From positions 16,678,001-16,742,000 of the forward strand of contig OZ241832.1 of NCBI GenBank assembly GCA_965202585.1: 64,000 bases of DNA, given 5' to 3'. Source of the DNA: Thalia democratica (taxonomy: Eukaryota). A program made the position numbers and the translations under genes. The notes under the pieces were generated by a model. It had not been told where the DNA came from and did no database searches. It worked only from the letters and a program-made list of their open reading frames with translations. Below, piece by piece: positions 1 through 64,000 of the stretch (within the stretch, counting starts at the first letter, position 1; each line of letters begins with the position of its first letter).

Positions 1-965
1 TGATGAGTTTGTTCAAGGATAGCCAGTTGGTTTTTCATGTTTGTTGCAAATCGCTGATTTTGTAATTTTTCCAGGCGTTCGGTATTTTCAACCAGTTCCG
101 CATCAATTTGAAAAATACATTTTGTTAGACATTGTTTCTTGTTGTTAAATTCAGTTTCATAGAAATGTTTGTTTTCGTGTATAGTATCTAAAAACCTATC
201 AATATCAGAGTAGGTCCTGATACTCTGAACTAAATTTTTCCAAGTTTGATATGTTCTTTCAAGATTTCGTTCAAAATTGTAAAATTTTGGCTATAAAAAA
301 TTATACTTTTTATGTGAAAAAAAAAGAAAAACATTTAAATAAAAATTAATTAAAAAACAATTAAAACTACTAAAGTTATATAGATGTATATTTAAATATT
401 ATAATTTTAATTTAAAAGTTTTGACATAGAAATTCATTATAAGTATTGTGTGTAAAATATATAAAAACCCTACCATAAAATTGCATGAAATTTTACTAAT
501 CATAGCTTGCGTTTAGATTAGGCTGCTAAAAAATTCAAAAACGTTAAAATTATTAACGTAATTTAATTACTATGATAATTATATAAAATTTCGTATTATA
601 ACGAAATGAGCAATTAATGTTAACAGTATAACAAAATATTGAAGCCAAAAAACATTGATTTAAACTTTAGTTATTTACTAGGCTGAGCTGTATATAGTCC
701 TGTTGTGTGCTTTTTTATTGTTAATATATGCCAATCTAACTTAGCATATAGTTGTCTCAAACTTTATAAATTTGTTGTGAATATTTCAAAGTTTTACAAT
801 ATACTAAAAATTCATAACAAAATCAAAGTAAGTATTACAATTTCTCTATAATATATTATACATTTAAATACAATAAAGAACATATTGTAAATAAATTTAT
901 GAATAACTTACCTCACTCTCTCCATATGGATTCAAAACTGAATAATCTGATGATGAACTATCCAT
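1..965 (-). CDS. Coiled-coil (probably C-terminal RING) protein, 5' part only; exon 1 965-912, exon 2 290 to window edge
   Basis: Exon 1 reads MDSSSSDYSVLNPYGESE followed by GTAAGT. Exon 2 follows ttttttatag and reads PKFYNFERNLERTYQTWKNLVQSIR...ELVENTERLEKLQNQRFATNMKNQLAILEQTH, collinear with the 6290-7774 protein (same MDSS start, same phase-0 intron). The RING itself lies outside the window and is inferred from the paralogue. Confidence 0.85.
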
Positions 966-3900
966 TGCTTATTTTATTTATTTATAATATATCTAAATAA
1001 GAACAAAATTTTTTTGTATAGTGTTTGGAATTTAGAAATAAAAACTGCAGTTGTTAAAAAAAAAACAATTGAAACTTCTTTTAGTTTTGTTTTTATTAAA
1101 AAGTTTTTAATATAGTAAGTTTTATGGTAAAAAATTTAAGTAAAGAAAATAAGTCTAAACTAGTTTCAGTTAATTTAATATTATGTGTTCTAAAATGATA
1201 AATTGCAGTTATTAGATTTTAGATTGGAAGTATACAGCTAATAATATAGAAATATATTATCAGTATTAATATTTAAGATTCAAATAAGTGTTTAAATAAA
1301 CATATATAAATAGACTTCATCATTTACACTAAAATATAAGTTATATTTATTTAATATACTTCACGTAACCTTATTATATTGTTTAATAAAAAAATACTTT
1401 TAGTACAGCTTTCAACTATTTTAATAAAATATGTACTGAACAACCACACTGTACACTATAACTAAATTTAACCAAATAACTAAAAACAATTTCAAAAAGA
1501 ACGTTATAACAAACTTTAAAATAACAAATAACTTTATTTTTGGAACTACATCTTAAAGGTTTTGAATAAATTTTACTGCAATGACACTGTGGCTTGTTTA
1601 TATAGCTATATCTTAAAAATGTGAACGTGTTTCAGTTCAACTTGCTTTAAGGTTGACGGATTTCATAATATTCGATGTTTAACTTAATGGAACAACAGTG
1701 AAACTAATATTACATTACAATTTGAATAGTTTAAAAACTTATATATAAACATGAAGTTAAAACAAATTTAAATTATTAAAAAACTCTATAACCATATTTC
1801 GGTTTTTCGGAGTAAATAGTTAGCCTAAATATTTTCAGCAGTCTTTGAAAAATGTTCTTTAAAGAATTTCAAATCTCTGATATGTTGTTGGTTTGTAAGA
1901 CAATTCTTAAAATTTTCTACAAGCTCTACTTTTATTTAATCTAGAGAAATATTAAGAAAAAACAATTTTTATTTTAAAAATAATCGCTCAAACATCGTTT
2001 TAACACAAGTTTAGAAAATAAAAGTAGACACATAGTTCACAACTGTAAAAAAAATTAAAAAAAACGAACATTCTTATGAAGTTTGATATAAAGTATTAAG
2101 AATGAGCATATTTGATGTGGTTTTGAATTAAATAATTGAATTTAAATCAAAAACTAGTTTTACGATAATACAAAAAGCGTTTTTACTTACCTCATTTTCG
2201 TGAGTTTTACCTGAATCTTAATCAATTTAATTTAATAGTAATTCTTCTATTACTTATATGAATTAATTTTTAGTAAAATATTTATACTCATAGTAACATT
2301 TAATTCTTTTTACTAATATAATATTACTTAGTTGCTACTTTTATTGAATATAAAAAATATTTTAAACGTTTACAATAAACAAACTATAAAATTTTTATAT
2401 TTACGTTTGAGATTTTGTACATATTTAACAAATAAAATGATGAGTTTTATTAAAAGTAGTTTATTGAACAAAAACGAAAAATTGCTTAAAGTTTCTTAGT
2501 TCAAGAACGAGTAAAAGGTTAAATTACTAGTTTAATATTTGAAAATAAATATTAAAATTCATAGTGTTAAAAAAAAAAATTTCTAATAAAAAACTTAATG
2601 TTTAAAGTTAATGTACAATGTGCATTTTTTAGGGTAGCTATAAAAAATCCGACTTTTAAGTTTTCAGTTAAAGTTGTTTTACGTAAGGCAATTACCAACT
2701 AAATATTTTGCAGAATTTAAAAAGACTCGAAAACATCAATATACAAAACATGTTTAGTCTTATGAAAAAAATTCAGATATAATTTTTACTTGACCCTAAA
2801 AATGAGACCACAGAGTTTTTAACTAAATATTGTTTTTAATTAGTTAGTTATTTATTATATAAATTATGCAGATTTTAGAAGATTTAAATAAAATTTGACA
2901 GAGGAAAAAAAAATTCTAAAAAAAAAAACTACTGCAGATAAAACGTATTTCATCAAACAAATTTGATTTAATTCAACTTTTAGACTTGAAAAGTAATTAA
3001 ATCACTTATACATGTCCTTAACAAAAAGTTTTTATTTTAATTTATACTCTCAGTTATGCATTTTTAGACAATTTAATTGATTTTGATGCATTATGACAAA
3101 TCTAACGAAAATGCAAATTTTGTTTGTAAATTAATAAAAAAGTTTACAAAGTTACAACATTGGTTTTTAAAGATATATTTAACTAATTTAATTTAAAATT
3201 TAACATGTTATCTGGATTTTTAAACAATTTTTGAAAATAATTCCAGTTTTTCTGAATTTCTTCCAGGCTTATAAAAGAACGTGTTTTTTTTCTAACTTTA
3301 GTATAAAATTAATGTTAAATTAAAAAACTGTCTTTAAATTAAAAAAAAATACTTAGCTGCTATTATAAAAAGGTTTTAAACTACAAAAACAATAAATGAT
3401 AAAAAAGAAATAATTCATTAAATACAATAGATTTTTTTATCAAGTGAACTTTTGTTTATTTTAAATGTAAAAGTTCTCTAAATTCCAGATTTTCCTTTTC
3501 TTTGCTTTCAATATCTAGGTTTTTTTGTAATATTGTTTTATATACATTTTATTATAGATAAAGGCAAGTTATAGTAGAAGCCAGTGACAAACTATAAATA
3601 ATACAACTAAAATATGAAACAGTTGTTTTCAAAACCTATCATTAGTCAAAGTCTAAATGTTTGTAACATAAAAAGTTGAGTCGAAGTGTCAATCAGACTA
3701 CTATTAGGAAAAAATATTTTACAAAGTAAAGCATATACTTTATATAAAGGCTACGTTTAAAAACTTACTTTATCACTTATGACTGAAACCTTGGGTATGT
3801 ACAACTGAGTACCTCAGTAAAGTTAAACTTTAAAATAATACCACAAAACTAAAAATGCTGAATATGTAGCAATCTACTTTTTAGTAATCAAATTTATTTA

Positions 3901-4309
3901 TAAAAATGTTAACTTATAAATTCCATAGGAGAATAAAGGTAGTTTTCTTCTGAGGAAAATGTCTTTCAATTGTAATATTCAAGCTACCAGTTAATTTTTG
4001 GGTGTATTTGATATAGCAACTTTTGGGATATAGGTTATAAAGTTTTGACAAAGTATAGTATAAAGTTTAGAAAACTCGGAGGTAAAAACTAATAAAGTAA
4101 AAAAATACTTCAAAATATAGCTCTTTCTTCAGTTTGAAGCAAATTTTTTATACTTTTTTTTAGTCAAGGTAGCAACAGATTTAAAAAATATTTTTGGCAT
4201 TTTAAGTTCATGTTTACTGGCATTTCTACTTTACTCAAAAATTTCTGAAAAGGTAAATAGAGTGATAAGTTAAAAATTACTCATTTTATATAAAACTCAA
4301 ACGTATAAA

Positions 4310-4413
4310 ATTTTTGAGTATTAAGAGTTTTTTGAGTAATCTTATTGAAGAGGGTTATAGCTATTTTAAATTTCTTAAAGCAGGCTTTTTGAAAATAAGT
4401 TTGGGAAACCCTG
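4310..4413. mobile_element. Partial copy (right end) of the hAT-like MITE seen at 50928-51147
   Basis: gagggttatagctattttaaatttcttaaagcaggctttttgaaaataagtttgggaaaccctg aligns with ggaggggtcatagctatttcaatttttttaaaaggtccttttgaaaatatgtttgggaaaccacg at about 51085-51147. Confidence 0.5.
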
Positions 4414-6289
4414 ATTTACAATAATAACATATTTAAAAAAAATATTTATAATTTAAAGCTCTTTTTGTCATATATTTAGTGGTTTATTTTCCTAGTTTTC
4501 TTAAATTTTCTAGGTTTTCAGAAATTTTTCAAGATATTTCATTATTTTTCCAGGATAAAAGACAAAACTATTTTTGGCCATAGTTAAAAATAAATTGTTG
4601 TTAAGTTATCAAAAGTGTTTTTAGATGAATATAAATTACTTACAAGGCAATTTAAATACTTATATTGCTGGCAAAATTTTGTTTACTTCTATTGCACAAT
4701 GTACAACTTTTTTATCAATTTTTTTAAAGTTTTTCTTGTATGATTATTTAAAAGTTTACTATCTCTTAATTTCTAATTAAATAAAAAATGTTTTTGCATT
4801 ATGTTTTACAATAGAATATTAAGATTATTATTACTTTAGATAAGTATGTCCTGTAATATCATTACTTTTTTAATTTTGAAACTTTAATGAACTACAAAAC
4901 TAAACTTTATTGTCTTAAAATGTCTATACTTACTAGTAAGTTTTACAAAAAAATTGTAAAATTAAAACAAACATAGATCCAAGCTTTTCATTGATTTTCG
5001 TAAAATATCTTTTAAAAGATATTTTTTAAATACAATAATTTTTATAAATTTCTAGGTATTTTTCAAAGTTTTTAAAAACTATTTTTCTTTTTTTTATGGC
5101 TAATAATTTGGAATCCTGTTTTCTAAGGATTCCAAGTTTTTTGATAGATCTGTTAAAACATGAAAAGGTCATACCAAATCTAAATTGAAATATGACAAGT
5201 TTCAAATAGTCACATTACATAAACAAATTATGGTTAAAACTTTAAAATAAAATAACAACTTCACAAAGAAATATAACTTTAACTAAGGTTTTTAATTAAA
5301 ACAACTGTAAATAACAAATAAATAAAATGTTTAAAATGCATAAAACTTATCCTGAAATAACCATCAATATTAAGCTTTAGCTTTGCAGATAAAATTTAGG
5401 GCTATACTAAAGTTAAATTAAGAATTGAAATAAAAAAACTTACAAGTTATCATAAGAGAAAAGCCAGAATGTTAAAAGATCCAAATTAGGTTCATGAGCA
5501 AAAACATAAAATGGTAGTGATAAACTAGTTTTTTTAACATATAGATAAATCAAAATGTTTATAGATAATTCATATCAGAATTTGCATACGTTATAGTTTA
5601 AGGTATAAAAAACAGATTATAAAAAGTGTTTTAAAAGCTACTTTTAGACCAGCGTACAAAATACATATAGTTTCATAAATTTTAAAGGTTTGCGTTTTTA
5701 AATAAAAATCCTATTTTAAAAACAATGTTTTATTCTTATCTTTTTGTTAGTTAAGTATAATAAAAGAATTTTTAAAACTAGTTGTAATTTAAGATTAATC
5801 AAACTCATACACTTTAATTTGAAAACAAAATACTTGACGTCGATATTTATACAAACCAGTGTGATTAATAATAACAAACAAAAATTCATTATGATATTAT
5901 TTTTAATTTTAAAATTATTTTTCTTATTGCAGAGTAACATGAGTTCTGTTGTAGTACAAACAAGTGTAGTATATTTATATGGTAATGTTAATACTTAATT
6001 GGACTTAACTAATAATATTGATGATAATTTGATAACATAATTTTAGCTATCAACTGTTACTGATTACTACAATACATATTATTGTAACATATAAAAATAA
6101 TTTTATACTTAACATTTAAAAATAAATGTTCTGCAACAAATTTACTATATAAGATAAGTTTCTAATATAACTTTAAAAGTTACTATTATTTTTTGAAATC
6201 AACTGCAATCGAGTTTCTTTTAGCAAAACTATATACAAAAGTTAAACCTTTATTTTTACTTAGACATTGAATAGAATTATAAAAAAGCA

Positions 6290-7774
6290 ATGGATAGTTC
6301 ACTATCAAATATAGTTGATTCTGGTTTTTATGTAAATATAGAATGTGAGGTTAGTAAAATAAAATAATTGACAATAGTTTTTATAATATATTTTAATGTA
6401 TTAAGCATCTATTTGAAAAAAGAATTAAAACTTACTTACGTTTTTATTGTGCACGTTTTAGTATATTGTTAAATTATAAGTTAATAGTTTATCTTAAATG
6501 TTACACATTAATAAATTGTAATATAAGTTTATGTTAAGTTAGGTTCGCATATATATATGGTTAGTATAAACAAGATAAAACTTCGGCTACCATACAGCTA
6601 AGGCTAGTTTGTTACTAAAATTGAAATTAATAGTTTCTGTAATCCATATTCGGCTGTACTGTTAAAAATAGTTATCCTTTCAGTTTAAATTTACGTTAAT
6701 ATTACCAAGCAAGTTTATATGGCTCCTTTAAGTACCCTAAAAGGTATTGTGCTTTCTATAATAAAACTTATGTGCTTAATTTGTTTTAACTTTTCATATA
6801 TTTAAAACAGTATTTTTTGAATTTTTGTGAATTAAAATTTTATGAGTTTTATATCAGCTTAAACTAAATGTAAACTGCGCTCAGTAAACTTTCATACAGA
6901 TCAGATAACAAGGTTTTTTTTATGTTAAAATGCTTTCTTATATGCTTAACTTTTACATGCTAAAGCGTGCATAAATTTAAAGTAGACGTTAAAATATATG
7001 ACTTAAAATCACTACAACTTTAGTAGTTTGAAACGTTTTAAAATAAAACAAATTTAATATTGTTTAGTTTCATTTTAATTACTTGAAATATATAACAATT
7101 TGTTTTAGCTAAGTTGGAACAAGTTGAAAGAAAATCTTGAAAGGACGTATCAAACTTGGGAAAATTTACTTCAGGGTATTAGAAATATTTCTGATTGTGA
7201 ACAGTTTCAAAGGACTTTATTTCAAAACATTAATTTTTTTGATACTGAATTTGATAATAAGGAACAGTTTCTAACAAAAAATAAATCTGAAATCGATAAA
7301 GAACTGATTGAGAATAACGAACGCCTAGATGATTTGAAAAAGCAATACAATGCAACAAACATGATTAAGCAACTGGCTATCCTCCAACAAACTCAGAAGT
7401 TACAAGTAATTAGAAGAAGACGTACAAATATCAAGCAATCTGAAATTAAACTTTGGACGATTCAAAGGAAATATTGTCAAAAGGTAAGAGAAACAGTTGA
7501 ACTTCATACTAATATATTTTTGATTTTAGATCAGCAACAAAATGTTAACCAATCACAAGGCTTGTCTCAAGAAACAATTCAGACGTTCCATCTTTTTACA
7601 GCTGATGAGTCACATGTTGGTGATCAATGTAGTGTTTGTATGGAAGCCATAGACGTTGGTAGAAGAATGAGACGTCTCACTTGCGATGGACAGCATAGTT
7701 TTTGCCAGCAATGTATTGAACGATAGTTTGCTGAACACAACACATGTCCTCTCTGTAGGCATAAGTTTGATTAA
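6290..7774 (+). CDS. Coiled-coil + C-terminal RING-HC (C3HC4) E3 ligase-like gene, 2 exons (6290-6349, 7109-7774), interrupted by an in-frame TAG at 7724-7726 (nonsense allele or young pseudogene)
   Basis: ATG at 6290; 60-nt exon ending GAG|gttagt; acceptor tgttttag|CTA at 7109, in frame with ORF 7124-7726. The RING reads CSVC-x14-C-DGQ-H-SF-C-QQ-C-IER*FAEHNT-CPLC-RHKFD*, so the last two zinc ligands lie after the TAG. Confidence 0.85.
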
Positions 7775-9195
7775 AATTATTTTTACAACTATAAACGTTT
7801 TGTGTTTTAAATAGTTGTCATTGAAGTTCATTGTTATCAAATGTTTTAGCAATATTCTATTATCTTTTTATAAACTACATGATAAAATAATTTAAGTGTA
7901 TGTATTTTGTTTTTTACAAAATATTTTTGTTTAGGTTTGCCTTTTCTAAAGTCAAATGTATGTAAATTTGAACATATTGTCTTTTTTGTATTTCGGTTAG
8001 TGCATAAAAAACAAAATGTTTCAGTTAATAGCTAAAAAATGTTTTTGTATTTTTACAGTATAAAATTGTCTAAATTAGGTTATGTTCGACAGCTAGTTAG
8101 TTGTGTATTTATAATCTGTCCAGTTTTTAATTTTTTTTTCGGTTACTATTCGCTTTATATAAATAAAACTTGAACAACTGATTAAGAATTTTTCTTATCA
8201 AAATTTTGAGAAAAATTATTTTCATACAACTATTTAAATTTTTCACTTGATTTGTGTACTAAACTTTGTGTAAAAAATTATATTAAATATAATTTAGCTG
8301 TAAATACTAAAACTGTCTCTTCTTTTTTAAAGCAAGTCATCTTTAAAACTAAACTTGGATTTATGACAAGTTTGAAGTGGTAAGATATAATTTTATTTAC
8401 GTTCATCACAGACTTTAAAACAGGAATACATGTATAAACTTTTTAAGTGAGCAAGTCTTTCTCTTAAGTACTCACAAATCCGAAGTAAATATGAATATTA
8501 CTTTTAGACTGAATTAAAGTACTTAAACTCAAATAAAATTAAATAGAAAATTTTTTTTAAATATCAGACTAAAAACAATAATTTAATTTTTTTTAAACCA
8601 TCTCGTTTCAAAAACCGTTAAATTTCAACAAGTGTATTTAGGTTTTTCTTTTAATTTTAATCAATAGATAAAAATGTAATGTTCATTACAGTGGTCGTAA
8701 TTGACTTTTTTATTGTACAGAATATTCTGTATTATTTACATAAAATACATTTATCCAATAGAAAAGAAATCGGATACCGCCCTAAATGCAGTTCGCAAAT
8801 TAAAAATGTGAGGCTTACATTATAACACTTTTTTTAAAAACTTACATTAAGACTGTATTTAATATTCTTAAATTTCTTATGCTTAATTACAGTTGTTTTT
8901 TTTTACATTTTAAAATCATAAAATATATTTGATACTAATCAATTCAATTAATTTTTAAAAGTGCTCGAGCGGAACTTATTTTCTCTTTATAGCGAATTTT
9001 TCTTAGAAATGTAGCTTATAGTTTTGTAAATACAACTTTACTTGATTTAAGTGTCTTTTCGCTAAAAAAATGTAGAATAAAGGTAACCAAAATAATTTTA
9101 TAACAATTCCTTAACTGTTATAACAATTATTCTTTAATAATTATAGTTCCAACTTTAATATCTCTACAATCTAGTTTACTTCTTGCAAGAGATGT

Positions 9196-9467
9196 AAAAG
9201 GGTTGTTCATACCAATTCGATCATCAGACCACAACCTTTGGTAGACCGAGACCTATTTATCATTGCTAACAAATGGTTGCTACATGTGAAAAGTTGAAGA
9301 CTGCAAGTTTGTCGGTTGTGACTGACTGATGAGTCCTAATAAAGACGATCCGGTCTCGGTCTACTGAATCTTGTGGTCTAGTGATCAAATTGGTATGGTC
9401 AACCCTTTTGTAAACTTGAGCTTGTCTCACAGCATACGAAAGTCTAGGCTTCTGCTCTGCAGACTTT
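9196..9467. other. GC-enriched structured element: long imperfect inverted repeat (arms 9196-9253 and 9352-9409) plus a 3' stem-loop (9439-9467); candidate structured RNA or non-autonomous element
   Basis: Hand pairing of the 58-nt arms gives 49 Watson-Crick pairs, 4 G-U and 5 mismatches with no gaps, around a 98-nt loop. An AAAGTCT...AGACTTT stem follows. A diverged copy lies at about 25278-25430. Confidence 0.7.
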
Positions 9468-9749
9468 TGCCGTTGTTTTTGTCGACTGCAAGATACATAT
9501 GTGTAGATAAATTTCACAAAAATTTATAACTTACAAGATAATAGATACCTACTTAATAAATACGCATGTTAAAACCGAATGGTTATAGAGAAAAAGCGCA
9601 CTTTAAGTTTTAATAAAATTATAAAATAAATACAAATTACTTAAAAGATATAAGATGTAACCATAGAAGACGTTAAATCCTGGAGATCCTGATAAGCTAA
9701 GCTTATCGGAATATATACCACAGATGTTTTTGTGTCAAAACTTTATTCC

Positions 9750-9803
9750 GACTAACGGCGTTTCACTGCTCTCAAATACATTTAAGAACAGATCTACGGA
9801 GTC
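9750..9803 (-). ncRNA. Degenerate type I hammerhead-like motif (possible Penelope pLTR remnant)
   Basis: Minus strand GACU-CCGUAGA-U-[CUGUUCUUAAAU/AUUUGAGAGCAG]-U-GAAAC-GCC-GUU-AGUC, then AAUAAA. Stems I, II and III are in hammerhead order, but the core CUGANGA has 2 substitutions. Confidence 0.4.
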
Positions 9804-11558
9804 TCAAGCTTTTTTGCGGCCTGCCGACTCAAGGTTTAAAGTGATGTTTTTAGTATAAGACAAATAAATATATTTCATTTGACGGCTACATTAATACACC
9901 ATACCATACAAATTAATGCATGTTTCGTAAAAATTCTGTAAATATCATGATAATTTTTTTATCAAAAAATTTTTTACATTTCTAATCATGACGTTATGAA
10001 ATTTTGATCGCGTCCGAAAACTTTAATAAAATATTAGCGTCCAACATAAAACACAAATTTAAAACTTGTAATATTTCAATCCAACGAATAAATTTGGTTG
10101 ATAATGGCTCGGAAAAAGAAAAGCAAGTCTGCCAAAACACCTTTGGCGAGCGGTTTTTTAAGTTATTTCAATTTGTATTGTTAATTTTGTTTATTATATT
10201 TATATTGAATCAGTTAACAAACTATTGTTATAGATTTCAGAAGTTTATTGTTAGTTACATAAGTCAAAATGCAAGTTTGATACAAAATTGTTAGGAACTC
10301 GCATTTACTTAAGTTTATAAAAAACTAAAAAAGGTTTCTACACATCTTAATTTAATGCTACTAATGAATTAATTAGTAATTACCTGAACATGCTTTAAAA
10401 TTTTTGACAAAGTCCAAAGTGACAAGCAAAAATGTAACTGAAAAAATGCAAATTAATTTGAAAAATTAATGATTATGTAAGTTTTTTATAACTTATTTTC
10501 ACTTTACAAATATTTATATTCTCTGTAACTGACAATAGTTAAAAATTTACAGACTGCAAAAAATGAAACAACTTCTCTTGAGCTACAAAGCATAGATAAA
10601 AATCTTAAGTGAGTAAGATATAGTTTGTATATAAATTTTATTCACCAATTAATTACGCAAGAGTCTACGAGTGAAAAAATACATAAAAAATAGTTTTAGT
10701 ATGACAAAGTGTAAAATATTTTGTTCTAACTATTTCTTAGTACAAACTTGAAACTTATTTTTTTTTAAAAACAAACTTTAACATTTTAAAAATGATGCAT
10801 ATAATATACGTAATTATTAATGAATGAACATAAAGTACAAAAGTTTCATAACAACTATAAAGTTTACTTTATTACAGAAACGCTTAAAACTAACAAACAA
10901 ATTTCATTATGAAAAAATTAATTTAGTTTAAACAAAACTTTGTACTTATTTAAAACGTGGTAGTTATTAAAAACTAAGATAAATTTTGTACTAAACTTAC
11001 TTTAAATATTTACAGGAAAAAGTCCGAAAAGCCGGTTTTTGGAGTAAGCTTTGTTGATTTTTATATACAAAAGATCTATATCTTGTGTTTTATATGGTAA
11101 AAATATATATGTCAGTTTAATGCAAATTAAGCAAAACAATATTAAAAAAGCTTTATATTAATATTTGCTAATAATAATTTAATTATAGAAAGGTTGTTTA
11201 AGAAGTATTAGAATGACGTAACGTGCTGAAAAAAAAAGTGAGTATAAATCAAAATAATAAACAAATATAAAAACAATATCAAAATAAAATAAAACATAAT
11301 CTAAACTATTTGTGTTTTTGTTCATTAGTTAAGTATAACTTTTTACATAAAAAGAAGTCTTAATTAAAAAACAAAATGTATTAAATGTTTTTATTTTATT
11401 TTTAATAGCAAAATACCTGTTAAACATTGTTTAATTTTGTTTTTTCATTAAACTGTTAATAAATAATATAATTAAGCAATAACTATCAATCAACATCCAT
11501 TTATATTAACAGATCGGATTTGGTATTAATATTCTTCTGCAAGTCGAAATCGTTTAAT

Positions 11559-12614
11559 TGAAACATTTGATGGACACCTTAATTTCTAAAAACAAAAAAT
11601 ATACAAAAGTTAAAAAAAAAACTTTCTAAAAGCAAAAGTGTTATAAAATTACTATTTAGTATGAGCTACTGCTAATTTAAAATTAAACTGTTGTTAATAA
11701 ATGAGTTATTCTTGCTCGTCTTGTAAAACTATGTTCAACCTCAAAACAAAATGGTTCACCTTGGAGATTCTGACCCGCGTACTGTAGTTTTATGAAAGTT
11801 TTTATTGAATTTACTAAGAAAGCGGACCCACGTTTTCTGTTTTATTTAATGAATTTTTAGATTTGAAAAGCTTATTTGAGTAAGAAATAATAAACAAAAC
11901 CGTTTATAACAAAGTATAATAGTTTTAATTGCTTTACTTTGAAACAAATCAATTTTTTTTCAGTTGTAATAAATTAGGGATTAGCAACTTTCGGTTAGCA
12001 GAGCTGATCTAGCCTACACAGTAGAAATCTTTAGCCCGCAACGTATTTTTAGCAGGAATACAACTAAATTTATAAAAACAAGTATAACTGAGCTTTATTG
12101 AAATAAATACTTTGAATTAAATTTGCTGTAATTTACGAAGACTTCTTAAAGAAATTCGGGCTGCGAAAATCTCTTTCTGATAAATCAAACCTCGAAATTT
12201 AAAAAAGATCTTATTCTTATTATAAACCAATCGTTTTGTATAACATTAAGCATAAATAACTCTATAATGCTATTTGAAATTAATGCTTTAGCAGGAAGTT
12301 TCAAAAACTATTAAAATTTTTACCTCTATGTTATGACGTAATATAGCAAAGTTAAAAGTTCATTTAAGTTATGAAACATTTGATGGACACCTTAATTTCT
12401 AAAAACAAAAAATATACAAAAGTTAAAAAAAAAACTTTCTAAAAGCAAAAGTGTTATAAAATTACTATTTAGTATGAGCTACTGCTAATTTAAAATTAAA
12501 CTGTTGTTAATAAATGAGTTATTCTTGCTCGTCTTGTAAAACTATGTTCAACCTCAAAACAAAATGGTTCACCTTGGAGATTCTGACCCGCGTACTGTAG
12601 TTTTATGAAAGTTT
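11559..12614. repeat. Apparently identical 243-bp direct repeat (11559-11801 and 12372-12614) flanking a unique 570-bp spacer
   Basis: Both copies run tgaaacatttgatggacacc...gacccgcgtactgtagttttatgaaagttt; no difference found by eye. Confidence 0.9.
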
Positions 12615-14437
12615 AATAATAATAATAAGTAAACAATTTCGTTTAGTCTGCAATTTTGTTTGAAAAACTTTACGTTTGCAAACTAATTAATTATAAAAGC
12701 TTTGGAAAAGTTTTACTGTTCTAACAAAACTGTGTACTGTTTTTAACAACTTTTTTCTCAATTTCTAGCTTTTAGTTTTATTATCTGACTTTATAAAAAC
12801 GTTTGAATCTTTCAATGGTTTTTGTTTTGTTTACAGAATATTTGTTATTTCTAATACTTATTTTATTATTCTTAAAAGGAACACTTTATAAATAAACTTT
12901 CAACTGATTCTAATTGACTGAAAGTTTCTTTATGCGATTTAAGCAGCAAGCTGTTTAGTCGCTTTTAATTTTCTATCTTGTCAGATAGGACTTTATTTTC
13001 CACTCTTTGATTTATGAAAAAAAGTAAAAACAATATTCAGAGTTGAATTTTTTAACAACTCTTTAGCTTCTTTCTATCAAGCATCAGCAAATTTAGTTTT
13101 TAGCAGCTTTTAGTTCTCTAAAATAAAATCAAGTCTTTATTTTTTCAAACTGAACATATTTTTACTTTTTTCAGCATTTTCGTTGCTTTCCTTGTGCAGT
13201 AATGAGTTTACTTTATCATACTTAATTTACTACGTTTCTGGTTACTTTTATAGATCCTTAATCTTTTTATGTTTGCCTGTACTAGTTTTGTAGACTGCAC
13301 AAAGTTCGTAGTTATCTACATTTATCAGTATTATTACTTTGTTTGACATTTTTTTGATAAAAAAGCAAAATTGGTAAACTTAAAGTTTCTTTTGTAGTCC
13401 TATACACTTTTGCTCGGAAGTTCTTTTGTCTTTATTCTATACTTTATGAATATTTATTAAAAGTAAAGTTAGATAAAAGCAGGAACTAATTTATTATGGT
13501 GGAAATATTTTTATAAAACATCACTTTTACTTTTGTTTTTATCTTTTTGGACTGCAGTTTCATTTTAAGACACTAATTTATTTTAAAAATTTGTCTAATT
13601 TAGTGAGTTTTTAAAATAAAATCAAAAACTTATTTTCAAAACTTTTTCACAACGGTTTAAATAAATACTTTACAGTGTGTATTAATAGATAAGTTATTAG
13701 TTTTCTTCAATAGCACCTTTACTGATTGAAGTTGTCTGAAAATTAATTAAACATTTGTCTAAGAAACAGATTGTTATTAGTTTAATGTTCGTGATATTCC
13801 AATTATAGTTTCATCCAAGAGTCTTTTTTCTGCAAACCTTTTCTCAAACCTGTTCTTCTTTTGCAATTTTATTTTCCTCTTTTAAATTATCTTTGTTAGA
13901 CACCACAATTTAGTTTTTAAGCTGGTTCACTTCATCTACTAAAAGTATTCCTTATAATAAAAAAACTAGTAATTTATACAAACCTGTTTCATATGTTTCT
14001 GTGTGTCAACGAATCAACACACTTCAACTGGGTTCTGTAAAAAAATAATTACTGAAATGAGAGAATAGAAGCATAGAATAAAGTAGGTGTATATATGTTT
14101 TCATTAAAATAAGACATAATCTACAGATAATAGTTATTAATAGGTGAAATACTTAACATTAAATCCGACTGTTATAAAATTATATGATATTTGTAATTAT
14201 TAAGTCTAAAATAAATAAGTAAGCTAAATTACACAACAAAATATAATATAAACAAACAACTTACGTTAATAGGAAAGATAACTAAATCAAAATTTACGGT
14301 TGTTAACTAACGAAAAAAATACATTTTTACAACTAATAATTACGTCACAATGTAAATGAGGCCACCTAAACTATTCAATTTGTACTGCAAGAACATTAAT
14401 TTTGTTTTTATGTAATCCATCACATCCTTTATAACGT

Positions 14438-14825
14438 AAACACAAACAACTTATCATTATAAACGTTGACTTGGAGGTCTGATCTTGCTTGTACCATTTT
14501 ATTGGCGATAAAGACGTAGTTTTTGAAACTGGATCATACACTTGTATTGTGTTGACTGGTTAACAGTAACCATTATTATCGTAATTTTTTCCGATTTCCC
14601 GAAAATCCAAAAATGATTAAAGTATTGAACAACAGCAAAATACAATTTTTCTATCTCAAGATTACAGTCAAACACTTCTTGGTTTTTAGTATCTAACAAC
14701 TTGCAAACTAGATCTCCATAAAATTCTTGAAAAACTAATAAGTTGTTTCAAGCTAGACATAATGTATAAAAGCTATACCTAAGATCTTAGGTAGCTTGTG
14801 GTAGCTTGTAAAACTCGTTGTCTAT
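14438..14825 (-). pseudogene. Internal Kelch-exon remnant of the RING-Kelch family
   Basis: Near-verbatim blocks shared with 16636-17525 (e.g. ggatcatacacttgtattgtgttgactgg, tgatcttgcttgtaccatttt), but with indels, a stop (LA*NN) and both ends missing. Confidence 0.8.
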
Positions 14826-16224
14826 TGTTAAAATAAAAAATAGTTGCCATCAACTATTAATTATAACCACTTTATAGCTTTTTTAATTTTTTATAACTGC
14901 TATCAACGACCCAGGTAGCCAAAATTGCTCACTTTAGGAACTTTAAAACTCTTCTGAGCAAAAAAATCTCTCTTTTTTTTTAGCTCAAACTGAAAAAATT
15001 ATAATTTAAAAAGGTTTTGAATGCTATAATATTATTATAGTAGTCATTTGTAAAAACATTAAGTTTAAGTAATGAAGTCTTTCATGTTACTTCTCGTTCT
15101 ATTTCTTATGTATTAAAAAATAATTAAAAACATTAATTGTTTAAAATCAATTTAACTTTAAACTATTTATATAAGTACCTAAATATACTACTCAAAAGTT
15201 AAATTTTAAATTAATAGTACTGTTGAGCACTACTGTTCAGAAAACATACTAGTAATCTTAGAACATAAATGTTCAACTTTTTCAGAAAAACTTCATTATA
15301 AATTAAAGATTTATTTATACTTTTTTTAAGTTTGTAATCTAATATGTTACTCTTAGCTGTTTTACCTACAACTGATTTAACTTAATGTCTCTTTTTAGTT
15401 ACACATTTCATTTTTAATTTTTTTATGACAATATTTCTAATATATTTCAATTAAAAATAAAAATATACTTTATAATACTTAATAGACAAGACTTTTTTAT
15501 TGTATTTCATTTGACAAGAAAATCAAATTTTAGGCCCTGTAGACGTTCCTTTTTTTTTCTTTTTTGGAGTTTAAAAGAACATAAAATTGCTTTGAGGAGT
15601 TGCAGAATGAATATTTATTTGTTAAATGTTAGCAAACATTAAAAGTGGTTAGTTTGGATGATATTTGATTACTTAAGTTATTATTATTATTAACAGTAGT
15701 AACTTATTAACAACAGTACTAGTATCACTAGCAACTTTATTTATATTAAAACTTAAAAAATTACACTTGAAATTATTATGAATAAATAAATTTACAAATC
15801 ATTTAGTTTTTTTATTTTTGAAATAAATTTTATAATGTTTATTTCAACAATATTTAAATCACACCTGTTTATAAACACTATAAATAAACAGCTTAATTTT
15901 GTAAAATATATTTTACAAACAATGTAAGAGAAACGTTTATTTTAAACAAAGAATCTTTAATTTGAAAGAAAGAAGCATTTCAAGAGTAAAATACCTGACG
16001 TAATGGTAAAAGCAGATGGCTGGGCAAAATTTAAATAGAAAAAGGTAATAAAATAAAAATTTTAGTTTTACTATCAAGAGCAAAAATAAATTTAAATAAA
16101 CGTTTATGAAGATTTTGAAGTTTTAAAATATGTATTAAAAAAAAAGCATTTACAACTAATACTAAGCTAATGTAAACTTCATCTTTTACTATAAGTTTAA
16201 AATAATAAAACTAGATTATATTTG

Positions 16225-16360
16225 TTAGCAGGTATAATTGTTAACAGCACAAGCATTAAAGTTCAATTTAAATGCTAGTGAGCCAAATGCAACTGTAAAG
16301 TTTATAAACAAAATATATTAAGAGCTTTATTCTTCAAAAAAGTCGTATAAAATCAATGTT
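16225..16360 (-). pseudogene. Decayed 3'-terminal Kelch remnant
   Basis: Minus strand reads ...GSLAFKLNFNACAVNNYTC*, aligning with the termini YAYAVNNYIC* and YACAVNNYIC* of the two full copies. Confidence 0.6.
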
Positions 16361-16635
16361 AGAGCAATCTCAATCAAAAATCTTTAGTTTTCCTTAAACA
16401 AGCATTATAATATTAAAATGCAAGATCACTTATAAAAGGCATAGATTGAAAAAAGTATTAAATTTAAAAAGAGATAATGTGTATTAAAATAAAATGTTTA
16501 GAAGCTTTAAAATATTAGAAATTTTTAAAATGGTTAATAGAAAAGTTTAAAAATGACGTCTGAAACTTAAAAAATTTACACTTAGTATAAAATATTTAAT
16601 TAAACGCTTTTAATAACGAAACTAGTAAACATTTA

Positions 16636-19123
16636 TTAGCAGATATAATTGTTAACAGCATAAGCATACTTAAAATATGACTTAAATCCAGGTGAGTCAA
16701 CTCCATCTCTCCAAACATTAGTGTCTAGGTTGTAGATTTCCATAGATTTTGGGGAGTCATATGATCCACCAATAACATAAACGAGGTTTCCAACACTGCA
16801 ACAAGCGAAATTGCTTCGAGCATTTTTCATTGGAGCCATCATTACAAACTTGTTTGATTCAGGAGAGTACATCTCAACACTGTTAGTTTTACTTTCTTCA
16901 CAACGTCCTCCAAACGCAAACAATTTATCATTATAAACGATGACTTGGTGGTCTGATCTTGCTTGTACCATTTTTACTGGCGATAAAGACGTAGTATTTG
17001 AAATTGGATCATACACTTGTATTGTGTTGACTGGTGCTAAGTATTCAAAACCATCATCGTCGTAATAAGTTTCCATTCCCCCGATAATCCAAAACTTATC
17101 AAAGTATTGAACAACAGTAAGATATAAATTTTCCGGTTGTCTTATTGTCTGAAAGCTATAATCAACAACTTTTTTGCTATTTGTGTCTATTAACTTGCAA
17201 AAGGGATTATAAAAATCTTGAAAATCGAATAAGTTGTTTCCAGCTAGACATGATGCATAAAGGCTATTCCTTTGATCTATTGTATCTTGTGGTAGCTTGT
17301 AAAACTCGTTGTCTAGTATTGAAATCCCTTTTATGTCAACTACATATATTTTGTTGTTGATTTCATGAATATCACATATGTCACCAACTAAATGTGGATA
17401 TTTGTTTATTCTAACCCACTTTTTATCGTCTAACAGATACTGGTAACTGTATTCGTTGTCGGAATTCACAACCACGATGGCTTTTGCTTCTGTACGATCA
17501 TCTTCTTTAACTTTCACGTTTTCACCTAAAATTTTTACATTGGTTAGCATAAAATAAATTTTTTATAAGAATAAATAATTTTAATTGTACAAAGTATGTT
17601 ATCCGTTTTAGTTTAAAAAAATCATTGAATTTTAGAAGTGTTGTTTTGAATTGTAAAATTTAAAACTATCAAGTTTAAATGATTTTGTAAGAAAAATTAA
17701 TAATAACCAAGAATCTTATTATCATAAGTTCTTTACATCTATCTAGTGGCAATAAATGAATATATTCTTTTAAAAATGAAATTTGTGTAGAGATAATGAT
17801 ACTGTTTAAATAAGAATAAAAAACTGGAGTAATTACTTATAGTACTTAATTTAGGTAGTAAAATTAAAATTAGTGTTTATAAACAACAATTTAATAAATA
17901 AGTTATATTGATTTCTATATATCATTTTCATGTGACATTATACATATAATTTTAAGTGGCTTATTACAATATGTTTTCCTTAAGAGTTAACTCTCGGAAT
18001 TGAGGTGATTTTCTTTTCAATACAAATTTTATGCTCTCAGGATGATCTATTTAACCGTGTGTTAAGAAGAATAAACTTAAATAGTTCAAATTAGAGCAGA
18101 AAAATAATTTAAGATATGAAAATTGAAAAAAATTAGGGTTACTTAAATGATTTTTAATTTAATTTTGATCTTTTATCAAAATGTTTAAACATAATTCAAT
18201 CAATTAAAAAAGGTTCATTAATTAATTTCGTTTAGCTCTTCATCAGAATAAACATGCTAAAAGCTGATAATAATATAGTGCAAATTTAGTTATAAACAGT
18301 AATTTTTAAATACATAGCTAAAAATTGTTACGTCATAAAGCATACAAGTATCTTTAAATTATAGTTGAGTTATACTTAGCTGACTTGAAGTTGTTTGTAA
18401 AACAAAAGTGTTAAAACAAAACAAAATCCGTTATTAGCACCAGTTTTAATATTTGTCATAGGTTCAATTTTTTTTTTAACTAGCAGCACTTCTACAGATC
18501 AGAGAAGTATTTAAACTAGCTATGTAAAGCAAACTAAAAAACTAATTAGTTTTGTTACAAGCCAAAATTAACTCTGTAGAGCAGTGTTAACTTAGCTGAA
18601 AAATATTATAAGTTGTACAACATAAATATTAACTAACTTTTACTTATGATATCTCTATCCAAACTACTCATGGAAGACAATTTTTCTTCTAGTTTCGTTA
18701 TTTGGGATTTCAAAACTTTGTTTTTCACTTCTTCATTTTCCAGTTTTGAGCGCAAATCTTCTTTTTCATCTGAAGCCTTTTGTAATTTATCTCCAACTCT
18801 AAATTCTTATTTTCTAGGTTTACAATTCTTTCAAAGAACAACTTCTGCAGGTTTTTTGTGGATTCTTCGTAAACTGTCAAGATGCTTTTAGTTTGATTAG
18901 ATGATCCTCTGTACACAGGAACTGCATCTTCTTTTTTAGAAGGGTAAAGCTTTTGCACAAAATTGTTTCTTGTAACTGAAGACCCACATTCAGGACAAGT
19001 TGAATTGGTATCCAACCATTGCTGAAGACACCCATTGTGATACAGATGTCCGCAGTTCAAGACTGAAATTTCTTCAGTACAAAAATTTATATCTTCTTGA
19101 CAAATTGCACAACTTACTGACAT
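16636..19123 (-). CDS. RING-H2 / coiled-coil / Kelch gene, copy A; exons 19123-18638 and 17525-16636; 1-nt deletion near 18792 shifts the frame (disrupted as sequenced)
   Basis: TRAIP-like N-terminal RING (CAIC...CGHLYHNGC...W...CPEC). After correcting the 1-nt deletion the frame matches copy B up to DIISK A|GTTAGT (phase 1). Acceptor atgCTAACcaatgtaaaaattttAG|GT GAA (phase 1) enters the Kelch frame of ORF 16636-17550, which has GG...Y...W repeats. Confidence 0.8.
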
Positions 19124-19772
19124 TTTTTAAAGTTCTGTAACAAAATGATAACAAAAACTTTTAATTTTTTAAAACAAAATCCATGATGTGTTTGTTTAAG
19201 TATCATGAAGAAATAAAGTTTTAGTTTTTTGATATTAATTGTCAAATGATTATGATAAAAATATAAGTTATAATTGATTTAAACACAACTAGTTTAACTT
19301 TCCATGAAAACTTTATAATTTTTAAAAATCTTTACAAAATATGGACTGTGTTTCACTCACTTTATTAGTACTACTCGACACAAGTAAATTCTATTTATTT
19401 ACTATTTACCTATTTATAAGATTTAATATTTTATAACTGATAGGTTCTACTTGAGACTAATTCATATAAATCAGACAAGGCATATTGAGAAGTAACAATT
19501 ACTATTGAACAGTTTGATTTAAGACTAATTGAGAAGTATTTTTTAAAACAACGACAAAAAAATAATCGAAATCTCTATTTTAAAAAAGTGAGTAACTTTA
19601 AAAACTTTTATAAATCACTTGGCATAAGTTGAAACTTAATAATAAACCAAGTTTTAGTTAATTAAACTGTAAAACGATTAAAGAATCTTCGACAATTTAA
19701 ATCTATATAAAAAAACTTAAAACAATTAACTTAAGATAAAAGAAATTAGCAATAAAATATAAAAGGCTTAAT

Positions 19773-21139
19773 CAGGATTGCCACAGATCAAGCTGAGAAA
19801 AATTTCCTGACTTTTTCTAACTTTTTACTCAAGTTTTACCGACTTTTCTTAAACAAACTCCTAATTTAAACTTAATCTAAAATACATAATCAAACACTTA
19901 TACCTATATAAAGCTTTTAATTTTATTCATTTACAGGTAAAAACAATTTTTTTTTGGCTGAATTCATTCATCTAACTTCCATTACATCACTTTAACCATC
20001 TGTGTATGATTGATGTATTTTAAACAAACAACTCTATCAGCAAAATATAGTCAGACTTAGCAAAAAAATGTAAAGCAATCTAAAGGTATTAATATCTAAT
20101 AGTATAAAATATTTATCTAAATCATGTAATACTTATATAAATTGTTTACTTAGTTTAATAAAATAAGTACCTTAACCATGTAGTACAAAATCATTAAATA
20201 AAAAATCATTTATAAAAGAATATACTTAACTAACTGTAAACTTACATAAAAAAGTAACTTTATATCTGTTATATAATATATTTCCTCTTATCATTTATTT
20301 TTAAGTTTAAAAGAAATTACAAATAAGTTAAATTACAATAGAATATGCCTTTTATTAAAACTTAAAATTCAAGTTTAAACAATTTTGAAAAACTATCATG
20401 TGGTATAGTATACAAATAAACTTGTTACATAAAATACTGAACTTCTACTTAATTATAAAGAACTTAATAATTTACTTAAACAAAAAACACTTTAGTTTTT
20501 AAATTCTGCAATATAAACTTTTTTTTATATATCACAGTTTCACTATGGGAGTTTCCTTGTCACAGACAGGGTTGCCAAATATTTTTATCAAATTTTATCC
20601 AGGTTTTAAAAATTTCCTCCTGGATTTAAAAGTTACACGTTTTAGGGTCTATTTTTAGTTATAAGATTAAGTTTAAGCTAAAAACTGTGTTAAATAGTAC
20701 AAAGACATGGAAAAGATATCTTAAAGATCAATTAAATGTGTCTTTTAACAAAAATATTTTAATGATGAGAAAAAAATGTTATATATATAATAGATTTTTT
20801 TCGGTCAAATCAAAATTTTATTACTCAAAACGTTTTAAAGTTGTAAAAAACTCAACGTTTTTCCAGAAATTAAGGTTTTTTTTGGCAACCCTGCACAGAT
20901 AATCAATACCAAAAAGCATACAATAACTGCTTGTTGCTTTATTTTAATATACTTAGAAAAATAAGGAATTTCGTAAATTTGAACTGCTAAAATCTAACTT
21001 TTCTTAAAGTTTGTTAAATAACCTTTTTTTTTGTGAACTTTTTTGAAAAACTCGCTTTTTTCCTGACATTTCCTAATTTTTGTCTTTTTTTTAAGTGTTT
21101 GTAAATTTAATGATTTTTCCTGATCTTGTGGCAACCCTG
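19773..21139. mobile_element. Non-autonomous TIR DNA transposon, 1367 bp, 6-bp TSD
   Basis: Left end CAGGATTGCCACAGATC, right end GATCTTGTGGCAACCCTG; flanks CTTAAT / CTTATA. The paralogous position in copy B (about 28848) has a single CTTAAT and no insertion. Confidence 0.75.
20567..20893. mobile_element. 327-bp MITE nested in the previous element, 6-bp TSD
   Basis: Perfect 13-bp TIR CAGGGTTGCCAAA / TTTGGCAACCCTG; CACAGA on both sides (20561-20566, 20894-20899). Confidence 0.85.
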
Positions 21140-24100
21140 CTTATAATTTATTAAACATTTGTATGTAACTAAAATAATTTAACCAATGAATAAACAATTC
21201 ATTGATTAACTCTATATTTAAATATTATATACAACAAACATACACAAAGAAGTTAAGATAAAACATTTTTCTGTAGATCTTTTAAACAGCTGGGCAAAAC
21301 ACAAATGATTGCACAATGACATTGTCTTTGTCAGAATTTTTCACGCCTCACTAACCCTTGTTCTGATTGACTCATTAGGTTGTGGTGTGATCATCAGTTC
21401 ACTTCCAAATATGTTTGACTCTCATGTTCAGGGTTCAAAACAATCAATAATGCAAGTAAATACAGCACTTGATTAAAACATACTACTAAAAAAAGCTAGC
21501 AACAGCTGTGTATTAAACTATCTTATATTGTTTTCTAGCACTTAAATTACAGTTTTTTTGGAAAACTATAATTTAAACTTTATCAGAACAAGAATCACCT
21601 ATTTTTACGTGCAAATGAAGCAAAAATAAGAATTGTTTTTGTTAGATTCAAGAAAATCAGCTTGGTTGCTAAAAACATGTTTAATTTATATCAAACTAGC
21701 TTAAGTTTTTGGTATAACTAAAAACTTGAAGTATGAGCAAGATTTATATATGATCTTTTATATATGATAGTTGTTATATAATCTTAAACACTTAAAAGTC
21801 ATTATGATACTAAAAATCCAAGAATAAAATAATTCTGAAGTCAAAAATCCTAGCCTGCAACATTGGAAGAAAAACAACTGCATTAACTTTAGTAAGTAAA
21901 ATCTTGCAAACAAACTGATTTAGGATTATTGGAGTTTTAGTTCTATTACATCTATAACAACAATGATCATCAAATAAAATACTATAGCTAGCTTAAATAC
22001 CGCACATAAATTAAAAGACCAACTACTTTAAAGCACCAAATCTGAAATAATAGTTTGTTAAATACTAAATATGTATAAACATTTTCTTTGGTTTACTTGT
22101 AGTTTTTGTTCTTCTATTTTGATAAGGTTAACAAATAATGACTGATTAAAACATTATTGTTTCAATATTTCATTAAAAACTTTATAAATAAAAACAATAT
22201 TTTCACTAAAAAATAACTTGGCAACAGTAATGTGTTTAACTTTCTGATAACTTTTTTAATTTTTGTCTTCTATAAGAGTTGCCAATATTAGAAGGACAAC
22301 AACTAGTTTGAACTAATTTGTAGCAGGGTTTTCCTTATTTTCATAAACTGCACTTGTCAAAAAATAAATGCTACTTTTTATTAGGTATAGCTACATTACT
22401 AGCTGTTTGCTTTTTTCACAGCCTACTCACTATTTACGCCTAAGGTAGCCAAAATTGCCCACTTTGGGAACTTTATAACTATCCTTAGCAAGAAAAACTC
22501 ACATTTCTTAGATCTTACTGAAAGAAAAATAATTTAAACAACCCTTTAAATCTTCAAGTTTCTTGTTAGGCGCCAAGAAAATCAAAAAAGGCCAGCTTGA
22601 TGGCTAAAGTTTGATTTGAATAAAAAAAAAGATAATTGAAGTAATAAAAGAATTATACAAAATTGTATAAATAAATATTTATTAACAATTTTTTTAATCA
22701 TAAAAATTAGCTTGATATTTTGAAAAAAAAAAAATTTTACTGAAACTTTTAAAAAACTATTAGCAAGCCAAAGTCAGCTAATTTTTATTTAAATGTTCAA
22801 GTCTAAAATAGACCAAAAAAAAAACATAACTACCTTATCTAACATTACTATAAGAATAATAAGTAAATTTTCAACTATTTAAAACCACTTAAGTTGAAAT
22901 ACAGACTGTTATTTATTTTAGAAATAGTAGGAATACTATACATTGTTTAATATAAATTTTATATCTATTAAATTTTATAAGTACCTAAACATATTCTTCA
23001 AGTTAAGAAATTAAAAATAGTACTACTATATAACACTTAACATACACGGCTAGTAAACTAAAAGTTCAGTCTGATTAAAATGAAAAACTTTAAAAAGCTG
23101 AGACAGCAAGAAAATCGTATTTTTAGTTTGAAGTGTTTGTTTTTTTTTTTTTTACTTAACTTTTAATATTTTTTGATAGGGTAGGTTAGGAACAAGGTTA
23201 TAAAATTATTAAAATTTAAATAAACTCCTGAAAGTGCTGATTCAATTTTTTTTTCTGCTCAGCTTAGACTGATATTTAAGTATACTTTCCCTAATATTTT
23301 ACTACAAACATCAATATTTATGTATACCAGAAAATATTAGAAAAAAATTAAAGGTTTATTTAAATTTTTTTTATTTATATATTTGTATCCCAAACTGTTA
23401 CTACTCAGCTCTTTTAGCTACATCTATCTCAGATCAATTTTTCTCCTTTATAATGTAGTTTTATTTTTGAATTTTTTTTCTTCAATATATTTAATATTTT
23501 TTCTAATAATTTTTTTTTAAACCTTAATAATACTTTTAAGTTAAATATTTTTTATAAATTTTTATTCCTTAAAGAAAACATTTAACCTTTTTTTTTTATG
23601 TGACGTCACTTTTTGTAAGGTTTTAACTTTTCCACTTTCTTCAAACTTTTCTCAAACTCATTAATCTTAATTAATTGGTTATCACAAACTGTTAAACGGT
23701 GAATGTTTTTAGGAAAAATTAAAGTTGTTAAATATTTTTTCTAAGCTCTCTGTGTTGTATATGTTTTTTTAAAAGTGCTCGAACGACAAAAAATGGCTAA
23801 AAAAGTTTGGCCCGAATTTTTGTGTATGAAAAAACATTTTAAAATCAAGTCTTGCACCACAAACACAGTTTGATTTCTTGTCAAAAACATTTTTGTTATA
23901 TAACTATGATTACATGTATTATATTGATTTTACCTTTGTTGACAGTAAACTGTTTGGAAGCTGTAAGTTTTCTATTTTGTTTGTTAGTTTTCTTTGTCAT
24001 AAATGCTAAAATGAAAATTAGAATTAACTACATCAGTTTTCAAAAATTAATAATATTGAAAAAACTAGTGGTTTGGAAAATAAGTTGTATCCAAATGTAT

Positions 24101-25277
24101 TTAAAAACCATTTTTAGGCAGCACTTTAGAGCAACAGTTTGTGTGGGTGTTAATTTAGTTTAATCTTCAAAAACTACCTTGTTCATTATGTTTAAGTTTT
24201 TTAATTGATAACTTAAGTTGATTAATAAAATTTTAACTACCAATTATCGAACCTCCTCAGAATTTTTAAAATTTGATCTTTAAACATAGTTTAATTACCT
24301 CGTTTTTATCCTGTGGACTTAACATACACAGTATAGTGCTTTGTAGTATTTTAAACTTTCGCATTCTTTGTTAAACTTAGTAATAATGTTTTTACATAGA
24401 CCCGTTTAGGCTTTGCATACTACTAAACAGTTTTCAGTAAGCATAAAATTATGAGTAATGTTAATACAATATTTAACAATTTGAAAAATATTTCAGAAAC
24501 TGCCAACGTATATGTTCTTTAAACATAATCTCTAAAAACTATGTTTCTAACAAATTTTATGATATTTAAATATGTTAATTCTGTTTTCACTTTTGAAGCA
24601 AACAGTTTTTATAAAATGCAATAGGTTGACTTTAAATAGATTTCTATTATATGATAAATATTTTGAACACAAACATTATTTCAAAATCAAATCTTAACAA
24701 CAATATACAATATTTAGAAGAAATGTATACAAAATCATAAGTTATATTATGTGCTGTAAACGACTAACAATTCTTGAGTTTTTTTATAAAATTGTCAAAG
24801 AAAATTAGGTATATATGCTTTTTTAGATTTTAGGAATAATTAAAATTGCAAATTGCATAAAACAATACTAAGTTAAGTTCTTAATTCGTTAGAAAATGCA
24901 AACGTTTTGCGAAACTCTGTTGTAAAACTAGCCTTATTTCACATGGTTTGTTTTATAAATTTTTTCTATAAATTTATTTTTTTATATATTTTTTATTTTG
25001 TACTTGCTTGTTCCCTAGCGTTTTTTAACTTAACTTTATAATTTAATTAATTTATATCTTGTGTTTCCTCATTGTACTTTTGTACGTTGTACTTTTATTC
25101 ATTATTGTTTACTTTAATATTATAGCATGTGAATAATTAAAGTTAGAACAACCTCTAAAAAAATTAGAAAAAAAAAATATGATTGTAATGATGCTTTTTA
25201 CAGTAGTTGTCTTTTTTATTGCTTATTTCTGTAATCGTCGCATATCGTAATACAGTATGTGTAAAAAATATGTATAT

Positions 25278-25430
25278 TACCAAAACATTTTGGTAGATCG
25301 GTTTTTAGTCTAGCAAAAGCTTGTGGGCTGATGACCAAAATGGTATGATCAAACCTCAATCTAACTGACGTTTGTGTAACGGCATATGAAAGTCCAGACT
25401 TAGGCTCTTTAGACTTTCGTTTATGTTTTC
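25278..25430. other. Second, loop-deleted copy of the 9196-9467 structured element
   Basis: cttgtgggctgatgaccaaaatggtatgatcaaacc...gcatatgaaagtcc...agactttc aligns with cttgtggtctagtgatcaaattggtatggtcaaccc...gcatacgaaagtct...agactttt. Confidence 0.6.
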
Positions 25431-26018
25431 TTTTAGAGTAAAATAATACGGATATTTTATAAGAAGTCGCTGAATGACTATATACTTATTAAGTGTTAGC
25501 AAATATTAAATACGGTTAATTTAAAAGACATTTAGTTTTTTAAATAACTGGTTAAATTTTTACTAGTTGTACGAGAAATATTATAAAAACATGTTGAAAA
25601 AAAGCTTAAGTAATGTTTTAGTTTTAAATTTTTGAAAAATTTATACTATGTTTGTTTTATCAATTTATAAGTCAAAATTGTTTATAAACAAAATAAATTA
25701 ACAGACTATTTTTATTTTGAAACATAGTTTACAAAAATGTTAAAGCAAACGTTTATTTCAACAAAGATTTAATAGAAACAAACATTCTTAGAGTAAAATG
25801 TCAGGCCTACTGATAAAAGTATATAGCTAGGAAAAAATTTAAAAGAAAAACTAATAATATAAAATTATTACGTGCAAAAGTGTACTAAAACAATTTTTAG
25901 TACACTTTTCAAATTTAAAACTGCTCGTTTAAAGAAAGCAATTAAAAACATCTACAATTAACACTTAACCTTAAATATTTCACTAAAAGTTTAAAATAAA
26001 GAAACTTTAAAGTTACTC

Positions 26019-28253
26019 TTAACAGATATAATTGTTAACAGCACATGCATATAAGTTCGATTCCCATTCAGGTGAGTCAATTCCATCTGTCCAAACATTA
26101 GTGTCTAGGTTGTAGATTTCCATAGATTCTGGGAAGCCGTATGATCCACCAATAACATAAACGAGGTTTCCAACCCTGCAACAAGCGAAATTGCTTCTAG
26201 CGTGTTTCATTGGAGCCATCATTACAAATTTGTTTGTATCTGGTGAATACATCTCAACAAAGTTCAGATTACTTCCTTCATATTGTCCTCCAAACACAAA
26301 CAACTTATCTTTATAAACGATGGATTCGTGACAATGTTTTGCTTGTATCATTTTTACTGTTGATAAAGACGTAGTTTTTGAAACTGGATCATACACTTGT
26401 ATTGTGTTGACTGGTTCGAAGAATGCATTACCATCATATTTTTTTTCTAATCCCCCGACAATCCAAAACTGATTAAAGTAGTGAACAATAGTAAAATACA
26501 AGTTGTCTGTCTCAAGATTGCAGTCGACCAATTCTTTGTTTTTAGTATCTAACAACTTGCAAAAGGGATCAAGATAATCTCGAAAAACCAATAAATTGTT
26601 TCCAGCTAGGCATGATGCATAAAAGCGATTCCTTCGATCTGGATCAGATGCAACTGGTGGTAACTTGTAAAACTCGTTGTCCAGTGTTGAAATTCCTTTC
26701 ATGTCAATTACGTAGATTTTGTTGTTGATTTCATAAATTCCACGTATGTCACCTACTAACTGTGGATATTTGTTTATTCTAACCCACTTTTTATCATCTA
26801 TCAAATACTGGTAGCTGTATTCATTGTCGAAACTTGCAACCACGATGGCTTTTGCTCCTGTTCGATCATCTTCGGTAATTTTCACGCTTTTACCTAACAT
26901 TTTTATGTTAAACTTTAAATCGGTTAGCAGAAAATAAATTTTTATAAGAATAAATAGTTTAAATTGTACAAAGTATGTTTTCCATTATCTTTGAAAAAAT
27001 TCATTGAGTTTCAGAAGCGTTGTTTTTAGTTGTAACATTAAAAACTTGATAGTTTTTAATGATTTTGTAAGAATAATTACTTAGTACCAATAATTTAATT
27101 ATCAAAGGTTTTTCACATGTATGTACTGACACTAAATAGTATATTTCTATTAATAATATTAAAAATTAAATTAGTGTATAGGTGTTGGTACTGTTTAAAT
27201 AAGAATAAAGTTTTAGTAAAGATCTAAAGTTTTTAATTTAGTTGATACAATTGAAAGTAGTGTTTATAAAAAACAGTTTAATGAATGAGTTATTTTGATT
27301 TCTTTATATCATTTTCAATGTGTCATCGTAGTTATTATTTCATGTTGTTTATTACAACATGTTTGCTTACGAATTAACTTTGAGAATTGAGCTGAATTAC
27401 TTATATATACAAGTTGTATGCTCGAATGATAATCTATTAAACCATGTGCTAAGCAAAGTAAAAATAAATAGCTCAAATTATAACATAAAAAAATTTAAAA
27501 TATGAAAATTGAAAAAGTTAAGGTCACTTAAACGATTTTTTTCTTTACTTTTGATCCTTTATTAGCACCAGTTTTGATATTTGTCATAGTTTTAAGTTTT
27601 TTTTAACTAGCACAACTTCTACAGATAACAGAAGTATTTTAACTAGCTTTGTAATGAAATCTAAAAAAAACGTCTTACTTTTGTTGCAAACCTAAACTAA
27701 CTCTGTAGAGCAGTGTTTTATAAGCTGAAAAATATTATAAGTTGTACAACATAAATATTAACTTACTTGTACTTATGATATCTCCATCCAGACTTTTAGT
27801 TGAAGAAAATTTTTCTTCTAAACTCTTTATTTGGGATTTCAAAACTTTGTTTTTCACTTCTTCATTTTCCAGTTTTATGCGCAAATTTTCTTTTTCATCA
27901 GAGGACTTTTGTAAATTTTCTTCCAACTGTAAATTCTTGTTTTCAAGATTTTCAATTCTTTCGGTGAACATTTTTTGCAGGTTTTTTGTGGATTCTTCGT
28001 AAAATTTTAAAATGCTTTTAGTTTCATCAGATGGTCCTCTGTACACAGATTCTTCATCTTCTTTTTTAGAAGGGTAAAGTTTTTTCACAAAATTGTTTCT
28101 TGTAACTTCAGATCTACATTCAGGACAGGTTGAATTGGTATCCAACCACTGTTGGAGACACCCATTGTGATACAGATGTCCGCAGTTCAAGACTGATATT
28201 TCTTCAGTACAAAAATTTATATCTTCTTGACAAATTACACAAGTTATTGACAT
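26019..28253 (-). CDS. RING-H2 / coiled-coil / Kelch protein, copy B, intact; exons 28253-27767 and 26893-26019; 453 aa if no extra exon
   Basis: Exon 1 is 487 nt ending ACA A|GTAAGT (phase 1). Acceptor ...aaaatgttAG|GT AAA AGC (phase 1), with a CTAAC upstream, joins the Kelch frame. The total of 1362 nt is an open frame, and the junctions match copy A. Confidence 0.82.
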
Positions 28254-28959
28254 TTTTAATGTTCTGTATCAAAATTTTTAATTTTCTAGTTTTATAGATC
28301 AAAATATATAATATGTCGTTTTTAAAGTTTTATGTAAAAATAAAGTTTTAGTTTTTGTTATATAGTACGTAAAACTAATACGATAAAAAGCTATATATTA
28401 TAACTGATTTACACATGAATAGTTAAATTTTCAATGATTAATTTTATAAAGATGCATAATAGGATATAGATTGCACTACACTCAACTTATTGTAACTACT
28501 CAGCATAAGTAAATACTACTTTATTTACTTAATATGTTATAAATACTAAATTATATTTTAAATTACTTTATAAGAATCAGACAAGACAAATTGAACTGAG
28601 TAATGTATCTTTTATAAAAAAACGACCCAATAATATGACAAATCTCTATTTCAAAAATATAGTTACTTTTTGAAACTTTTACAAATCACTTGACCAAAGT
28701 GCAACTTAATAATAAACCTAGTTTTAGTGCACTAAACTATAAAACAATTAAAAAATTTTCAACTATTAAAATCTTTTTCAAAAGACTTCAAACAATTAAC
28801 GAAAGCTTTAATAAAAACTTTTTTTTAAGCAAAAAATATGAATCTCTTAATAAAGTATATAACATTTAAATGTAACTAAAATAATATAAAGCGTTTAACA
28901 TAAAACCTTTATGTTAATTCAATATTCAAACAATATCTACAACAACATACATAAAGAAG

Positions 28960-31760
28960 TTCTAGATGAGAATTCTTTCAGTAGATCTTTTACACAGCTT
29001 GGAAAAACACAACTGACTGCACAAGTTAATGTCTTTGTCAGAGTTTTTCACGCCCGACTAACCCTTGTTCTCTTTGGCTTATTAAACTGTTACAACATCA
29101 TAAATTGACTTCCAAATATGGTCGTTTTGTCTGGCGCTTGTGTTCAGGGTTCAAAACAATGAATAATGCAAGTAAGTTAAGTACTTAATAACAGCATACT
29201 ATTAAAAAAAAATTATAGCTAGCACTATTTGTGTGTTAAACTATCTCGTATAGTTTTTTAACATGGTTGCCAATATTTGAGTGAAAGAACTGGCCGGCAT
29301 TAGTTTATACAAATGATTCCCTAATTCTCTAAAACCTTTTGTCAGAAGTTAAAAATATTTACTCTAATTATTTATTAGATATTACCCCTTGAATAGCTAG
29401 TTACCAATTTATTTGATTGTCAATTTACTATTTAACTCTAGAAGTGGCCAAAACCGCCAACTTTGGGAAACTGTGATTTAAACTTTTTCAAGCAAGAAAA
29501 AAACAATTTTGTAGCTATTATTTGAATTAAAAAAAACTTTAAGCAACATTAAGAAATATTCTTTCTAGAAGCAAGAAAGTCAGTTTGATGGCATAAACAT
29601 GTTTGATTACTAACAAACTAACTTAAGTTTTTAAAAACTTAACTAAACTTGTATTATGAACAACATTTTAGAGTATAATTGTTATATAATCTTCAGCACA
29701 TAAAAGTCAGTATCATAAACTACAGAAAAAAAAATCCTAGAATGAAATGATCCTGAAGTCAAAAATCCTAGCTTGCAATTATGAAAAAATAAACTATGCT
29801 GACTTTAACAAGCAAAATCTTGCAAACAAACTGATTTAAATGATTGAATTTTTGAGGTCTTTAAATGATCAACAAATAAAAAAACCATAGCTAATTTACA
29901 TACCGCACATAAATTAAGAAATCAACTACTTTAAAACATCAAAGTTGAAATAATAGTTTGTTAAATATTAGATAAGTAAAAAGAGTGTTTTTTTTTCGGT
30001 TTATTTCTTATATTTAGATAAGGTTAACAAATTATGACTGATTACGACATAAATAGTTTAATATTCCTTGATGAATTTTATTGATAAACATATTATTGCT
30101 ATTGAAAAATAACTAGGCAACAGCAGTGTGCTTAACCTTCTGATGTAGTCTTCTAACACAGTTGCCATAATTAGTAGAACAACAACTAGTTTGAATTAAT
30201 TTGTATCATAAATTTCCTTACTTTCATAATTGCACATTGCAAGAAACAAAAAAAAAAGTTGCCAATGTTTGTTAAACAGCCACTTTTTAGCTTTTTTTTA
30301 TTTTTTTATAACCCACTCACTATTAATGCCCCAGGTAGCCTAAATTGCCCACATTGGGACTTTAAAACTATCCTGAGCAAAAATGTCAAAAAAAAGTAAA
30401 ATAACTAATAAAAAGTTTTGAATCTCATGTTTCTTGTTAGGCACTCAGAAAAAAAGCCTGCTTGGTGGCTGAGATTTAAGTTAAAAAAAATTTATGACAA
30501 AACTAAATATTAAAGTAATACCAAGATAAAAAAAAATATACAAAAAAAACTAATAACAACTTTTTTTAACGTCATAAAATTAGCCTAAGATTTTGGAAAA
30601 AGTTAAGTTAACCTAAAATTTGTAAAAAACTTTAAACAAACCTGAGTATGCTGATTTTTATTTAAATTTAAAGTTTATAACAAAAATACTTAACTATATT
30701 ATACAACAAAATTTGATAGCAAAAAAGTAAATTAACTACTTAAGCCACCAAAGTTAGTAAAAAATTAATGAAAACATTAATTTAAATAATGAAGTCTTTT
30801 TTGTTACTTTTGGTTATATTTCTTACATAGTAAAATAAAAATAAAGTCATAATTTGTTTAAAATAAGTTGTATTTTTTACTTCTTATATAAGCACTTAAA
30901 AGTATTTTACTCAAAAGTTTAAATTCAAATTAGTAGTATTATTGAACACTAAATATTAGATAACTTACTAGCACTCTTAAAACATTAATGTTTGAGTTTA
31001 TCAGAAAAACTTATTTATAAACTTAATATTGATTTGTAATATATATTTTTTGTATCCTAATATGCTATTCTTAGCTGTTTTACCTACAACTGATTAAACT
31101 TAATGTCTCTACCTTGTAATAAAGTTTCACTTTAAAAAGTTTCTGGTAATATTTTTAATTTGTTTCAATTATATATTTAGTTAAAAACACTTAATATTAC
31201 TTAGTAGATAAAATCTTTTTTATTTTATTTATCAAAGTTCACTCTTTAAAACAAACATTTATGACAGAAGTTTAAAAAATCATGTAGTTAGTACAGTAAA
31301 TACTACAAACATGTTAATGAATTTTGAATACTGAACAAACTATTAAGAAAATAAAACAATTTAACTAAGAATAATGTAAGTATAAAAAAATCAGTAGTAA
31401 CTAACATGAGAATTAAAAATAACCAATATAGCCTGTATATAACAGCTTGAAACTTACATATGTTTTTTTTAGACTAAAATTGTTTGAAAAAGCACAACTA
31501 CTCAGTAATTTTTTGAAGTACATATAATATTTTTATTTTAAAAAAAAAATATTTTTAAATGTTTTCAGTTAAGTAGAAAGTTCCCTTGAAAATAAAATTT
31601 ATTTTATGCAGAATTAATTATTTCATAATTTTTTTTTCAATTTTAAAATTATGTGACTCAGAAATTTCTTTTTTAATTTCTGCAGATTTATCAAAAAATA
31701 ATGTTTTATTAAAACAAACCTTACTCAGACATTTAACTTAGAAAGTATTACAATTTTAAG
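28960..31760 (+). mobile_element. Possible highly decayed LINE (APE endonuclease/RT-like) forming the duplicated unit
   Basis: Only loose peptide-like remnants interrupted by stops (SRSFTQLGKTQL...SLPNM; YTDFNKQNLSNKLI in the second copy) resembling CR1/L2 ORF2 segments. Inference, not confirmed by search. Confidence 0.3.
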
Positions 31761-34510
31761 GAAATAATATTCAAGGCATAACAAAGTATTGGCTTATAAG
31801 GTTGTGGCGATATCATCATTTCACTTCCAAATATGTACGTTCTGTCTTTCTCTCATATTCAGGGTTCAAAACAATGAATAGTGCAACGAAATGAAGCCTT
31901 CAATTATAGTATACTGTTTAAATAAAATTATAGCCAGCAACATTTGTGTGTTAAACTATCTTTTATAGTTTTCCAATATGGTTGCCAATATTAGAAGTGA
32001 AAGAACTAGCCTGTATTAGCTTATACCAGAGTTTCCAGTTTATACCAGAGTTTCTATAAACACTCTTTTCAGAAATTAAATTTTTTACTGTCATTTTTTA
32101 TTAGATATTACCTTTTGACTAGCATTTACCAATTTACTTGATTGTCAATTTACTTAGTAATGACATAAGTGGCCAAAATTGCTAATTTTTGGAAACTGTA
32201 ATTTAAACTTTCTTTAGCAAGAAAATAATCTTTTTAATAGCTGTTAATTTAATTTAAATGAAAAAACTTTTTGCAACATTTAGAAACATTCTTCCTAGAA
32301 GCAAGAAAGTCAGTTTGATGGCAAAAAACATAACTGATTACTAACAAACTAGCTTAAGTTTTTAAAAACTTAACTAAACTTGTAGTATGAGCAACATTTA
32401 AAAAGTATTATTGTTATATAATGTTCAGTACTTAAAAGTCAGTATCATATACTACAGAAAAAAATAATCCTAGAATAAAATGATCCTGAAGTCAAAAATC
32501 CTAAATTGCAATTATGGAAAAATAAACTATACTGACTTTAACAAGCAAAATCTTTCAAACAAACTGATTTGAATGATTAAATTTTTTAAGTCTATAAATG
32601 ATCAACAAATAAAAACCAAATCTAACTAAAAAGCTCAATACCGCACATAAATTAAGAAATCAACTACTTGAAAAAACCAAAAACAAAATAAAATTTTGTT
32701 TTATAATAAATAAATATATAGATTGTTTTTTTTTTTATTTCCGGTTTATTTCTTATATTTTGATGATGTTTACAGATTATGACTGGTTAAGACATAAATA
32801 GTTCAATTTTTCATAATAATTTTTATAAATAAACATACTATATCATTAAAACTAACTAGGCAACAGCAGTGTGTTTAATTTCTTATATACTCTTCTTACA
32901 GAGCTGACACTATAAGAAGCATAAGAACTAGTTTAAATTAATTTGTACCATAATTTTCCTTACTTTCATAATTTCACATTGCAAGAAACAAAAAAAAAAC
33001 AGTTGCCAATGTTTGTTAAACGGCCACTTTTTAGCTTTTTTAATTTTTTTATAACTCACTATTAACGCCCTAGGTAGCCTAAATTACCCACTTTGGGAAC
33101 TTTAAAACTATCCTTAGTAAAAAAAGTCTCTCTGAAAGAAAAATAACTAAGAATTCTCTTTTAAATCTCAAGTTTCTAGTTAGGCACTCAGAGAAGTAAA
33201 AAAGCCTGCTTGGTGGCTGAGATTTAAATAAAATAAATTTATGACAAAACTAAAAATTGGAGTAATAGCAGGATAAAAAAATAAAAAAAAATTAGCCTGA
33301 CATTTTGGAAAAAAATTAAACTAACTTAAAAATTGTAAAAAATCTATAAACAAACCTGAATATGCTTATTTTTATTTAAATTTAAAATTTATAATTAAAA
33401 ACAAAAAAAAAAAACATAACTATCTTATAAAACTAAATTAAATAGTAATAAATTTTTTAAACTACTTAAACCACCAAAGTTATTAAAGTACTAATGAAAA
33501 AATTAATTTAAGTAATGAAGTCTTTTTTGTTACTTCTGGTTCTATTTCTTACATAGTAAAAATGAAAATAAAGCCATAATTTTTTTAAAATAAGTTGTAT
33601 TTTTTTTTTTTTTTATATAAGCACTTAAAAATTTTCCTCAAAAGTTTAAGTTCAAATTAGTAGTATTACTAAAGACTAAACATTAGAAAACATACTAGCA
33701 CTCTTAAAACATTAATGTTTGAGTTTATCAGAAAAACTTATTTATAAACTTAAGATTGATTTGTATTATATATTTTTGTATTCTTATATGTTATTCTTAG
33801 CTGCTTTACCTACAACAGATTCAACTAACTGTCTCTACCTTGTAATACAGTTTCACTTTAAAATTTTTTCTGATAATATTTAAAATTTATTTCAATTAAA
33901 TAACTAGTTAAGAACACTTAATAATACTTTATAGATAAATTTTTTTATTGTATTTATCAAAGTTCACTCTTTTAAACAAATATTTATGACAGAAGTTTAA
34001 AAAATCATGAAGTTAGTACAGTAAATACTACAAATATGTTAATGAAATTTGAATACTGAACAAATTTAAAATAAAATAAAAATATTTAATTATATCCAGA
34101 AGAATAATGTAAGTATAAAAAGATCAGTTGTAACTAAAATGAGAATAAAAAATAGCCAATATAGCCTGTATATAACAGCTTATAACTTACCTTTGTTTTA
34201 TGATACTAAAATATTTAAAAAAAAGAACAATTAGTCAGTAACTTTTGAAGTACATCTAATGTTTTTTTTTTTTTAAATATAATTTTTCAATGTTTTCAAT
34301 TTAGTAGAAAGTTCTTTTCAAAATATATTTTATTTTATCCGCAAAAATAAATAAACCATTCGATTTTTATTTCCTAGCTTTTTTTTAATTTTAAAATTAT
34401 GTGACTCAGAAACTTTTTATTTAATTCCTGCAGATTTACCTAAAATAGTATTTAATAGAACAAACCTTACTCAAAAATCCCCTTTTAGAAAGTGTTACAA
34501 TTTTGTTATA
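29058..34510. repeat. Tandem duplication of a unit of about 2.75 kb (about 29058-31760 and 31824-34510); partial copies at about 21400-23000 and 14830-15510
   Basis: Shared landmarks at a constant offset of about 2750-2770: acttccaaatatg/cagggttcaaaacaatgaat, gaaagtcagtttgatggca, ggtagcctaaatt, aatgaagtcttt, gacagaagtttaaaaaatcatg, tatgtgactcagaaa. Confidence 0.85.
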
Positions 34511-36782
34511 AATAGTAATGTCATAATCTAAGAAATAAGAAAACATTGTTAGTTTGTATAAAACTATAAGAATAGTAACTTAAAATAGTAATATTAATTT
34601 ACTATTTTTAATGTAAACCAATTTCAAATCCTTCGTATTAGAAACATAGAAGTTTTAATCAAATAAGTTTCACTTATACAGGTTAAAAAGCGCAATAAAT
34701 TTATAATAAATAGCTTTAAGCATTTTTCAAGTAAAGTTTGAGGTTCTAATTGAAAGGTAATAAATACAATGCTGCATCTGATTCTCTTACCAAATTTTTA
34801 CATTCTTTAAGTTAACAATCAGTATTCAAAAGTTAGTAGAAAATTAAAGCTAGTACTTTATAATAGGCAAATTTTTAAACTGACATAAAATGCCTGCCAA
34901 TTTTTTCTCTACTTTATTTTATTTCTGGGGTGATACAAGCTGGAGGAAACCCAATTATTAACTGTTAAATAAAGTCGATTTATTATTAATTAAACTTACA
35001 ATAGTTTATGTTTTTAAATAAGAAATAAAAACATGAATAGCTACTAAATAAGATCTTAAAAGTAAAATCATGTATATCAAGAAAATATTTTAAAGTTTCA
35101 TAAGTGTTAGTTTAACATTAAGTATTCATAAGATATCAATTTAAACAACAAGTCACACTACAAAATAGGAATAAATTAAATTTTAAACATTAATTGAATA
35201 TTAAGTAATGCTCTGAAAAAACTGCTATCATTTATTTTGTCAAATCCGGCTTTGTTAAAGTTAACCAAAATTTACTTTAATCTTGTATAAAACTTTAGTA
35301 TGAATAAAATTTTTTATTTTCTACATGTAACTCTTTTTTTTTTTCAAAATAGCCTTGACGAATCCCTGGTTTAATTTGATAAAGCCTTTTTTTAGTTTTA
35401 AAAAGCCAAATTGTTAAAAAATCTTTATGGCTTTCGTAAGATTTAATTTTATTTAATTAATAATAAGAAACTTAAATATAGTGATTAAGAAGATGAATTA
35501 GTTGAGGTATATATTTTTTCAAATCTAAAGTTTTATAGTTTTGTTTATCATAAAGGTCAGGTTATAAAATTGTTATACATAATTTTATACAGCATATATA
35601 AAGCTCAACTTTTTTAAACAGAATTTTTATGAATTTTTCAATTTTGTCTATCTTTTTTCTTAAATTAAAAGTATCACAAAAATTTCAAATCAATATTAAT
35701 TAACAATCATTTTATTGACATATTAAAGATTTAAAAATCCTGACATTAATAAAACGTGCAGGTTTTAATTTTTAAATCTTTTTTTTTTTAATATATTAAC
35801 CTCAATTGATGTTAATTTTGACACAGCTAATTATTTGTATTTTGAGTAACAATAACTCAACAAATTTTTTATTGTATTTTGTTTGACTATTTATCACTAA
35901 TAAAGTTTTATTCTTAATCTTTTTAATGTTAATTTTGGAAATATCATTTAACAGATACAACTTTATTTTTTAACTATAAACTAAATAGTTAAGTGATCAT
36001 TTGATAAATAGGTGTTGTAAAAAAAATAAATGCAAGGTCTTTCTCAAAAATTTCATTAAACAGACACCTGTAACTTGAATAAAAGTTATAAAAAGTATAT
36101 TAAACAAGCTTCAGGTACAGAGTAGTTCTGACATTATATTTATAATTATTTTAATGAAAGTATTTAGAAAAAGGAGTTTTTATTAGAAGATGAAAGCTTA
36201 AATGAATTTTATTTTGGTTAGCTTTGGTGTTTACAACAAAGTTTTTAGACCTAATATGTTATGTTTTTTCATAAAATTTTTCAATCTAGTTTTTTTACCT
36301 GTAAAAACTTATCCAATAAAAAAACTAACTGCTAATTGAAAAGCTAATATTTTGAAACTAATTAGAAAACTAACTATTAATCACCATTTTTTTTCAGGTA
36401 TTTTGTAACTTTTTGAAATAAATGGTTAAGATTAGAGTATCAAAAATATATTATTCAGTACATAAAATAAAGGTTTAGAATTAAACACTATTATATTACA
36501 ATAGCTTTGTTTAATATAAGTTCTTATTTGATAAATTTGTTGTTATAAAAGAAATAATAATAATTATTTGTTATTTTATATTTTTATTATTAAAAGAATT
36601 AGTTTTAAATAATAAATTGTTATCATAAAACTTCATATGTATATACTATTAAAAGTTTTATTTTTCATATGAAAATTATTTTACATTAGTATAGGTATTT
36701 AAATTTTATAAGTATTTCAATATTTTAAGCAAAACCTTTATATTTTTGTTGCATGAATGTGTTTAGTTCTACTAGTTTTAAA

Positions 36783-36822
36783 GTTTACTGATGAAGGACG
36801 GTTGTCCGAAATTAGTTTGAAC
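36783..36822 (+). ncRNA. Minimal type I hammerhead ribozyme of the Penelope-like-element class
   Basis: GUUUA-CUGAUGA-A-GGAC(GGUU)GUCC-GAAA-UUAG-UU^UGAAC. Full catalytic core, 4-bp stem II, 5-bp stem I, and a near-palindromic AUUAGU helix III; AATAAA at 36833-36838. Confidence 0.7.
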
Positions 36823-37630
36823 AAAATGTTGCAATAAACTGGTAGATTTTTAAACTATTGTTTATTTATTTTTGTCTTACTACCGGAAAGGAACTAAAAT
36901 AATGTCATAAAAATTAAAGTTTATAAGCTTGTAAACACTAATGACTACTAAAGTTGTTACTAAACTTATAATAATAAGTTTTAGAGAACCTAGAAAACTT
37001 GTAACATTAAAATTTTCAACTGTAGATTTTATGTATTTATAAAAACTTGTTGCCTTTAAATATCTATGAGAGATAAGTTACTATTTTGAATAATTCAAAC
37101 TAAAGTTTTAATTGAAATAAACTAAACACGCGTCACAAGGGGTCAGCAAAAACCAAAGACTCAGTGGCGCTACAAAGCAAAAGAAAAAATTTTAGCTCGC
37201 AGGTCAATAAATAAAACAAAATTTGGCTGCAGATATTCAAAACAATAGTTTAACTATTAAAAAAATGTAATACAAAAATGTAAGAAAATATATAAGCTTA
37301 TTTTTCTACATAATTTGCGTAAACTACTTACAAATAGTAGAATTAAATTCATTAATCGAAAATGTTAATGCGTTTTTTTACTTATAGGCAATAAAAGTTT
37401 TAAAAGAAATAAATTATTAGCTTAAAATTATGTTGACATGTGTGACTTAATTTTTAACACTACTAATTATATAAATAATCTTTACCAATCTAACGTTGTA
37501 AATTAAACATATGTTTTTAAATATTTAAATTTAGTATTAAAATTTGTTTTTAACCTAATTTCATTTATAAATTGTAACATAATTATATAAGTTTTAATAC
37601 AAATGAATAACTTTTAGTCTAAGGTATAAA

Positions 37631-40247
37631 ATGAGTAAAAGTGGATCAAAGTTTAATCAGTTTTCTTCAACTGTTAGTTCACCTACCAGCATTTCAACAA
37701 AAAGTCAATCTAAATTGCTGAATAAATATATTTTGAAAAATAATGCTAAAGGTTTAGAATTTGTGAAAACATGCAAAGAAATAGTATCGTCTCATATTGG
37801 TTTTGAAAAAACAGGTAGGTTTTCTCAACCTTCTTCTTGTTTAATAATGTACCTGTAAGTCTGAGGTACAGTACTGACGTTTGTTTTTAAATTAAGTAAA
37901 CTTTAACTCTTAATAAAAACACAGTTCTTTTTTGTGCTTGAACCAAGTAATTCTCTAAAGTATTTTTATTTACTCTCAAAAAAGTTATATCAGAACAATA
38001 TTATATTGAGCAACCATAAGCAATTCGAAAATGTGTTAAAATATTTTATATAGATTCTCTTGACTACTACCTGAAAGAATTTGTGAAAACATGCAAAGAC
38101 ATAGTATTGTCTCGTTTTGGTTTTGGAAAATTAGGTAAGTTCTCTTAACTTTCTATTTGTTTGATAATTTACCTGTAACTATGAGGTACAGTACTGACGT
38201 TTTTTTTTGTTAATAAGTACGCTTTAACTCTTAATAAAAACGCAGTACTTTTATGTGCTCTAACCAAGTGTTTTTCTAAAATATTTGTTTTACTCTAATA
38301 AAAATTATATTAAAACAATATTACTTTGAGCAACCATAAGCAATTTAAAAATGTGTCAATTCTTTGAGATTTTCTTAACTACAAATAATAAAAGAAATAA
38401 ATCTTGATGTTTGACTTAACATGAGCGTATAATATATAGTATAGAAATAAAACTTAGACTATCACTTAAAAATCTAAATAAAAAACACAATTTTGCGGTA
38501 GTTTCGGGTTTGAATTTAAAAAATCGGATATTTTACAAAACTAGCTTTTTTTTTTTTGGTTATGTTTTTGTTGAGTATACCTTTTAAATTTGGTTTAAAG
38601 TGCTCAATGATATAAAACACAAGCACCTTTATAATAAGTTAGTCAATAAAGAAATTACAACTGAAACGACAGTAAAACAGTGTTTTTTATATTTGTAACT
38701 ATTTTTGCAATAAGTAATCTTAATGATAATTATAATTTTTAAATACCTTATAAAGTACTTTTAAGCAATATACTTAATAAAATAAGAAATAAAAAACTGT
38801 AAAGACTTTATTTTGTTAATTTAATTTGACAATTTTTTTAATTTCTCTAATGGTATTTGTGAAGTATAGGACATTAACAATATTTTAACTTTATTAACTT
38901 GTGCAACAGAAAACGAAAATGCAAAGAAGTACAAATCTTTTAAGCAAATGAAAAAAGCAAATATTATATTGGATGAACTTAAAAAAGAACATTTTTGCAA
39001 GTTAATGCAATCTGAAATTGATGTAAATAACTTCTTCGTATATTATAGTTGCTCAAGGATTTTTAATCTTAAAAGCTTGTCTGATAGTTCTCTTTTATTT
39101 CTTGAGCGTTCTTTTCCATTAGTTGCAGCATCTAAAAGTTTTGTTGAACTAGATAACAAATATCTTATACATTTGTTTTCGAGCAGCAAGTTAGCTGTAG
39201 ATTCAGATCTACAACTTTTCAATGCAGCTTACAGTTGGTTAAACTATAAAAAAGCCGAACGCAGCAAATACGCAAAGTTTATTTTGTCAAGGTACTGTCA
39301 ACTTATAGATCTATCGCCGACAGTTACTTATATTTTAGATAAAAATTCCCACTTTGTAGTCCGTGACGAAACTTATAAGTTGATGAATGAATACTTAAAT
39401 GACCAAAAAGTTTTCAGTACGAACGATGACAAAGCTAAAACACTATCAAATATTACAAATCATATGAAACAAATGAAAGGTGGTAAACAGGCCTCAAAAT
39501 CAGTTTGTATAAATAACGAAGTTTACGTATGCGATGATGAGGGTGTCTCAAAATACTCAACTGCTGATAAAGCCTGGCAAAGAGTGTCTGTTCACGACGG
39601 TCTTTATCATAACATTGGTTCGAGTCAAAATTTTTGTGTATGTGCTTTCAACCAAAGCATTTATATCATAGGAACCCAACGGGGAAGCGAATGTTTAAAA
39701 TTTAATACAAAAAACCAAGCGATGATCAAAATTTCCACTACAAAAGAAGTAAGAATTTCAGCTGCTTGCTCGGTATTTCAAGGGAAAATAGTTGTTTCAG
39801 GTGGATATGATAAAATTTTAAGAAGTGTTGAAGGCTCAGGTTGGTGTTATGAACGGGAAAATCTGAAGACTGTGGAAACATATGATCATGCGGCAGACTC
39901 ATGGTCAAGAATGCCAAACATGGTTAAATCAAGACATCATCACAAATCAGTAGCAATAAGGAACAAGCTGTTCGTGATTGGAGGCGTTGACTCACCAAGT
40001 TGCGAAGTGCTTGATTCAGATTGTAAAAAATTTGTTTTGTTAAGAAAGGTGCCTAGATTATTTAAAATTTGTCTTTATTTTTCCCGAAGAAGTCAATGTA
40101 ATGGGAAGTAAGATTGTTGTGTTTAGTTGTAAGAACGGAGTTCTGTTTTACGACACTGTCAATGGAGTGTGGTCAAAGAAACCTAGCTATAAAAAAGAAG
40201 ACAATTCACTGATCTTTTTTTCTACAATACCTTTAACAGTGAGATAA
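37631..40247 (+). CDS. BACK-Kelch protein without a recognisable BTB domain; exons 37631-37814, 38054-38134 (symmetric), 38910-40247; 1-nt frameshift in a T-run at about 40078-40082
   Basis: Phase-1 donors ACAG|GTAGGT and TTAG|GTAAGT, phase-1 acceptors atatag|AT and caacag|AA. ORF 38948-40111 has BACK-like (SSSKLAVDSDLQLFNAAYSWL) and Kelch motifs. Removing one T continues YFPEEVNVMGSKIVVF...YDTVNGVWS...TVR* to 40247. Confidence 0.75.
37756..38375. repeat. Tandem duplication with a period of about 320 bp spanning an exon end and intron start
   Basis: agaatttgtgaaaacatgcaaaga...gaggtacagtactgacgttt...gagcaaccataagcaatt occurs at 37756 and 38076. Confidence 0.9.
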
Positions 40248-43009
40248 GAAAATTTCTAAGAAATTTTATTAGAACTACTAACACTTATTAAATACAATAA
40301 CAGATTCTGTGCCAACTAAATACTGAATATTTGATAAACACTTGTTTCTTTTGGATTTAGATGACACGCTTTAGTAGTTTGCAATTTTTTTGGAGGACAG
40401 ATAACTATCCTGATTAATTTAGTAACTGTTATATTTTGTGTTATATGTAGTATTGAGAGTATCTTTTTAAGTCATAGCTCCGTTAAAGTGTAATAAAGAA
40501 AGAATACTGTTTAGTTTGTTGTTATTACTATTATATTTTCCATTTAACTTGTTTCGGTTTGGTCTTTATTCGCTCAAATTTATATTTTTAAACAGTTACA
40601 TTTTTGTATTAGTGTTATGAATAAATGTTTTAAATATTTAATTTATAAGAATATTTTAGTATTTAGAATTAAATTACAAAACAGTAAAAACAAAAAAAAA
40701 TTATAAATGATTTTTTTTTATCATTGTCATTGCATATAGAAAGTTTCTAATTCTTTTATTTTCCAAAGAAATGTACCTAAAAAATTAAAACAATACTAAA
40801 ATTATTGTCTAAACTAGGCTTTTTTTATTCGATTATGATACGTAAAGAAAACATTTATAGTTATAGCCTATATCATATGATATTTGTTTTAAAACCAGAA
40901 AAAGCTTTAAAAAAACCTAATTTCACTTGGTTCTTGCTAAATTTTAATTAAAATGTTTAACTTATTTTAATTTATATAGTTATGTTTATACTTTATACTT
41001 TGTAGTAACACTTTTTTGCTTGTAAAATTTTTACCTAAAGCAGCAAACACATTGAAATAGTGTGCAACAAGTCAAAAGTGCTTAACGTGTAGTTTAAACA
41101 AAAGTTTTTATTTTATCATTAAATAAATGTAATACTTTCCTATTATTCTTTATGCAGTCTTTTCAAATTTTTTAGAGTTAGTAAACAAGTTTTTTAACTT
41201 ATTATTCTATGTTAAAATTTATAAATTTAAATTGTTCAAAAAAATTCATACATTTTTCAATCTTACTCATACCGAGATTTAAAACCTTTTAAATGTGAAT
41301 TTTGTAAATTTCTCTTCGTATAGTTTTCACAACACAAGTTTGTTATTTTATCTATAAATTTAGAACATTGAACCTACACATACATATGTGTATAATTAGG
41401 TATAATTTATTTAAGTAATCTTAATTTATCCCCCTTGGAAAGGCTTTTAAATAAGTGACTTAATATAAAATTAAAATATAGAGTAGAACAAATGTTTCGT
41501 GTAACTTAGTACTAAAATCATTAAATATTTTAAATTTAAATAATATTTTTTTAACGTACAATACAGAAAAAAAAAGCCAAAAATTAATTTCGACATAATT
41601 TTAATTTTTTTTTACAAAAAACTAGTGTTAAACTGTAACCACCTAAAAGTAAGAACTAAAAATTACAAAATCTTTATATAAGTGACAATAAAAAGTAATT
41701 TTTAATTTTTTTGACTTTTAAAAGAATTACTAATAGTTGGGTAAGATACAAATTCGCCGATTTTGTTTAAGTAACACTTTTATATTTTACGCATATATAG
41801 CGGCAGAAGTTTCTTATAAGTATAGTAAATACACACCGGGCCATTGTTATTACCTCGGAAGTCGTTTTAAAGTCAAAACTTTTGATTCTTGATTACAAAC
41901 ATACTTCGAAGGCTTAGTCTCATTTTTATATAAACAATCTTCAAAGTTTTATGAAGTTAGCATATCGGAATCTAACCTGATTTGAACACCCGAAAGCTTT
42001 TTTGAAGTTTGAGTTAACTTTTGCTTGGTAAATAATGTTCACCTAACAGCAATTGCCAATTCCAAGTTATACTTGCAGCTACCACTGCAACTACTTTAAA
42101 CTCGACTTTGATTGTTATTAATGCAAGTTTATGGTCTTCACTAAGAACATAAAATCAAGTCACTTCAACTGAAAGACACATAAAAAGCATAAGAAATATA
42201 AATAATTTACATTTACATCTTTTTTATTATATGTAATACATACTTTCTGACCATGCATTTTAGTTAATATTTTTCTAAAAGCCCTACATGAGTATTTGGT
42301 TTGGATATTTTGCCTGTTTAATTGTATTACTATCAAACAGTTTATATAAACATGCTTTTTAGTAAGTTTTCAGTCTCTAAACTAATATTTTTTGAAGTAA
42401 ATTGCTAAATTTGAAATTATCACAAAATATCTTCCGCATTTTTATTTTTTTTGTTAGTTTGAGCTTTTTGTTCAGTGTAAAAAAATTTTTTTTTCAAAGT
42501 TAGTACTATCCAACAAGTAGAGTTCCTAAAAATTTAAATACAATTATAAATAACAATTTAAAACAGAGGTTTAATAAATATATAATATTTTAAAACAATT
42601 TAAATATTTTTTTATTTTTAAATTTGAAACAATAAAAACTTATAACCGGAAAAATTTTATGTTAAATGACTTTAAGATCAGTTTTATTGACTATGTAATA
42701 ACATCAGTATTCAATAAACTTTTTGTAAATTTTTATATAACCACCTTTCTTTGTTAGTAAACTTTATATTTAAGAGAAAACTGTGTTTTTAAAACTAATA
42801 GAAATCTTTTTTTTGTACAGTTTTTTATTATTATTAATTTAAAATTATAAAAGAATTAACATATTTTTTTTTTATTAATTTAATAATCATGCTGATATTT
42901 AAAATATTTAAATAGTTTTATTAAAATTGTAAAAAGAAATAATTTTAACATAATTTATATATTTTTGATGTCAATAACCTAATTTTTATCTAAAAAAGTC
43001 TTTTTATAA

Positions 43010-43700
43010 TACACACCAGGTCCGTTTACCAAAACATGTTGCCTTGATTTCTACAGTGTTCGATAATCTTCTGCTATGGTATTCTGTAGCAAAACATATG
43101 AGTACATTTTTTCTGTTAAGCTGCTATAACAGCATGCAATGCTATTTTGCAAGACTAGATTTAAAAGTATGTTTTATAAATAAAGACATTTTTAAAAATA
43201 TAAATTCAGCAAGTTAATAAAAAGGAATGTTTAAGCTTTTGTTTTCATGTTAGATAAAAATATATATTTTTTAATATTTATCTTTGAAGATGGTATGTAA
43301 AGTTTTTTTATAACTTAAAGAAAAGTTTATTGAAATAAAGGTTTGGTTGAAAAAATTATTCAACAGGGTTTCTATGTGTCAGACTAAATCTTTCTTTTTC
43401 AAAATACTGGTAAAATGTTTCTTTATTTGAAATACTCAATATTTGTAAAGTTCTTGAAAGTTTTGGATAATACGCTTTGAAAGTTTTTAAGTAAGTTTTT
43501 AAACATTTGATTAATTAAAAAAAACTTTTACTTGAAATTCGCCAGAATTTTTCAGTAATAATTCTTTAAAGTTTTCTTTACTTCCTGAATAAATTTATAG
43601 ATTAGGTTTTTATAGATAATTGAGCATGAAATTCTTTCAAATTAGTGTTTATTTGCAAAATATCAGTTACCAAAAGTTACTCTGCTTTTTGAATCAATAA
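43010..43700 (-). mobile_element. Decayed LINE reverse-transcriptase remnant (CR1/L2-like)
   Basis: Minus-strand fragments NILPVF*..., KIALHAV and EKMYSYVLLQNTIAEDYRTL*KSRQHVLVNG resemble the IIPVFKK / KAFDxV / KLYxYGIxGxxLxWIxxFLxxRxQxVxING stretch of non-LTR RTs; multiple stops and frameshifts. Confidence 0.5.
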
Positions 43701-45386
43701 ACACTTTCCTTCTGTTTGTGTTTCCATTTTTTGAATCGAAATGTTGGGATTAGTTTGGTATAACTTTTTACAAGTTTTAAAAAAATGTCTGTAGCTGTTA
43801 CATGACAATTTAACTTCTGAAAACTCAAATTCTTATGATGACAATTTGCAGTGAATAAAATTGGAATCTTTGTTTCAAAAAGTTTATAAAAACTTGTTAG
43901 ATTTTGATTAAGCTGTTTAATATTAATTATTGTACATAAAAATTCAATGTTAGCAAAGTAATTTAATAACATTTTTGTCTTTTTGAAAGAGCTACACTAG
44001 TAAAATAGCTGTTTTGAAATTTTCAATCAATATGCTCATTTGCAGATCCCAGAGATAATTTGTACAGTTAGATTTTGTTCAAGTAGTTTTTAGAATTTTT
44101 AAAAGTATTTAGGTCGTAGGGAAATTCTAACTACTTTTGTAAAAAATTTTTTCCACAGAACTTTTATATGTAATTTAGATATCACTAATGTAGTTTTAAG
44201 TTATTGCCTTTGTTAAAAAGCTGTAATATTTAAAAATTATTGAAAGTTTTTGATTATTATATTTATCATATTTAAGTGAATTCCTTTCCAAATTACAAAG
44301 ATAATAGATAATGTTTAATTATAGTATTAAGTTGAAGTTATTTTTAGATTTTTTTAAACATTAAAGCTATGAGGGGGAGTAGAATTTTTTTCTGCAAAAA
44401 TTTGAATCTGTTGTCATTTGAAATCTCAAATTATTTACTTAGTTCTTTTTTTAAATACACTCTTAGATAACTTATGTGAGCAATCAGTTTAATAAAATTT
44501 TAAAATAGTTTTTTCATTTAGATTTTTCACAGTTTAAGTTGACTAAATTCACTCTAATTCATTCTATTAATTCTTAGGTGATTGACCTAAACTTTTCTGG
44601 TGAAGTTCCTTACTTTAAAAAAAAACTTGTTGTGAAAAACAAAAAAAATTATGACCATTTACTATTAAAGAAAAAATAACTGTTTTTAATTGAACTAAAA
44701 TCACAAAAAAAAAAAATGTTTGTTATTAAGTTAAGAACAGCTTGAAAAAGTATAAGAATGAATTGTTGAAAAATATATAAAAAGGAATCAAAGATTTATT
44801 AAAGAGTGTCAATTATTACTACTTTTAGCTAGGTCCTTAATAACAAACTTATTAGTCTCTCACCTTGTATACTAACAGTTCAAAACCTTATTTGAATTTC
44901 ATAAAACAGTAAAAAAAGAAACAATTGCTAGTCTCACTAAAGATATTTAAAGTAAGACTAACTCGTAATAAATAGTGCTTTACCCCATATAGACTTTACT
45001 GTAATGAAAACTATAACTCATAACTTATTAGCTACATATTAAGTCTAACTTTTGCTTTATGACTTATTATTACTATAAATTAACTAAATGTTAAAAAATT
45101 TACTTATGCTCATCTATAAATATATTTACTAAATTTTGGAGCATGTAGCAACTAAGCATAAATAATTCATTTGTAAATAAGCTTAATTTGTTTTATAATT
45201 TAAAAAAAAAATATTTTACTAAGATTAAATATGTCACAACAAACATTTATTGTAGTATAAAAAGCTGTCTTTTTCTTTTGAAATATATTTACACTATACA
45301 ATTCTTTTTACTACATTCATTTAAAGGTATATCTTATAGTTTTCTAGATATTTTTCATTAGTAAAGTTAGAAAAAACAACAAAAGA

Positions 45387-48300
45387 ATGTCAAGCAGTGT
45401 ATTGATAGAACCAACAACTTTGTTTAATATAATCAACCAGGAAAATGTATACCCAAATATCAGTGACCCAAATTATTTGTTGTTAGTTGGTATGTTCTTG
45501 TTTACTTACTATATTAGCCAGACTGTACATACTTGTATATGATTGTTTTATTACACTATCCATTTGAATAATCATATGCAAAAGTAAATAATTTATATTC
45601 AATCCATATATATTTAAAAACTTAGTTAAACAGTTATTTGCATGCAAATATTCCCTTAGTAAACTATATTAAGCATAAATAAACACTTATGTTTTACAAT
45701 GCTTTTTGAGTTAACATACAGAGGCCAAGAGTTATTACACAAGTTGATATAAATTAAGTTCTATTTGTAAAAATATTTTTTACTTTTTCAGAAACAAATT
45801 CTCAATCCATAAACTTACTGAACTATAAATATACTTTTTTATACATAAACCCTGAAAGCAAAATTACTCTATAATTGTCTCACATCGAGCCAGTATTGAA
45901 TCATCTAATGGTCTAAATTTATTTCCATAAAATTTTTTTATCATTTTTGTTGCACTTCTGTCACTTGGATACATTTTTTTACAACTGTTTATTATAAATA
46001 AACTATCATAAAAATAAGTTTATAATTTTAGACACCTAAACATATATAGTAAATTTGTCACAATTAGATTTATATATTTTATTTATTTTATGTTTAAATC
46101 TGAATTTACCTCATACAGTCATTTTATTTTATACATATATGAATTTAATCCATAAGCCAAACAAATTCTCAACAGATCTCAAACCAATTGCTTACATAGA
46201 TTTATTACTATAAATCACTTTTCCAAACATTTTCAATTTAAAGGGTTTTAAATTTTTTTATTGTTATTAATTCTATACAAAGTTTTATTCCATATGTCAA
46301 GTTCATTGCAACTTTGTATTTACGTGCACATATTTCTTACTATTTAATTATAAACATCTTTATGATGATTTTTCAACTTCTTGTATATATCCATCATGAA
46401 ATAAAAGCAAAAAGTAAATGAGTAATCAAAATTCATATGTTCTTAGGTGTAAATGGTACATGAATGTTTCTTAATGCTTTTACACCAAAGAACAATATAT
46501 ATATATATATATAATCAAAAGTTTAAAAATTTAAATCATCAGATTTGCAGACTAACTTTTCAACTACTTGCTATAAACTAACATAGAAAAATTGAGTTAT
46601 AAGCGTTTTATCTTACTAACAGGTTAAAGAAGAATAATTAAAAAATAAATTGGCCTTTCAATAATTTTGCATCCTCATTTTTTTGCAAATTAACTCTAGT
46701 GTATGTATAGTAAATAAATAATTATTCCAACACTTAACAGACATACTATGAATTATGATCTATGTAAATAGGGTTTTAACTAATACATCTTTTTTTTTTT
46801 GTTTAAATCCTGTATCTATATGTTGTATGATGTATGAATATAGCAGGTTCGCCAAAAAACCTGTAACCCTGGAAAAAACCTGGAATTTGACAATTTAGGC
46901 TTGAAAAACCTGGAGTTGGAAATATTAAAAAATTAAACAGGAATTTCGATCTAAAATCACAAAAAAAAAATTGAAAAAAAAGTCACTAGAAAGTCTAAAA
47001 AAACTTGAATTTTGAACTTAAAATGGACCCTAAAACATTTAATTTTAAAAACATTAAAGAAATTTAAAAAACCTAGAGAAAATTCGCCAAGAACATCTGG
47101 CAACCCTAATATAGGGTTTTAACAAATACAAATTGTTATTTGTTAAAATTATATATTCATATGTCATAATACTTTTAATTTTTTTCAAAGCAGTCTACTC
47201 ACTAAATATTTTTCAAATTTGTTTATCATTTAAAAAATAAACTTTGTTAGTTTGGAAAACGTTTGTGAGATAAAAATGAAAATTGAATGAGTAACCTAAA
47301 TTTATTCATCAAAGTTGAAAATAATTATAAATGGATTATTATGTATGTACATGGTTTAAATCATTTAAACAGTTTATTTGTTTTAATTCTATATTCATAT
47401 GTCATAACACTTTTAGTTTATTTTTAAACTGTCTACTTTTAAACATTTTTCAAATTCACTTGTTAACTAAAAAATTAACTTTGTTACTTCTGAAAACGTT
47501 TGTGAAATAAAAATAATAAGTGAATGAGTAAACTTAGTTTATATATTCTTAGGTGCAAACGGTATATAAATACTACTTGAAACTTTTATACACTTTATGT
47601 ATAATATGTCATGTTCAATACAATTTTAATGACTACTTACATACTTTGATTTACTTACATGTATTAACTCCTATCTAATTATAAACATTTATATACATAT
47701 TTTTCAACGTCTTGTATCCACAGACGCGCGCACAGATGTTGAATACGATGAAGGACACATTGTTCTTGCCAGGAGATCGAGAAGAACAGATCTCGGTCAC
47801 TTCTTCATCCCTTATGATTCACAACTTGACTGCAAGACCCACGTGGTTGTCTATGATGGAAACTGCAAATCAACACAATGTGAAACTGGTATGTTGGTTT
47901 CTTCTTCTTTTATTCTTTTTTATGAATTTTAAAAATTCTCAGGATAACTCAGGCTAGCACAAGCTAGTTTAAAATCAAAATAAAACTCAGGGTGAGTCAG
48001 GCCAGTTTATTTTTGTAAAAACTAAGGATATTTTAAAAATGGTAATACCTCAGTCCAGTTTTTTACATGATCTTGAATGTGATGTAGTTATTCTGGCTTT
48101 AATATTTTGATATTTTATAACCATTTTTGTTTGGAAACTAGATTTTTGTTGATTTTTTAATGTTTATTTATTTACTTTAATTTTTTTATTAAAAATACTT
48201 TTATGTTGTCAATTTACTTCGGTGCTTCACCAGTGTGTAACTGGTTTATTGGTTATTTGTTTTTGTTTCAACTGAAGAGTTATAGAGTTTTTATTGAATT

Positions 48301-51300
48301 TAAAAAGGTTTTTTGTTCTTATGCTAGTAATTTGTAATTGTGTATATGTTTTTCTTTTCCTTTCAGAAAAATTAAAACTGCAAATTAGATCAGTTTGAAA
48401 TTGATCTCTTGATTGCTTTAATCTTATTACCTGCTTAAAATTAATACTTCGATTACTTACATGATTGACTTTAAACAAACTACAATGGACTTTAAAAACA
48501 CACACTATTATATTTGTGAATGGACTAAACTATAAGCTGTTTATTTATAGTTATTTAAGAAACTTACTTTATTTAAGTTATGATAGTATCTAAAAATAAA
48601 AAAATCAACTCAACTTGAAAATAATTGGTTACATTGTTTTATTTTTGATAGTGTTTCTTTTTAGGTAATTTGAAGTTAATGATTTTAGTTTTATCTATCA
48701 CTATGATATAGTAATGAAAATGCAAAATAAATCCATCAGAATTTGTCTTTAAAATGAAATACATATTTCAATTACTCATTGTTTTGAAATGGATGCTTTT
48801 AATTTCATACCTTTTTAAAAACATTGTTATAATATTTTACTTTGAATTGTTAAAAAAGAATCATCGTTTCTTATGACAAGTATAAAACGTTGTTTTTTTT
48901 TTGTAATGTATATAACTAAATGAAAGCACAGTTAAAACTACTCTAAAACAAATTTACAATTGTCAACAGATCCAGCGTATGTGTTAGCAAATTTATTTGC
49001 TGAAGAGGGTAGTAAAAATCCAGTGAAAATATTAAGAGGAGGATACGAGCATTTCTCTGCTCTCTACCCATTTCTCAGAACGCAAAAAATTATCTACATG
49101 CCAAGAGTTTGTTGTTTGAATTTTATATCATTTTAGCAGTGCACATAAAAGTTAATCTGTTCAAAATAAGAACAAATATTATTCTATTCCAAAAGGTGTT
49201 TTAGAATAATAAAAACAAAACATATTAGAATTTTTTCTTGCATTCAATTAGAGTATATTACCCTTTTAAGTTTTAAAACTATATGTTGTTCTACTTGATC
49301 CAAATGTCTAATCTGGTCAAACTCAATTTAAAAAAAAGTTCAGCTTGATCTGGATCTTTTATAGTAATAAAACCGGATAGGACCTTATTAAAAATTAAAT
49401 CTTGCTGAATCAGTTTTAAATCTATAAATCAAAATTTAGTTAAATCTTATTCCTAGTGGTCAGATCCTGCACTTGTATCCGGTAGAACATTGTAATAAGT
49501 TATATTGATTGTAATATACTTGATGTTTTGCATTTTGCATAATTTATATTAAACTTATAAATCTGGTTTTTGTGCATTTCTCTTTGATAATTACCCAGCT
49601 TTGATTGTATGATTATTTTTTGAGCTTATTAAGTATCAACAAGTTGTTTAAAAAGTGTAACCTGGTTTAAAAAGTTTTAAATTTATATATATTTTCATAC
49701 ACAGGAGTTAGACAAGTTTCAAACGTACCCATGTGAAATAATACAAGGAATGCTTTATGTGGGTTCAAATCAGCATGCTACAAATGATACTATATTCAAA
49801 CATCTAAACATTGATGCTAATCTACATCTTACGACTAATACTGGACTGTATGAGTTAGTTTGTTATTATAATGCTACAAATGATACTATGTTCAAACATC
49901 TAAACATTGATGCTAATCTACATTTTACTTCTAATACTGAACTGTATGAGTTAGTTTGTTATTATAATGCTACAAATGATACTATGTTCAAACATCTAAA
50001 CATTGATGCTAATCTACATTTTACTTCTAATACTGAACTGTATGAGTTAGTTTGTTATTATAATGCTACAAATGATACTATGTTCAAACATCTAAACTTA
50101 GTTGTAGATGTTAATCTACATTTTACTAATAATACTGAACTGTATGAGTTAGTTTGTTATTATAATGCTACAAATGATACTATGTTCAAACATCTAAACA
50201 TTGGTGCTAATCTACATTTTACTTCTAATACTGAACTATATGAGTTAGTTTGTTATTATAATGCTAAAAATGATACTATGTTCAAACATCTAAATTTAGT
50301 TGTAGATGTTAATCTACATTTTACTACTAATACTGAACTATATGAGTTAGTTTGTTATTGAAGTAATACAAATGATACTATTTTCAAACATCCAAATATT
50401 GATACTAATCTACATTTTACTTCTAATACTGAACTGTATGAGTTAGTTTGTTATTTCTTTACTAATAATGCTATATTAAAAATATGAATATTGATGCTAA
50501 TCTACATCCTACAATAAATGTTCAACTTTTTGAGTCAGTTTTTTGTTATGAATTACCATGTTGACTAAAAATATATAAAATTGGTTCAATAATTTTTCAA
50601 CTATATTTAATTTTCTATTTTTTTTTGTTTGCATATGTTGAACAAAAAATTTAAAAAAACTTAGTATTCCAAGCAAGTAGTGTTAGTTTATTTAGTTAAT
50701 ACAACAGATTCCCAAACTTATTTTCTAAATCACCTCGTTTACAAAGTTAATTACCCATTTACTTTTTTTGCGACTTAACTATTTATTGCCTCCTATAGCA
50801 AAAAATTCACTATTAAATTTTGTAGGATACTAATCTGCTTTACACCTTTCAAGGTATATTATTATTTTATTTTGATATCAATCAAGTTTCAATACGCCTT
50901 ATGTGCTTATGTTAACTTAGTTTATAGCAGAGTTTTCCAAAGTTGGCTAAATTACCATGAACAGTAAATGGGCCACTATGAGGCAATAATTTGTAACTTA
51001 CAATTTGATTTTCTCGAGTTTATGATGAAATAAAAAAAAGAAAAAGGTCTTAGGTGTTTTTAATATTTTGAGTAAACTTGTCGGAGGGGTCATAGCTATT
51101 TCAATTTTTTTAAAAGGTCCTTTTGAAAATATGTTTGGGAAACCACGGTTTAGAGTAGGGGTGGGCAACGTACAGCGGGCCGGAAAGTGAAAATGATCAG
51201 TCCCCAACTGTTTTTTAAACTAAAGTGGGGTCCGGCCCGCAAATAAAAATAACCAACCCGCAAGCGAAGTGACAGACCCACGAAAGATCAATATTACAAA

Positions 51301-53819
51301 GTTTTTATAAAACTTTGCATCATTTTTGTTACAAATCAAAACTGTAAGAATTTGACTTCAAAAGCATGCTAAAAATTGACTTTGTAAATTAATGTGTTCT
51401 AATAAATATACCATTTTGTCCTAATACTTTGTGTTGTTCTAACTTAGTTGGAATATCGTTTTGTCAAATTACCCCAAGTATGTGTTTTTTAAGTACGACT
51501 TTTTACCTACGTACCTTTGTCAATAACAATGTCAGTTATATTTATAGACATTGTTTTGTCATCTGACATATCTCAATTTATACCTTAAGTTTTCAGACTT
51601 GAGAAAGATTTATGAATTTTAAGGTTTAAAAAAGTGATCCACTGTATCAATATAACTAGATTCCGGCTAGATCCGAAGCTTATATTTTAATTAGAATCAG
51701 ACCGGAACCCTACTTCGACTTAAAATTAGTATCTAGTCGGATTCGGATGTAAAATATCATTATTCGACTGGATCCGGACACTGGATCCAGTTAATAACTA
51801 ATTAAAAATGCTCAGGCCCACAAAATACTAAATAAAAATTGGTTGAAAAACGTTGCCCACCCCTAGTTTAGAGAAAGGGTAGAAAACGTACAGCCCACAT
51901 GTATTTTAGATGTAAAATATTTTGTTAAAGCCAATTTAACTTTTTATAAAAAATACTTTGAAAATGCTCTAATTTGAATTCCATTACTCAGTGGTGCTTG
52001 TCAAATGATCATTTAAATGCAGTATTGTTTCTGAAGAGTGTTCATTTTAGTTGTTATATTATAGTTTTCTAAAATTAAATAACCCAAAAATATTCGTTGC
52101 AAGCCTGGCCCGCAAATGAATACAAGCCCACTTTTAGTTAAGAATTAGCTTATTTACTGAACTAATTACTAAAATATTTATAAATGTTGGTTAGTCATAT
52201 TTTTTACTAGTAAGTTTGGTGTAAATACTCTTAGTATATGTTTTTTTAAATTTTATTTAAAACTGGTTTTGCCAAACTATAAGACATTTATAAAAAGTTT
52301 GTAAATTAAATATATTATTTACAACCAGGTCTCAGTGACAAATAAAGGCGACCTCTTCAAGTAAAATAAAATAGTAAACTGCATATATTAATTATTAAAA
52401 ATAAAGTAATAAGGGTTTATGATATATACTTTGGTTTAGCACAGACACAGTTTTAAATTATTTTTTTTTTCAAAACTTAATTTAATAAAATAGTTGGTAA
52501 CTTAAAAAGCAGTTTTTGTTAACAGAAAGGAAATATCAAATAAATGTGAAAATAGCAAGTTAATCAATATAGCTGACGATAAAGAAGCAAATTTAATTGA
52601 ACAATCTAAAGAAATCAATGACTTTATTTGTTAGTGGTTAAAAATTGTAAAAAAATTACTTGAAAGTTATCAATTTACTCTTTTGATAGTTTTACTACGT
52701 TTGTATAAGATTAAATACTAATACTTGTATAAAATTATTACAAGAAAATGTTTTATTGTAGAAAATATGATGAAAATATTGAAAAATTAAAAATTTGTTT
52801 CAAGGCTCTCATTCTAAAATTTTGTAACATATTTTTTTTCTTTTTCTTTTTTGAAAGAATTTGAAAGTCTTTAAGTTATAAATTGTTAAGTTTTATATAA
52901 ACATTATACTTACTCATTAAAAATAACTGGTATATATCAACCCTTGATGATTTTATATATTGAGCTAGAAAATTAAATTAAAAAAGTTTTAATGTTTATA
53001 ACGAATATTAAAAAATCAATACTTTATATAAAAAATCAAATATACTTGAATTTTTAAACACTCTACTATTTTTTTTCCAGACATTAATAGAAAACAAGGT
53101 AGAACAGTACTAATATCTTCAGATAATGGAAAAAGTAGAAACATAACAGCTTGCCTGTTATATATAATGAAGTACTATAGTTGGACTCTTAAAGTTAGTT
53201 TTTTATTACTTAGTGTGTAACATAAAATCATCAGTAATCAATGTAAATTTATACCCTTAATTCAATGCTGATGTTTATGCTAATGTAGTAGCTGTTTTCA
53301 AGTTTAATTCTTTTTTAATATATGACTGATAACAACTTTGTTATTGTTTTTACTTGGTTTTATAAAACAATTTAAGTCTTAGTTAAAAAAAGTAAATGAT
53401 TTGTTAAAACAATTAGTTTATAAGATTCTCAGCTCTTTCAGGCATAAGTTTTTAAGTCTAGCTACTTTTTAGATATCAGCCATTCTTTTTACTTAAACTG
53501 TGTAAAACTATATACAAAACACTAATACTTTAATGAATTAGCTGTAAAATGTAAAAATTATTTAATGAATAAACTGCTTAGCTACAAATGTTATAACGTT
53601 AACTTAAATAAATCAAGTAAAATACACTTCTAGCATAAGTCAAAAATATATCTAGAATATTTTTTGACGTCATAATATATTTTCCAGCAAGCTTGGAGTC
53701 ATATGAAACAATGCAAGGAAAATTTTCGACCAAACAGAAATTTTGTTGCTCAACTTTCAAACTACGAACAGGAAATTCTTGGTGAAAAAATAACTGATAT
53801 TTCTGATCCTAACTATTAA
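45387..53819 (+). CDS. STYXL1: Serine/threonine/tyrosine-interacting-like protein 1 (MK-STYX/DUSP24): rhodanese (CH2) domain + catalytically dead DUSP domain; 7 exons 45387-45489, 47724-47888, 48970-49106, 49705-49847 (or -49853), 52526-52629, 53081-53193, 53688-53819; about 298 aa
   Basis: All GT-AG junctions have matching phases. The translation has hallmark segments recalled from STYXL1: [11 protein letters not shown]...[100 protein letters not shown]. Confidence 0.93.
46844..47108. mobile_element. MITE of the CAGGGTTGCCA family in STYXL1 intron 1, 6-bp TSD
   Basis: Decayed TIRs CAGGTTCGCCA / TGGCAACCCTA, flanked on both sides by ATATAG. Confidence 0.7.
47125..47560. repeat. Diverged intronic tandem repeat of about 240 bp
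   Basis: tatattcatatgtcataa...gaaaacgtttgtga...tgaatgagtaa occurs at about 47152 and 47391; a related block lies at about 46400-46480. Confidence 0.7.
49775..50550 (+). repeat. Minisatellite of 96/102-bp units (7 clear, 1 degenerate) built from the end of STYXL1 exon 4 plus its 5' splice site
   Basis: Unit lengths are 96,96,96,102,96,102, then decayed; the open frame runs to TGA at 50359-50361. GTTAGT occurs at 49854, 49950, 50046, 50148, 50244, 50346 and 50442. Confidence 0.95.
50928..51147. mobile_element. hAT-like MITE, about 220 bp
   Basis: CAGAGTTTTCCAAA ... TTTGGGAAACCACG ends; 8-bp flanks GTTTATAG / GTTTAGAG. Confidence 0.65.
51156..51865. mobile_element. hAT (Charlie-like) non-autonomous element, 710 bp, with a nested small insert at about 51655-51795
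   Basis: Perfect 16-bp TIR TAGGGGTGGGCAACGT / ACGTTGCCCACCCCTA; perfect 8-bp TSD GTTTAGAG (51148-51155, 51866-51873). Confidence 0.9.
51874..52140. mobile_element. Older decayed relative of the 51156-51865 element
   Basis: Starts AAAGGGTAGAAAACGTACAGCCC (compare TAGGGGTGGGCAACGTACAGC) and contains ggcccgcaaat...gcccact near 52108-52133. Confidence 0.45.
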
Positions 53820-56800
53820 TCAGATTTAACTTATAAAAAATAAAAAACTATTAATTAACAATATTCATATTTTAATAAGAATTCTTAAATGTCCATTTGA
53901 ATCCATCACTGGTTTATAAAAAGTTGTTTAACTGCAATATCTAAACTAAGCTATTTATTTTGAAACAAATATATCAGTTTTAGCTTTGAACGTTTTTGTT
54001 AACTTGTATGATTTTTTTTAATTGAAATGTTTGTATCAAAGTTTTGTAATTTTAAAATACATACGGTTAAAATGAGATTAAAAAGTTACCATAATTCTTT
54101 ATTTAAATTAAATGGATAAATTAAAGTATATTATTGTGTTTTTATAAATTCAGCTGTAAGATCTCAATTAGTTATGGTACTATCTGATTTTAAACTATTT
54201 TATTAATCAAATCTTTTCGTATATATCATTTAAACAAAAAACAAATCGTTTTAATTTTATTTTAACGTTCCACAGAATAAACTTGAAATATAAATAATTT
54301 TTTCGTAATATTTTTTTTCATGTTTTGTAAATTTTAATATATTTTATCAATAAAATATGGTCTAGGTTGCTGAAGTTAAGCTAGGTAAAAACTGTAGAAC
54401 AAACATTTTTCAAATCGTATATCAATTGTTATTGCTTTATTTAAAAATTTATTATTATACATTCCATAATACAATTTTTCCAACATTTTTCATAAAATAA
54501 TTCACACTGTGTTTTTTGTTACTGTGATTTACATGTTACTGTTTGTAAGTTTTATATTTGTTTTACTACTTCTTTTTTTATTTATTTTTGTTTTTAATAA
54601 CATAAGTTTTACTACAACAATCTTCTAAGGAAAAAAATTAAATGTTTTTAGTTTTGTTTTCAATAAAAATATTAGTTTTTTTTTTTCTTAAAATGATTTG
54701 AATTATATATTTGTTTTTTTTTTTAAGGAGTTAAAATTATTTCACATTTTCTAAATTTGTTTTAAGATTTAATGTTTTAAAAATAAACTTCTGTAGTGGA
54801 AATTTAAAAGACATTTTTTTTTGGTGAATTTTAGACTAAGTATTTAAAGTAAAATAAAAGTTTTTTTTAAATAAAATTGTTTGAACAAACATTCTTTTAT
54901 TTTTAAAGGCAGTTAGAAAAAAAAAACTGACAACACAAAATAGACTCAAAAATTTTATTAGAAAAATAATATTTTGCTCTTTTGACTTATAAATGGCCTT
55001 AATTTTATGCTTTTTTCTCATAAGATATTTTTTTCACTTTCGCTATATATACACATAAAAATACAGAGTTCATCAGTTGAAACAAAAAAAAAATACTTTT
55101 TGAAGTTCAAAATTTAAGTATTTATAAATAAAAAAAGTTTTATAATAACAGAATTATTTACTTAATAACTTTTATGTGCTAATTTTGTTTAATTTTTTTA
55201 TATTACAATTAACAAATATCAACATAAAACTAATACTAATATTTCATACAATATCACTCTGTAAAAGTTTTCTACTAAAAATTAAACTTTCAAAAACTTC
55301 GCAGCATTTTAATTCAGATTTAAAGACAAAACAAAGTCATGAATGATTAGTTACTACGCCTGCTGATTTATTTTATTTTAATAAGTAAACTAAATATATT
55401 ACACACTCTACTGCTAATTTTAATTTTACTGAAAGATTTTTTTAGGTTACTTATACACAAATTGGCTAAAATTATAAGAATTATCGATACGTTATGTTAG
55501 AAATAAAATCACGACATAACAGGTTAAATTTTTTTTATATTAGTTTTAGTCTTCATTTAACTGATAAGTTGTTATTTAAGTTGATATCATATTGAAATTT
55601 TTTTATTCTTAAGGTTATAAAGTTCATTTTATTTAATTATAAATTTTCCATAGTTTATTAATTAGAAATAACATAGATAAACATTGTTATAAATATCCAG
55701 TATTAAATAGTTATTGTAAACATTTTTTTAAATTTTTTCAAATATTTTTACGAGTTTTTTTAATGGCTGTTGAAATAAAAGAGTTAAACTAATTTAGATG
55801 AAAACTTTCGTTTTAATAAAATGCATTGACTATTTGTTAAGTTTAGTTTGTAATTACTCAAAACAACCAGAAATTATTGTTACCAAAGTAAATTTTAATA
55901 AGCGCGGTTGTATAGTAAATATTTAGTAAATAGTATTGATTAACAACTTAAAGTTACAAAAATATAATAAAAATAACAGACTTGGAAAAACTAAAACATA
56001 AACTTTACCGATCGATAAATTAATTCACATTCATTTAAACATTTATAAGTTTTTGAAAAAAGATATTTTCAGATAGTTGGTAACTAAATTTAGTTTCGAT
56101 AAACAAGTTTAGAAATAATACTCAGTTTAGGATAGAAAAATATCTAAGACCCATTATATATTGTATTACATGTATTGTATTACACTAGATTGTATTGTTT
56201 TTAGCTTGTAAAAGTATATTATTTAACTGTAGCTCATTTCCGTGTGTTTTTACTTATACTTGTTTTAATATGTTGCTCTAATTTTTTTTTAAGAACAAGG
56301 AGTTATTTTCACTATAATTTTTTTAGATTGTTTTGTAAGGAAAATATATTTTTTGTCTATTTTCATAAATTATTATTTATTTTAATTTTTAAGTACTTTA
56401 ACTGTTTATAGTAAACTCCTCAAGGGTCGAAAATAACAAACAACTTTTCAGCAACTGATAAGAACAAATACAAAAAGTTAGAAAAACTCTTGTTGACTCG
56501 TGAAAAATCGGAATTTATAATTTTTAAGTTTTTGTGCAGTTGAGAAAGCTGTAACATTTCAAAAACTCAGAATGTTATTTCTTAATAAAACTACTGCTAA
56601 TTTAAGTTTTTTTTTAGTTTCTAAGCGGTACCAGATAACTTTCAAGACTTACAGAATTTATTTAAAGTGATAAAAACTTAACAATTTAAATAAAAAATCG
56701 GTATGCAGTTTTTGTTTCATAGTAACGTATTTTAAATTAAGTGAGGTTTCATTTAAGTTTTTTATTTTATAGAGTAAAATTTACTGAAACTTATATATTT

Positions 56801-59800
56801 TAAAGCTATATTTTAAACCATTTAGTTCACAAATTTAAACGTACACGTTTAACTGTTACTGATATCGTTCCTAGTGTGTTACTCTATGAATTGTTTTTAA
56901 TATTAATTAAACGTATGACAAGTACATCTTGACAAATGTTTCACTTGTAAATTAACATACAAATCAAAGTTATGAACAATTGATTACTACAACGACTGAT
57001 ATGTATTTGTGTAAAAAAGTCATTAACTATTCATACATACTTTACTGCTTAATTACAGTCTGCTGAAATGATTTTGTTTCTAGTTTTTAGATTTATAGTT
57101 AATAGTCTTAGATAAAATATATACGAACTTTTACTTACATTGATTAAATAGCTTTAAATGTACTAACACCACAAAACAAAGTCTTAATATTTTTAGAGTT
57201 TATTTAAACTTTAACTTTATCGATAAAAGGTTATATTGTTAAAACTTATTCAGTATTTATTTATATTCATTTTGTTTTTCTTTGATTTTATAGTTCGAAT
57301 AAATGAAATTTTGTATTTTATAAATTTGATTGTACTAACTATATAATTAGTTATAACTCCAATAAAGAGCTCAACTTGAAGGATCAAATAAACATGTTTT
57401 ATAAATTTATAAATTCACTAGTTTTATAAAATTAAACTATTCGGTTGGTTAAAAAAAACTTATGAGTAATTAAATTTTTTTAATATAAATCAAAATGTCT
57501 TTTATCAAGCACTAAGATTTGTATTTGTTTTTGTAAAAATAAAGAAGTTATGTAACTTTTTTAAATAAGTTTAGTTTTTTTTATCTGAAATAGGTTTGTC
57601 AAAATTTAATTCATAATATACTCGAAAATATTATTATTTAAATAAATTTGAATAATTTAAAAAGCACAATAATTTTATAAACAGTCATAAATTAATCTAT
57701 AAAAGTATTGTACATAAAAACTGTGAATCGAATTGAAGGACTTGATATAATTAGAACTGAAACATAAACTTTCCTGCTGATAGATAAAATAAAATTTCAT
57801 TTAGAAAATCAATCATTATAATAAATGATTATCTCTTAAAACTTAATACGCTTTTTTTTTAGTTAGTTAGATAATTTATTGAACGACCAAAAAAAATCGC
57901 TCAAAATACTCGATCTTAGAACCTGGTACACGAAGATCCTTTTGGTTCTTGAGACGCACACAACGGATACCTTTTAAGGTTTTGTCCTAGTCTGTTAATT
58001 TTTAACTAAATTTAATTAATTTTTTAATGTTTATTTAATCGAAAATTAAAAATTTGTACTCATTATACAATAAAACACATTATATAGTACACTGATATGT
58101 ATAATATTAACACTAGTTATTAAAAAAAAATTTAAATATGCTTTGTATAAATAACTGATTTTTTTAATTTGTTGAAAGTATTTAGTTTATGCAAATTAAA
58201 CTTTTTATTGAGCCTATTTGTTCTAAATAAAAATAGTTTTAGAAACAAACTTATATTTAACTCCTTCAATGACGAATATATACGGGACAAGTTTTACTAA
58301 AAATATTTTATTGATTAATTACAAGTTAAGCAAACTCTGCTGTTTAAAAATCAAAAGTTTTATCTTTAAAAATTTTAATCAGTTTAAAGTAACTGAAAAA
58401 ACTGTAGATTTAGAAGTTAAGATAATATATGGTTTAAATAATTTTTATCTTTTATTTTTTTTTTCAATAGATTAGTTGTATCATTTTATTTACTGTAATT
58501 TGTTTTCATTGCTTTGTAAAAGACAAAACTAAACTAAAAAGTTCTATTAATTTAACTAAAAACCAGGCAGGAAGGTGTCTTAAACTTAATTAAAAAAAAA
58601 AGGTAGAGCAAAGTTTGTTAAAAAAAAATTCTTCGAATTATAGTTTAGTATTTTATAGTTAACAAAATAACAAAAACACACATTAAATTACTACTACTAC
58701 TACTGTTTATAAACCATTACTATGTAAGCTGTGCCTACTTTAAACTAAACTCATAAAAATAAAAAACTTAGAAACATATTGTATGTGAAGTTTCATAGAA
58801 AGCAAAGTTATGAATAATTAATGATTGTATCGATCGATGTGTAGTTAGTTACCAACAATCATTAAATGTTTATATAGTATAAGTGTTTGTTTACATTTTA
58901 CTAGAAAATGCTTTTTTATATTTTTAGGTTCTAAAGTTTAATTGTCTTTAATCGAACAAATTTAACAATTACTAGTATATTGCTTTCCAAATCTCGTCGA
59001 GACAAAACTTGTTTTAATGAATGTAGATTAAGAAGTATTTTTAAAACTTAAAGCTTATAACTAGTTTAATTTTAAAGTTTTTAAATCTTAATTTAGTTTT
59101 TTTACATAAAGCATGTTTACATAACACAAGAATTTAAACTTCTCCATCGTTAATTAACTGTTGTAAACTAAATTTGTATTTGTTTGTTTAAAGGATTGTG
59201 TTTTGTTAATAAAGATTTTACTAAACAGAGAAGTTAAGCTTACTTGTCATGAGTATTTAAGTTTCTTTAGTGACTTTGTCAGCGGCTTTGTTTGGTGTTA
59301 AAAAATAAAAGTAGAAACTACGGAAGATACTTTATTACACTAAAATTAAATTCTATAGGTTTTATTGATATTAAAATTTAATAAAAAATGTTAAAGTTAT
59401 TATAAATTATTAGCCTCATTTAAAATATACATATAGAGTTATTCATATGTAGCTTATTTTAGCGTGTATTTATTAATACTTATTTTTGTTTAAATTTTTA
59501 TTGCTATTAAAATTTATAAATGAACAAGAAGTTATTCTTCAATACAACTTTTTTGTTATTTTTTTTATGGTAAACAAATAAAACTTTTTTTTGAAAGTGC
59601 ACAAAGCTCTTGATTTAAATAAATCGTACTTTTTAAATACTCTCATCCGTTTAAATTTTTATTGTGTATTTTAAAAAATTTCTCAAGTTTCGCACAATTA
59701 TAATCAACTTTTAGCAAGTGACCAATAAGATTAAATAAAGGAGGTTGTGAAAATTCGTATTCCTAAAGTATTTTGACTCATACCTTTTAATTTTTTCAGC

Positions 59801-62230
59801 CAGTTATTAGTAGCTTTTAAATTATAAAAAATTCAAATTTTTTGGTTTTTCTTTAAAAAATACTCTTATTTTAAACTTTTCTCGTTTATAAGTGGTACTA
59901 AATAATTCTTTAAACTTTTAAATTATTATAGTTATAACTGAAATTATAATTAATACTAGTTTTATAAAAAAAGACTATATGATGACTTTATGGTTACTAG
60001 TTACCCATGAAAATATACGAACTTTATTTTACATGTTTTTAGTATGATTGTTGTTGTTGTTTATTTTTCAACGTTTGGCAAATAAATTATAACCTAAAAC
60101 AACTGTAACAAGTGACAAGCAAAATGTAAGAACGAAAGGCAATTGTTAAATATACAAATATATTTAAATTCAACCAAAAAACAACACTCAAACTTTTAAA
60201 AAAGTTTACGACATAAAAAGTTATTGAACTTTAGTAAAATTAAATAATACAAAAAACTTGACAAAAAATTTTCAAAAAAAACAAAAAATTATCTTATAAT
60301 ATTTGTAATTGAAACCATTTTTTTAACGAATACGTTTTTATAGTTAATAAAACGAATACGTTTTTATAGTCAATAAAATATTTTGATGGGCACTATAAGA
60401 ACATTTATTTTAATTTGTTACAAGTCCCTGTTTTAAATAAATCGTAACTTTTAAAGTTATAATTTTTTAATTAAATATATTTAAAGTTAATTATTAAAAA
60501 CAAACTTTTCTAATGTAAAGTACTTAACACTTTGTGTTGTGTTAGTTTCTGTTAATGAATAATAAGTTAAAAGAATATTTTTTCAGAAAAATCAAATGTT
60601 TCACATTCACATTTTTTTGCAGTAATAAGTAACTGTAACAATTAAAATCTATTTTTTTTTTCTGTTTGCATAAAAAGTGCACAGAATACTTTTATAAAAA
60701 CTTATAAAATTTGGTCAAATTATAAGTAATTTTATTTTTAAATAATTTTTTTTGTTGCTTACAACTTCTTTTCTAAATTTTAAAACTTCTTTTAAAAGTA
60801 CTTAATTTTAGTTTTTAAGTATTAAAAATGACTCTTTGTTCAATATAAACGGTTATTTTTAATGGTATCAAATATTTTTACTTTATTAAATTTTAAAACT
60901 TAGAGTTTAGATGTACTAACTGCAACTAATCATAATTACTAACAGTTATATTTTAATAACACTAAAGTAATATAAAAATATTATTTTTATAAAATTGTTG
61001 TTACTACAGTGGTTTTTAAATTAGAAAATTTATCATTTCGAAAACAAGAAAAATTAAGATTTAATAATGTAAAGTAGATGCATTACATAGTATGAGTAAA
61101 TATAAACTTTATGCGGAATATATCATTGATATATATGCTACTTTAACTAAACAATTATTTTTTTTATATATAAAATTTTACTTTCATACTTAAATTTGTT
61201 TCAATTAATTTTTAAAAGTTTAATATAAAACCTAAGAACGATAACATTTGCTACAAAAGCTAAAAAATAAAAATACCTTCATTATAGAAAACTAAAAAAT
61301 AGACGTCAACAAACAACTTGAAAAAAAAAGTATAAAATAATTTGAAAAGTATTTTAGACTTACTTTTATATCACTTGCAACCTTTATTATTTTTTTAGCA
61401 GACTAAATTAGCTGCGAACATTTAAATGTTTCAATATTGTTTTTGTTTTTTAATATAAAAAAAGAAAGATCAAAATAGTGTAAGTGTATGAAACTTTTGT
61501 TTGCACAATAAGAAACTTGTTTTGTCGCAAAATTTTAAGGTACAACAAGACAGAAATTTACTTAAAAAAAAAGATATATGTAAATTTGTTTTAAATCAAC
61601 CAAAGTTTTGTAACGATCAAATTTTCATAGCTTACATAAAAAATTTGTAGATAAGTAACTTTTATTGACAAAAATATTGAAACAATTTTGTTTACAACTG
61701 CTTACATAAGTTAAATTGAACTTAAAAGTTCTGAATGTTCGAATTAACAAAAACTTAAGAAAGCTGCAACAAATCAAAAATTCAATCATTAAATAAATTC
61801 GTTTGTTTCAATCTGTATTTTAACGTTTTAGTATTTGATTTTTTATCGAAATCGCCTAGCTACACGTTTCGCAATATAGTTATTTTAATGTTGAAAAATG
61901 TTAAAGTAAATGTATTGATTACTTATGTTACTAGTTTTAATATATAATAAATATAAAAAATATCAATAATTTACACAAAGCAAGAATATTGGCTAAAAAT
62001 GATGCTAGTTACTTGTATTAGCGTGAACATCTTTTGTGCATGTAATTACATATAGTTTGATGATAGTTTACTTGTTTGATGATAGACACGTAGCTTAGCA
62101 AGTATTTATAGCTGCTGATGTTAAATAGATGTTTAACTTGGTAACTTATTACTTAAATGAGCTGCAGCAATTCATATTGCTATTAAACAGTACATTTGAT
62201 CTATAATTTTGTTTTAAAGTTTAACAAGTT

Positions 62231-62608
62231 TCTGAATTTAACAACAAGAAACAAAGTCTAACAAAGCATACTTCTACAATTTACAAATAGCTGAATGAGA
62301 ATACCAATCGGCTGAAAGAGTTACGAATGCAAAACGTTGCAGCAAACATGACAAAGCAACTAACAATCCTGGCTATCCTTTTCCTAATTAGAAAAATACG
62401 TACAAATGTTATTCAAGCTGAAATCAAACTAAAGAAAATTCATGAAAAGTTTTGTTAAAATTTTAACGAAACAGTTGATCATCTTAGAAATATTTTTTTC
62501 TAATTACAACAAGAAGAAATTTAGTTTCGACAACAATGCCTCTCTTCAAGAAGGATTAGAACATTTAAACTTTTAACAGTTGATGAGTCCCTTGTTGGTG
62601 ATCCTTGC
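62231..62608 (+). pseudogene. Truncated pseudogene of the coiled-coil/RING family (6290-7774 and 1-965)
   Basis: Reads EFNNKKQSLTK...K*LNENTNRLKEL...NMTKQLTIL...RKIRTNVIQAEIKL...FC*NFNETVDHL...TFKLLTVDESLVGDPC. Several stops; it breaks off at the first RING cysteine. Confidence 0.8.
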
Positions 62609-64000
62609 CTTACAAGGGACACTTAGAGAAATATTGAGTTAAATAAGTCAATGACTAACGATGTTTATTTTTTGTTATGTACATATTTTTACTATATGGA
62701 TTTATTTCAGTGGCCTTTTCATTTGTAAAAGTTAAGTATTTTATTTATCTGAGTTTTGAAAACTCTAAAATTGCTTGTGCTTAAAACAGTTTTAGGATAA
62801 GTTGTTGTTTATAAATGTGTTAAGTGCAAATAAACTTACTACAAATCAAATACAGCATTAGTTTAATAAAGTTTTATAAGTATGGGCTTCTTGAATTAGT
62901 TTAAATTATTGATTTTTTTAAAAGTGTTTAAAAAACTTCATTCATAGAACTCTTGGTAACCCTTTGCTAGTATACTACCCATAACAATTTCGATCATTTT
63001 AGTGTTTTACCTTTATATCGTCTACTTGGGAGAGTAAATTTAAGTCTTACATTAAAGTAAATATTGAACTATTAAAAATACTTCAACCATTTAACAATTA
63101 ATATAGCCGGTTTTCTAGATAAAAGTTATAAAATCAACTAAAAGACGCGATATCGACGACTTTAAGTAAAGGTAGATTTCTATTTAACTTAATTTAATTG
63201 TGTAATAAGCTAAACGAGTAAGACTGTTAACTATCTCAAATTTTGACTGTAAGTTTTTTTGAAATAGCTGTTGACTTTATAAAGTTAATGTCAAAAACAT
63301 AAAAAAATTAGGGTTTTATTTTAATAACGATAAGAAAATAATATACTCTCAATAATGCATTAATTAAGCTCACATGTGTCGTCTGACTTACATCTTAAGT
63401 AAAACAAAACTAAGACAGCTTATAAATGTAATATTTTTTATTAAAATAATAATTCTAGGTGTTGCAAAGTACATATAAGAAAATATAAACATTTTGTAGT
63501 ATTAAACTGTTTTCGTATAAAATTGCTAAAACTTTATACACGATAAAATACCAACTTATTTTATCGATATTAAATAAACTACGTTAATTGTTTATAAATA
63601 AACTCAAAGTACATGAAAAACTCCATTCAATTAAAGAAGAAGCAATAAAACAAGTATATTGACAAAGAAACAAAATTTAATCTTACCTTTAAAAGAAGGT
63701 TAATATCCGGTAGATTTAAAGGAAGATAGTTTTTAAATTTAAGGTAATAAGAAAAAAAATCATGAATATTAACAGTATTTTTCGCTGGTTTCTATGTTTA
63801 AAACTTAAAAAAATTTAATTTATTTTCTAAAGAAAGTATAATTAAATTAAACATTTTGTTTATAAACACTTACATATAATTTTTAAACGATACATTAAAA
63901 GACCAATATGGAAATAAGCAGAAACGTTCTTGAAAACTATTAGAGAATTAATTAAATACATGCCTACATAAAGGACATGTGTTGTGTTCAGCGAATCATC

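What the first reader, a model, noticed from the sequence alone, without database searches (positions are those of the whole stretch)
26019..28253. Hidden RING-H2 / coiled-coil / Kelch fusion gene: a candidate single-chain E3 ligase family
The ORF track shows separate RING and Kelch ORFs. In both duplicated copies, however, the RING-coiled-coil exon ends in a phase-1 donor and the Kelch frame begins at a phase-1 acceptor with an upstream CTAAC. The apparent Kelch start ATG is not conserved between copies (ATG vs CTG), as expected for intron sequence. Established knowledge: animal Kelch substrate receptors usually act through BTB-Cullin3, while RING-coiled-coil-propeller ligases use WD40 (COP1, RFWD3, TRAF7) or NHL (TRIM-NHL) repeats. 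Inference: a TRAIP-like RING directly fused to a Kelch propeller would be a Cullin-independent ligase with an unusual architecture. The copies differ most in the propeller, suggesting diversifying substrate recognition.
Basis: partly seen in the sequence, partly recalled or inferred. Interest (0 to 1): 0.8.

Follow-up and report, generated by a model that had tools for sequence, protein, structure and literature searches.

The report
Spliced RING–coiled-coil–Kelch ligase gene family
The separate RING and Kelch reading frames are two exons of one gene for a probable self-contained ubiquitin ligase, one of well over 100 copies in this genome that differ most on the face expected to bind targets.

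Summary
On the minus strand, 27767-28253 (RING-H2 plus coiled coil) and 26019-26893 (six-bladed Kelch propeller) join across an 873-nt phase-1 GTAAGT...TTAG intron into a 453-aa ORF.

- **Genome-wide pairing.** There are at least 135 Kelch and 150 RING exons. For all 30 best Kelch places, a RING exon lies upstream on the same strand.
- **Splice sites.** 34 of 38 loci keep a phase-1 GT/AG pair, mostly at the same motifs. 26 of those 34 have no ATG before the Kelch domain.
- **Uninterrupted forms.** One paralog is a single 436-aa RING-coiled-coil-Kelch ORF. A poly-A-ended marine contig from a relative reads AGTACAA straight into the Kelch exon.
- **Copy 2 (16636-19123).** It carries a 1-nt frameshift in the assembly.

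No RNA run exists for this organism, so expression of this copy is untested. Ligase activity, cullin independence and dimerisation are inferred. Substitutions concentrate in the propeller's top-face loops, but dN/dS stays below 1.

RING+Kelch without BTB has precedents (Dictyostelium KeaA, a C. elegans protein). I found no paper on this TRAIP-like, hugely expanded version. This scan had already noted the same family on other pieces of this genome.

The parts
27767..28253 (-). Copy 1, coding exon 1 (487 nt): Met start, RING-H2, linker and coiled coil. It ends AGTACAA| in phase 1.
   Evidence: The RING ligands are invariant or nearly so across 28 paralogs.
28113..28244 (-). RING-H2 domain (aa 4-47). 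Ligands are C5, C8, C24, H26, H29, C32, C43 and C46. I7, W36, P44 and R47 are the residues typical of E2-binding RINGs.
   Evidence: Pfam zf-RING_2 1.3e-11; PDB RING-H2 matches RNF126, AMFR and RNF4; alignment A2.
27798..28025 (-). Coiled coil (aa 77-152), predicted to form a parallel in-register homodimer.
   Evidence: complex prediction: ipSAE 0.56 against a best control of 0.01; runs agree in at least 87% of contacts; partner pLDDT 78. This is a model only.
26894..27766 (-). Phase-1 intron, 873 nt, GTAAGT...TTAG. It is less conserved than the exons.
   Evidence: Against paralogs the intron is 65-81% identical, while the exons are 80-89%.
26923..26927 (-). CTAAC branch-point-like motif about 30 nt upstream of the acceptor AG.
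   Evidence: It is present in only 5 of 34 paralog introns.
26019..26893 (-). Copy 1, coding exon 2 (875 nt including the TAA stop): short linker plus a complete six-bladed KLHL-type Kelch propeller.
   Evidence: Pfam Kelch_1 3.3e-22; AlphaFold2 pLDDT 88.6, pTM 0.89; Foldseek TM 0.74-0.78 to the KLHL17, KEAP1, KLHL3 and KLHL28 Kelch domains over residues 12-289.
28264..28275 (-). Pyrimidine-rich acceptor-like site (ttttgatacAG) ending 10 nt before the ATG. It may be a 5'-UTR intron acceptor or a spliced-leader acceptor.
   Evidence: An AG lies 8-12 nt upstream of the ATG in 29 of 38 paralogs, including distant ones. The function is inferred.
18638..19123 (-). Copy 2, exon 1 (RING-H2 plus coiled coil). 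One base is missing between 18793 and 18792, so the ORF stops at 18725.
   Evidence: Public DNA runs hold contigs with the extra base at exactly this place. In X1 that is all the depth, and in X2/X3 about one copy's worth.
17526..18637 (-). Copy 2 intron (1112 nt, GTTAGT...TTTAG). It holds a high-copy repeat at about 18192-18473.
16636..17525 (-). Copy 2, exon 2: intact Kelch propeller exon.

Best explanation
The stretch 26019-28253(-) is a two-coding-exon gene for a 453-aa protein. From the N-terminus it has a TRAIP-like RING-H2, a coiled coil, and a complete six-bladed KLHL-type Kelch propeller. It has no BTB or BACK domain.

The gene belongs to a family of well over 100 copies. These are arranged mainly in two large arrays on one chromosome.

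Proposed mechanism (inferred):
- The RING recruits a charged E2.
- The coiled coil makes a parallel dimer, which places two RINGs at one end and two propellers at the other.
- The propeller's top face (BC and DA loops) binds the substrate.
- Each protein would then be a self-contained, cullin-independent ubiquitin ligase, and the paralogs would differ mainly in what they bind.

Shown here: the gene structure, the domain folds, the family size, and where the variation lies.

Inferred: expression of this copy, E3 activity, dimerisation, and substrate binding.
For: **Gene structure**
- The phase-1 donor and acceptor were read directly.
- For all 30 best Kelch places, a RING exon lies upstream on the same strand, 0.3-5.6 kb away, on at least 8 chromosomes or scaffolds.
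- 34 of 38 loci keep a phase-1 GT/AG pair, most at the same motifs (AGTACAA|GTTAGT and YAG|GTGAAA). The first ORF's stop often lies inside the donor.
- 26 of 34 loci have no in-frame ATG before the Kelch domain.
- Exons are more conserved than the intron, and dN/dS is 0.24-0.40.

**Uninterrupted and cross-species forms**
- L034 is a 436-aa uninterrupted RING+coiled-coil+Kelch ORF in the same genome.
- P0007/L073 is a poly-A-ended marine contig, 85-88% identical at the DNA level to paralogs. It reads AGTACAA directly into the Kelch exon.
- P0007 aligns in one piece with the spliced models of L050, L057 and L058, whereas every genomic match to it starts near residue 77.
- P0275 is a RING+coiled-coil exon carrying the same tail (94% identity).
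- L158 shows the same two-exon layout and donor in another organism.

**Domains**.

**Dimer model**: score 0.56 against a best control of 0.01. The mark was reached by 21 of 30 proteins solved as pairs of one chain and by 0 of 23 solved as single chains.

**Variation**: 40 of 53 hypervariable sites lie in top-face loops, Fisher p = 5e-9.
Against: - No RNA run of this organism is available, so splicing and expression of this particular copy are unobserved.
- L073 is not a clean full-length mRNA. Its 5' 660 nt are non-coding and resemble a repeat found in paralog introns, and it comes from a different subfamily and species.
- Many paralogs are broken, including copy 2 in this window.
- No biochemical evidence exists for E3 activity or for cullin independence.
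- dN/dS is below 1 in all site classes, so relaxed constraint on loops could explain the variation.
Confidence: 0.8

Rival explanations
1. Two independent genes lie side by side: a small RING+coiled-coil protein and a Kelch-only protein. They could, for example, form an operon whose second gene receives a spliced leader at the TTAG acceptor.
For: Copy 1 has an in-frame ATG 7 nt before the acceptor. Both ORFs are intact on their own. The one transcript-like contig, L073, lacks the RING.
Against: - 26 of 34 paralogs have no ATG ahead of the Kelch domain.
- The copy-1 ATG is not conserved in copy 2.
- The first ORF ends only because of the donor consensus.
- L073 carries the exon-1 tail fused in frame to Kelch.
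- L034 is one continuous ORF.
Confidence: 0.04
2. The gene model is right for the family, but this copy is a silent or decaying member of a degenerating tandem array.
For: - Copy 2, 9 kb away, is frameshifted.
- Many paralogs carry stops or split RING exons.
- There is no RNA evidence.
Against: Copy 1 has an intact 453-aa ORF, a consensus GTAAGT donor, all eight zinc ligands and the R47 linchpin. Pairwise dN/dS against paralogs is 0.10-0.57.
Confidence: 0.1
3. The protein is real but is not a self-sufficient ligase. The RING and coiled coil might serve only for assembly, or the protein might act as a scaffold or cytoskeletal adaptor, as some Kelch proteins do.
For: No activity data exist. Some paralogs, including copy 2, have Gly instead of the Arg that follows the last zinc ligand.
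Against: All RING-H2 ligands and the usual E2-contact residues (I7, W36, P44) are conserved under the strongest constraint in the protein, with dN/dS 0.24.
Confidence: 0.08

Closest known systems
BTB-BACK-Kelch (KLHL) substrate adaptors of Cullin-3 ligases (KEAP1, KLHL3, KLHL17, KLHL20, KLHL28)
   Same: A six-bladed Kelch propeller with the same fold over its whole length: TM 0.74-0.78 and sequence E-values down to 1e-28. The variable loops are the ones that bind substrates in KLHL proteins.
   Different: There is no BTB and no BACK domain. A RING-H2 and a coiled coil sit in cis, so no cullin or RBX1 should be needed.
TRAIP (RING-H2 plus coiled-coil E3)
   Same: The RING-H2 sits at the very N-terminus, followed by an (I/V)xKLYP-type motif and a coiled coil. 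The exon is 34% identical (E 2e-20) to this genome's 446-aa TRAIP-like ORF L035. Atlas lists TRAIP-like clusters at 0.87, which is a lead only.
   Different: The C-terminal half is replaced by a Kelch propeller. That L035 is the TRAIP orthologue was not verified here.
TRIM ligases (RING, B-box, coiled coil, SPRY or NHL), including expanded immune subfamilies
   Same: The logic is the same: RING, then a dimerising coiled coil, then a variable C-terminal recognition domain. Both show large lineage-specific tandem expansions with variation on the binding surface.
   Different: There is no B-box. The coiled coil is predicted parallel, whereas TRIM coiled coils are antiparallel (established knowledge). 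The recognition domain is Kelch rather than SPRY or NHL.
Dictyostelium KeaA and C. elegans 5P24 (RING + Kelch, no BTB)
   Same: An N-terminal RING and six C-terminal Kelch repeats without BTB. The authors describe this combination as 'not common' (PMC2920877).
   Different: KeaA is 1207 aa with a C3HC4 RING and a cysteine-rich middle region, and it is a single gene. Homology to the present family was not tested, and no E3 activity is reported there.
RING-coiled-coil-WD40 ligases (COP1, TRAF7, RFWD3) and plant F-box-Kelch families
   Same: A catalytic or adaptor module is joined to a beta-propeller receptor. The F-box-Kelch family is also greatly expanded.
   Different: The propeller type differs (WD40), or the catalytic route differs (F-box through SKP1-CUL1).

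Membership tests
RING-H2 E3 ligases | C-x2-C-x(9-39)-C-x(1-3)-H-x(2-3)-H-x2-C-x(4-48)-C-x2-C zinc-ligand pattern | tested here: met
   C5, C8, C24, H26, H29, C32, C43 and C46 are present. They are invariant or at least 90% conserved in 28 paralogs. Pfam zf-RING_2 1.3e-11.
RING-H2 E3 ligases | E2-dependent ubiquitin transfer | not testable with these tools
   Only the usual E2-contact residues (I7, W36, P44, R47) can be seen.
Kelch beta-propeller (KLHL type) | Six four-stranded blades with the GG / Y / W repeat signature | tested here: met
   Pfam Kelch_1. AlphaFold2 gives 24+ strands at pLDDT 88.6. Foldseek gives full-length matches to six-bladed KLHL domains.
BTB-BACK-Kelch (KLHL) CRL3 adaptors | N-terminal BTB domain and BACK domain that bind Cullin-3 | tested here: not met
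   There is no BTB or BACK hit in either exon. The exon-1 tail joins Kelch directly in P0007 and L034. This gene is not a KLHL member.
TRIM / RBCC | B-box zinc finger between RING and coiled coil | tested here: not met
   No zf-B_box hit at E <= 0.1.
TRAIP | N-terminal RING-H2 followed by a long coiled coil | tested here: met
   34% identity over 162 aa to the TRAIP-like L035.
TRAIP | TRAIP-type C-terminal region (PCNA-interacting tail) and one-to-one orthology | tested here: not met
   The C-terminus is a Kelch propeller, and the family has more than 100 copies. It is TRAIP-like in its N-terminal half only.
RING+Kelch proteins without BTB (KeaA-like architecture) | [quoted passage not shown] | tested here: met
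   Common descent with KeaA was not tested.

The most novel reading that the evidence does not exclude
The more than 100 RING-coiled-coil-Kelch paralogs could form a germline-encoded recognition repertoire, an invertebrate counterpart of the expanded antiviral TRIM families. In this reading, a constant dimeric RING/coiled-coil ligase module carries a rapidly diversifying Kelch top face that recognises pathogen or non-self proteins and marks them with ubiquitin.
Probability: 0.2. Interest if true: 0.75.

Novelty: new variant of a known kind. Interest (0 to 1): 0.55.

Why it matters
Kelch propellers are textbook cullin-3 adaptors. Here the same receptor is wired directly to its own RING through a dimerising coiled coil.

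The design has then been multiplied to well over 100 tandem copies, whose differences concentrate on the binding face. That offers three things:
- a natural test of whether a Kelch receptor can work without BTB and cullin;
- a compact single-chain ligase scaffold;
- a candidate rapidly evolving recognition system in a marine invertebrate.

It also shows that ORF-based gene calls on related metagenome contigs split this family into "RING-only" and "Kelch-only" proteins. That may be why the architecture was not visible in the sequence searches run here.

Tried and rejected
- **RNA evidence.** Two searches for sequencing runs found only three DNA-type runs and no RNA. Read laying therefore could not test the junction. 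I used it on copy 2's frameshift instead.
- **Scan of JGI metagenome contigs with the RING+coiled-coil alignment.** The pattern caught only generic RING-H2 genes (at most 52% identity), and none had a Kelch next to it.
- **Exhaustive representative search with L034.** Giant multi-Kelch proteins dominated the results. Only P0231, P0139 and P0136 were useful.
- **Word-indexed searches.** These found no protein with both RING and Kelch Pfam domains.
- **BLASTP of exon 1 of copy 1 against P0007.** It found nothing. The link appeared only with the spliced models of the L050/L057/L058 subfamily.
- **CTAAC as a family-wide branch signal.** Rejected: 5 of 34 introns.
- **Neighbouring ORFs.** The BACK-Kelch ORF (38948-40111) and the RING ORF (7124-7726) are not close relatives.
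- **Site-wise selection test.** It needs ancestral states.
- **Full-length fold of L034.** Not run, because the mixed alignment A3 misaligned the RING rows.
- **The dimer result.** This is a model that 'supports binding; it does not show it'.

Full report
**What is there.** The window is very AT-rich (about 23% G+C). It is part of an 802-Mb animal genome, at C8:16.68-16.74 Mb. On the minus strand, an ORF at 27735-28253 encodes a RING-H2 finger followed by a coiled coil. An ORF at 26019-26900 encodes Kelch repeats.

Reading the DNA, the first frame passes ...AGT ACA A|GTAAGT, with its last exon base at 27767. The second frame opens after TTAG| at 26893. The split codon is A|GT, the intron is 873 nt, and the joined ORF is 453 aa. 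CTAAC lies about 30 nt before the AG.

**Copy 2.** The second copy (16636-19123) has the homologous donor (AAAA|GTTAGT after 18638) and acceptor (TTTAG| before 17525). Its exon 1 lacks one base between 18793 and 18792 compared with its nearest paralog L041. In the assembly, the frame from the ATG therefore stops at 18725.

Contigs of three public DNA runs carry the extra base at precisely that place. In X1 this accounts for all the depth. In X2 and X3 it accounts for roughly one copy's worth of a larger total. This fits a recent, strain-specific frameshift. Cross-mapping from L041 cannot be excluded.

**Is it one gene?** Searching the whole genome gives at least 135 Kelch-exon matches and at least 150 RING/coiled-coil matches (the tool says these are lower bounds).
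- For all 30 of the best Kelch places, a RING exon lies upstream on the same strand, 0.3-5.6 kb away.
- The same holds for distant paralogs (35-55% identity) on C1, C4, C5, C6, C7, C9, C10 and unplaced scaffolds.
- In 38 loci examined base by base, 34 have a phase-1 GT...AG pair, mostly at the same motifs. Exon 1 typically ends AGTACAA|GT(T/A)AGT, so the first ORF's stop is often the TAG inside the donor. Exon 2 typically begins YAG|GTGAAA.
- 26 of those 34 loci have no in-frame ATG ahead of the Kelch domain.
- Both apparent Kelch start codons in this window are unconserved between the two copies.
- Exons are 80-89% identical between close paralogs, against 65-81% for the intron.
- All three protein regions are under purifying selection: dN/dS is 0.24 for the RING, 0.33 for the coiled coil and 0.40 for Kelch.

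**Uninterrupted and spliced forms.** One paralog, L034 (C5:60.05 Mb), is a single uninterrupted 436-aa ORF with RING (1.4e-10), coiled coil and Kelch (3e-40).

A contig from a JGI sample, L073, is 1791 nt long and ends in a run of A. It encodes P0007.
- Its DNA is 85-88% identical to exon-1 tails of L050, L057 and L058, and 78-85% identical to Kelch exons of the C8 3-Mb cluster.
- It reads ...AGTACAA followed directly by Kelch-exon sequence. The intron is missing exactly at the predicted donor.
- P0007 aligns in one piece with the spliced models of L050, L057 and L058.
- Every genomic match to P0007 in this genome begins near its residue 77, which is the junction.

The 5' 660 nt of L073 are non-coding. 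They resemble a repeat found inside long introns of some paralogs. L073 is therefore either a partly processed or chimeric transcript, or a 5'-truncated retrocopy. Either way it records a spliced exon 1-exon 2 RNA. That the sample is a metatranscriptome is my inference from the poly-A end.

Two further contigs add to this.
- P0275 is a RING+coiled-coil ORF found in four marine metagenome assemblies. It carries the same tail as P0007 (94% identity) and ends ...PST-S like this genome's exon 1.
- L158, a 3.5-kb marine contig, shows the same layout in another organism: a RING-coiled-coil ORF, AGTACAA|GTTAGT, about 360 nt, TTTTAAG|GT, then the Kelch ORF.

A more distant relative, P0231, has coiled coil and Kelch in one ORF.

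No RNA run of this organism could be found. The junction in this particular copy therefore remains unobserved.

**The protein.** The RING has all eight RING-H2 ligands plus the residues usual at E2 contacts (I7, W36, P44, R47). The ligands are invariant or nearly so in 28 paralogs. PDB sequence matches are RING-H2 ligases: RNF126, AMFR, RNF4 and RNF38. The exon is 34% identical over its whole length to L035, a 446-aa RING plus long coiled-coil ORF of this genome that looks like TRAIP. Atlas lists TRAIP-like clusters only at lead level.

Two copies of exon 1 are modelled as a parallel, in-register coiled-coil dimer (residues 77-152) with adjoining RINGs.
- The score is 0.56, against a best control of 0.01.
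- The runs agree in at least 87% of contacts, and the partner pLDDT is 78.
- The mark was reached by 21 of 30 proteins solved as pairs of one chain and by 0 of 23 solved as single chains. The tool's verdict is that the model supports binding but does not show it.

Exon 2 folds with confidence (pLDDT 88.6, pTM 0.89) into a six-bladed propeller. Its residues 12-289 superpose on the whole Kelch domain of KLHL17, KEAP1, KLHL3, KLHL28 and others (TM 0.74-0.78). The exon boundary is thus the domain boundary. There is no BTB, BACK or B-box.

**Variation.** I compared 26 close paralogs.
- dN/dS is 0.29 in strands, 0.64 in BC loops, 0.40 in DA loops and 0.42 in bottom loops.
- 40 of the 53 sites whose non-synonymous difference exceeds the mean synonymous one lie in BC or DA loops. 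These loops make up 39% of columns (Fisher p = 5e-9). They form the substrate-binding face in KLHL proteins (established knowledge).

This fits diversified recognition but does not prove positive selection. A site-wise test needing ancestral states was not available.

**Mechanism proposed.** The protein would be a self-contained dimeric RING ligase whose Kelch top face selects the substrate, without cullin-3.
- Shown: the gene structure, the folds, the family size, and the location of variability.
- Inferred: expression, E2 binding, dimerisation, substrate binding, and any biological role.

**Comparison with what is known.** The protein works like a TRIM or a COP1/TRAF7-type ligase (RING, coiled coil, recognition domain) and uses a KLHL-type receptor. 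It is a member of neither family, because the B-box and the BTB/BACK domains were tested and are absent.

RING+Kelch without BTB is documented as 'not common' in Dictyostelium KeaA and a C. elegans protein (PMC2920877). ESM Atlas holds several RING+Kelch clusters, one mainly cnidarian (lead level). Literature searches found nothing on 'RING-Kelch' as a class or on such an expansion.

Earlier notes of this scan describe the same family on other pieces of this genome and call the organism a tunicate. I did not test the taxon. The relatives I found are in marine (Tara) assemblies.

**Verdict.** It is a new variant of known kinds, of moderate to good interest.

Noticed in passing
window 28264-28275 (-), 19134-19146 (-), and 36 paralog loci: A pyrimidine tract ending in AG lies 8-12 nt upstream of the RING ATG in 29 of 38 paralogs, including distant ones. 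It looks like a 3' splice site for a 5'-UTR intron or for spliced-leader addition.
   Followed up: partly
L034 (G000:C5:60045111-60046421, -): An intronless 436-aa RING+coiled-coil+Kelch ORF. Fragments 92-95% identical to it occur in public data (P0139, P0136). It may be the older, conserved member of the family, or a retrogene.
   Followed up: partly
L032, L033, L035: Three single-ORF RING-H2 proteins with long coiled coils and no Kelch (436, 434 and 446 aa). L035 looks TRAIP-like. L033 is followed by an ORF of tandem 'NVDEQPTTSC' repeats.
   Followed up: no
window 18192-18473: A very high-copy repeat lies inside copy 2's intron. Its contig depth is 6,000-11,000, against about 75-105 for single-copy sequence in the three DNA runs.
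   Followed up: no
window 18416 to 19153: In runs X2 and X3 a contig joins 18416 to 19153 with 6 other letters between, which skips the whole of copy 2's exon 1. Its depth is about half the single-copy level. It could be a deletion allele or a paralog junction at the repeat.
   Followed up: no
G000:C8 12.37-17.32 Mb and 1.7-3.7 Mb: The family forms two mega-arrays. In the larger one nearly all copies from 12.37 to 15.75 Mb are on the + strand, and all copies from 16.32 to 17.32 Mb are on the - strand. A subset has an intact Kelch exon but a split or stop-containing RING exon.
   Followed up: partly
window 38948-40111 (+): A 387-aa ORF with BACK plus Kelch, probably the 3' exon of an ordinary BTB-BACK-Kelch gene. 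It is only 21% identical to the family's propeller.
   Followed up: partly
window 7124-7726 (+): A 200-aa ORF that ends in the first half of a RING finger, probably an exon of another RING gene. It is unrelated to the family's RING exon.
   Followed up: partly
L073 365-664; L044 4109-4228; L017, L023, L024: A shared element containing GGCCCGCGA repeats occurs 5' of the truncated transcript-like contig and inside the 4.5-kb introns of several paralogs. It may be a mobile element.
   Followed up: no
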